Source: Eledone cirrhosa
Taxonomy: Eukaryota
DNA: 64,000 nt
Reading direction: 5' to 3'
Assembly: GCA_964016885.1 (NCBI GenBank)
Contig: OZ024740.1
Span: 210,676,001 to 210,740,000 of the forward strand
Part shown: positions 1 to 64,000 of the stretch, one piece after another
Numbering within the stretch: position 1 is the stretch's first letter
Layout of the letters: each line of letters starts with the position of its first letter
Translations under genes and position numbers: made by a program
Notes under the pieces: model-generated
What the model was told of the DNA's origin: nothing
The model's input: only the letters and a program-made list of their open reading frames with translations
The model's database searches: none

Positions 1-145
1 AGATCAAAGTAAGTGAATTTGTCACTACTCTAAAAAACAATAGCTTACGGTCTTAAAAATGCTTTTAATTAAGCATAAAGTGTATTACAAAATACATTAT
101 ATATACATCCATATATATATTGCTATTTCAGAGCTCCAATTCTAA

Positions 146-188
<43 letters not shown>

Positions 189-225
189 TATAAGTATTAA
201 TAAAATAGATGTTCTTTTGATCAAT

Positions 226-284
226 TACATTTTATTATACATATTTCGGATGTACAACAATACGTCCTCATCAGACAAAATATA
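226..284 (-). ncRNA. Type I minimal hammerhead ribozyme (PLE terminal repeat, family A)
   Basis: Minus strand: tatattttgt CTGATGA ggacgta-ttgttg-tacatcc GAAA tatgta TA ataaaatgta; stems I and II pair. Confidence 0.8.
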
Positions 285-1823
285 ATGATACATGACATAC
301 CCTGAGATGTTAAATGTTTAAGATTTAATCAAGAAAATCTTATTTATGAGAAAATGCGAAAACGTAATAAATTCATTAGAGAATGCGTGAGTAATAAAAA
401 AAAACGTTGCATACTGTAACTGTTCTAAAAATGTTAAAGTGTATGATACTACGATATACCTAGGAAAACGTCTCATGAATCGTAACAGCCAGTGATAGCC
501 ACTGGGAAAGGATTTATAAAGAGGGAAAAATAAAGTGTGTGTGTGTGGGGGGGGGGGGGTCGAAAGTTAAACGGTTAGATTTGAAAATATTTAATTTATA
601 ATATTAGGGTGAACACTCCAGATTTCAGGATTATTTGCTGGTTATTTATATATTATTTTTATAAATTCGATAACTGTGTTATCATTTCTAAACTTCTGAA
701 TTTTGAGAGTAACATTTAAAGGATTTAGCTGGCACATAAAGAATGAAATATTATACTGTTGATTATTTACCTAAATTTAAACTTTAACAAAGATACCAAC
801 ATATTAGGTATGTAAAGCTTTTGAAGTACTTATTGTTATAAATATTTAAACTATTATGTATATAGGTATATATTAATGAGCCATTATGTTTAAGGTAAAT
901 AATAACGACGAAGATAAAAATAAAATAAGATAATATATTGAAGGATATTAAGGATAAATATATACATATGTATAACTGGGTGTAAATGCACTAATTCTTC
1001 AACCAAGATATCAACATATTATTAGATATAGGGATGTATATATATAGATATATATTAGGTATTATTAGTGTAGGTAAATGATAACAGTTATAATCTTATC
1101 AACGTGTCACATTTAAATACATATATATATACATATAAAAAAACAACAATGAGTGCATGGATAATACAGAGTTCAAAATAATGTCTATAATAATTTTTAG
1201 TTTGGATATTTTCTCTATATTTGAATCATATATATAGAAATGTGGTAGGTATATTTAAAAATATTAAAAAATATATAAAATATAATATATAACTACATAC
1301 ATATTATAATACATTATATTATAAATAAATAAGAGATCGAAAGTACAGCGAAAAATTCACATTTATATATAAGTTTGAATCCGTCTCAAAAGTTAGATTT
1401 TATAGTGCAGTAAATATATTTAAAAGAAATATATGCTATATTATACTATAAATAATAGATCGAAAACTCATTAAAAATTTAGAGTTATAGATAAGTTTCA
1501 TAAAAATTTATGGATTGGGTATTAAACTAAAATTTAAAAGAGATCACAAATGTATTAAAAATTCAGTTAAATAAATTCCATAAATATGTAAGGATTAGGT
1601 ATTATCTAAATTATAATCATAGATAAAAATAAGGAGATAAAGAAATGATGGTATTGATCAAAGTTAACAAATAATGTTGTGTGTATCAATGTTTAGGCAT
1701 GTTAATTGAAATATTGTCATTCATTCTAGCGTTGTTTCTTCTATAGATAAATATAAAATAAAGCAATATTAAAGGCCATTAATGTTTTTTACTGTTGATT
1801 ATATATTCCTGGTAAGCGAGTTG

Positions 1824-3030
1824 TTATTGGTTTTGTGTAATTGTTTCTTTCTTTCTCGTTTTATGTGAGGCTAAAAAAGTAGACGTAGCTTTATGGAGGC
1901 AACTAGAGAATAATTCACTTTTTCTGTTAATTAGGGCCTCATAATTATTAATAATCAACAGGGTCTCCATTGTACAGAGCGGGCAGTTATTTGATATACT
2001 AGAGTTGCGGTAAATTCCACAGTTCCGAAGTTTTGTCCAAAGAATGGAGTATTCTAAATTCTTCTCTTTTAAAGACCATATGAGCTGTGATAAAGACGTG
2101 GATGATTTCCTCTTAGAGTTCGAGAATGAGCATTTATGGTTCGCAAAACGAGCCTTGAATGTGGACGAGGTTGATCCAATGTAATTGTATGTTTTGTGAT
2201 CAGATTTTACGGTGCATTTATAATCCAAATTACTATCTAAACAATTATTTTACAAAGGGCAATTAGTTTTATTTCTACAATTACATTTTGGTTTAGTATC
2301 ATTAATGTTAACTCTATTATTATGATCATTATGTTGGTTTGGTTTTAGGATTTTGGCGTTTAATTTGGCGATGTTTTGGGCCATGTTACTGGTTGTAGAA
2401 TTTGCGAATTTAATGGTATGTCAATTAAAAATGGAATGGTATTTATGTTGAGTAGGGAAAGAGGTGTCAAGAGCTTTAAAGAATAGTTTTGCAATTGGTG
2501 TTTTAACTGCGACCGAAGCAGGGGGGGGGGTGCAAACCATATGACTGGTTTAGATCTAGTTCGTATTCTCGATTTATTTAGCGTATGTGTGTTTGAGTTA
2601 TAATTATTAGAGTTACTCTTATATATGTTATTATTATTTTTATTATTATTATTAGGAATAATACTTAGATTGTTATTATCTACATATTCTATATTATTCA
2701 TATATTCTGCTCTTTTTAACGCGTTGCTGTAGTATTCAGCATTTTTATCAAATATATCTTTATTAGCTGATATTTTATTAATACGTTTTTGCACACTACT
2801 TACTATAGCTTTTTTTTACAGATTTAGGGTGATTTGAATAGTTACTAACATAGTTTAAGTTTTCATTAGGCTTATGAAATGGGTAATAGAAGCCAGTGTT
2901 TAAGTTAAAGGTAACGTCAAGGAAATTAACTATTTTGGTACCATTTTCTACTTCTAATTTAAGGTTGTACGTTTTAAAGAATTCTATTATACTTTTCTTA
3001 ACTCTATTTAATTCTATATTGTTGTGTTTG
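1824..3030 (-). pseudogene. PLE RT thumb and GIY-YIG endonuclease remnant (frameshifted)
   Basis: VNFLDVTFNLNTGFYYPFHKPN...SNHP (about 2825-2935) and YNYIGSTSSTFKARFANHK...CPLCTME...NRKSE (1824-2228). Confidence 0.85.
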
Positions 3031-3271
3031 ACCAGATTGTGTTTGACTATATTGTTGTGTTTTTCCTAGATATATCGTAGTATCATACACTTTAACATTT
3101 TTAGAACAGTTACAGTAAGCAACGTTCTATATTATTCACACATTCTCTAATGAATTTATTACGTTTTCGCATTTTCTCATAAATAGGATATAAGTAAGAT
3201 TTTCTATCGGGTTAATCACTACCTTGATTAAATCTTAACCATTTAACATCTCAGGGTATGTCATGTATCAT

Positions 3272-3330
3272 TATATTTTGTCTGATGAGGACGTACTGTT
3301 GTACATCCGAAATATGTATAATAAAATGTA
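3272..3330 (+). ncRNA. Type I minimal hammerhead ribozyme (family A, inverted copy)
   Basis: CTGATGA 3282-3288, stem II ggacgtac/gtacatcc, GAAA 3309-3312, predicted cleavage after UA at 3320, stem I tatattttgt/ataaaatgta. Confidence 0.8.
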
Positions 3331-3809
3331 ATTGATCAAAAGAACATCTATTTTATTAATACTTATATTTTAATATTAATAACTCCAGAAAATTATTTTA
3401 GCGTTGAGTGCTTCCCATCTACTGTAAAACTCATTCTTTGACATAATCATTGAATATTGTTTAACAATTTAATATATATATATATATATATATACTAACA
3501 CTCTGTGATTGTGTGATTGTGTGCTTGTCTGTAATGTAATACAGCTAAATCGGCGCATAATGGGAAAATACTTTGATACTGCCCCTGAAATGGGAATACA
3601 AATGGAATAATACGAGTTTCACGTAAATCAAGACGCGACTACCCGAGATATGGGATTTTTCTGTGAACCTTCATAAATAGAGTGAGAGAAATATAGAGAC
3701 AAAGAGAGCTCGAATGTGGTGACTGAATATTAAGTCATATGTATTATATAGCTTGTGTTAGGACAGGATGTGTTTAGCGAATATTTCCTGCTAAATAGGA
3801 AGGGTTTCT

Positions 3810-4051
3810 AAGTGTGTGTGTGTGTATATATATATGTATATATATGTATATATATGTATATATATGTATATATATGTATATATATATGTATATATATGTA
3901 TATATATATGTATATATATATGTGTGTGTGTGTGTATGTATGTGTGTATGTATGTGTGTATGTGTGTATGTATGTGTGTGTATGTGTGCGTGTCTGTGAC
4001 CAGTGTATATAGGTCATAGACACCCACACACCCACTCACACACACAGACAT

Positions 4052-4100
<49 letters not shown>

Positions 4101-4800
4101 AACACACACATAAATGGAGTCACTCCGTCGGTTACGACGACGAGTATTCCAGTTGACGCTATCAACGGAACAACCAGCTCGTGAAATTAACGTGCAAGTG
4201 GCTGAGCATTCCACAGACACACGTACCTATTACGTAGTTCTCAGGGAGATTCAGTGTAACAGTGTGTGACAAGGCTGGTCATTCTAATTACAAGTACAAC
4301 TCATTTTTGTCAGCTGAGTGGACTGGAGCAACGTGAAATAAAGTGTCTTGCTCAAGGACACAATGGGCCCCGGGTAATCAAACTCACGGCCTGTGAGCCT
4401 AATACACTAAACACGCGCTTTCACACACATAAATACACATATAAATACACATATAAACATACACATATAAACACACACATGTATACAAATACAAACACGC
4501 ATAAACACACGCTCACACGTTTACAAGCACACCGACACACATACATACACACATATAAATACACAGACACACACAAACATATATATAAACACACGCACAC
4601 ATATATAAATAAACGCACATATATATGTGTGTAAACACACACATACACACACATATATATACACACACACACAAACAATATATATATATATATAAACACA
4701 CATACATATAGACAAACACACCCACACATATATAAACACACACACATGCATACATATAAACACACACTCATATACACAGCCACTTTACTGTGAAACCCAA
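3810..4800. repeat. (TA)n/(CA)n/(TATG)n compound microsatellites flanking a SINE
   Basis: Direct reading. Confidence 0.95.
4110..4418 (-). mobile_element. tRNA-derived SINE
   Basis: Minus strand contains the SINE central-domain motif gtgtccttgagcaagacacttta after a decayed tRNA-like head; ends in (TG)n. Confidence 0.6.
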
Positions 4801-5019
4801 TATTAAATCGTTTTACTTCCCTCCTACATTTATTTTGTCACTCTCACTCAAAATATTACTCCTCTCTCACTAAAACATTATACCTTTCTCACCCTCTCTA
4901 TATACCACTAGATGCCTCACTCTCACTCGCTAGACCAACATTCTCCCTCTCTCACTAAACCACCAAACACTCTCTCCCCCTCTATATCCGACTACATATT
5001 TCATTCACACAACACCCAA

Positions 5020-5910
5020 CATAGTGATGATGATGATGGTAGTGGTCGTGGTTGTAGTGATGGTGGTGGTTGCAGTGATGGTGGTGGTGGTGGTTGCAGT
5101 GATGGTAGTGGAGGTGGTGTTGATGGTGGTAGTGATGGTAGTGGTGGTGTTTGTAGTGATGGTGGTGGTGGTGGTTGCAGTGATGGTGGTGGTGGTGGTT
5201 GCAGTGATGGTGATATTGTTGGTGGTGGTAGTGATAGCAGCGGTGGTGGTTGTAGTGATGGTGGTGGTGGTTGCAGTGATGGTGATAGTGTTGGTGGTGG
5301 TAGTGATAGTAGTGGTGGTGGTTGTAGTGATGGTGGGGGTGGTGGTTGTAGTGATGGTGGTGGTGGTTGCAGTGATGGTGATAGTGTTGGTGTTGGTGGT
5401 GGTAGTGATAGTAGTGGTGGTGGTTGTAGTGATGGTGGGGGTGGTGGTTGTAGTGATGGTGGTGGTGGTGGTGGTTGCAGCGATGGTGATAGTGTTGGTG
5501 TTGGTGGTGGTAGTGATAGTGATGGTGGTGGTAGTGGTGGTAGTGGTGGTAGTGGTGGTGGTTGTAGTGATGGTCGTGGTGGTGGTAGTAGTGATAGTGG
5601 TGGTGGTGGTGGTGGTAGTGATAGTGATGGTGGTGGTAGTGGGGGTAGTGGTGGTGGTTGTAGTGATGGTTGTGGTAGTAGGAGTGGTGGTAGTGGTGGT
5701 AGTGGTTGTGACGGTAGTGGTGGTAGTAGCAGTAGTGGTGGTAGTGGTGCTAGTAGTAGTAGTGGTTGTGATGTATGTTGTAAGTAGTGCTGGTAGTGGT
5801 GGTAGTGATGGTGGTGGTAGTGGTTGTGATGGTAGAGGTGGTATTGGTGGTGGTAGTGGTGGTGGTGGTGGTGGTAGTGGTGGTAGTAGTAGTGGTTGTG
5901 ATGTATGTTG
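5020..5910. repeat. Degenerate (GGT/AGT/GAT)n trinucleotide array
   Basis: Direct reading; yields spurious Gly/Ser and Val ORFs. Confidence 0.95.
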
Positions 5911-6048
5911 ATAATAGCGACGACAAGGCTATCGAGAGGGTGGTGGGGGGATCAGTATTGTTTTAATAGAACAGATTACAATTATACTCCACCCTGGTAT
6001 AGTGGCTAGGGCAGAATATATAATATACACACTATTATTGTTGACATT

Positions 6049-6049
<1 letters not shown>

Positions 6050-6097
<48 letters not shown>

Positions 6098-6137
6098 CAC
6101 ATATATATATATATACACACACATATATATATACATT

Positions 6138-6210
<73 letters not shown>

Positions 6211-6240
6211 CACATATATATATATATATATATACATTTG

Positions 6241-6274
<34 letters not shown>

Positions 6275-6379
6275 TATACATATATATATACACATATACA
6301 CATATATGCATATATATATATATATATATATACATATATACATATATATACACATATAAATATATATATATATTTTTGT

Positions 6380-6420
<41 letters not shown>

Positions 6421-6459
6421 TACATATATACATATATATATATATACATATATACATAT

Positions 6460-6494
<35 letters not shown>

Positions 6495-6691
6495 CATATA
6501 CATACACATACATACATATATATATACATACATATTCACACTTACATGCATACATACATATATACACACACATGCATTTATGTATATATATACATATATA
6601 CATACATATATATATATACATATACACACATGCATACATACATAAATATAGGTATGTGTATAAAGTGTATATGCATGTATATGTATCTATT

Positions 6692-6739
<48 letters not shown>

Positions 6740-8008
6740 CATATATATTTAATACATCACATATTGACATTAATTCTGGCTGACCACTTAAAAACTGTGT
6801 GCGTATGTGTGTATGTGTGTATGTGTATGTATGTGTGTATGTGTGTATGTGTATGTATGTGTGTATGTGTGTGTACGTATGTATGTGTATATGTGTATGT
6901 GTGTATGTAGGTGTATGTGTATGTATGTGTGTGTTTGTGGTGTGTGCATGTGTATGTATGTGTATGTGTATGTGTATGTATGTGCGTGTATGTACGTGTG
7001 TGTATATGTGTGTGCGTGCGTGTGTGCGTGTATGTGTGTGTGCATATGTGTGCATGTGTATGTGTATATGTATGTGTATGTGCGTGCATGTGTGTGTATC
7101 TGTATGTATGTGTGTGTATGTGTCTGTGTGCGTGCATGTGTGTGTGTGTGTGTGCGTGTGTGTGTGTGTGTGTGTATGTGTCTGTGTGCGTGCATGTGTG
7201 TGTATCTGTATGTATGTGTCTGTGTTGATGCATGTGTGTGTGTGTGTCTGTGTGCGTGCATGTGTTTATGTGTGTATGTGTGTGTGTATGTGTCTGTGTG
7301 CGTGCATGTGTGTGTGTATATGTGTGTATGTATGTGTCTGTGTGCGTGCATGTGTGTGTATCTGTGTGTATGTGTCTGTGTGCGTGCATGTGTGTGTGTG
7401 TATGTGTGTGTGTATGTGTCTGTGTGCGTGCATGTGTGTGTGTGTATATATGTGTGTGTATGTGTCTGTGTGTGTGCATGTGTGTGTATCTGTATGTATG
7501 TGTCTGTGTGCGTGCATGTGTGTCTGTGTATGTATGTGTATGTGTCTGTGTCGTGCATATGTGTGTGTGTCTGTGTGCGCATGCATGTGTGTGTGTATGT
7601 GTGCGTGCGCGCATGCGTGTGTATCTGTGTGTATGTGTCTGTGTGCGTGCATGTGTGTGTGTGTGTGTGTGTATGTGTCTGTGTGCGTGCATGTGTGTGT
7701 ATCTGTGTGTATGTGTCTGTGTGCGTGCATGTGTGTGTGTGTATGTGTGTGTGTATGTGTCTGTGTGCGTGCATGTGTGTGTGTGTATGTGTGTGTGTAT
7801 GTGTCTGCGTGCGTGCATATGTGTGTTTGTGTCTGTGTGCGCATGCATGTGTGTGTGTATGTGTGCGTGCGCGCATGTATGTGTATCTGTGTGTATGTGT
7901 ATGTGTGCTTGCATGTGTGTGTGTGTGTGCATGTATGTGTGTGTGCATGTATGTGTCTGTGTATGATTCTGTATGTGTGTGTGTGTGTGTGTGTGCATGT
8001 GTGTGTGC

Positions 8009-8064
<56 letters not shown>

Positions 8065-8078
8065 ATGTGTGTGTGCCT

Positions 8079-8126
<48 letters not shown>

Positions 8127-8143
8127 ATGTGTGTGTGCCTCTC

Positions 8144-8194
<51 letters not shown>

Positions 8195-8208
8195 ATGTGT
8201 GTGTGCCT

Positions 8209-8256
<48 letters not shown>

Positions 8257-8317
8257 ATGTGTGTGTGCCTCTCTGTGTGTGTGTGTGTGTGTGTATGTGT
8301 GTGTGTGTGTGTGTGTG

Positions 8318-8368
<51 letters not shown>

Positions 8369-8512
8369 ATGTGTGTTTATGTAAATATGTATTTAAGATG
8401 AGAAGGAAAATAAGAGAAAGAAGCAAGGAAGGAATGTGGGAAAGTCTAGTCAGATGTTTACAAGAAAAATATTGTGTTCTGGTTACCTTATATATTGTAA
8501 TGTTAAAATATC

Positions 8513-8590
<78 letters not shown>
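6050..8590. repeat. (TA)n/(CA)n/(TG)n compound microsatellite with TGCATG / TGTGTCTG cryptic units
   Basis: Direct reading. Confidence 0.95.
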
Positions 8591-8596
<6 letters not shown>

Positions 8597-9850
8597 GGTG
8601 GTGGTGGTGGTGGGGTGGTGGTTAGGTACATAGAGACTATATACATATATATATTATATATTGTAATGTTAAAACATCGGGGTATATATATATTGAGGTG
8701 GTGGTATATATATATAGTGAGGTGGGGGTATATATATATTGAGGTGGTGGTATATATATATATTGAGGTGGTGGTATATATATATATAGTGAGGTGGGGG
8801 TATATATATATTGAGGTGGTGGTATATATATAGTGAGGTGGTGGTATATATATAGTGAGGTGGTGGTATATATATATAGTGAGGTGGGGGTATATATATA
8901 TATATAGTGAGGTGGGGGTATATATATATTGAGGTGGTGGTATATATATATATTGAGGTGGTGGTATATATATATATAGTGAGGTGGTGGTATATATATA
9001 TTGAGGTGGTGGTATATATATAGTGAGGTGGTGGTATATATATATAGTGAGGTGGGGGTATATATATATATATACTGAGGTGGGGGTATATATATATTGA
9101 GGTGGTGGTATATATATATATTGAGGTGGTGGTATATATATATATAGTGAGGTGGTGGTATATATATATTGAGGTGGTGGTATATATATATTGAGGTGGT
9201 GGTATATATATATTGAGGTGGTGGTATATATATATATTGAGGTGGTGGTATATATATATGAAGGTGGTGGTATATATATATTGAGGTGGTGGTATATATA
9301 TATTGAGGTGGTGGTATATATATATATAGTGAGGTGGTGGTATATATATAGTGAGGTGGTGGTATATATATATAGTGAGGTGGGGGTATATATATATATA
9401 TAGTGAGGTGGGGGTATATATATATTGAGGTGGTGGTATATATATATATTGAGGTGGTGGTATATATATATATAGTGAGGTGGTGGTATATATATATTGA
9501 GGTGGTGGTATATATATATTGAGGTGGTGGTATATATATATTGAGGTGGTGGTATATATATATTGAGGTGGTGGTATATATATATATTGAGGTGGTGGTA
9601 TATATATATGAAGGTGGTGGTATATATATATTGAGGTGGTGGTATATATATATAGTGAGGTGGGGTATATATATATTGAGGTGGTGGTATATATATATTG
9701 AGGTGGTGGTATATATATATAGTGAGGTGGGGTATATATATATATTGAGGTGGTGGTATATATATATGAAGGTGGTGGTATATATATAGTGAGGTGGTGG
9801 TATATATATATATATTGAGGCGGTGGTATATATATATAGTGAGCTGGTGG
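8590..9850. repeat. About 21-25 bp minisatellite (TA)n-TGAGGTGG(T/G)GG
   Basis: Dozens of tandem units with variable TA length. Confidence 0.95.
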
Positions 9851-9872
9851 ATAGGTACATAGAGTCATATAA

Positions 9873-9970
<98 letters not shown>

Positions 9971-10000
9971 AGTGTAACTGTAGAAACATGGAGGTATATA

Positions 10001-10545
<545 letters not shown>

Positions 10546-10836
10546 TATATATAGTGAGGTGGGGTGGTGGTGGTGGTGGTGGTGGTGGATAGGTATATAG
10601 AATCATAGAAGACTATATACATATATATATGTATATATGTACACACACAAATACACACATATATAAATCAACATATAGAGAGACGTACATATAGGTATAT
10701 GTGCTCAATCATAGGGGATCAAAAACCACCAGAGTGACAAACATAATACCTACGGAAGGAGTGGTGAATGTATTCCTTGAGCTCATTAAATTATAGGGGA
10801 TTAATGAGTTTTAACTACGTTTTTTAAATGGATATA

Positions 10837-13800
10837 TCTCTCTATATATAAAACGGAAGATGTCTGTGCGTGTGTGATTTTTATGCATTTCCACATTTCT
10901 CTACCGATTTTGATGATTTTTTCCAAATGTGCTCCAAATTTACCAAGGATGGTCAACGCGTAATAAACTTTGCCAAAAATTTCCTGCTTCTATGAAAAAA
11001 AATCGATAAAACTAAATATATGCTGTAACTCTCTCTCTCTTACACGCTTATTCACTGTCTACTACCATCAACAATCTATGAAACTACATACATGTTGCAA
11101 CTCTCTTTAAAAGGTTCATTCCTCCTCCCTCTATTCCACTCTCAATCTCCTCTGCAACTCTCTTTAAAAGGTTCATTCCTTCCTCTACTCCCCCCCTCTG
11201 CAACTCTCTTTAAAAGGTTACTGCCTCCGTCTACTACCCTATCACCATTACAGTTTACAACAGCGACAAAACCTCTTTTCAAGGAACGCGACACAAACTT
11301 TGAAAACTAAGCAACACATCAATTTATACAACACACATAGCTTTACTCTCTCCGTCGCTCTTACCTCTCTCTAAAATAGATTATTCCCCCTCTCTATAAT
11401 TTAACTGCTTTACTCTCTTCATGCTTCGAGGTTTAACAAACCTCCTTATGGTTTCTTAACTTTACTCTCTCCGTCGCTCTTCCCTCTCTCTATAATAGAT
11501 CATTCCCCCTCTTCGTTCAGGAATGCGAATCTCTCAACGTTACATTTTACACACATTTTACATCAAATAACAAATATTCAAAAGCAACAGATGAATTTAT
11601 AAAACAACAAACGTAATTATTACTACGCTTAAGTATTCATTTACTTGAGTCTCAACAAAGACATTATATTTTATTGTTGTCCTTTTTGTAATTTTTTTCT
11701 TTGTTTTTCGCAATATGAAACAAAAAAATAATGAGAAAACTTTTTCAGGAACCTCCGATTTCGATGATTTATTTTTCAGTGTGCTTCAAAATATCGCCCC
11801 TTTTTACGCTCTTTTGTACTATAACTCAGACAGGCTTGGCTTACAGGTTTAACCTATTATTTAAACAGTTGGCGGTGCACCTTGAAAAAGGTCAAAGAGT
11901 CTACTTCACCGCCTCCACCGCTGCTGAGATAGCAGAGGAACCCAAAGATACCACAGTTACGGCATTTTTTAAGTTATGCCGAAACGATCCCTTCGCAAAG
12001 ACCCTCTTCTACTCTCAGGTGCCATCATACTACACATGGAACACAGACAACAGAATTTGGTTAAGAAGGGTGAAAGGACAACCTGTCGAGGGACATCCAG
12101 ACATTAAAATGTCCCCTACCCGTGGGAGAGTGTACACCATTCATCCTAACCAACAGGAATGCTTTTATCTCCGCCTTCTACTGCATGAGGTGGTAGGACA
12201 GACATCTTTAGACGATCTGAAAATAATCAACGGAGAGGTTTGTACTTCATTCCGCGCAGCCTGCCTTAGACGGGGTCTACTGGAAGATAGCGCTTAGTGG
12301 GATGCGACATTGGCGGAGGCAGCTACAATACGCTCAGCGCGAACTCTTCGACAACTCTTTGCGGTGCTACTGCAGACATGCGAGTTAAGCGACCCTGTAT
12401 CCTTATGGAAGAAATACAAAGAGGACCTTTCCGATGACTATATAAACCAAGGACAACTGCTACTCCCTCATTCCGACGTACGACTCAGCGATGAATTCTT
12501 CAACAAAGCCCTCATTGACATCGAGGACAAAATCCTAACTGCCGGCGGAAATGACCTTCCATTCTATGGACTGCCAAAAATTCAGCAAACGGGCTCAGAC
12601 AAACTTCCGACGGGCATAATTCAGGAAACTGCCTACGACGTCGACGCCCTCGAACCGTTCATCAACGAAAACGAGCCGAAATTGTTGCAGGACCAACGGC
12701 GGGTCGCCAAAGTGCGACAGCAAAAGGGATCGACTTGGCTGTGGCTTCTTCTGGGATTGCCGCAACTCTGCTGCCCGGAGGTAGGACAGCTCATTCCACA
12801 TTTAAACTACCATTCAACACGACTTCAGACGACACAATAACCTGCAACATCAGCAAGGACTCTGACAAAGCGGAAGTCTTGAAAAGATGCCACCTAATTG
12901 TGTGGGACGAATGCACAATGGCCCATAAAGGGTCACTTGAGGCGTTAGACAGGACCCTACGAGACATCAGGGAATGCAACCGGTTGATGGGAGGAGTACC
13001 TCTACTGCTGTCTGGCGATTTTCGACAAACTCTTCCAGTTGTTCCAAAAGCCACCACGGCCGACACTGTGGGGGCTTGCATTAAGTCATCTCCTCTGTCG
13101 CAGGAAGTGACGATTCTGACCCTCACAACTGCTCGGCGACCACTCATCAGCCGACTTCTCAAAGGACCTCTTAACAGTTGGTGACGGCACTGCACCTTCA
13201 GATGCAGCTGGAGAAATGGCAGTCTCGCAAGTAGGCACCGTTGTCGACACTGTTGAAGACCTCACAGCCTCTGTCTTTCCCGATATGGCCATCAACTACA
13301 AAAACACGAGTTGGCTATGCGATAGAGCCATATTGGCTCCCAAAAATGTCTCCGTTGCAAAAATCAATGAGGACCTTCTGCAACGCATTGCTGGAAACCT
13401 CCATACCTACAATTCTGTGGACAAAGTGGTGGACAAAGATGAGGTTGACGATTTTCCCACAGAATTCCTCAATTCCTTGGACCTCTCTGGACTGCCACCT
13501 CATGAACTGCGCCTCAAAGTTGGGACTCCAGTCATGTTGTTGAGGAACCTGGAACCACCACGTCTCTGCAACGGAACACGGTTAGTGGTAAGAAACCTCC
13601 TGCCGCATGTAATTGAAGCCACAATTCTCACGGGCTGCGGCGCTGGAGAAAACGTCTTCATACCCAGAATACCATTAACTCCATCAGGTACGGAATGCCC
13701 CTGTACTCTGCGCCGACTTCAATTCCCCGTTAAACTTTGCTTCGCGATGTCAATCAACAAGTCCCAAGGCCAAACGCTATCAACGACAGGCCTCCATTTA

Positions 13801-14106
13801 GCCCAGCCGTGCTTCTCACACGGCCAATTATACGTCGCATGTTCAAGTGTGGGATACAAGCAGAAATTATTCATACTTGCGCCCAAAGGCAGAACAAAAA
13901 ATGTGGTCTACATAGAGGTGTTGTGACTCCTCTATTCAGCACCACTGCAGTCTTGCCGGTCTGACATATGGTGAGTAGATACTATTGTTGTATATTTTCA
14001 AACTTACTCGTATTTACTTTCAATGCCTCAATAATCATAATTGAGTGGAATCATTAAAAGTACTTTAAAGCAATTAAACTCCGAGCAATGCCGGGCACTT
14101 CTGCTA

Positions 14107-14107
<1 letters not shown>
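10837..14107 (+). mobile_element. Helitron, internally deleted
   Basis: A|TC..TATATAAAA 5' end; subterminal ccgagcaatgccggg hairpin and CTAG|T 3' end; Pif1-like helicase remnants inside. Confidence 0.9.
11865..13926 (+). pseudogene. Helitron RepHel C-terminal portion (Pif1-family SF1B helicase), stop and frameshift disrupted
   Basis: LAVHLEKGQRVYF; YLRLLLH; AVASSGIAATLLPGGRTAHSTFKLP; IVWDECTM; LSGDFRQTLPV; NGTRL; FAMSINKSQGQT; FSHGQLYVACS. Stop at 12295-12297 and the Walker A region is deleted. Confidence 0.92.
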
Positions 14108-14174
<67 letters not shown>

Positions 14175-14303
14175 ATAATAATAAATGTGAAGACTAAAAT
14201 CCGAAGAGGACTCGATAAGGATAATATATATATAAAGAAGATCCCGTTAAGGGTGAAAGCAGCGATTCTTTGCTTAAACTTTAACCTGTTATTTTAATAT
14301 ATA

Positions 14304-15071
<768 letters not shown>

Positions 15072-15149
15072 GAGAGAGAGAGAGAGAGAGAATAGTGTAG
15101 TTACTACGAAGCATTGTGAGATATGCAATAAAAGATTGATAATTTTCAA

Positions 15150-15765
15150 AACGCTGGTACAACGTTGTAGAAATATATGAAAGACAATGATGACAAATAA
15201 AACAAAATAAAGTGCCTTATAAGTTAACATATTTCAGGTCTAACACTTTCTTTTCAAATGCGAAGCTGAAACAGTTGAAAACAAAACAAAACGAGTAATC
15301 GAAGTATTCTTCCTTAACTGGCCTATGTGTCTGTAAAACATATGCGTGAGATTGCTGCAGTAGCCATACTGCCTCATACATTTCTGATCTATTATTTATC
15401 CTTGGTTTTATCCGGCTGATACTAATGGCCACTTTAATCCTTAAATTTCCTATATTCCTTTTTGCCGTTTCTTTAGTGACCTCAATGTCTTGGCTGTGAC
15501 AACAATCTATTTGTTTTTTAACGGAAAAAGCTCTCATTGTCTCGTGTTCCTTGATTCGTATGTGTAACCTCCTTATAGTACGTCCGATATGTGAGGAGTT
15601 ACATTTTTTACACATGATCTTATAGCACACTTCTGCGTTGTTGATGGGACAATTAGGAAGTGTGCATATATTACTGTATGTAGTTTGGTGCCTGTGGAGC
15701 AGTCTCCTCAATGAGGGTCCCGTGTGTGCCAGCTGTATATTCAGTCCTTCCTTACGGATAGCTTA
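15150..15765 (-). pseudogene. PLE GIY-YIG endonuclease remnant
   Basis: CTLPNCP...VCYKIMCKKCNSSHIGRTIRRLHIRIKEH...PRINNRSE. Confidence 0.75.
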
Positions 15766-16289
15766 ATGAGGGGGATTACATAAGCCACTTGACCTCACAA
15801 AGATTAGTTGGAAATCGTCAAAAGGAGGAAACTGAAATTATTTAATCAGGTATCCTAAATCCTCGGCCTTGTACAAACCATCCTACAAAGTACTTTGGCG
15901 GGGTGGGATCTGATGGAAACGAAGAAAATAGAAAAATGTTTGGAATATAAGATATAACAACATGAAAGGGCAATAGAAAACAAAGATGGCGATGAGAGGA
16001 TGAGAAATCGACAGTGGTGGCCCATCGATATTCTAGAGTTACGAGATATAACAGGAAGTTTTAGAATGTTCTTGCAGTCGTTGACTTTCAGATGTCCAGG
16101 TGGGACATCAACTGAATCAATCTGATTGGAACAGAAATGTTTGTGAAAGACGGGGACAAATACTCTTCCTCCTGCTTAAAAAAAACAAAAACATTTTGAC
16201 AAATACATCTTTGTAACACTGTTTCCTTTCAACTGTGTACATGCGTTTTAAACAATAATGTGTGTACAAAAGGTTAGTTGCCTAAAGTA

Positions 16290-16724
16290 ATGGTTTCTGA
16301 TTTAGGCTCAAGGTCAACAATTTTTGGGGAAGGGAAAGTCGACCCCAGTGTGTTACTGGCACTTCCTTTTATCGACCCCGAAAGGATGAAAGGCAAAGCT
16401 AACCTCGGAGTAATTTGAACTCAGAAGGTAAAGAGTCGTAACTATATGCCGCATGTTGCCTGACGTTCTACCAATTCTGCCAATCCACCGCCCTTAACTG
16501 CTTAAAATAATATGGCAATAAACTATTTATATATAATAATTGTTTCTACTTTAGGCACAAGGCCAGCAAATACCCAGTGCATTACTGGTACTTTATTTTA
16601 TCGACCCCGTAAGGATGAAAGGCAAAGTCAACCTCGGCGGGATTTGAACTCAGATCGTAAAGGGACGTAACTATGCTGGAAAGCATAGCGTCCGACCCTC
16701 TACCGATACTGCCAATCCATCGCC
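16290..16724 (-). mobile_element. Two head-to-tail tRNA-derived SINEs (Meta-domain-like family)
   Basis: A-box-like tggcagaat..gtaga, B box gagttcaaat, body gcctttcatcctt..ggggtcgataaa. Confidence 0.75.
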
Positions 16725-16854
16725 CTAATGGGCGCAGCATGATCGATTTGTTAGGAAGTTCGCTTCTCAAACATGGTGTTCCGTGTTCCATCTCATTACA
16801 TGGCATCTTGTGCAAGTGTATCAATCTAATCCTTGTGCGGGAAATTGGCTAGAC

Positions 16855-17111
16855 AGAAACTTTGGGCATGTGGTCAGAATGTCTCGGGAAAGAACCACTG
16901 GATAGATTTTACGGGCAAAACCAACAGGTAGGAGACCCAGAGGTAGACCCTGAGCAACATGGTTGGATAACATCCATGAGCTTGGCTGGTCTCGCTTGGG
17001 GATCCAGCCGGATCAGTTGGAGACGATTGCTTCTGACAGGACTTGCTAGAGAGAGTGTTTGAGGACTCTGCTCCCACGACTCTTTCAGAAGAAGAATAAG
17101 AAGAAGCAGAA

Positions 17112-17200
<89 letters not shown>
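16855..17200 (+). mobile_element. RTE-clade LINE 3' fragment with (GAA)n(TAA)n tail
   Basis: FGHVVRMSR...RAKPTGRRPRGRP..WLDNI; near-identical to 55390-55570. Confidence 0.75.
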
Positions 17201-18029
17201 TTGAATTTTTAACATATTTAAATCATTTGTGAAATAACAACTCTTAGTACAAATGCTACGTAAAGCACCCGGCTTGAGCCCAAAAAAATTCGGACCCAAA
17301 ATATATTGTTATAAGGCTCAAATATTCAAATATTCAACTTTGTATTGTACACTGTATATCCAAAAAAAAAATGGCTATAAATGGAAGAAGAAGAACCCCC
17401 CCCCCCTCCTCTCCTCTGGCTACACTATATAGGACAGCTAAACTCACCAACACCAGAAACTAGATACACCACCCACCCCATCATCTGTGTACACTAAACA
17501 CAACAGCATTTTCACCTTCACCGCCACCGCTCACTACGGCCATCATTACCACCACTATCCCATCACCGCCGCCACCACCCCTTGACTCCTTCACTGCTGC
17601 TGCCACCGCTACAGCACCATCACTACAGTAATACGGTCGCATCACCGCCACCACTGCCTCGGTATCGACATCACCACCACCACTGTCTCAGTATCGCCAA
17701 CGCCGCCAGTCTCTGCTGGCTGCCACTTCCACATTATAGAATTCCTACTACTAACAAAGAGGAAGGCATCAAAATATATAGATAGACTCAAAAGAAAAAA
17801 GAAAAAACAAACAACAAAACCAAAGCAGCACAGCAACAACAGCAAAAAACGAGAAAAACAAACAGAGAAAAACAAAAACAAAAAAAGAAACCCCCAAAAC
17901 GTAAAGAAAATAAGAATGAAGAGAGAAGCAAGCGGACGGACAGAGAAGAGGGGGGAAAAAGTAAAACTTAAAAAACAAAAACTAAGTCAGACATTCGAAT
18001 ACTACATTACAATGAAACTTATGCTTATT

Positions 18030-21000
18030 CATTTTTGGGGCCCTTTCTGCCCGTGTGTTTGTTTGTTTATGTGTGTTCGTATACAGCGTGGTGATAATGC
18101 CACACAAGGGCCAAGTGGGATGGCGGATCCACAGATGGCTATGTAAACATACATTCGCCAATCCTCGATAAGAGTGTTTAAATATCGAACATAAACAGTT
18201 CGAATAACGGTGAAATGGAGACTAGAACGTCATGTGACAGACTCTCACCCAACAGGTGCCCCCTGGCTCAGCAGCAGGAACCTGACTGTCAACCAAATAC
18301 TGCTGATGTTGGAGGAAGAAGAAGAAGGAAAGGGGCCAGAACCAACTGGACGAAAGAATTGAATAGAACTGTTATGCAATGCTACCTGAAAAGTAACCCC
18401 AAGGAGAGGGGCTACAGGAGACGGATGCATAACATCTGGAACGAGATTGGTTTATTTAAATTAGATGAAGAAAAATTGGCCGGGCAGGCTCGGGTAATAA
18501 GAACTAATGGGTGGATAAGCGAGCTGGAACTGGAGGAACTGAGCAGAGAGAATGGCTTGGAGATGGCGGGTGTAGTATGCCAGACAAGCGAGCCGGCGGG
18601 AAATGAAGGTGAGGAGGTCCTGAGAACGGAGGAACCACCCGAAGCAGACAATGATCTGAATACTGAGATAAATAATACCTGGAACAGAGATACGGCCACT
18701 GAGGAGATGAATGCTGACGGGCTAGGACAAGATTCGGTTGACATCCTAAATTTAGTGGTAGATGAGTTGAACAATGATAGTGGGAGACCTATGAACCTAA
18801 GATTTGTAGACAGGAAAAAGTTAAAAGAAACAACAGCTAAGGTAAACAAAGTCATCCCATACCTTGAGGCGAGGAGTCTTCACCAGTGCAACAATATCCT
18901 CAAAGCAACAGCAAATACGGTGAGGAAACTACTTGGTATAAAAGCGAGAGGAAACAACAGACAAGAAAGAGCAGAGCCGTGGTGGAAGAAGCGACTGAGT
19001 GGGCAAATCGGGGAAATGAGAAATGACATAGGAAAGCTTGAGTCACTACTGAATGGGACACTAAAAAACATAGGCACTAAAAATAGACTGGAAATAAAAT
19101 ACAAAACTAGGAGTAAAAAGCTAAATATTATCATAGAGGAATTGAAGCAACGCATTGTAGCAAAGAGTGCCAAAATCAGGCGATACGAGAACAGAGTCAG
19201 TCAGTATAAACAGAACCGCATGTTCGACAACAACCAGAAGATGCTGTTTGGACAGCTTGAGGGGAAAGAAAGAGGCAACGACTTGATCCCTGGGGCGGAA
19301 CAAGCTAAAACATTCTGGAGAGGAATATGGGAGCAGGATGTTAGACACAATGCCCAGGCAGGGTGGATTGAGACAGTACAGAGGGAGATCGGTGAGCAGG
19401 CACAACAACAGACTGATTTGAGTATCACAGTTGAAACTCTTAAGGGGCAAGCCAAAAAACTAACCAACTGGAAATCACCAGGCCCAGATGGTGTGCAGGG
19501 GTATTGGATTAAACATTTAACATCCCTCCACCCGAAGCTGACGGCCATGTTCAATGACTGCTTGGTGTCGGGTGAGGTGCCAGAGTGGTTGACAAAAGGT
19601 ACCACAGTTCTGATAATGAAAGACCGAATCAAGGGTAATGATGTTACCAACTATAGACCTATCACATGTCTGCCCGTAATGTGGAAACTGTTGACGAGCA
19701 TTGTGTCTGAGGAAATCTACCATCACCTCCACACAAACAACTTGTTACCGGACGAACAGAAAGGATGCCGAAAGAAGTCACGTGGTACAAAGGACCAGTT
19801 GCTTATTGATAAGATGGTAATGGGGAATTGCAGGAGGAGACACACTGATCTTGCCATGGGATGGATAGACTACAGAAAGGCATTTGACATGGTGCCTCAT
19901 TCCTGGATCACCAAAAGCCTGGAGATCTTCAGGGTGGCAGATAACATCAGACAGTTGCTGGACAGGAGTATGGGGTCCTGGGAGACAGAGTTGACATCAA
20001 CTGGAGTATCCTTGGGAAGCGTGAAGATCAAGAGAGGTATCTTCCAGGGAGATAGCCTATCCCCTCTGTTGTTTGTCCTTGCCCTGATGCCCTTGACCAT
20101 TATGCTGCGAAAAGTGAGAGCAGGATACAAGTTGGGAAGGGGAGAGCTTACCATCAATCACCTCCTCTTCATGGACGATCTTAAGCTCTTCGGGAAAAGT
20201 GAGAAGGAGTTGGATGTGCTTGTTGACACTGTCCGTATTTTCAGCAGTGATATATGTATGCAGTTTGGTATTGGTAAATGTGGAGTCATTGTGATGAAGA
20301 GGGGTAGGTTGAGCAGAAGTAACGGGATCCAGATACCAACAGGTGAGATGATAAAGGAAATTGACTCTGAGGAAGGATACAAGTATTTGGGCGTTCTGGA
20401 GGCTGATGGCATAAAGAACAAAAAAATGAAGGAATTGTTAAGAACTGAATACATTCGGAGAGTAAGGAGCGTATTGAAGTCACATCTGAACAGCAGAAAT
20501 GCCATAAGCGCAGTAAATTCCCGAGCTGTGTCTATTATTAGGTACAGTGCGGGAATTCTGAGATGGAATGTTGCTGAACAAAAAGAAATGGATAGGAAGA
20601 CTAGGAAGATATTGACTATCTACAACATGTTCCACAAGAGGAGTGATGTCGATAGACTCTACCTAAGGAGATCTGAGGGTGGAAGAGGTCTTATCAGCAT
20701 AGAGGACTGTGTTCAGATGGAGAAAAACAACCTATACAAATACGTGACCTATAGTAAGGAGCCAATGCTCAGAGCTGTACTGAAGGAGGGGACAGTAGGC
20801 CAGGGGATATCCAAGGAGGAAATAACATCAAGGAGGAAGAGCAGCCTTAAGGGAAAATCCCTTCATAGTACCTTCTTTAAGAAAACTGAATTTAGAGATC
20901 CACAGACATGGAACTGGTTGAGAAGAGGAGACCTCAAAAAGGCTACAGAAGGAATGCTAATGGCTGCGCAGGAGCAGGCCCTCAAAACGAAGTGGTTGAA

Positions 21001-21681
21001 GCACCATATCTACAAGGAGGAGGCTAGCCCACTGTGCAGGATCTGTGGAGAGAGAGAGGAGACTGTGGCTCACATTGTGTCCGAGTGTAAACACCTAGCC
21101 CAGACCCACTATAAGGGCTGGAGACACGATGTGATGGGCAGGGTGATCCACTGGCACCTGTGCAAAGTAAACAATCTACCACATTCTGAGAAATGGTATG
21201 AGCATAGGCCAGAGGCGCTGATGGAGAACAGTCAGGTGAAGGTGCTGTGGGATTTTAGGATACAGACGGACAAAAAACTGGAACACAATAGACCTGACCT
21301 GGTGGTTGTGGACAAAGAAAAAAGATCGTGCCTGATTGTGGATGTGGCCTGCCCGTTCGACACGAGAGTGCAAGAGAAGGAGAGGGAGAAAATTAACCGA
21401 TACCAGGACCTAAAGTGGGAGGTGAAAAGGATTTGGAACTGCCATGAAGTCAAAGTGATCCCGATTGTCATAGGCGCACTGGGGACTATCTCCAAAGGTT
21501 TCCAGGGATGGTTAAAGAAAATCGGCCCCTTCACGCTTTTTGGAACGCTTCAAAAGGCATGCTTGCTTGGAACAGCAAGAACCCTCCGATACGTCCTGAA
21601 TATCTGAGGCTGCAGGTAGTGGCTTGATATTCAATCCAACGGACTTTCCAGTTAACCAACATCAATGACTGAGATTCAAGG
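18030..21681 (+). mobile_element. R4/Dong-clade non-LTR retrotransposon (5' boundary approximate)
   Basis: Single RT+RLE ORF, short 3' UTR ending gagattcaagg directly into (AAT)n. Confidence 0.85.
18215..21607 (+). CDS. Intact 1130-aa reverse transcriptase / restriction-like endonuclease (R4/Dong type)
   Basis: KSPGPDG, NYRPITCL, IDYRKAFD, GIFQGDSLSP, LFMDD, YKYLG; CRICG..ETVAHIVSEC zinc knuckle, RHD, RPDLVVVD..IVDVACP..EK..RY RLE. Confidence 0.95.
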   Translation: METRTSCDRLSPNRCPLAQQQEPDCQPNTADVGGRRRRKGARTNWTKELNRTVMQCYLKSNPKERGYRRRMHNIWNEIGLFKLDEEKLAGQARVIRTNGWISELELEELSRENGLEMAGVVCQTSEPAGNEGEEVLRTEEPPEADNDLNTEINNTWNRDTATEEMNADGLGQDSVDILNLVVDELNNDSGRPMNLRFVDRKKLKETTAKVNKVIPYLEARSLHQCNNILKATANTVRKLLGIKARGNNRQERAEPWWKKRLSGQIGEMRNDIGKLESLLNGTLKNIGTKNRLEIKYKTRSKKLNIIIEELKQRIVAKSAKIRRYENRVSQYKQNRMFDNNQKMLFGQLEGKERGNDLIPGAEQAKTFWRGIWEQDVRHNAQAGWIETVQREIGEQAQQQTDLSITVETLKGQAKKLTNWKSPGPDGVQGYWIKHLTSLHPKLTAMFNDCLVSGEVPEWLTKGTTVLIMKDRIKGNDVTNYRPITCLPVMWKLLTSIVSEEIYHHLHTNNLLPDEQKGCRKKSRGTKDQLLIDKMVMGNCRRRHTDLAMGWIDYRKAFDMVPHSWITKSLEIFRVADNIRQLLDRSMGSWETELTSTGVSLGSVKIKRGIFQGDSLSPLLFVLALMPLTIMLRKVRAGYKLGRGELTINHLLFMDDLKLFGKSEKELDVLVDTVRIFSSDICMQFGIGKCGVIVMKRGRLSRSNGIQIPTGEMIKEIDSEEGYKYLGVLEADGIKNKKMKELLRTEYIRRVRSVLKSHLNSRNAISAVNSRAVSIIRYSAGILRWNVAEQKEMDRKTRKILTIYNMFHKRSDVDRLYLRRSEGGRGLISIEDCVQMEKNNLYKYVTYSKEPMLRAVLKEGTVGQGISKEEITSRRKSSLKGKSLHSTFFKKTEFRDPQTWNWLRRGDLKKATEGMLMAAQEQALKTKWLKHHIYKEEASPLCRICGEREETVAHIVSECKHLAQTHYKGWRHDVMGRVIHWHLCKVNNLPHSEKWYEHRPEALMENSQVKVLWDFRIQTDKKLEHNRPDLVVVDKEKRSCLIVDVACPFDTRVQEKEREKINRYQDLKWEVKRIWNCHEVKVIPIVIGALGTISKGFQGWLKKIGPFTLFGTLQKACLLGTARTLRYVLNI

Positions 21682-21693
21682 AATAACAATAAC

Positions 21694-21727
<34 letters not shown>

Positions 21728-21989
21728 TTTTCTTTATTAACCACAAGGGTTCACATAAAGTAGACATTAAGGACAGTACAGGACAATACAGGACGGTACA
21801 AATGGGCATTTCTGCGTGTAAAAAAACAGAGGTTGAAACAAAAACAGAGGATGTAACAAAAAATAACAATGAAAAATTCCCCAATAGGGGGCAGACTTCG
21901 GAGGGACATTTGTGGAGAAAGCCCAGTAAAAAGCCACAATGACCCTGATCACCAAGGCAAGTGCCCTCTCCCAGTTTTCCACCTTTAAT

Positions 21990-24900
21990 TTACAGATATA
22001 TACTCAGAGTAGGCCCATTCACTCGGGCCATTCTTGCTTCTCTCACCCATCTTTCAACAAAATGCTGGGAAGAGAGCACTTCCCTCTCTACTCTGATTTT
22101 CCTTTTCAAATGAAATTTGAAAAAGTCAATCAGAGCATCACCGAAGAGGTAAGTGCTCGTCTTCAGCCCTTTCAAACGTGTCCACCATACTATCTCTTTC
22201 ACCATGGCCACCAGGCAGATAAAAACTGCCTGCCCTTCCCGGCTAAAGGAGGAGGGCGGGGCAATCCTCACGATGGACTCAGATGATAGCCGGATCCGTC
22301 CTAAACGCGACAGCAGGTGTTCGACATAAACCCACAAGTCAGCAATTTTCGGACACTGGACGAGTGCGTGCAGGACGGTTTCGTCGCCCTGCGCGCATCT
22401 CGGACATGCCCGGCTGACGGCACCTCCATGCCTGTAGAGTTTATCCCGAACTGGCAAGGCTCCTCGGTAGCACTGCCAGGCCAGAGATTTCTGGAAGTTG
22501 TCCATAGGCCCTGGCCCGAAAGTTCTTCCGAAGAGATTGGCTAGTTTATTTTCGTCGACGCCTAGAGTTTCCCCAAGTACGTCGTCGCTCTTCCCCTCCA
22601 CTAATCCTCTATAGAACGCCGAGGTGGAGTTTCCACCGATCACATTGCCCGATTGGTCGAGGGCTGTGAGCGCCTGAAGACATTCCAGTCTCCAGGCGCT
22701 CCCTCTCGGTCTTCGCTTGACCCAGGACTGCAGCTCCGTCAAGGAAACGAGCTGGGGAAATACGCGTCTAGCAAACGGCGACCACACCTGATGACCGTCG
22801 AGGAAGAGGTGGAGATGTCGTAGCCTGAGCGCGTGCCTGCGCATCATCAGCCACGGCATGCCCAGCCCTCCACGTAGCGGGTGTTGACAACAGATGGACC
22901 GCCTGACCATCGGAGCGCGTCCCTTCCACAAAAAGCGAAAGAGCAAACGCTCCAGCGCAGTCAGGCGAGGCTTAGGACAAGGTACGACGGTCAGGCGGTA
23001 GCAGATGACGGATGCGATGTACGCGTTAGCCACCTCCGCTCGACCTTTCAGGGATAGCTTCCTCTCGGCCCATTTCTGGGTGAGAGAAGCCACCCTGCTC
23101 GTCACCTCGTCCCAGTTTTTGTCCGTCTGGAGGTCCGGACCGAACCAGACCCCTAGCAATTTAACCGGTCCGTCCGTCCAGCGTCCGACGACGCTGTTGG
23201 ACGGCATGGACCTGCCTCTCCAGGTGCCGAGCTGCAGGCCCACTGACTTTTCCTGGTTGATCATTGCTCCTGTCACCGCTTCGTATTCTCTTAGTGTAGT
23301 GCCGATCGCCTCGATGTGTTTGGCGTTCGACACCACTACGGTGACATCGTCCGCATATGCTGACACGGATCTTCCGCATCCTAGTTCGCGCGGGACGCCC
23401 CTCAACGTCTCCAGTTTGTGCAGTAATGGCTCGAGAGTCAATACGTACAAGAGGGACGAGAGGGGAGATCCTTGGCGGACCGAGCGCATGATGTTGAACG
23501 GTTCCGACAGGTGACCGTTCACTCTCACCACAGAGCAGATGTTGCTGTGCATGGCAGCGATCCAGCCTCTGAAGACGGGCCCAAAGCCAGCTGCCCTCAG
23601 GACTGCCGCTAGGTAACGATGGTCGACCCTATCGAAAGCTTTCGACTGATCTAAATTGATCAAGGACCCACCCGTGCCAGGTTCCCTAGCTACCCTCTCT
23701 ACGATGTATCGCATGAGGTGGAGGTTGTCGTGGATGGATCTGTCGGGAATGGCGCATGTCTGCGCCTCTCCCACCAGACCACCAACAAGCGCCAACCTCT
23801 TTGCTAGCACCTTGGCCAAAATCTTAAACTCTGTGTTTAGCAGAGTTATGGGCCGGAAATTTTCTATGTTATCCCCCTTGTTCGGATCCTTTCTCAGCAG
23901 TGCCACCGCTCCTCGGCTCATAGAACTGGGAATTCTCCCGTTCTGTTGCCAGTTGCAGTAGACGTCCGCCAAGAGGCCTCCGAACAAGTCTGGCATCTGT
24001 ACGTAAAGTTCATAGGGCAGACCATCCAAACCAGGCGATTTACCCCTTGTGCAGCCAGTCATTGCCTCCCTTACTTCAGCGGCTGTTATCGGCTTTTCGC
24101 AACACCTCGCCTCAGTGGCCGAGAGCCGCGGCAGTCCGTCGAGGTAGACACTAAAGTCCATCCCTCGACCCGGCCCACCGCTTCCCCCGAACAGCTGAGC
24201 GAAGTGTCGCTGAAAAGCTTCACACATTTTCCCGGGATCGAGTAGCATGCGCCCGTCGTGGTCCACCAAAGACCGGATCGTGGCTTTGTTGCCACGATGC
24301 GCCTCCGCCACTCGGGCCCATTGAACGGCTTTCGTCCCCTCGTGTCTGAGAGCACGCACCCTTGCTCTGACAACGCAGCCTTCGTGCTTTGCATTGAAGA
24401 ATTGGTCAAGGGCCAATTTCGCCGCAAGCACGTCGGTCGCAATGCCTTTGCTAAGCGCCTCGTCTAAATTTCTAACTAGTTCTCCCTCTGCTCTATTTTT
24501 CTCTATTGCTAAAGCCTTACTAAACCTAATCGATTCTATTCTAATCGCTCTTTTCAGAGCAAACCACCACTTGTTGTTGACGATGGCCCCCGTCAACGCC
24601 CGCTTAACTAGTTCGCTAATCCGGTCTCTGTAGGCCTTGCGCGCTGGTAAGGACGCGTTTAGCTTCCAGTAGCCGGGTCCTCGTCTATGAAGCCTATCTA
24701 AGTCAAGCACACAGATCACGAATTTGTGGTCCGTGTAGCTGACTATCTTGAATTGTGGACAGCCTATGCTAGACCTATCTATTTCCCTACAAAATACTCT
24801 ATCTAGATATGATCTGGATGACCCTATGCGATTTGTCCAAGTCCACATTGGCGCATTCGGGAAATCCAATCGGTACCTGTCAGACAGTTCAAAACGCCTG

Positions 24901-25406
24901 AGCAGGTTGGTGAGGCTCTTGCACCCTCCACCCCTATCCGCTAATCCCACACAGTCCCAGCGTGCATCTAAGATCCCGTTCCAGTCGCCCACTAACACTA
25001 AAGAGCGGGACGTTCCAAGAAAGGTCTCCAGACGCCGGAAGAAATCAGGCCGCCCTGCTCCTGTCGGGGCATAGACGGCCACTAGCCTGAAAGCTTGCCC
25101 GTCTCCGCTGGTCACGTCCAGCACCACCAGCTTACCCTCTGGGTCCAGGAAGATGGCCCGTATGGCGAGATCCAAACCTCTCCGAAAAAGCACAGCAACT
25201 CCTCCACCCGATCCAGGACGGCTGGGAGATGCGTACACATCGTAGCCGCCGAAGATCGGTGCGAAGGCCCGTGCTTCGGAGATTCTGGTCTCGCTGATGG
25301 CCACTACATCTATGTTTAGTGACCTGAGGTCGTTGAGCAGGTGACCCTGCTTCCATGACGACCCCAAGCCACGCGCATTTATGCTGCCTATTCTGAGTGA
25401 GGTCAT
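21990..25406 (-). CDS. Tx1-type ORF2, 1138 aa: APE endonuclease + RT + C-terminal Cys/His zinc motif
   Basis: SINARGL, ISET, VYAP, GDWN, YLDR, TDH; KSPGLDG, FRPITLLN, DQSKAFD, RQGSPLS, YADD; CPRC..DETVLHALVQC. Confidence 0.95.
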   Translation of the reverse strand: MTSLRIGSINARGLGSSWKQGHLLNDLRSLNIDVVAISETRISEARAFAPIFGGYDVYASPSRPGSGGGVAVLFRRGLDLAIRAIFLDPEGKLVVLDVTSGDGQAFRLVAVYAPTGAGRPDFFRRLETFLGTSRSLVLVGDWNGILDARWDCVGLADRGGGCKSLTNLLRRFELSDRYRLDFPNAPMWTWTNRIGSSRSYLDRVFCREIDRSSIGCPQFKIVSYTDHKFVICVLDLDRLHRRGPGYWKLNASLPARKAYRDRISELVKRALTGAIVNNKWWFALKRAIRIESIRFSKALAIEKNRAEGELVRNLDEALSKGIATDVLAAKLALDQFFNAKHEGCVVRARVRALRHEGTKAVQWARVAEAHRGNKATIRSLVDHDGRMLLDPGKMCEAFQRHFAQLFGGSGGPGRGMDFSVYLDGLPRLSATEARCCEKPITAAEVREAMTGCTRGKSPGLDGLPYELYVQMPDLFGGLLADVYCNWQQNGRIPSSMSRGAVALLRKDPNKGDNIENFRPITLLNTEFKILAKVLAKRLALVGGLVGEAQTCAIPDRSIHDNLHLMRYIVERVAREPGTGGSLINLDQSKAFDRVDHRYLAAVLRAAGFGPVFRGWIAAMHSNICSVVRVNGHLSEPFNIMRSVRQGSPLSSLLYVLTLEPLLHKLETLRGVPRELGCGRSVSAYADDVTVVVSNAKHIEAIGTTLREYEAVTGAMINQEKSVGLQLGTWRGRSMPSNSVVGRWTDGPVKLLGVWFGPDLQTDKNWDEVTSRVASLTQKWAERKLSLKGRAEVANAYIASVICYRLTVVPCPKPRLTALERLLFRFLWKGRAPMVRRSICCQHPLRGGLGMPWLMMRRHALRLRHLHLFLDGHQVWSPFARRVFPQLVSLTELQSWVKRRPRGSAWRLECLQALTALDQSGNVIGGNSTSAFYRGLVEGKSDDVLGETLGVDENKLANLFGRTFGPGPMDNFQKSLAWQCYRGALPVRDKLYRHGGAVSRACPRCAQGDETVLHALVQCPKIADLWVYVEHLLSRLGRIRLSSESIVRIAPPSSFSREGQAVFICLVAMVKEIVWWTRLKGLKTSTYLFGDALIDFFKFHLKRKIRVEREVLSSQHFVERWVREARMARVNGPTLSIYL

Positions 25407-25441
25407 GTTTAAAATAGAGTGGAAAAGATGGGAAAGACCAC

Positions 25442-27550
25442 TTACCGTACTTTTGGTAGAGGAGGGATGGTTTTTACATCCCTTTTCACTTGATCATCTG
25501 GTGAAGGGACCGTTGAATCGTCCCTTCGGCTGGTCGTCGGCTCTTCTAAGAGAATGTCTGAATATACTCTTCGATTGATGGTTCCTCCTAGGTCCCTGAA
25601 ATCACCAACTGCGTTGGGGAATTTCGTTTTAATGTTTGTGTATTGTTTCTGTGCTATTTTTAGCAGTCTTATGTTAGTTGGCGTTTTGATTGGTGCTGGT
25701 ATTATGTAGTCCTGTTGTGAAATGTCTGTGTGTTCAATTATGTAAGTCATTAGTTTCTTGTTGTGTGTATTTATTGCCGTGCATTTGTTTTTCTGGGGGT
25801 GGGCTGTGGTTCTGCTATTTTCTTGTCGTTGTTGCTGGGTGTGTGTGTTTTGTTGTTGTGTTTGCGATGTTGGTGCTTGTGGTGGTGGTGTTGAAGGTGT
25901 TGTTGGCGGTGGGGTTGTCGCCGGTGGTGATGGTGGTGCTAGTGTGGGTGGTGATGGTGTTGGTGGTGTTGCTGCTGTGCGTCTCTTTGCAGTAGACTTT
26001 ACCCTTTTCTCATTTCTTTCCTCCCTTTTCAAAGGCGACGATGCGCTGCTTCTGCGTTTGTGCCTTCTTACGACCTTTTGCCATCCCTCTCCCACCTCAC
26101 ACTCCATGTCTGATTCTGTGAGGTCGGGGAGGGGTACCAGCTCCACTCTTTCACTTGTTGTTGTTGTTGTTGGTGATGTTTGCACTGGAGTCTCTGTTGC
26201 AGCTGCATTTGGTATTGCTGTTGTTGTTGTTAATATTTCCACTGCTGCTGCTGTTTTTGATTTCCGTGGAGTGGGTATGGGTGCCACGGACCTATCGTTC
26301 CTGGTTGCCGCTTGTCCTGTTGCTGGTAGCCGTGGAGCCGGATTCGGAAGGAGGGGGGTTTTCTCCTTTCTCAGGGTCTTCTCGTTGCAGAAGGCCCTGA
26401 GGTGAGTCTTCGATCCACAGCGAAAGCATTTCGGGCGTTTGCCCTCAACACTTATGGGCAGTTGAGTGCCGTTATCGAAGTCTATCACATCCGGGATAGC
26501 TTCGATGCACTCCTGGTTGGTTTGGATTAGCATCTCAATGGAGGTGCCGACCCAATCTTCTCTTACTTTTTTCTGTACTTGCAGTACAGTTGTTTTGTCC
26601 TCGATTCCGACGAGGACAGACGCGGCCAGCCAAGAAGGGGCCATTCCGGGGGGGACGTGGGTCAGTTTGACCCTCACAATTTTTTGCCCGCAGTAGGAGG
26701 GCACCAACACCATTTCCTCGCGCCTTAGGGTCACTACTGATTGGGCCTTTGCCTCCTGGGGTGTGGCAAAAAGTACGTCTACGGTGGCATATTTTTTGCC
26801 TCGGGTGATGTGCGTTTTCCGCTGCCACACAGACCCCAAGGCTTTTTGTATCTGAGCCTCTGTGGCTCTTTCCACCCTACGGGATTTTGTACTTACTGTA
26901 CGGTACGTGACCGTACAGTGCTGTTGGGTTTCGAAAAATTTTTCCGCTGCCTTGCAGATTGCTCGGTGTCCATTCTTTGTCACCATCTTCTTCGCTTCCT
27001 CTAATTCCTCATTTGTTATGAGGATTGTTTCCAAGTTTTTCGCAATGCCTGCAAATGAGATTGGTTTTTCTTTGCTGCTATTGTTGTTGTTGTCGTCAGA
27101 GCTGCTGGTACTTTTGTTGTTGCTGCTGGTGCTACGACTACTGCCTCCGCCGCTGTTGCTGTGGTTGTTGTTGGTGTTGCTGCTGCTAATGCTGTTGTTG
27201 TTTATGCTGCTGGTGATGCTGTTGCGGCTGCTACTGTTGTTTTCATTGTCACTGTTGCTGTTGTTATTACGGCTGCTACTGCTATTATTCCTGACGTCAG
27301 ACGAATGAACTGGGTTTTCGTATTTCCCGCACACCTGTTTCGTCGCTGTCGTCGTCGTCGTGGAGAAACCTTGCACGCTTTGCACGAGACTTTTCTTTTC
27401 TTTCGTCACTTGCGAAAGAGAAGGGAGGGAGAGAGACACATTTAAAGAAGGGAGGGAGAGAGATAATCTTCTCTCTGCTGTAGTGATGATTGAGGAAGAA
27501 GAAGACGGAATGAGTGGGAGTGACGTATGAAATTTCTTTTTCGTAGCCAT
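25442..27550 (-). CDS. Tx1-type ORF1 (gag-like, CCHC zinc knuckle), 702 aa
   Basis: CFRCGSKTHLRAFC knuckle, SFAGIAK motif, GWQKVVRR basic motif; ends 35 nt before the ORF2 ATG; true start codon uncertain. Confidence 0.85.
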   Translation of the reverse strand: MATKKKFHTSLPLIPSSSSSIITTAERRLSLSLPSLNVSLSLPSLSQVTKEKKSLVQSVQGFSTTTTTATKQVCGKYENPVHSSDVRNNSSSSRNNNSNSDNENNSSSRNSITSSINNNSISSSNTNNNHSNSGGGSSRSTSSNNKSTSSSDDNNNNSSKEKPISFAGIAKNLETILITNEELEEAKKMVTKNGHRAICKAAEKFFETQQHCTVTYRTVSTKSRRVERATEAQIQKALGSVWQRKTHITRGKKYATVDVLFATPQEAKAQSVVTLRREEMVLVPSYCGQKIVRVKLTHVPPGMAPSWLAASVLVGIEDKTTVLQVQKKVREDWVGTSIEMLIQTNQECIEAIPDVIDFDNGTQLPISVEGKRPKCFRCGSKTHLRAFCNEKTLRKEKTPLLPNPAPRLPATGQAATRNDRSVAPIPTPRKSKTAAAVEILTTTTAIPNAAATETPVQTSPTTTTTSERVELVPLPDLTESDMECEVGEGWQKVVRRHKRRSSASSPLKREERNEKRVKSTAKRRTAATPPTPSPPTLAPPSPPATTPPPTTPSTPPPQAPTSQTQQQNTHTQQQRQENSRTTAHPQKNKCTAINTHNKKLMTYIIEHTDISQQDYIIPAPIKTPTNIRLLKIAQKQYTNIKTKFPNAVGDFRDLGGTINRRVYSDILLEEPTTSRRDDSTVPSPDDQVKRDVKTIPPLPKVR

Positions 27551-27764
27551 GTTGTTTTTTGTTTAAAATGAATATTGGGTACAAAACCCCAATAACTGGT
27601 TATTTAACCCCGAAGGGCCAAATAACGGACAGAAAGACCCCTCTCACGAGGAGGAGGGTGTCTTTATCAACAATTTGGTTCAAGTTTTAAACAATTTACA
27701 ATTGTTTTAACGGTTAAAAATTACTATACCTTACAGAGCCGAGCCTCCGTCAACCATGGCATTC

Positions 27765-27799
<35 letters not shown>

Positions 27800-27874
27800 G
27801 AAGAAGAAGAAGAAGAAGAAGAAGAAAAAAAAACATTGTTTCTAAATTCACTAAATGGACTGATCACTAACAAT

Positions 27875-28115
27875 TATCAGGGGCCCCCTGCAGTAAGTGG
27901 GTGGGTGCACCAGCGATGGCCGTAGCAATTTCTTTATGGCCTCAACTGGGATATTTAGTTTTATGAAGGTTAGAATATTTGAATTTAATACCTGTATGTA
28001 TAACTTTTCAATTCCAATTACTTGCGCCAAGCTAACTTTGATATGTAAAATTGGGAGGTTTGCTATGTATTCTAATGTTATTTTAATGTATGCCCCCCCC
28101 CCCCCCCCCCCCTCC
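27875..28115 (+). mobile_element. Fragment of dispersed MITE-like repeat (also about 35300-35550 + and 60000-60269 -)
   Basis: Shared ccagcgatggccgtagcaatt..tggcctcaactggg..tacctgtatgtataac; the 60 kb copy ends aaatccggccct (Harbinger-like terminus). Confidence 0.5.
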
Positions 28116-28299
28116 GACGCAATGCATTTGCCATTCTGTCTGTGGGGCTCGGCTGAATCACCACCCAGAGTGCAGTGCAGAGTCTGACCCTCCCCCTCCT
28201 CTCACTTTCCTTCGTTGCTTCATTCTCTTTCCTTTTTATTGTTTCATTTAAATGTTATTATTTACACAGGTGAGTATGCCAGTTGTCAATATTATTATT

Positions 28300-28485
28300 T
28301 GATTGGCAGTATCGGTAGAGAGTCGGACACCAAGCTTTGCAGCATAAAGTTATGGCCCTTTATGATCTGAGTTCAAATCCTGCCAGGGTTAACTTTGCCT
28401 TTCATCCTTACGGGGCCGATAGAAAAAAGTACCAGTAATGTACTGGATAATTGCTGGCCTTGTGCCAAAAGTAGAAACAATTATT
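28300..28485 (+). mobile_element. tRNA-derived SINE (Meta-domain-like family)
   Basis: tggcagtatcggtaga, gagttcaaatcc, gcctttcatccttacgggg. Confidence 0.75.
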
Positions 28486-28640
28486 ATTTGTATATACACA
28501 CACACACACACACATATATATATATTATTAGTATATACACATATATATGAATATATATATATTATATATACTGTATATATATTATATAAATATTTATATA
28601 TATTATATATATATATATATATATATGTGTATATACTAAT

Positions 28641-28745
<105 letters not shown>

Positions 28746-28788
28746 TATTAGTATATACACATATATATGAATATATATATATTATATA

Positions 28789-28826
<38 letters not shown>

Positions 28827-28829
28827 ATA

Positions 28830-29746
28830 TATAGCACCAAACTAGCACCAAACTTTGGCATTGGGAACTGGACTAACCCCCCCGAACAGGACGTCACTGT
28901 GTGGTGCCAAAGGTCCCTTCTTCCACATCTAGAATAAGGAGCAGATATTGCAATAGCCTGGGGTTGAAAGGCCCTCAACTCTTCAACAAGCTGCCAAGGG
29001 ATTTGAGAGTTCTGCATGATGTGGCCAACACCAGTGGCATCCTAACCCAACAATATTAATAAGATAATTCCCTGAACATAAGAACTTCTCCCTACAGCGC
29101 CTACAGCCCCGTTTCTCTGGCAACAATGGTACTGGAAGGGGCTGTTCTGTAAAGATACAGAGATTTCGGTTTGGGGAGAGCCTCACTAGTGATGAATGTG
29201 TTGCACATTAACTTGAGGAGGAAGGCAGGAAAGCTGATTCCACTCAACGTGGTCATGGGAGACGTAGAGGGGGAGGTACAGAAAAAAAGTGTAGGTCAAG
29301 AAGTCCTCCCTCATCCCCATCGTCCTATTCCGATGAAGAAGATGACACTCCGTGCAACAAGTGTAAAAAATCTAGGGGTGAACGTTAGGTTTCATGTGAT
29401 CTATGTGATAAGTGGTACCACATGAACTGTGTTGGACTCCATTGCATTTCAGGGGAGATGGAAGAGGAGGAATGGATGTGCGACAACTGCAACCCGTAGG
29501 CTTAAATTGGAACTAAAACATTACGGACTTGAGTCTTGAGGCTGGGGCCTAATGCCCCACTTATGTGGGTAATATGCCCCACTTTAAAGGTCACTATTTA
29601 AAAAAATGATGTATTTATTCAACAAATTTACTGTAGTTTTATTGACAACAATGTGTTTGTTCTGATTAGATCATGTTTAGCTTTCCCTGCTTAAAAAACC
29701 CTTTAAAAATCAATAAGTGTGGAGCTTAATGACCCCATTTTCCCTA
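28830..29746 (+). mobile_element. 3' remnant of a probable pogo-like DNA transposon carrying a PHD-finger coding remnant
   Basis: 29341-29499 reads DDTPCNKCKKSRGER*VSCDLCDKWYHMNCVGL...WMCDNCNP* (C4HC3); subterminal tgccccac repeats and ccccattttccc|TA end. Confidence 0.55.
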
Positions 29747-30144
29747 AAATGTTCTCTGGGTAGATAATTTTACCTACCTTTTTATTCCGATATTTCTGTG
29801 TAATAATGACAAAGAACCTTCTTTATGATGTACACACACATACACACACACACACACACACACTACACACACCACGCACACACACACACACATATATATA
29901 TATACTCACACACACTCTCACACAGACGTGTTTATGCATATATAAATATACACATATACATATATACATATAAATATACATATATATATATATGTATATA
30001 TACAAACACGTGTATGTGCACCCACACATTCATATAACCCTCAAATAAATGTTATGATTCAATGTTCACGCTGACAGCTCAGGACAAACAAATACGTACA
30101 TACACTTTTTCTACCTCCATTGATCCTTCTATCCCCCCCCCCTC

Positions 30145-30180
<36 letters not shown>

Positions 30181-30183
<3 letters not shown>

Positions 30184-31080
30184 GAGTGTGTCTGAAATGT
30201 AACAGGACTTAGTGTGCTGAGTGAGCTATGAATGGGGTAAGGATTAGTGGGTTGCGTGGCCGTGTGACGTAATATCCGCGGAGTATATTACTGCGATCTC
30301 AGCTCTCTGCAGCCATTGTGTGTTGTTTTTATTGGCGTGTTTTAATTAACAGCTACTCGATTATAGGCCGATGAGTGATGGATACAGAGCAATGAACCAG
30401 CCTGGAGTTTTGGGTCCGGCTGGGGAAAACTCCGTCAGAAGCACTCGGAATACTGCAAGCAAGTGTATGGAGATGAGACGATGTCGCGCTCACGGATTTT
30501 CGAGAGGCACAAATGGTTTAAAGGGATATGAGGACGTGTAAGACGACCCCAGAAGAGGGAGGCCTCCAACGAGCACGACTGAGGCCAATGTTGAGAGCGT
30601 GAGGCAGGTGGTGCATGGTGATCGTCGGCTGACTGTTCGACTGATCGCAAGTGAGCTAGGCATGGGCCGCGACAGCGTTTAGAAGATTATCACCAAAGAT
30701 TTGGGCATGCGGAAGATCGCCGGCATACAACGGCCTGAACATCCGGCAGTTCCTGGCCGAGAACATAGCTGTGCTAGAACAACCTCCTTATTCACCTGAT
30801 CTTGCTCCGTGTGGCTTCTTTCTTTTCTCCAAGCTCAAGGGGGTCATCAAGTGGACCAGTTTTGAAGGCGCAGAGGTCATCAAGAGGGCCATAATGAAGG
30901 AGCTAAGGAGCATCCCAGAAGAATTCTCCTAGCAGTGCATAGAAGCGTGGCAGGGAAGGATGGAAATGTGCATTAGACACGAAGGGGATTACTTTGAAAA
31001 AGGAAACCATGTAGTTTGTTGTTTGGAATTGAAATAAATTATTTGTGACACCACTCCCGTTAATTTTCAGGCGTTATTTT
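30181..31080 (+). mobile_element. Decayed, internally deleted mariner-family element
   Basis: TA|cacgagtgtgtctgaaatgtaacagga left TIR, ctcccgttaattttcag right TIR remnant; YGDETMSRSRIFERHKWF, DDPRRGRP and QPPYSPDLAPCGFFLFSKLK motifs. Confidence 0.85.
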
Positions 31081-31363
31081 ATATAATAGGCAGGATGAGT
31101 TGGGGTGTAGAAGCCAACGAAAGTACCTAATTATGTCTCTGTGGTAACTAATTTTAAATATCCATAGAGCTGGTAAGCCACGATGGACTAGGAAAAGTAT
31201 TTAGTATTTCTATAATTAAAACACAAAATTCGGAGAGAGACAGAGAAGGAAAAATGTCTTTTTCTATATAGATACACTTATGTAAAGAGACAAATACACT
31301 ACCTGTAAGATAGTGAGTTCGCACAAGAATATATGTATAAGTATATATATATATATATATATA

Positions 31364-33048
<1,685 letters not shown>

Positions 33049-33725
33049 TAAGATAAGATAAGAGACTGGTAGGTCAAGGTGATATATATATATATATATA
33101 TACATGTGGAACCTTAGTAAACTCGAAGTTTTGGCTGTAGGCAAGCAAATTCGACCTACAATATGAATGAGTTAGCAAAGCACTCAATAAGGGTAGGTCC
33201 TTAGAGTAACAACATACGTTTAAATAGCTTGACAAGTTGAACATTGTGGTAGGCAAAACCTAACACAATACCAAAGCAACGAAAAACTGACAGGTTAAAA
33301 AAAGATACACCTGGACAAATCAAACGATAAACGTTTAAAGTGTTTCTGTGAATCCGAAATCAAATATCCAACTTACGTAACAGCACGCTCGTGGTATTCC
33401 ATGATCGAACAGAGGATTTATTTCATCAACAGGAGTTCTGTTCTGTCCAAAAGCGAGGTGGATTCTAAATGCTGCTGCTATGAGCGAGTTGAACGTACAT
33501 TTAGTTATCACGTGTTATTTCCAACAAGGGAAGCGACCCTCGGTTTTGGCGAGTAGATTCAAAGTGTTAACAAAGGAAATATTATAATTTCCGCTAACAT
33601 TCAGAATAAAAGCTCTTAACCAGATGTTATTAAACAAACACAAATAATTAACCAATCAACAGAATTGTCTAATTAAATTAATTAGTTAATTATTCAATCT
33701 AGGAGAAAATAATACACGTGGAAGC

Positions 33726-34005
33726 TGAGTAGTGAAGTTTTAAATCAACATATGTTGATTTAAAACTTCACTACTCACAAGTGTTTTTTAAGCTTCATAT
33801 CATGTCTCCCTATTTTATCTAATGAGAACGCAGATATCATCCCATGATGATATTTGTTTTTGAAATGCGCATAATAAAATACTTGGAACTCCTTTAACCA
33901 TCTTTTTATCTTATATTATTTATACTCCAGTCCTACAAACTGTAGAGTGCTACTTATCCAATATTTGCATTGCTTTATTGTGCTACAATAAAACTCACCT
34001 CCAAC

Positions 34006-34007
<2 letters not shown>
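33726..34007 (+). mobile_element. PLE terminal repeat (family C) with 52-bp palindrome at its 5' junction and a mutated hammerhead (33811-33881)
   Basis: Near-identical to 48480-48722; core reads CTAATGA; ends in (TA)n. Confidence 0.75.
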
Positions 34008-34051
<44 letters not shown>

Positions 34052-34080
34052 AACGCACACACACATATATATATACTGTT

Positions 34081-34190
<110 letters not shown>

Positions 34191-34309
34191 ACATAGATCT
34201 ATAGAATATGCATACAAACACTAACACATATATATCCTAGAAACGATCGTAAAATGATGAATTTTTTTAATATAAGGAACTGTTTCTTTGTTTATTCATT
34301 ACTTTATTA

Positions 34310-34438
<129 letters not shown>

Positions 34439-34669
34439 GAAGACATATACTGTTTTATAATATATATATAACAGTAGTGAAATAAGGTGATCGACTTGAG
34501 CCAGGATTGTGTTATGAAAAGAAAGGTGATTATATTAAAGAATGAGATTTGACAGGCTTGATAAGGGTTGTAATTAAAACTAGACTACATGTTGTCACTA
34601 CAGACGGCAGATTTAATAACCATAACACCGTACAGTATAATAGCAATAATTATGGTAATTGGAATTGTA

Positions 34670-35200
34670 ATAATGATGGTGGTGGTGGTGGTGGTGGTGG
34701 TGGTGGTGGTGGTGGTAGTTTTGGTGGTGGTGGTTTTAGTGGTGGTGGTTGTGATGGTGGTGGTGGTTTTAGTGGTGGTGGTTGTGATGGTGGTGGTGGT
34801 TTTAGTGGTGGTGGTAGTAGTAGTGATGGTGGTGGTGGTGGTGGTGGTGATGGGGGTGATAGGGTGGTGGTGGTGATGGTTGTGGTGGTCGTAGTGGTGG
34901 TTTTGGTGGTGGTGGTGGTGGTGATGGGGGTGATAGGGTGGTGGTCGTAGTGATGGTTTTGGTGGTGATGGTGACGGTGATGTTGGTGGTGGTCATAGGG
35001 TGTTGATTGTGGTGTTGATAGTGGCGGTGTTGGTGGTGATTATGGGGTGGTGTTGGTAATGGTGGTGTTGATGATGGTGTTGATGGTGGTGTTGATGGTG
35101 GTGGTGTTGATGATGGTGTTGATGGTGGTGTTGGTGGTGTTGGTGTTGATGGTGTTGGTAGTGTTGATGATCATGATGGGGATATGATGGTTGTGGTGTT
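34670..35200. repeat. (GGT/GAT)n degenerate trinucleotide array
   Basis: Direct reading. Confidence 0.9.
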
Positions 35201-35889
35201 GGGATTTTACATATCTCTATAGCAACTCTGCATCTCCCCATGTATTGAGTACTCCCATGATTAGTGGTCTCTTCGATCTCAAAATCACAAACTCTCCATC
35301 CAAGGCCAGACTTAATGATGGGGTGGGGTTGGTGGGGAGGGGGGGGATTTCACCAGATCCCCTGCAATGAGAGGGCCTCACCACTGACGGCCGTAGCAAT
35401 TTATTTGTGCCCTCAGCAGAGCTTTTTAGTGTTAGGATGGTTAGAATTTTAAAATGTAATACCTGTATGTATAACAATTCAATTGGTTTAAGCTTGACGT
35501 AATTTTCATGAGAATTTAGCATGACTAAGCTGACCTTTTTAATTACAGGTACATTCCATTTGAGGAGGGCTTCCAAGTCACATAGCAATTTCATCAAGTT
35601 TTAACACCACTAAGTTGTAGCTTGAAAAGCCGATTTCTTTGGTGAAAATTTCTTTAGACAAATCAACAACCAGCAATATAGTTTTGAGAAAAAATAAATA
35701 AAATATATAGAGTAAACATCTGCTAAATTAATTGGATAATCTATTGAAAATATAAAGAGGTTGTTGAGAGTTACGTTAAAGTATTTAGTAATTCCGAATT
35801 GAGATTTCTCTTAATTAAACAAAACAGCAAATGTTTTTATTATTTCACTGAAGTCAATTCTCCCAACAAAATCACTCACATTATTCACC

Positions 35890-36312
35890 AGGATTGGCAG
35901 AATCGGTAGAGCGCCGGACAATATACTTAGCGACATAGAATTACGGCCCTTTAGGTTCTGGTTTCAAATCCCGTCGAAGTTAGCTTTGCCTTTCATCCTT
36001 ACGGAGTCGATAAAATGAAGTACCAGTAATGCATTCGGGTCGTTTTAATCGACTCCCCCCCCACTTTAAATTGCTGGCCTTGTGCCAAATATAGAAACAA
36101 TTATTTACTAAGGAGGGTGGATTGGCAGAATCGGTTGAACGTCTGACAAACTGCTTTGTGTTATAGAGTTGCGGCCATTTACGTTCTGATTTCAAATCCC
36201 GTCGAAGTTAGCTTTGCCTTTCATCTTTACTGGGGTCGATAAAATAAAGTACCAGTAACGCACTGGGCTCGATTTAATCGACTTTCCCCTTCCACAAACA
36301 TTTTTGGCCATG
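35890..36312 (+). mobile_element. Two head-to-tail tRNA-derived SINEs (Meta-domain-like family)
   Basis: ggattggcagaatcggt...ttcaaatcccg...gcctttcatc occurs twice. Confidence 0.75.
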
Positions 36313-36479
36313 ACTTAGGGAACCCCATGCATAATAAATTATTATAAACCATTATTAATATCTCTTTTAGAGGTTGAAGCCTTTATTATCATAATCAAAG
36401 AATTTCCAACAATATACTGCAAGTCAATAGTAAAATTACGTATATAAAATTAAACAAAAATTACTCAAAAATGCATTAG

Positions 36480-36564
36480 CTTATTTATCACTGTGGCGTG
36501 CGGAACCTCTAGCGACCTCTTGTAGAACCCTAGGGTTCTGGAAAACACTAGTTGAGAAACGCTG
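36480..36564. mobile_element. hAT/Charlie-like terminal fragment
   Basis: agaaccctagggttct palindrome followed by gttgagaaacgctg (reverse complement CAGCGTTTCTCAAC). Confidence 0.55.
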
Positions 36565-36875
36565 ATGTAGAGACTTGACAAACATTCAGTTTACATGACA
36601 AAATATACGCGGCTTTGATAGACTTAGAACAATTATCAAGATGTATTATTTGGAAATTCGAAAACGCATAACACCATTGCCATAATTTTATAGAAACGTA
36701 TTTGTCTCGTGTATTTGATGTCAATCCCGCTAATAAGACAAACATTTATTGCTGATATAACTATAATTTGGTTAAAGAAACTGAAAAAAGAAAGCAGTAT
36801 TGGAAAGGACTATAAATGCCATAAATGAGAAGAAAAAGAGGAGAATAGCAAACAAAGAAGCTGAAGCATGGAAGA

Positions 36876-38491
36876 AACTACTTGCATCAGTTGTTAGCTG
36901 TCGGGACACTGCATCCTTCAAACTACCTGCATCAGTTGTTAGCTGTCGGGACACTGCATCCTTCAAACTACCTGCATCAGTTGTTAGCTGTCGGGACACT
37001 GCATCCTTCAAAATACCTGCATCAGTTGTTAGCTGTCGGGACACTGCACCCTTCACACTACCTGCATCAGTTGTTAGCTGTCGAGACACTGCACCCTTCA
37101 AAATACCTGCATCAGTTGTTAGCTGTCGGGACACTGCACCCTTCAAAATACCTGCATCAGTTGTTAGCTGTCGGGTCACTGCACCCTTCAAAATACCTGC
37201 ATCAGTTGTTAGCTGTCGGGACACTACACCCTTCAAACTACCTGCATCAGTTGTTAGCTGTCGGGACACTGCACCCTTCAAACTACCTGCATCAGTTGTT
37301 AGCTGTCGGGACACTGCACCCTTCAAACTACCTGCATCAGTTGTTAGCTGTCGGGACACTGCACCCTTCACACTACCTGCATCAGTTGTTAGCTGTCGGG
37401 ACACTGCATCCTTCAAACTACCTGCATCAGTTGTTAGCTGTCGGGACACTGCACCCTTCAAACTACCTGCATCAGTTGTTAGCTGTCGGGACACTGCATC
37501 CTTCAAACTACCTGCATCAGTTGTTAGCTGTCGGGACACTGCACCCTTCAAACTACCTGCATCAGTTGTTAGCTGTCGGGACACTTCATCCTTCAAACTA
37601 CCTGCATCAGTTGTTAGCTGTCGGGACACTGCATCCTTCAAACTACCTGCATCAGTTGTTAGCTGTCGGGACACTGCATCCTTCAAACTACCTGCATCAG
37701 TTGTTAGCTGTCGGGACACTGCACCCTTCACACTACCTGCATCAGTTGTTAGCTGTCGGGACACTGCATCCTTCAAACTACCTGCATCAGTTGTTAGCTG
37801 TCGGGACACTGCACCCTTCACACTACCTGCATCAGTTGTTAGCTGTCGGGACACTGCATCCTTCAAACTACCTGCATCAGTTGTTAGCTGTCGGGACACT
37901 GCACCCTTCAAACTACCTGCATCAGTTGTTAGCTGTCGGGACACTGCATCCTTCAAACTACCTGCATCAGTTGTTAGCTGTCGGGACACTGCATCCTTCA
38001 AACTACCTGCATTAGTTGTTAGCTGTCGGGACACTGCATCCTTCAAACTACCTGCATCAGTTGTTAGCTGTCGGGACACTGCACCCTTCAAACTACCTGC
38101 ATCAGTTGTTAGCTGTCGGGACACTTCATCCTTCAAACTACCTGCATCAGTTGTTAGCTGTCGGGACACTGCATCCTTCAAACTACCTGCATCAGTTGTT
38201 AGCTGTCGGGACACTGCATCCTTCAAACTACCTGCATCAGTTGTTAGCTGTCGGGACACTGCATCCTTCAAACTACCTGCATCAGTTGTTAGCTGTCGGG
38301 ACACTGCATCCTTCAAACTACCTGCATCAGTTGTTAGCTGTCGGGACACTGCATCCTTCAAACTACCTGCATCAGTTGTTAGCTGTCGGGACACTGCATC
38401 CTTCAAACTACCTGCATCAGTTGTTAGCTGTCGGGACACTGCACCCTTCAAACTACCTGCATCAGTTGTTAGCTGTCGGGACACTGCACCC
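36876..38491. repeat. 45-bp minisatellite, about 36 highly homogeneous copies
   Basis: Unit aactacctgcatcagttgttagctgtcgggacactgca(t/c)ccttca. Confidence 0.97.
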
Positions 38492-38711
38492 TATATATAT
38501 ATATATATATTGGAAAATGTGTGATATCCTTGGCACAGTTAGGTATATTTGAAAAAAAAGGAAAAGAATGACTTCACGTGTAGCGTTAAAATATTTTATG
38601 ATTTAATGTTATAATGTTATAATATAATATTATAATATTATATTATAACATTATAACATTATATCTTGACATTTTTTATCACTACAAGTGAAGTCATTCT
38701 TTTCCTTTTTT

Positions 38712-38750
<39 letters not shown>

Positions 38751-38812
38751 TTGACACAGCATCCTTCAAAACGGCTGACCTCCGGCCGTTTCGAAACGTG
38801 TTCTACGGCATC

Positions 38813-38889
<77 letters not shown>

Positions 38890-38893
<4 letters not shown>

Positions 38894-39800
38894 CTGACGT
38901 ACCTAGCTTCGCTTGGATAAACAGACGATAAGCCGTCTGTGTAGTATAGTATTACTGTTGAAAATATATTGTACAGTATTACTGTTGAAAATATATAGTA
39001 TAGTATTAATGTTAAAAATATATAGTATAGTATTACTGTTGAAAATATATAGTATAGTATAGTATCACTGTTGAAAATATATAGTATAATATTACTGTTG
39101 AAAATATATAGTATAGTATAGTATCACTGTTGAAAATATATAGTATAATATTACTGTTGAAAATATATAGTATAGTATTAATGTTAAAAATATATAGTAC
39201 AGTATTACTGTTGAAAATATATAGTACAGTATTACTGTTGAAAATATATTGTATAGTATTAATGTTAAAAATATATAGTATAGTGTTACTGTTGAAAATA
39301 TATAGTATAGTATAGTATCACTGTTGAAAATATATAGTATAATATTACTGTTGAAAATATATAGTATAGTATTAATGTTAAAAATATATAGTACAGTATT
39401 ACTGTTGAAAATATATAGTACAGTATTACTGTTGAAAATATATAGTACAGTATTACTGTTGAAAATATATAGTACAGTATTACTGTTGAAAATATATAGT
39501 ACAGTACAGTATTACAGTTGAAAATATTTAGTGGAGTACAGCATTACTGTTGAAAATATATAGTATAGTATTACTGTTGAAAATATATAGTATAGTATAG
39601 TATTACTGTTGAAAATATGTACACGAATATAAAATTATCTATATATATATATAGATAGATAGATAATTAATTAAAAGTTGGTTAGAAGCGAAGTCAATGC
39701 AGACAGGCAACCAGACAGAGAGATATTATAAGAGTGCGACGTTATAGCTATGCATCTATCTAAAAAGACAGACTAAGAAAGAGAGAGGAATGTCGTATTA
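38890..39800 (-). mobile_element. Helitron-derived element containing a 27-bp satellite (38940-39620)
   Basis: 3'-end-like ccaagcgaagctagg..cagCTA; unit tagtattactgttgaaaatatatagta; 39665-39797 matches the 32005-32197 Helitron interior. Confidence 0.6.
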
Positions 39801-39984
39801 TATATATTATATATAATAAAGTACCAGTAATATAGTGGGATAATTGCTGGCCTTGTGCCAAAAGTAGAAACAATTATACTTCTTTTTTATACAACTGTAA
39901 ATAACATGTTTATGTATGTATATATACGAATATATACGTATAAAGGAATGCTGTATTAAAATGTACAAATTAAACTGTTTCTTA

Positions 39985-40932
39985 TCTATATATATAAAAC
40001 TGTGGTTGTCTGTCTGTCTATCGATTTTTGGCACACATCTCCTCTTAGAATCTCTCACGGAATTGCACCGAAATTGCTATACTTGTACATTGAGCCCTAG
40101 CGAAGACATCGGAAAAAAAATATTTCAAATTGACCCACCCTATGTGACGAAATCGAATATAATGTATCGATTTTTGAGCGTAAGTTATCAGTTATTTCCC
40201 TTTGTTCTGTTTACATTGAGCGTCTTACGTAAAAAATTACGCTGGCTTTCTCAGCGTTTAAAATGACATTAACACAATACACGAACAGTTGTCGAGCCAG
40301 CAAAATATTGACCTGCAAAATTCATCAGTTCGAACACTAAGCTTCCGTTTTGCTTCATTTCCATTTAAAAGCATTTTAAAACAATATTTTTACTTGAAAA
40401 CAAGTCTATTTAAAGACTACGTAAAACAAGCAAATATTTCGTCGTTAGGCGTGCAGACAGACAGTCGTGCAGACAGACAGTCGTGCAAAGAGGTGATATA
40501 CGCGTGCAGACAGATAGTCGTGCAGAGAGGTGATATAGGCGTGCAGACAGACAGTCGTGCAGAGAGGTGATATAGGCGTGCAGACAGACAGTCGTGCAGA
40601 GAGGTGATATAGGCGTGCAGACAGACATAACTGATAATTTGGTTACGCTAATGTTTTTCTCTGCGTTGCAGTGTTTACATTTTCGATCTTTGTTAATAAA
40701 TAACCAGTGCAGTTTCTATCCCCAGCATCCTCTTTTGTTATAACATTCGGGTTATCGTTATGTTTTCTTAACTTCATAAGGCATATTGTTGGTTGAGGGA
40801 ATATTAATCAAAAACACCACATGCAAGTCTGCACAGTAGACACTACAGTTTTTAAGCCAAGAAAGAAACTTAACATTGTAACTTTAACACAGCTACTGAG
40901 CGACCCCGAGCAACGCCGGGCTTTACTGCTAG
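39985..40932 (+). mobile_element. Non-autonomous Helitron with internal 37-bp tandem repeat (40449-40627)
   Basis: A|TCTATATATATAAAA 5' end; cccgagcaacgccggg hairpin and CTAG|T 3' end. Confidence 0.85.
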
Positions 40933-41011
40933 TTTATGATATTAACACTATATGTATATATATATATACACTATATATATATACACTATATATATATACA
41001 CACACTATATA

Positions 41012-41059
<48 letters not shown>

Positions 41060-41063
<4 letters not shown>

Positions 41064-41410
41064 TAGCGAAGCCTATGTACAGAATGGCTTTCGTAATGCA
41101 GACAGCCAGACATACAGACAGATATAAGGGCGCGACGTTATAGCTATGTATCTATTTAAAAAGACAGACTAAGAAAGAGAGAGGAATGTCGTATAACCGG
41201 AAGTGTTGACATCTGAAAATTTGAAAGAAGTGAATATTTAAATAAACAATAAAATATCTTTAATCTTTTAACTAAATTTAGTAGACAAAAATACCCTCAC
41301 TTTCTTCCTTGGAAAAAGTTATATCTATGGTGCAAATTTGGTGCTGTTTGGTCCAGTCGTTTGGCGAAAAGTTTGTTGCATACATACGGCCGTCAGCTTT
41401 ATAATATAGA
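41060..41410 (-). mobile_element. Helitron 5' fragment
   Basis: Near-identical to 32095-32410; minus strand begins A|TCTATATTATAAAG. Confidence 0.75.
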
Positions 41411-41489
41411 TATAGTTCAAGGAAACGACAAGACAGAGGTACACAAATTCTTGTTAGTTTCACGCTTTATATGGAAAAAGGGAAAGAAA

Positions 41490-41525
41490 GTTCGATGTGT
41501 CGGGCTTTAGCCCTTCTTCAGGAGT
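41490..41525 (-). ncRNA. Degenerate minimal hammerhead motif (PLE-type)
   Basis: CTGAAGA a gggc-taaa-gccc GACA ca TC; GAAA mutated. Confidence 0.4.
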
Positions 41526-41582
41526 ACTAAAATAGAAACAGGATCACTAAGCATAGATACAGAAAATGACCCGTAGAGTCCC

Positions 41583-42535
41583 TTTGACAGGGTTCCTTAC
41601 AACATTCTTCTGAAAAAACTATCCAACATTGGTGTCTCTGGAAATTTTCTGCAGTGGATCAAGTGTTTCCTGTCAAATAGAGTCCGACATGTTGTTGTCG
41701 AAGGAGTAAAATCCAGCTCAGACAACGTCAGTAGTGGTGTCCCACAAGGCACTTTGTTGGGCCCACTTCTTTTCATTATCTACTGACATTACTGACATCA
41801 TCAAGCGCAGTAGCATAAAAATCTTCGCAGATGTTTCCAAGCTCCAGAAGGTCACCAATGGCGTGGGTGACCGGATATGCCTCCAATCAGATCTACTGGC
41901 TGTTATCCAATGGGCGGAAAAGAACAATATGCTGCTGAACGAGGATAAATTTGAGTTAAACCACTTTGGAAAAGAGGATGCCCTGAATCTCCCATACTCC
42001 CTTCCTTCAGGTGAAACTCTCGTGGCATCCAATAACATCGGCCACTCATATAAACATCAAAGTTGACATGGCCCGCAGAATGTGTTCCTGAATTCTCAGA
42101 ACCTTCCAATCGAGAGATATCCACACTATTATCCTTCTCTTCTCCACTTTTCCATCAGCATTGCCCAAATGATGTTGGCATCACCTTTAAACTACACCCA
42201 AGGCTTGAGCCCCGTGCTATCCGCCCACAACAAAAATCACACTCGCATCTCATAATAACAATACGGTACAATTATTTCACCTCAATTGGCCCCGCTCTCT
42301 TTAGCATTACACCAAAATACATTAAAACAGAAACAGACTCCATAAAGTTCAAGAAGTCTTTGGACAAATTCTTTCAAGAAATCCCGAATAAACCTCCTAC
42401 ACCCGGATATGTCTCCGTAAACAATAACTCACTACTTGAGTGGGCCAAGGTGTCCAAATTCTGATTTGAAAGACTTCGCCACCTTAGACATGGCCTGGGC
42501 CAATACTGGCCAAAACCTATCAAACTTATCAAAGT
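41583..42535 (+). pseudogene. CR1/L2-group LINE RT 3' fragment, deleted and frameshifted
   Basis: FDRVPYNILLKKL..LQWIKCFLSNR..SGVPQGTLLGP..IFADVSKL..LQSDL..QWAEKNNMLLNEDK. Confidence 0.85.
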
Positions 42536-42548
42536 TATATATATATTA

Positions 42549-43234
42549 TATATTATAAAGCTGAGTGTCGTGTGTATTATGTATGTATGTATCCTACACA
42601 CCTCCCTATAGTTTGTTAGCTTTACTCTCTCCGTCGCTCTTCCCTCTCTCTATAATAGATCATTCCCCCTCTCTATAATTTAACTGCTTTACTCTCTCTG
42701 TTGCTCTTATGAAGTTGAGCGTCGTCTCTCCGTCGCTCTTCCCTATCTCTATAATAGATCATCCCCCTTCTCTATAATTTAACTGCTTTACTCTCTCTGT
42801 CGCTCTTCACTCTCAAATATTATAAAGTTGAGCGTCGTCTCTCTCTCCCTCTTTCACCCTCTCTATAATTTAACTGCTTTACTCTCTCTGTTGCTCTTAT
42901 GAAGTTGAGCGTCGTCTCTCCGTCGCTCTTCCCTATCTCTATAATAGATCATCCCCCTTCTCTATAATTTAACTGCTTTACTCTCTCTGTCGCTCTTCAC
43001 TCTCAAATATTATAAAGTTGAGCGTCGTCTCTTTCTCCCTCTTTCACCCTCTCTATAATTTAACTGCTTTACTCTCTGTCTCTCTTCACTCTCTATATGA
43101 CAACACTCTTTTACTTTCCGTTTTAATTGTATCTCTCTCTGTCTAACGGCCTAACACTCTCTTTTCACCCTCCCTCTGTTTTTCTGTCGTCGCTCGCATA
43201 AGTAACACACACACACACATAAACACACACACAC

Positions 43235-43322
<88 letters not shown>

Positions 43323-43577
43323 CCCACACACACACACACAAATACACATACTTTCTGTCGTCGCTCGCATAAGTAATACACACACGCACACACACACATA
43401 ATATAACATCAAAACAAAACACACATACACATATATAAACACACACACACACATATCCATACGTTATATGTATGTAAGATCATTCCCCTCTCTATAATTT
43501 AACTGCTTTAATCTCTCTGTCGCTCTTCACTCTCTATATGATAACACTGTTTTAGTTTCCGTATCTCACTTCAATAT

Positions 43578-43614
<37 letters not shown>

Positions 43615-43749
43615 TTTAGAGAAAGAGAGAGATTTAGAGAAAGATTAGGAAAACTACACACACACATCTACAGAGAGAGAGAAAAACAGAGGGAGGAGAA
43701 AAGAGAGAGATAGGCCGTTAGACAGAGAGAGATACAATTAGTGTTAGTT

Positions 43750-43785
<36 letters not shown>

Positions 43786-43881
43786 AAGGACAATGTGACA
43801 CGAGAGGGTGTGTGGTATCTCTGCAGTGGAGTGATGGGGGCTGGTATACCTAGCCGGACGCCAACCGGACGGGCCAGCTAG
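42549..43881 (+). mobile_element. Non-autonomous Helitron with 190-bp internal tandem duplication
   Basis: tatattataaagctga 5' end; ccggacgccaaccggacgggccagCTAG|T 3' end; interior matches 11341-11510. Confidence 0.8.
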
Positions 43882-44248
43882 TATATATATAAAATTGCAA
43901 GTTTGAAGAACAGTTAGATAAAATATACCCAAACTTTCTTCACCCCAGTTAAATAATCATTTAAACGGAACTATAAGTTTAAAATGTAACTTCGAAGAAA
44001 TAATAGATAAATGATACAGACTATTCCCCGCGAGGAATAGTCAGATAAAATTTACCCAGTCTTTCCTCTTAGCCCGTAGAAATTAACTAGCAATTTTACT
44101 TGCAATTTTACTTGCAATTTTATATATAGCTCTGATTAATAATTATTTGCTTAATTAAGTTTTCATTGAGCCACGCCGTGAAAGGTAGCCACACTCATAT
44201 ATGTCTAAATATATATCTAAATATATACATATATCCCTATGAATTTAT

Positions 44249-44316
<68 letters not shown>

Positions 44317-44459
44317 CTAGTGAAATTGTGGAATTAAAAATATATATATATATATATATAACGAAGGAAGTGTGGTAAGGAACCAGGTGGACCATAACGT
44401 GCCCAGAAATAGCCGTCGAAACGGCTTGAGCTCTGCCGTCGGAGTCTTGAACATTTTCC

Positions 44460-44545
<86 letters not shown>

Positions 44546-45126
44546 CCTAAAATCAGTGCGAGCGATAACTACATTAAGTTATCGGGACAGAGGAAAGAGA
44601 ACAAACAACATGGTAGTAACGCAACGTAAAAAGAAGAAAAGAAAGACAAGTTAATGAATCTTGTGGGTTTACGTCCGACAAATCAAATGACGAGAAGAAA
44701 ATAGACACGTCCGAGCCACGAACAAATTGAGAGAGGAAAGAATTAACGCAGGTCAGACGGGAGGAAGTGAGAGAGGAGGAGTAGGAGAGGGTGAGTGAGT
44801 GAAACTGTGAGGAAGGGGCCAGCTGAGAGAGTGTGACCAGCAGCGGGGATGGAGGAAAGTAAGAGGTAAGGGGGAGAGAGAGAAAGGAGAAAGCAATAAG
44901 GTAACAGAAAAAATACGAACCACAGCGAAGGGAAATTATATGTGAATGAAAAATGGCGTGCTGCGTTGTTGCGAATATGAACATATGAATAAAAATAAAC
45001 CGAGAAAAGTCCGTCATCAGTAGTCTACTGATTCTCATTGGTATTTCTTCGCATTACGTTGCGTTACTACCATGTTGTTTGTTCACTTTCCTCTGTCCCG
45101 ATAACTTAATGTAGTTATCGCTCGCA

Positions 45127-45193
45127 CTGATTTTAGGTATCTTGTCTTTAATGCGAAGAAATACCAATGAGAATCAGTAGACTACTGATGACG
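45127..45193 (+). ncRNA. Candidate non-circularly permuted hammerhead ribozyme (P1 copy 1)
   Basis: ctgatttt-a-ggta TC ttgtct ttaatgcgaa GAAA tacc-aatg-agaatcag t agacta CTGATGA cg. Confidence 0.55.
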
Positions 45194-45461
45194 GACTTTT
45201 CTCGGTCTATTTTTATTCATATGTTCATATTCGCAACAACGCAGCACGCCATTTTTCATTCACACATATTTTCCCTTTGCTGTGGTTCGTATTTTTTCGT
45301 GGCTCGGACGTGTCTATTTTCTTTTCGTCATTTAATTTGTCGGACTTAAGCCCACAAGATTCATTAACTTGTCTTTCTTTTCTTCTCTTTACGTTGCATT
45401 ACTACCATGTTGTTTGTTCACTTTCCTCTGTCCCGATAACTTAATTTAGTTATCGCTCGCA

Positions 45462-45528
45462 CTGATTTTAGGTATCTAGTCTTTAATGCGAAGAAATACC
45501 AATGAGAATCAGCAGACTACTGATGACG
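45462..45528 (+). ncRNA. Candidate non-circularly permuted hammerhead ribozyme (P1 copy 2)
   Basis: As copy 1 but with a perfect tagtct/agacta helix. Confidence 0.6.
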
Positions 45529-45588
45529 GACTTTTCTCGGTCTATTTTTATTCCTATGTTCATATTCGCAACAACGCAGCACGCCATT

Positions 45589-45657
<69 letters not shown>

Positions 45658-45662
<5 letters not shown>

Positions 45663-47487
45663 ATACTTGGGGAGGGTCATATTTGCGTAATATTGCCAGA
45701 ATTAATAACAGAACACACTCACTGTTTGGTTGGTTTTCGCTTCTCGCTGTCTTTTATATCTGCGATCTAACTTACTCGGTCCCCAATGTTGCCATTGACT
45801 GACCGACGGTCAAAAATAATACAGATACAACATAGACACAAACACATATATATAGTTTACATAATTTACATAAATCTTCCGTTGCACATCTGCAACATCG
45901 TCAGTGGTGTTATATTTTTTCCTCCTGTTGTGTTGTATGTCTACGCCATTTTTTATTCAGTCTGTCTATATATTTATTTATTTATTTGCTTGTTTATTTT
46001 ATTTTGTCTTCTTTGCGCATGCGGTTGCGTGTGTGTATAGTGTTATGTGTGCTGTGTGACTAGTGTGTATAGTGTTGTGTCTGTTGGGTGACTAGTGTGT
46101 GTTTATGTGCTTGTTGTTATTGTGCTTGTGTATGTATTTATTTATCTTATTTTATTTTATTTTGTTTACTTATTTATACTTCTCTTAGGTCAGTGTTGTT
46201 TGTTTGGGTGTTGTTGTTGTTCCACTCATTCTTTCTGTTTAGCTTTGGTCTTCTAATTTCTATTTCACTGGCCTCTCTGATTTGCCTATCTGCTTGGTCA
46301 TTCTTATGTTTAGATATTATTCTAATTTCTATGTTGTCTATGTTACCGTCATGTTGTTGTCTAGCATGTTCGTATAGTACTGACCCGTTTTTTCTTCCTT
46401 TTAGTTCCCCCCAGTGTTGGTCTATCCTTTCACCTATGCTACGAGCTGTCTCACCTATGTATGTTGTTGTCATGTTTCTGCAAGTACCCTCTGTACATCT
46501 TATGCTATAGACTACGTTTCTAGTTTTACAGTTTATCCGGGGGTTCACCTTACATATGATACATTTCCTATTGGTACAGTGGGTTTTCTTAAAAGGGTAG
46601 GTTTTGCTGATCAGGGATTTTATGGTGGTTCCTGGCTTTTCTACCACCTTTATTTTTAAGTGGGTCTTTCTCAGGGCCTTTCTACACTGGTTAGCTAATT
46701 TCCCTCCAGGGGTGGCGTCCACAAACATGACACTCTGATATCTCTGGTTGTCGTACCATGATGTGGCCTTCCCTATCTTATGTCTAGCCCTATCTAAGCT
46801 ATTCCATGATTTGCTCCTGTATAGTGGGCAAATTCCTTTCATGTCCAGTTCTATGAGGGTCTTATACTTTTCCATGGCTCCTTCGTATACTCTGACTCTG
46901 TCTCTTTGGTTGTAGCCAGAGAACTGCATGCGGTTGATGAAGTGTTGGATGTGTCTTTCCATTTCTGTTGGGTCGCACATGCTGGACACATTCTTCATCA
47001 CTCGTACCAAATCTGCGATCAGAATATTAAACTTAGCACTACTGGACATTGCTGAGTTTTTGAGTATCAGGTATTTGGAGGCCATGGGTTTAGCATAGTG
47101 TGAGTGGAGAATTTGGGCTCTCTCGTCTATAGTGTTAATCCAGAGTTCTGTGTCTAATACAGGTAGTCTATTGTTAGGGTGTTTGAAAGGGAAGTCGATA
47201 GTTACAGTTATACTCTGGTGTATGGAATTAGCTATCTGCTGGATGCTTTCCATCGTGCTACGTTCTAAATCAAACTTGTTAGTGCTCTCTAGTGGGGGTG
47301 TTCTTATAACTATATTGATATCGTCTACATAACGAGAGTACATGATGAGGTCTATGGAGCTTTCATTAAGGAGATCTTTAAGTCTCCTTTCCCACCATAC
47401 CATGAAAAGGTTGGCAACATCACCAGCTATGCTGACGCCGATGGCTGCTCCCTCATTTTGGGTGTAGATTTTCTCATTGAACTTATA
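45658..47487 (-). mobile_element. Penelope-like element, 5'-truncated, with 3' UTR
   Basis: Open RT-GIY-YIG frame followed by about 500 nt of non-coding sequence ending at (TA)n. Confidence 0.85.
46174..47487 (-). pseudogene. PLE RT (motif B onward) + GIY-YIG endonuclease, uninterrupted but N-terminally truncated
   Basis: QNEGAAIGVSIAGDVANLFM, YSRYVDDI, LPVLDTEL, CTNRKCIIC, NVVYSIRC..TYIGETARSIGERIDQH, RQIREA..PKLNRKNEW. Confidence 0.9.
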
Positions 47488-47512
47488 GAAGCTATCTTTA
47501 TAAAACCAATCT

Positions 47513-47573
47513 TATTTTATTATATATATTTCAAGGGTACCAACATGTTGGTACGCCCTCATCAGATAAAATA
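47513..47573 (-). ncRNA. Type I minimal hammerhead ribozyme (family B)
   Basis: tattttat CTGATGA gggcgtaccaac-at-gttggtaccctt GAAA tatata TA ataaaata. Confidence 0.8.
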
Positions 47574-48196
47574 TAAAAGTTGGTTTACAGATAGTGACAT
47601 ATTCAGACAATAACTTAATGTTGTGAGTTCTATTTGAATAGTGAAGAAAAACTTCAAATCACAAGATGAATATGCTAATGAGGATAACGTTAAAACTGAA
47701 AAAGATCGTTGTGTTTAGACGCTAGGTAAATTTAAATAATCATTAGGATTATTTTTTTTAATAAGAAAAGGAAATAAGGGTTTTTATTAGGGTAGAAGAA
47801 AATTTAAGGAAAGATTTTAAGAAAAAAAATATATTAAAGCTACTAATAGAATATTTATAGGAATGTACGTATATGATTGTCCGGAACGTATTTGTAAGGG
47901 TGTAGAGAGAATGAAATCATTATATTTATTTTTATTTATTTAATTATTTAATTATATATTTTGGAAGTATTTATAATATAATGTGTGAATTATAAATAAA
48001 TGTTAAAGTGAGAGAATATTAATTTAAAATGTGAAAGGTATCTTGTATTTATATATACAATTGGGTCTATTCTACTGGTGTGTTTTAATATTATGAAGAT
48101 TGCAGTTATGAGTATATTTTATAATATTATAAGAAGTTAGTTGTATATACATTACGTTCTTGTCTGAGTATGTCACTATCTGTAAAGCAACTTTTG

Positions 48197-48257
48197 TATT
48201 TTATCTGATGAGAGCATACCAAAATGTTGGTACCCTTGAAATATATATAATAAAATA
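48197..48257 (+). ncRNA. Type I minimal hammerhead ribozyme (family B, inverted copy)
   Basis: tattttat CTGATGA gagcataccaa-aatg-ttggtaccctt GAAA tatata TA ataaaata. Confidence 0.75.
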
Positions 48258-48354
48258 AATATGGTTTTATAAAGATAGCTTCCATTTATTAATATTATTG
48301 ATATATATATATATATGTAATATAAGATCAAAAGATGGTTAAAAGAGTTCCAAG

Positions 48355-48425
48355 TATTTTATTATGCGCATTTCAAAAACAAATATCATCATGAGATGAT
48401 ATCTGCGTTTTCATCAGATAAAATA
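48355..48425 (-). ncRNA. Type I hammerhead ribozyme (family C)
   Basis: Reverse complement of 48527-48597. Confidence 0.8.
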
Positions 48426-48526
48426 GGGATACATGATATGAAGGTTAAAAAACACTTGTGGATAGTGAAGTTTTAAATCAACTTTACTATTCACAAGTGC
48501 TTTTTAACCTTCATATCATGTATACC

Positions 48527-48597
48527 TATTTTATCTGATGAAAACGCAGATATCATCTCATGATGATATTTGTTTTTGAAATGCGCATAATAAAATA
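48527..48597 (+). ncRNA. Type I hammerhead ribozyme (family C)
   Basis: tattttat CTGATGA aaacgcagatatcatc-tcat-gatgatatttgttttt GAAA tgcgca TA ataaaata. Confidence 0.82.
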
Positions 48598-48741
48598 CTT
48601 GGAACTCTTTTAACCATCTTTTGATCTTATATTATTTATACTCCAGTCCTACAAATTGTAGAGTGCTACTTATCCGATATTTGCATTGCTTTATTGTGCT
48701 ACAATAAAACTCACCTCCTACATATATATATATATATATAT

Positions 48742-49152
48742 ATATGTATAGAAATTTCGGCTTTAGGAAGCCGTAGCTATGCAAACACCCGGACTAACGC
48801 CCTCTGGTGGTGTCCATCAGAAGCAAGGGGGCACAACCGTCTATGCATTTCAGGCTTGACTGGCCTTCTTCAGGACGCCCCCTCCTCACCGCCTGCAGTT
48901 TCATATGCAAATGAGATTAATCACCTCATTTACACAGACGAGAAAACTATATATTCTCGACTGTTTTCAAGTCCAGCAGTCGCAAGCGGTGGGAGGCACC
49001 GTCCCGAAGAAGGCCAGTCAAGCATGAAATGCAGAAACAGTTGTCCCCCTTGCTTCTGCTGGACACCACCAGAGGGCGTTAGCCCCGGTGTTTGCATAGC
49101 TACGGGTTCCTAAAACCGTCTTTCTTTAGAAATACGAAATTTCTATACATAT
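48742..49152. mobile_element. GC-rich fold-back element (family D) with hammerhead motifs in both arms
   Basis: About 150-bp imperfect inverted arms; TA-rich flanks. Confidence 0.75.
48838..48877 (-). ncRNA. Type I minimal hammerhead ribozyme (family D)
   Basis: cgtc CTGAAGA aggc-cagtcaa-gcct GAAA tgca TA gacg; the partner at 49000-49040 (+) is degenerate (CCGAAGA). Confidence 0.8.
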
Positions 49153-49188
49153 TTGTATAAGCTATGCTTGAAGCGAAGTCTTATTTCT

Positions 49189-49234
<46 letters not shown>

Positions 49235-49510
49235 TGTGTGTGTGTGTGTGCATGTATATGTATATATAATATATATATATATTCATATACATACAAGCAT
49301 ACGTACATACGTATTCATGAAAGTATGTTTGTCGTTTCTAGCTTGTAAGTTTTACAAAAGGTAAAATTCCTGGCTATACCTGGCTGTCTTGTCAAATTTT
49401 CAAAATGTCTGCCACAATCTTTGTGCTACATGGCATTTCATTGTAGGTTGTGTTTTTTCAAAAAAATCTCTTTCGCTTTCTTCCTTCCTCCCTCCCCTTC
49501 TTTCTCTCTG

Positions 49511-49568
<58 letters not shown>

Positions 49569-49619
49569 TTCTCTTCCTTCCTTTCACCTGTTCGCCCTCT
49601 TTCTTACTTTGACTACTGT

Positions 49620-49868
49620 AATAGTTATTATTGTTGTTGTTGTTGTTCTTATTATTATTGCAGTTGTTGGAATTGATGTTGTTATTGTTGTTGTTGTTTT
49701 TGGAATTCGTATATTGGCTTTGTTGCTGTTGTTGTTGTTGTTTTATTAATAGTAGTAGCATTAGTAGTAATAGCAGTAGTAGTAGCAGTAGCAGCAATAG
49801 TAATAGTAGCAGCAGAAGCAGCAGCAGCAGCATTAGTAGTAGTAGTAGTAGCAGCAGCAGCAGTAGCA

Positions 49869-49914
<46 letters not shown>

Positions 49915-49985
49915 TAGTAGTAGAAGTATTAGAAGTAGTAGTAGTAGTAGTAGAAGTATTAGAAGTAGTAGTAGTAGTAGTAGTA
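49620..49985. repeat. (TTG)n then (AGC/AGT)n trinucleotide arrays
   Basis: Direct reading. Confidence 0.9.
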
Positions 49986-50114
49986 TAGAGAGATTCCGTA
50001 GGTTGTTCTCCCAGACTAAGTCATTTGTTGTTACATTATTAACTGGCTGCTGTCAACCTGGTAATTGCACCGTACACCTCCTACCAGGCCACTTCACTGG
50101 CCTCCCCACGATAA

Positions 50115-50149
<35 letters not shown>

Positions 50150-50474
50150 AACACACGCACAGACACATACACGACATAGATACACACACACGCACACACA
50201 CACATAGGCGCAAGAACACACACACATGGAACAAACACACACACACACATATATATATGTATAGATACACACACACACACACATATACATAGGTCCACAT
50301 AGGTTAGTTATCACTCCCTTTCTCTCTCTACACCACATTCTCTCCCCCCTCTCTCTCTGTCTGGTTCTTGTTTGTTTTTGTCACAGCTGTACTCTGTATA
50401 ACTCTGTACCTCACCACCATCACCACCACCACCAGCACCTCACTATTTCCCTACCACTGACTTACACCCCTAAA

Positions 50475-50545
<71 letters not shown>

Positions 50546-50747
50546 AATATATATATATATAAGTAAGATGTATGGTAGGTCGTATATGAATCGCGATGAT
50601 CACGTCTGACCTACCAAATATGTGACGGTAGCTAGTTAAGCTCTATGCGTATACGCAGAGCAGAAAAGTTCCACCATGTGGTCGGACGAAACGGCTGTCG
50701 GCAATAAACTTGTTATAATGTCATAATAGTTCCTTTGTTCTTTTTCA

Positions 50748-50789
<42 letters not shown>

Positions 50790-51193
50790 AACTGGGATAA
50801 CTCCGATATAAAACCTGCGGCTCAGTAGTTACCGATGATGTTGATCTTTTCGTCTTTTCGGGTTATAACTACTGTCGCTCAGAGAGTGGGATTGGCTCAG
50901 TGCACAGTCTTTCCTCACTTTAAAAAATATCTTCACGCACAGGCATTGCACGATAGAATTAATTAATAATTATTAATAATGGTATATCATGCAATGGCCA
51001 TACTCGATAACGAGGGCGCAGCCATCATGTATGTATATATGTATGTGTATGTGGGTATATATGTATGTGTATGTGTGTATATATGTATGTGTATGTGTGT
51101 GTGTACGTGTGAGTCCCGGGATCAATCCGGGGGTAACCACAATAAGTAAGGTACTCAATACATTATTAGAGTTTAAACATCATGTTTAATCAT

Positions 51194-51240
51194 CAGGACA
51201 GCCCTGATGATTTCTTTCGAATGAAACAGTTCTAGTCCTG
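51194..51240 (+). ncRNA. Candidate minimal hammerhead motif
   Basis: caggacagcc CTGATGA tttc-tttc-gaat GAAA cagtt ctagtcctg; weak stems II and III. Confidence 0.45.
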
Positions 51241-51269
51241 TAGAAGACTTTTCTATATTAGATTTGTGG

Positions 51270-51356
<87 letters not shown>

Positions 51357-51437
51357 GGTAAACAGAAATAACAACACAATCGGTACAGTATATGGAAGGG
51401 GTATATTAGGTTAACGCTTGATATAGCAGGAAGAGGG

Positions 51438-51473
51438 TCTTAACGTTTCGGACGCTAGTCCTTCATCAGAAGA
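51438..51473 (-). ncRNA. Minimal hammerhead motif (PLE-type, ACGT palindromic stem III)
   Basis: tctt CTGATGA a ggac-tagc-gtcc GAAA cg TT aaga. Confidence 0.7.
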
Positions 51474-51571
51474 AAGAATGAGAAATAAGATAGATTGAGG
51501 GGACGGGCGGGATGGAATTGGAAAAAATGTCTTTAGATAAAAATAACAGGTCCATTCATGTTGACATCTCT

Positions 51572-51605
<34 letters not shown>

Positions 51606-51780
51606 TAAAACATGTCTATAGAATCACAAGATAAAATATATACTATTTCCTCTCCCAATTAGCATAATTAACTATATAAAAAATCGAATAGACCAGGCTA
51701 ATATATATATATATATATATACATATAGTATAGGGGATTCAATGATTTACTCGTGATGGTACCAAAATACTTTTTGTCAC

Positions 51781-51879
51781 ATCGTCAGTCTGAGGGGCAG
51801 ATCGATAGTGGAGTCGGGTCCATAACTATTTTGGGTGACCTAGAGCCAATCCTCTGCGAAACGCGCGTAACAGGTTGAT
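51781..51879 (+). ncRNA. Degenerate hammerhead motif with long stem II insert
   Basis: gt CTGAGGG gcaga...tctgc GAAA cgcgcg TA ac; AATAAA shortly downstream. Confidence 0.45.
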
Positions 51880-51910
51880 ACACAATAAATATCATATACA
51901 TGTAAACCTT

Positions 51911-51995
<85 letters not shown>

Positions 51996-52074
51996 TGGTG
52001 ATGGTTCTCCTTTCAAAAGATCATTTCTAATTTGAGATTTGCAGTGGAAAGTTGAAGGAGAACAATAATGTGAT

Positions 52075-52218
52075 AGGGAGAAAGAGATAGAAAGTGAGAG
52101 GGAGAGAGAGGGTGGAATAGAGAGAGAGAGGCGCAGAAATGGAGAAAGGACAGGAAATATAGAAAGTAGGAGAAAGCATTAGGAGACAATATGAGAAGAG
52201 AGAGAGAGAGAGAGAGTT

Positions 52219-52258
<40 letters not shown>

Positions 52259-52860
52259 TTTGAGAGGGAGAGGGATAGAGAGTGATGGTGGAGAGAGAGA
52301 GAGAGGAAGGAGGATGAGAGAGAGAGAGAGGAAGGAGGATGAGAGAGAGAGGAAGAGCAAGAAAAGAGGCAAATTGAGGGAGATGAGAAGGGAAAGAAAG
52401 AATGATGTAGAGAACGTATTGAGAAAGACGAATATAGACAAAGAGAGTGGGGGAGAAAGAGGTAGAGTGAAAAGGGGAGAGAAAGAGAGAGGGGGAGAAA
52501 GAGGTAGAGTGAAAAGGGGAGAGAAAGAGAGAAGGGAGATAGAGAGAGGAGAAGGAGAGAGAAAGAGAGAGGGGAGAAGGAGAGCGATAAAAAGAGGGGA
52601 AATAGAGAGAGGGGAGAAAGAGAGAGGGGAGAAGGAGAGAGAAAGAGATAGGGGAGATAGAGAGAGGGGGAGAAAGAGGTAGAGTGAAAAGGGAGAGAAA
52701 GAGAGAGGGGAGAAGGAGAGAAAAAGAGAGAGGGGAGATAGAGTGGGAGAAAGAGGTAGAGTGAAAAAGGGAGAGAAAGAAAGAGGGGGAGAAAGAGAGA
52801 GGGGAGAAAGAGAGAGTGGGAGAAAGAGATAGAGTGAAAAAGGGAGAGAAAGAGAGTGAA
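52075..52860. repeat. GA-rich polypurine low-complexity tract
   Basis: Direct reading. Confidence 0.9.
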
Positions 52861-53068
52861 TGTGAGGTTAATAAAAGGTGGTGTGACGTTTGAAGAGACT
52901 TATAGATAGATTGAGTGAAGCTTGGTGAAAGTTGTCTGTATGACATTCAGTGCCAACAGGCTGCAAATTAGATGCACCTTCATTGAATACCTTGGTATTG
53001 AAACTTAGACACACACGGAATATCATTTATACGGCTCTATCTCTTTCTCTCACTCTCACACACACACA

Positions 53069-53124
<56 letters not shown>

Positions 53125-53747
53125 GTACACACATCTATTTATCTCTATATATATTATAAATATCAATATATTTGTGTCTATATATGTATAAACTGTGTAA
53201 CAATTTTTGCTAAAAATGTGGTTTGATTTTCGACCAACACTCTCTCTGATCGTTTTGATTTTCCTCAACTGTTTGGTGACTTTCTCCAGTGCTGTTAATC
53301 TTTTTGCTGGCCTTCAACTCGATTTTGTCGGTAAGTTAACCCACATATCTACTTAATAATTGTTATGTTTTCTTGTGGTAGTTTTCTTGGTTTGGTTGTG
53401 TATCATTTTAAAAGTTTATTCTGACATGTCCAAAGTTTTGTAAAGATTTCATGAAACATAACTACACCCGACTTCCTTTGCTCAAAACTTTCTTAATAAT
53501 GCATGTCTTTTTTTTTTTTTTTTTTTTTTTTGTTTTTTAAAGAAATTTTGCAAGCAAAAATCGATATTTGGGTGGGGGTGTAGATTACAATTGTGTTGAT
53601 GAAACTAAAATAAAAAAAATGTTCCTGAAATTCAGAGTTGTAGAAATGACATTGTGGTCTAGTATACAGAGCATCCATTACAGTTTTAGGATTGGGGTGG
53701 GGCTTAAATATACTCTACATGTGTATAATTATTATTAACTCATGATA

Positions 53748-54203
53748 ATGGCAGTGGATTGGAAGTATCGGGAGAGCGTCGGACAATATCTTGTGTGGCA
53801 CACAGTTATGGCCCTTTACGTTCTGAGTTGAAATCCCGCCGAGGTTAGGTGTGCCTTTCATCTTTATTGGGTCGATAAAATAAAGCATCAGTAATGCACT
53901 GGGGTTAATTGAATCGACTTTCCCTTCCCCTAAAATTGCTGGCCTTGTGCCAAAAGCAGAAACCATTATTGGCAGTGGTGGATTGGAAGAATCAGTAGAG
54001 CGCGGGACAAAATACTTTCTGGCATTACTTCCGACTTTTTACCTTCTCAGTTCAAATCTCGCCGAGGTCAACTTTACTTTTGATCCTTATGGAGGAGTGT
54101 GGTGGGGGTCGTTAAAATAAAGTACCTGACAACTACTGGGGTCGATATAATCAACTTTCCTTTCCACCACATTGCTGGCCTTGAGCCTAAATTAGAAACC
54201 ATT
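53748..54203 (+). mobile_element. Two head-to-tail tRNA-derived SINEs (Meta-domain-like family)
   Basis: Same head and body motifs as 35890-36312. Confidence 0.7.
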
Positions 54204-54411
54204 ATTACAATTAATATCCAACGCTTGCTCTACATTGCTATAGCCTATAATAAACTGTTTGCTACGAACGTATAATTTTTGCGTTTTGCTGTTGTTGTTA
54301 TTGTTATTTAACCTCAGGTCAAATCTGATCGAGCAGACATATGATCAAAAACATTTCAGGTGTGACCAATCCGTATTTGGTTTCTTCAGACATAATGTCT
54401 ACATCTATGTT

Positions 54412-54815
54412 TTTCTGGTATCGTTGTCCCTAAGACCACCTCCCTACTCACCACCATCGGCACCCCGTAGCAGTGGAGACTTCTGGTATCCTTGGCCCTA
54501 GGACCACCTCCCTATTCACCACCATCGGCACCCCGTAGCAGTGGAGACTTCTGGTATCCTTGGCCCTAGGACCACCTCCCTATTCACCACCATCGGCACC
54601 CCGTAGCAGTGGAGACTTCTGGTATCCTTGGCCCTAGGACCACCTCCCTATTCACCACCACCGGCACGGAGCTGGCTACCCGCAGGTGTGAGCCTCGCGA
54701 GCTGGAATGTCTCTTCCAACACGTTTCCCCTCACCATCCTCCGAGGAAACGTTTTCTCTATTCTGTCCACCGGCACAGCGGGGTGGCCAGCGTGTGGAGC
54801 CCCATTTTCTTATAA
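54412..54815 (+). mobile_element. CRE-like (RLE) non-LTR retrotransposon 3' remnant with a 68-bp tandem repeat (about 3.5 copies)
   Basis: Period 68 (54481, 54549, 54617); translates PVAVETSGILGPRTTSL..GTELATRRCEPRELECLFQ / LTILRGNVFSIL. Confidence 0.6.
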
Positions 54816-55254
54816 TAGTGAGAGATGGGGAAAGAGAGACGGAGGCAGTGAGTGAAAGAGAGAGAACATTAACACTTATTTACTTATTTATTTATTTGTA
54901 TAAACTTGCATAAATATACTAAATTAATTGAAATTAAACTATTTTTGTGTCAAATTAGCCAACCATTTCCATACTGCTGAGCCATTATCCGAGATATAGT
55001 TCCCCCTTTAAGATGGCTGTGTGTGATTTGAGGGACGTTTGGTTCATATTTCTAACAGGTCGAAAAACCATGTAGAGGTTTTCTCGTTACCTCGTTAATT
55101 GCTCCTTCTTGTTGGTGACGTTAAGCCCTTAATCCACCTATCATGAAAACAATTCCAACCATGACCATGTCGTCTTTTTCTATACACAGACTACATTGCC
55201 TAATGTAGTCCTTCTTTATTTAAGATGGTAGAGTATGATTCTTTTTAAATCATC

Positions 55255-55710
55255 ACGAATAAAAGCGGCCAAAATGGGGTTCCTTCAAAGGGTCTTTGGA
55301 GTAACGTTACTCGATAGAGCTCGGAGATCAAAGAGTGACTCCAGGTAGAGTCACTGCTTCTCTGAATTGAGAGATCACAGCTCCGATACTTTGGGCATGT
55401 GTTTAGAATGTCTCAGGAAAGGATCGCTGGATATATTTTACGGGCAAAACCAACTGGCAGGAGACCCAGGGGTAAACCCCGAGCAAGATGGTTGGATAAC
55501 ATCCATGAGCTTGGCTGGTCTCGCTTGGGGATCCAGCCGGATCATTTGGAGACGGTTGCTTCTGACGGGACCCACTGGAGGGAAGAAGAAGAAGAAGAAG
55601 AAGAAGAAGAAGAAGAAGAAGAAGAAGAAGAAGAAGAAGAAGAAGAAGAAGAAGAAGAAGAAGAAGAAGAAGAAGAAGAAGAAGAAGAAGAAGAAGAAGA
55701 AGAAGAAGAA
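55255..55710 (+). mobile_element. RTE-clade LINE 3' fragment followed by (GAA)n
   Basis: IERSQLRYFGHVFRMSQER..AKPTGRRPRGKPRARWLDNI. Confidence 0.8.
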
Positions 55711-55720
55711 AAAAAAATAA

Positions 55721-56971
<1,251 letters not shown>

Positions 56972-56977
56972 AATAAC

Positions 56978-57033
<56 letters not shown>

Positions 57034-57344
57034 GAAGAAGAAGAAGAAGAAGAAGAAGAGTATGATTTGAAGGAGGTTTGTAATTTTTTGGAGGTTGAGG
57101 AGGTCGGACGACGGAGAATCGATTACATATAAATACATTGATTTTTAACATAGATTTTTAACATAGATACACCACATATTAGTGTTGGAAAATGACTATC
57201 GATTATAATAACTCCGGGATTTTATTGGTGTTTATTTTATCGACGCCGGAATGATAAAAGGTAAAGGTGATTTTGGCGGGATTTGACACTCCACCGATTC
57301 TGTCAGTACACAGCTCCTTATATATAAATATATTCCTCCTTCTC

Positions 57345-57355
57345 ACCACCATCAC

Positions 57356-57387
<32 letters not shown>

Positions 57388-57643
57388 CCATCCTCCTCCT
57401 CCTCATTATCATCATCATCATCACCATTATCAACATCATCATTATCATCAATATTATCATTATAATCATCATCATCATCAACACCATCATCATTATCATC
57501 ATCATCATCATCATCATCATCATTATCATCATCATCATCACCATTATCAACATTATCAACATTATCAACATCCTCATTATCATCAATATTATCATTATAA
57601 TCATCATCATTATCAACATTATCAACATCATCAACAACATCAC

Positions 57644-57697
<54 letters not shown>
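57345..57697. repeat. (CAT)n degenerate array
   Basis: Direct reading. Confidence 0.92.
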
Positions 57698-57879
57698 GTG
57701 CTATACCCTGCTTGATCCTTTAGCAATCTCAGTCTTCCACCGTGATAGTGAAAGTAGTTGCCTTTGAGGAAAAGGAAGCTGTAAGTGGTCCTCGACTGCC
57801 TTCTCAGGGTGCAGCTCAACCGATTCTCAGAGAGAGAGAGAGAGAGTGATGGGGGAGGGAGAAAAAGAAAGAGAGAAAA

Positions 57880-58012
57880 AGAGAGACAAATGTCCGTGTG
57901 AGGGAGGGGAGGTTTCGAGCCTAGTACTTGACTGTTGCTTTAATTTTTCAATCTCGGAAGAAAGAAGACAGGAATTAAATATAGATCTTAGGAAATAGCA
58001 ACACTGAAGTTG
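57880..58012 (+). repeat. Dispersed repeat, second copy at about 60583-60728
   Basis: Shared aggtttcga.cctagtacttgactgtt...caatctcggaagaa.gaagacagg...aggaaatagcaa.actgaagtt. Confidence 0.65.
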
Positions 58013-58039
58013 AAGTGGACAGGACATCTAACAATAGAT

Positions 58040-58352
58040 TAGAGGTTCCCAACCATTTTTGGCGTCATCCCCTACCTTCAAATGGAAACATTTTTCACCG
58101 CTCACCTGTATAGGAAATATTCAAAAGCATACCCAAAATATTTGGTAAAAGTTTGTTACTGGTTCCTTATTTCCATTTAGCCTCCTGTTTTTTTTTTATA
58201 CAGGTTCTTTGCATATCTCCCTTGAATATGTTTTTTTTTTTTTTTGCTCAAAAATCCTATATCGTCCATCAAAATGTTCAATCAGCCACCATTTCTGTTC
58301 AGCTGCTCATCGCCCACCCAACAGTTGAAATCGCTCAGGTTGGGATACCTTG
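58040..58352. mobile_element. hAT (Charlie-type) MITE with 8-bp TSD
   Basis: CAATAGAT at 58032-58039 and 58353-58360; imperfect TIRs tagaggttcccaacc / ggttgggataccttg. Confidence 0.85.
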
Positions 58353-59091
58353 CAATAGATGAATGGAAAACCCGCATAGTGGTTTCCACAAAAGAGACTG
58401 AAAAGGAAAGGTAGGCAGAAGAGTAAATGAAAAGACAGAATCGAAGAAAACACGAAGAGGATCAGAAGAGGTACAAGACCAGTTTGGACAAGAATAGCAA
58501 TGGACAGGAATTAATGGAAGGGGGATTCTGGAGTAGGAGTATATCCAGTAGTGAACTGCTATATTCTAAAGTATAGGAATGCACAACCCCAGAAGGATGA
58601 AAGACAAAGTTGACCTCGATAGGGTATAAATTTAGAATACAAAGAGACGAAACAATTACTGCAAGGTGGAACAATTTCCAGCTAAGAACAGTGGATACAT
58701 TTCACTGTCGTTATAACTCATCGGGTAGTTGTAAAGCTTATTGTGAGGTACTGGGGGATAGAGAAATATCATTGATGTAAAACATAGATTTTGGTTTGGA
58801 TTATAATTTTCTAATAATCAACTGTTGATGAAATTCTATTCTTATATTAGTGGAAAATCTTGTTTAAATCTATTTCTTAGCACTAGATATTTCTAGTATA
58901 GATGTTTATATCATCAACAGATATGAGTTACGTCTGTGTCTTTGTTGTTGCAGAACTGTTGGAAGTTTTGTGAAATAAACGACATAGGTGTAGTGCCAAA
59001 ATAAATAGAAGCACACGCATAGAGTCTTCTTGAAATATTCCTTTTGTAAAAATTCGAGCGCCAGAGAAAATCATTGTCTTTTCAATTATAA

Positions 59092-59680
59092 GGGCAGAGT
59101 CGTTAGAACGTCGGCGAGAATGCTTTGCGGTATTCATTCCGGCTCCCTTCACCCACTGAGTTTAAATCCCGCCTAGGTCTTTCATTCTTTCGAGGTTGAC
59201 AAAAAAAAATATCAGTCTAGTACTGGGTTCCATTTTCCCTCTATATCGCTTTCTCATTTCCTATCACCCCTCCCTCCTCCACCTCTCTCTTACTCTGGAA
59301 GAAATCGGCCACGATTAAAAATGTCCGTTATCTTATCAACCTCATTGTCATACCAACCTTAGAAAGATGAAAATCAAAATTGATCTCAGCGGGATTTGAA
59401 CATAGAACGTAAAATGAGGTCATAAACACCAGCGAGTCTGCTAAAGCATCACACTAATGTGAGGTGAATAATTGTTTCTACTTTTTGCACAAGGCCAGCA
59501 ATTTCTGGGAGAGGGGAAAATCGATTAAACCTACCCCAGTGTATTACTGGTGCTTTATTTTATCGATATCGTAAGGATAAAAGACAAAGCTAACCCCGGC
59601 GGAATTTGAATTCAGAACGTAAAATGCCATAACTCTATGCTGCAAATCATGGTGTCTGACGCTCCTCCGATTCTCCCAAA
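59092..59680. mobile_element. Cluster of Meta-domain-like SINE copies (59092-59230 +; 59330-59420 -; 59468-59680 -)
   Basis: Family motifs as above. Confidence 0.65.
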
Positions 59681-61179
59681 TGCTTCGTTGATCTTGTCAA
59701 GTTGAGTAAAGGAGTTTCTTGCTCAACGTTTTCAGTTCGTGTTTTAAAGATATTAATTTAAAGATATTAATATAGTTTTATTTGGTGAATGCAATAAACA
59801 GAGAATGACAGCACATGTCGGCGGTGGACATGACAAATACGTTACTTTGAAGAAGAGATGCACCGAAACAACCAATTTACCTGGTGGAACTCATTCTTGC
59901 GACGGATGACCATTTTAATTCTGAGGTAACTGAGTAGAGGGGTGTTTTGGAGTTCCAATACACCAGGTATTTTCACCAAGATCAGATTTACGATAGGTAG
60001 AGGGGGGGGGGGGGGCACATACACAAAACATTTGAATACACAGCCCCTAATTTTACATATCAAAGTTAGCTTGTCGTAAGTAATTGGAATTAAAAAGTTA
60101 TACATACAGGTATTAGATTAACAAAATTCTAACCATCCTAAAATAAAAGAAGCCCAGCTGAGGCCACAAATAAATTATTATGGCCGTCGCTGGTAGGGTC
60201 TCCCACTGCAGGTGTGTGTGTGTGGGGGGGGGGGCAATTTCCCTCCTTTCCCCCATTAAATCCGGCCCTAGTTTCCACCGCTAAAGGATCGAGTTTGGAA
60301 TGGTAAGATATTTGGAATGATTTAGAAAATGACGCGATAATCACAGTTGGTGGTGATCAGTTTAATCGATCAGGGCTTTCATTTGGTTAAACGAATAGCA
60401 ACAAAAAAAAAATAATATGATTGGATTTAGTTCTGGGAGTTATAGTTTTACGTCCGTTCCTCCAGGATTATTCCAGTTTTATGGGCATTAAGTAATGGTG
60501 GTGGTGGTGGTGGTGGTGGTGGTGGTGGTGGGGGGTGGTGGGGGGTTAGAGAAAGAAAGATAGGGAAAGAAAGAGAGAGAAAGAGAAATGTCCGTATGTG
60601 TGTGTGTGAGGGTGGGGTGGTGAGGAGGTTTCGAACCTAGTACTTGACTGTTACTTTTATTTATCAATCTCGGAAGAAGGAAGACAGGTGTTAAAAATAG
60701 AGTTTAGGAAATAGCAAAACTGAAGTTTAGTGGTCGTAAGTTCAATTCATCTACTATTTTGGGCATGTCAAGCGACCGCATAGGAGCTCCTTTACATATT
60801 TGATAGGGATTCGGTGGGGTTGCCCGTATAGTGTGATGGGGGTGTTGGGATAGACTGGGGGAATAAGAACAAATGAGAGAGAGAAGAGGCTAGACAGATA
60901 GACAGACAGACATCTGACAGACGGAGAGACGGATGATTTGACGGACGGAGGATAGAAAAATAGACAGACAGAGAGACAGCAAAAATGACGGAGAGACGGA
61001 TAGGCTGACGGACAGACAGACAGGCAGATAGATAGACAGATAGATAGACAGATAGATAGACAGACAGACAGACAGAGGTGGTGTAAAAAGGGTGGAATTT
61101 TCAGGGTCGCACGAAGACTGAGAAAAGGTGAGAATAGCATTAGTTTAGATAGACAGATATTTTGAGAGAAAAATTTAAT

Positions 61180-61860
61180 GGGTCACAGTCACATACTTTA
61201 GTGAGTCACAAAGTCACATACTTTACTGGGTCACAGTCACATATTTTAGTGAGTCACAGAGTCACATACTTTAGTGAGTCACAAAGCCTCATACTTTACT
61301 GGGTCACAGTCACATATTTTAGTGAGTCACAGAGTCACATACTTTAGTGAGTCACAAAGTCTCATACTTTACTGAGTCACAGTCACATACTTTAGTGAGT
61401 CACAAAGTCACATACTTTACTGGGTCACAGTCACATACTTTAGTGAGTCACAGAGTCACATACTTTACTGGGTCACAGTCACATATTTTAGTGAGTCACA
61501 GAGTCACATACTTTAGTGAGTCACAGTCACATACTTTACTGGATCACAGTCACATATTTTAGTGAGTCACAGAGTCACATACTTTACTGGGTCACAGTCA
61601 CATACTTTAGTGAGTCACAAAGTCATATACTTTACTGGGTCACAGTCACATACTTTACTGGGTCAAAGTCACATATTTTAGTGGGTCACAGAGTCACTTA
61701 CTTTAGTGGGTCACAGTCACATACTTTACTGGGTCACAGTCACATATTTTAGTGGGTCACAGAGTCACTTACTTTAGTGGGTCACAGTCACATACTTTAC
61801 TGGGTCACAGTCACATATTTTAGTGGGTCACAGCGTCATATATTTTAGTGGGTCACAGGG
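61180..61860. repeat. Composite 24-25 bp minisatellite built on GTCACA
   Basis: Alternating tactttagtgagtcacagagtcaca and tactttactgggtcacagtcaca units. Confidence 0.93.
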
Positions 61861-62279
61861 TTACAAGAAACTGGACAACAATATGTTAGAATAGAAAAAC
61901 GTTGACAGGATGAAATATAATTTAATCTAATCGTGTGATGGCGCCTGACAATAACTGTTAGAGTTTGAGGCCTACGATCTCATGGTCGTAAGTTCAATTC
62001 CCAGAACAAGTCATGTGAAGTTTTGCTAGTTCCTTAAGTGCTTTGATAAATGACACAACACAAGACATCATATCACTTGTTCTGGGAATTGAACTTACGA
62101 CCACTAAACTTCAGAATTTCCTTCAAATCTCACCCTACACACTGTCTTGAGAACACAGGACACAAATATTGCATAATTGTATTTATAGATACATCACGTC
62201 TAAAGAAAAGACGGGATGGTCACAGCAGGAACGCCTTTGATTAGAGATGGCCTGCTTCATCATAGTAGACCGGTGGCTA

Positions 62280-62975
62280 AATAATTGTTTCTACTTTTGG
62301 CACAAAGCCAGCAATTATCCCAGTGTATTACTGGTACTTTATTTTATCGACCTCGTAAGGATGAAATGCAGAGTTAATCTCGGTGGGATTTGGACTCAGA
62401 CCATAAAGGGCCGTAACTCTTTGCTGCAAAGCATGGCGTCAGACCCTCTACCGATACCACCACCTGTGGCTAAATAATGGTTTCTCATTCGGACACAAAG
62501 GCTACAATTTTGGTGGAGGAGGAGAAAGTCGATTAAATCAACCCAGTGTGTTACTACACTATAAGGATGAAAGGCAAAGATAACTGGGATTTGATTTTGT
62601 TAGAATTGTGTTAGAATAACTAAAAGAAACTAAAACAATCTTTTAATGATTCCCAGTTGTATAAATAACATTACACATATTAACACGGCTTCAAAACCAT
62701 TGAGGATTACATAAATATGAAAAAGAAAGATAAAAGTAAAATTAAGTAATGAAAAAATGGGGAAGGGGTAAAGAAGGGCAGATCTGGCTGTATGGAAAAG
62801 TAGAGGACCTCAGAATGTAGAGGACCATAACAACAAGCTGCAAAGCATGTTGTCCGACACTCTATCGATTACTGCCTATTTACCACCCTGACCGGTGACT
62901 AAATAATTGTTTCTACTTTAGGCACAAAGTCAGCAATTACCCAGTGCATTACTGGTACTTTATTTTATCGACCCT
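62280..62975 (-). mobile_element. Several Meta-domain-like SINE copies and fragments
   Basis: Repeated aataattgtttctactttt.ggcacaaag.cagcaatta..ccagtg. Confidence 0.65.
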
Positions 62976-63029
62976 GGTGACTAAATAATAACAAGAATGC
63001 AGCAACCAGCAAGTGCTGTCACGACTAGT

Positions 63030-64000
63030 ATCACCACCACTACCACCACTACCACTACCATCACCACCACTACCACCACTGCCACCATCACTACCACTAC
63101 CACTACCATCACCACCACTACCACCACTGCCACCACCACTACCACTACCATCACCACCACCACTGCCACCACCACTACCACCACTACCACCACTACCATC
63201 ACCATCACTACCACCACTACCACCACTACCATCACCCCCACTACCACTACAACCACTACCAACACTACCACTACAACCACTACCACCACCACTATCACCA
63301 CCACTACCACCACTACCACCACTACCACCACTACCACTACCATCACTACCACCACTACCACCACTACCATCACTACCAGCACTACCACTACCATCACTAC
63401 CACCACTACCACTATCATCACTACCACCACTACCATCACTACCACCACCACTACCACCACTACCACCACTACCAACACAACCACTACCATCACCACCACT
63501 ACCACTATTACCACCACTACCACCACCACCACTAGTACTACCATCACTACCACCCCTACCACTACCACCACTACCACCACCACCTCTACCACCACCACTA
63601 CCACCACTACCACCACTACCACCACCACTACCACCACTACCACCACTATCAACACTACCACCACTATCAACACTACCACCACTACCACCACTACTACCAC
63701 CACTACCACCACTACCACCACTACCACCACCACTACCACCACTACTACCACCACCACCACCACCACCACTACCACCACTACCACCACCACTACTACCACT
63801 ACCACCACTGACGCTATTATTGTTACCCCATCATCATCATCACTACCACTACTGACTGTACTACTGTCACCACCACCACCACTGTCCCCCTACTCCCACC
63901 ACAACCACTGTCCATACTACTGTCACCACCACCACCACCACCACAACCACTGACCGTACTACTGCCACCTCCACCGCCACCATAGTACTACAACCAGGAC
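63030..64000. repeat. (ACC/ACT/ATC)n array
   Basis: Direct reading. Confidence 0.95.

Follow-up and report, generated by a model that had tools for sequence, protein, structure and literature searches.

A damaged, two-armed copy of a small non-coding mobile repeat with a predicted S-G-C hammerhead in the genome of Eledone cirrhosa

The element at positions 44543-45592 of a 64,000-nucleotide stretch of Eledone cirrhosa DNA (contig OZ024740.1, positions 210,676,001 to 210,740,000; hereafter the window) is one damaged copy of a small non-coding mobile repeat with a unit of about 520 bases. We consider it probable that the element is a two-armed insertion, with one arm internally deleted, of a non-coding 500-560-nt retrozyme that is likely non-autonomous and was copied into (TA)n by the reverse transcriptase (RT) of a Penelope-like element (PLE). 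The predicted hammerhead fold that it carries is common to thousands of related repeats in this genome. An earlier sequence-only reading had proposed a non-autonomous, PLE-moved retrozyme copied from cut 335-nt monomers. The non-coding, multi-copy and tandem structure with a permuted hammerhead, the 5′ truncation, the inverted arms, the 3′ ends in (TA)n and the lack of terminal inverted repeats fit the first part of this proposal, whereas the 335-nt monomer, and cut monomers as the normal route of copying, are not supported.

Architecture of the element

Features in and around the element (window positions, strand, description):
44463..44542, no strand: (AC)n with a little (AT)n, flanking the inverted arm on its 3′ side
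44543..45056, minus: inverted arm, 514 nt, spanning +8 to -1 when counted from the predicted cleavage site
44728..44906, minus: pyrimidine-rich part of the monomer, missing from the plus arm and present in other family copies
45044..45056, no strand: head-to-head junction of the arms, with a 10-of-13 microhomology read from the sequence
45057..45592, plus: direct arm, made of 1.6 deletion-variant units of 335 nt
45095..45196, plus: predicted S-G-C hammerhead and scaffold, copy 1, site after C45141
45291..45298, plus: 8-nt microhomology at a 187-nt deletion
45430..45531, plus: predicted S-G-C hammerhead and scaffold, copy 2, site after C45476
45593..45658, no strand: (AT)33 target, common tail-to-tail to the element and the adjacent PLE-1
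45659..47511, minus: PLE-1, a 5′-truncated young PLE with RT end, CX4CXXC linker and GIY-YIG

The element is a two-armed insertion in which a minus arm and a direct arm are placed head to head. The plus strand at 45057-45592 holds about 1.6 units with a period of 335 nt (a 226-nt repeat, 95%, at a spacing of 335), both ends of the element lie inside microsatellite, and there is no credible open reading frame, the longest stop-to-stop frame being 159 aa with nothing supporting it. The inverted arm starts 7 nt past the predicted cleavage site, at 45056, and ends with ...GGTAT at 44543, one base short of the C of the AUC. All of this had been read correctly from the sequence. The inverted copy had also been taken for a 335-nt monomer, and this is not so: it measures 514 nt and includes 44728-44906, which is absent from the plus unit. 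It is nearly a whole full-size monomer, opening with the G and C blocks and closing with the scaffold and GGTAT, and it holds no complete linear-order ribozyme. The supposed monomer size of 335 nt is likewise peculiar to this locus, as the 16 other loci of the family with two tandem cores have periods of 500-561 nt (one also shows 419), and the unit at locus L007 is 528 nt. The 335-nt unit is an ordinary local deletion: the short period of the plus arm arose because 187 nt were deleted at an 8-nt microhomology.

The direct arm ends at 45592, which is the commonest 3′ end of the family and lies 116 nt past site 2. The 5′ start of the inverted arm (+8) is on the 10-of-13 microhomology with its partner arm, and its 3′ end shares TAT with the (TA)n flank. 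Beside the element, another short repeat (44361-44460) follows (TA)n, here and at L026, L109, L112, L115, L179 and L202. The 3′ end of the element (45582-45592, plus) and the 3′ region of PLE-1 (about 45943-45956) share CGCCATTTT on the plus strand, in opposite orientation relative to the transcripts of the two; we take this sequence to resemble a YY1 site.

The predicted hammerhead and its scaffold

The conserved blocks follow the order site block (GGUAUC then UAGUCU), GAAA block and CUGAUGA block, which is type SGC. Six helices are predicted, namely stems I and III and four helices formed with or within the upstream strand (Pa, Pb, Pc and Pd). Copy 1 pairs at 4/4 positions of Pa, 7/7 of Pb, 5/5 of Pc, 6/6 of Pd, 5/5 of stem III and 5/6 of stem I; in copy 2, with GAAA at 45493 and CUGAUGA at 45520, all six helices are fully paired. 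Position 10.1-11.1 is C-A in both. A descriptor of the S-G-C arrangement matched twice in the window versus never in 60 Markov controls of 64 kb, well beyond what chance would give, and exact matches to the core pattern number 14,561 in the 3.0 Gb of genome searched versus none for the reversed pattern. The same pattern had no match in viral contigs and three in metagenome contigs, none with the helices as judged by eye. An Rfam search of 42000-50000 gave no hammerhead at E<=1, only microsatellite noise, and single-strand folding of the element gave a z of -0.38 by a method that misses pseudoknots.

Among 15 aligned family copies, 91.7% of the cells are paired and 20 of 33 pairs have changed on both sides, including all six pairs of Pd; three rows of the alignment are out of register, which lowers the pair count. 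None of 500 shuffles reached these values (slid controls, 27-50%), a result that does not amount to a probability, because the copies were chosen by hand and are related, and relatedness inflates it. The blocks stand in S-G-C order with an intact core and covarying stems I and III. Stem II, by which the strand after CUGAUGA would join the strand before GAAA, is not formed (37% paired over five columns), and within this region only 10.1-11.1 pairs, in 9 of the 15 copies. The strand after CUGAUGA pairs upstream as Pa, and the strand before GAAA finds its partner upstream in Pc. Because the flanking strands pair with the upstream scaffold and form no stem II, the C block is opened after position 10.1.

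U16.1 is present in 122 of 122 intact copies, though the search had left it free, and H17 is only C or A. The 10.1-11.1 position is unpaired in 53 of the 122, and because stem II is open and this pair is often missing, the predicted fold may cut poorly or need a protein. Family Z, which is distant in sequence and has a GUC site, shows an identical wiring. The window itself holds a second element, of a sister family, at 32540-32980, with an S-G-C core on the minus strand and its site at 32659; it is 5′-truncated, its inverted arm has the CUGAUGA block deleted, and it ends in (AC)n/(AT)n.

The window family and its copy ends

A 30-mer spanning the site of the element has 247 exact matches in the genome, and the element therefore belongs to a dispersed family (hereafter the window family); S-G-C families are many genome-wide, with units of about 500-800 nt. 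The copies are dispersed 0.2-2.4-mers. The family is also present in X1-X3, contigs of independent-format read assemblies from one sample, which may be the source; they contain no RNA starts or ends and are not evidence of expression.

Ends were mapped on 114 arms at 84 loci (100 loci minus 14 duplicates and minus L055 and L092, which belong to other or very diverged families) and then on 25 arms at 17 further loci. Arms shorter than 60 nt were left out, four 5′ ends were placed by hand, and unit positions were counted from the base after the AUC in the 528-nt natural monomer. The 3′ ends of the first set, which include a few bases overlapping the (TA)n flank, fall at 115-131 (49 arms), 76-90 (41), 58-70 (9) and elsewhere (14), with one at 527, the inverted arm of our element. 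The same three windows hold 22 of the 25 ends of the second set (one at 72). Over both sets, 121 of 139 arms end 58-131 nt downstream of the site, mostly before (TA)n, and, of the five TA-like clusters that the unit contains, three coincide with these windows. The 5′ ends are ragged, arm length varying only on that side, and both strands occur head to head at 30 of the 84 loci and at 10 of the 17. Terminal inverted repeats with fixed ends on both sides were not found in the window family, and no target-site duplication is readable in the (TA)n in which its ends lie.

Craig et al. (2021; PMC8557442) give a (TA)n bias together with partial tandem copies and inverted 5′ copies as a PLE signature, and internal RT starts with unprocessed RNA as the main substrate have been described for an anole PLE (Frangieh 2024; PMC11167929). 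The 5′ truncation, the partial tandems, the inverted arms and the few fixed 3′ ends therefore fit a PLE-moved non-autonomous element.

The predicted cleavage site and the copying route

In the sequence-only reading, the AUC site was held to set the copy boundaries and cut unit-length monomers were held to be what is copied. As a family rule the first claim fails, since 1 of 114 arms and 0 of 25 further arms end at the site. The second fares no better as the normal route: 100 of the 114 arms cross at least one site (14 cross none, 72 one, 27 two and one three, so that 28 cross two or more), and of five arms that end at the site and reach the previous one, four cross it. The start of arms that cross two sites is often 55-140 nt upstream of the first (unit positions 385-474), where a transcription start inside the unit is possible.

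When the genome was searched for arms that stop at the site and are followed by (TA)n, 39 matches turned up at 28 places. Of these places 27 are element-like, four of them from the window family, and the 27 represent about 0.2% of core matches, lie on the TAT overlap and are counted without a matched control site. Among the 21 places covered, L392 holds no element and L397 and L398 have a TA insertion and not an end. The 18 true site ends that remain comprise four arms that cross the previous site, 13 that start inside the unit and a single unit-length arm, which is the inverted arm at 44543-45056. At L397 and L398, near 1520, a few extra TA bases stand exactly at the predicted site and the sequence then continues, perhaps through slippage or non-templated addition at ligation.

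On the 5′ side, 8 of 20 arms at risk in a pattern-picked set stop 1-33 nt downstream of the site after one round, an excess over the mid-unit rate of 0.076 per 33 nt (binomial p 6e-5). All 5′ ends lie more than 2 nt away from the site, stops remain as frequent beyond 1-33 (4/12), and in the second round, over all loci, 14 of 23 arms stop 67-132 nt before the site. The 17 loci of the second set show no stop at 1-33 among 24 arms, of which one reached that interval. The cluster at 1-33 hints weakly that some templates are limited by the site. The 5′-end pattern fits an occasionally cut template one unit or so in length with a short lead, and it also fits stalling in the fold.

It has to be asked whether the ribozyme cuts the RNA to monomers, which circularise and are copied round by a PLE RT, so that the inverted arm would be a doubly cut monomer. 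Rolling copying would explain the arms that cross one to three sites, and the +8 to -1 span of the inverted arm, the 27 site ends and the cluster of stops just past the site all speak for such a route, as does the production of linear and circular monomers by animal retrozymes (PMC7229834). However, a single one of the 18 site ends starts by the previous site while four cross it, the persisting 5′ stop rate, with no end within 2 nt of the site, fits limited template length or stalling, the further loci did not repeat the 1-33 cluster, and the site ends are a very small share of cores and lie on the TAT overlap. We consider this route rather unlikely. As for structure, the circular minimum free energies of the 528-nt and 335-nt units are no lower than those of 15 shuffles (monomer as circle, -65.4 vs -70.0 +/- 8.5 kcal/mol). 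A doubly cut monomer may, as a rare event, have been copied into the inverted arm; this arm was chosen for its site-to-site ends, and both of these are also on microhomologies.

A different possibility is that the fold no longer cuts and is kept as a handle for the PLE protein, placing the RT start just downstream. The open stem II, the constant spacing of 3′ ends beyond the fold both in every family seen and in published Naiads, and the in vitro finding that hammerhead ribozyme (HHR) mutants had no effect on insertion (PMC11167929) would agree with a handle. Conservation argues the other way, because U16.1 and H17 obey cleavage rules in every one of the 122 copies and the core is kept in distant family Z while the helices change, as catalytic selection predicts. 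A fold that serves solely as a handle is in our view improbable.

We therefore return to a PLE-moved, likely non-autonomous retrozyme, for the most part probably copied from RNA that is circular or an uncut multimer, and for it the following steps are proposed. An RNA of 1.3-2 units would be made from a tandem source copy. The PLE protein would nick (TA)n and start copying about 65, 80 or 120 nt past the last ribozyme, three internal starts at which the RNA would have a short UA-like match to the target. Copying would run back through the uncut (or re-ligated) site, the other DNA end would prime a second arm, and the arms would be joined by their 5′ ends at a microhomology. Self-cleavage would trim some templates or make circles and would not set most copy ends.

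Neighbouring and young Penelope-like elements

The 445-aa frame of PLE-1 lies at 46174-47511 (motifs read by eye; Pfam RVT_1 weak, E 0.006). Its copies are 98% identical, as are those of a second element, PLE-2, and the two are therefore young PLE families. Both have the CX4CXXC linker, which is given for Neptune and Nematis (PMC8557442), their mutual identity is 23-25%, and PLE-2 carries a canonical minimal hammerhead.

PLE-1 had been suggested as a partner of the element, and if it were the autonomous partner, with the unit as its terminal repeat, its adjacency, its youth, its (TA)n target and its similar inverted and tailed structures would all be accounted for. However, the (TA)n target is the only thing the two have in common. 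None of 19 other PLE-1 copies examined adjoins the window family or matches the unit, bar a sister element inserted at the PLE-1 locus L111; no direct fusion to PLE-1 occurs in 101 family loci; the two are arranged tail to tail over a shared microsatellite; and the 3′ region of PLE-1 (about 45860-45910, minus) holds a canonical-order hammerhead core remnant, different from the S-G-C fold. The unit sequence has no match in the two young PLE families or in 23 Naiad-like remnants. A terminal-repeat role is refuted for the 3′ end of PLE-1, and the partnership as a whole is very doubtful; PLE-1 may act on the window family in trans.

The core remnant at about 45860-45910 consists of CUGACGA, a 6-bp hairpin and GGAA, with no clear stem I or III, and L146 holds a 62%-identical relative of this region with an intact minimal type I form. 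PLE-1 copies at L112, L107, L113, L106 and L116 end at the same base as in the window or 40-60 nt into the next unit, and the extra 40-60 nt are the PLE "tail". At the 5′ break of PLE-1 there are two long inverted repeats (47485-48285 and 48312-48640, arms of 137 and 161 nt). A short repeat at 51433-51527 (minus) has a canonical-order core (CUGAUGA, hairpin, GAAAC), occurs at at least eight other loci and also precedes the PLE-2 piece at L168.

A sister family, D, is found joined to PLE-2:
L147:1500-3043, family D/PLE-2 fusion
L148:1-1620, family D/PLE-2 fusion
L168:2746-5680, family D/PLE-2 fusion, a more complex third case

At L147 and L148, a family D arm is fused directly, head to head, to a 5′-truncated PLE-2 arm, and both 3′ ends are in (TA)n. 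Because this geometry equals that of the two-armed insertions, one insertion event with two templates would be the simplest reading. Fusions make up 2-3 of the 50 loci L121-L170 (some overlapping); there are none at 29 other PLE-2 loci within the sequence covered (four extend past it) or at 101 window-family loci. At L036 and L111 the PLE and the element are separated by a few TA units, and these were left uncounted. At L157 a family Z copy is followed by a PLE 3′ end, a one-off that was set aside, the other Z copies ending in (TA)n.

The remaining alternative, a repeat at the DNA level, be it a MITE, a satellite or a fold-back artefact, in which hammerhead-like words occur by chance and for which the long inverted repeat formed by the two arms might be cited, is extremely improbable given that the termini are not mutual inverted copies, that arm length varies at the 5′ side only, that helix covariation and the chance controls contradict it, and that the family also occurs in X1-X3 (one sample, which may be the source).

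Connection with Naiads

Craig et al. (PMC8557442) report Naiads to be without a canonical HHR and give only "core" and "half core" notes. The consensus sequences Naiad_Obim and Naiad_Ovul end about 80 nt past a full copy of the S-G-C fold, and among the 29 CTGATGA places listed from the Naiad supplement a further five or six show the fold near 3′ ends (three records beside Naiad_Aacu/Anas and two or three others), in each case as read by eye.

The Naiad-like copies in Eledone cirrhosa are only old remnants. A Naiad-type motif has 69 matches in the genome, most of them broken and none above 83% identity to the query fragment; the remnants at L313-L317 and L349-L368 show, by eye, motifs like those of the octopus Naiads of PMC8557442. 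No S-G-C core was found downstream of the 23 Naiad-like remnants examined, the octopus Naiad ribozyme pattern gave one decayed genome match with no ORF, and one RT-motif pattern gave none. Among 50 GIY-YIG loci the motif is present in 45, always near the frame end, and none is Naiad-like. L168, a candidate for a Naiad carrying the fold, was rejected, its endonuclease being C-terminal. Nearest-neighbour identity is 96% for window-family cores and has a median of 85% for Naiad-like copies, and the window family therefore looks younger than the local Naiads.

We believe that the S-G-C fold likely derives from a Naiad 3′ end, an origin that rests on consensus sequences of other species read by eye, and that the present helper is likely another, young PLE and not a Naiad. 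We tentatively raise the possibility, somewhat doubtful as it is, that an active hammerhead with an opened stem II and a scaffold is the overlooked terminal ribozyme of Naiads, that more than 14,000 retrozyme copies arose from it and have outlived the Naiads, and that these now ride a different PLE clade and have been caught in retrozyme/PLE two-template insertions.

Comparison with known systems

Animal (non-LTR) retrozymes (Cervera and de la Pena 2020, PMC7229834; Li, Clavereau and Pollet 2026, bioRxiv 10.64898/2026.07.22.740005) likewise consist of non-coding head-to-tail units with a single hammerhead in each, have a GC content below 50% and are proposed to be mobilised by PLEs. The hammerhead of non-LTR retrozymes is type I, whereas that of the window family is S-G-C with a scaffold. 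The window family further differs in its dispersed 0.2-2.4-mers, fixed internal 3′ ends, inverted arms and 500-560-nt unit. The stable, highly self-paired circle expected of a non-LTR retrozyme is not predicted for the window family, which is known from DNA only. Where a non-LTR retrozyme has a target-site duplication, it would be expected to exceed 4 bp.

The type-SGC hammerhead HRIMA-1 and its variants (Eckert et al. 2023, PMC10085705) have the S, G, C order and intact core in common with our fold, as well as a short linker that leads from stem I to the strand preceding GAAA and an extra helix tying stems I and II; we infer that Pd is the counterpart of the helix I of Eckert et al. In their type, stem II is contiguous with CUGAnGA and the blocks are taken to be uninterrupted, whereas the window fold is opened via Pa and Pc. 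Theirs had not been found in any genome of a known organism and was shown to cleave, whereas ours lies in an animal genome and is predicted.

Naiad PLEs (Craig et al. 2021) likewise insert into (TA)n and occur as partial tandems and with inverted 5′ copies; the octopus, coral and other Naiad consensus sequences show, by eye, the S-G-C fold about 70-80 nt before the 3′ end, and octopus Naiads have the UUAUUUUA loop in common with the window family. Naiads encode EN-RT, whereas the window element encodes nothing. The anole Poseidon PLE (PMC11167929) likewise has few fixed internal RT starts, an AT-rich target and uncut RNA. It is autonomous with a canonical HHR, whereas the window element is neither, and its RT starts lack target homology, whereas the proposed starts of the window family overlap the TA target.

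Significance

The retrozyme layout is already known, and what is new here is a corrected size for the unit, the statistics on copy ends and the fusions with PLE-2. Within the literature covered, which includes few subscription papers, type SGC appears only in Eckert et al. and neither in animals nor in Naiads; the supplements of Li et al. and Eckert et al. may contain animal examples. Non-circularly permuted hammerheads have been known from environmental sequence only, with the three blocks assumed unbroken. If true, a version with an opened stem II in more than 14,000 animal copies would change the search rules for this ribozyme, and the fold in Naiads would, if true, remove the puzzle of Naiads without a hammerhead. 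The mapped ends form a natural data set on the copying of a passenger RNA by PLEs, covering internal starts, read-through of the site, and two-armed and two-template insertions, and they bear on the question of the form, cut circle or uncut multimer, in which animal retrozymes move.
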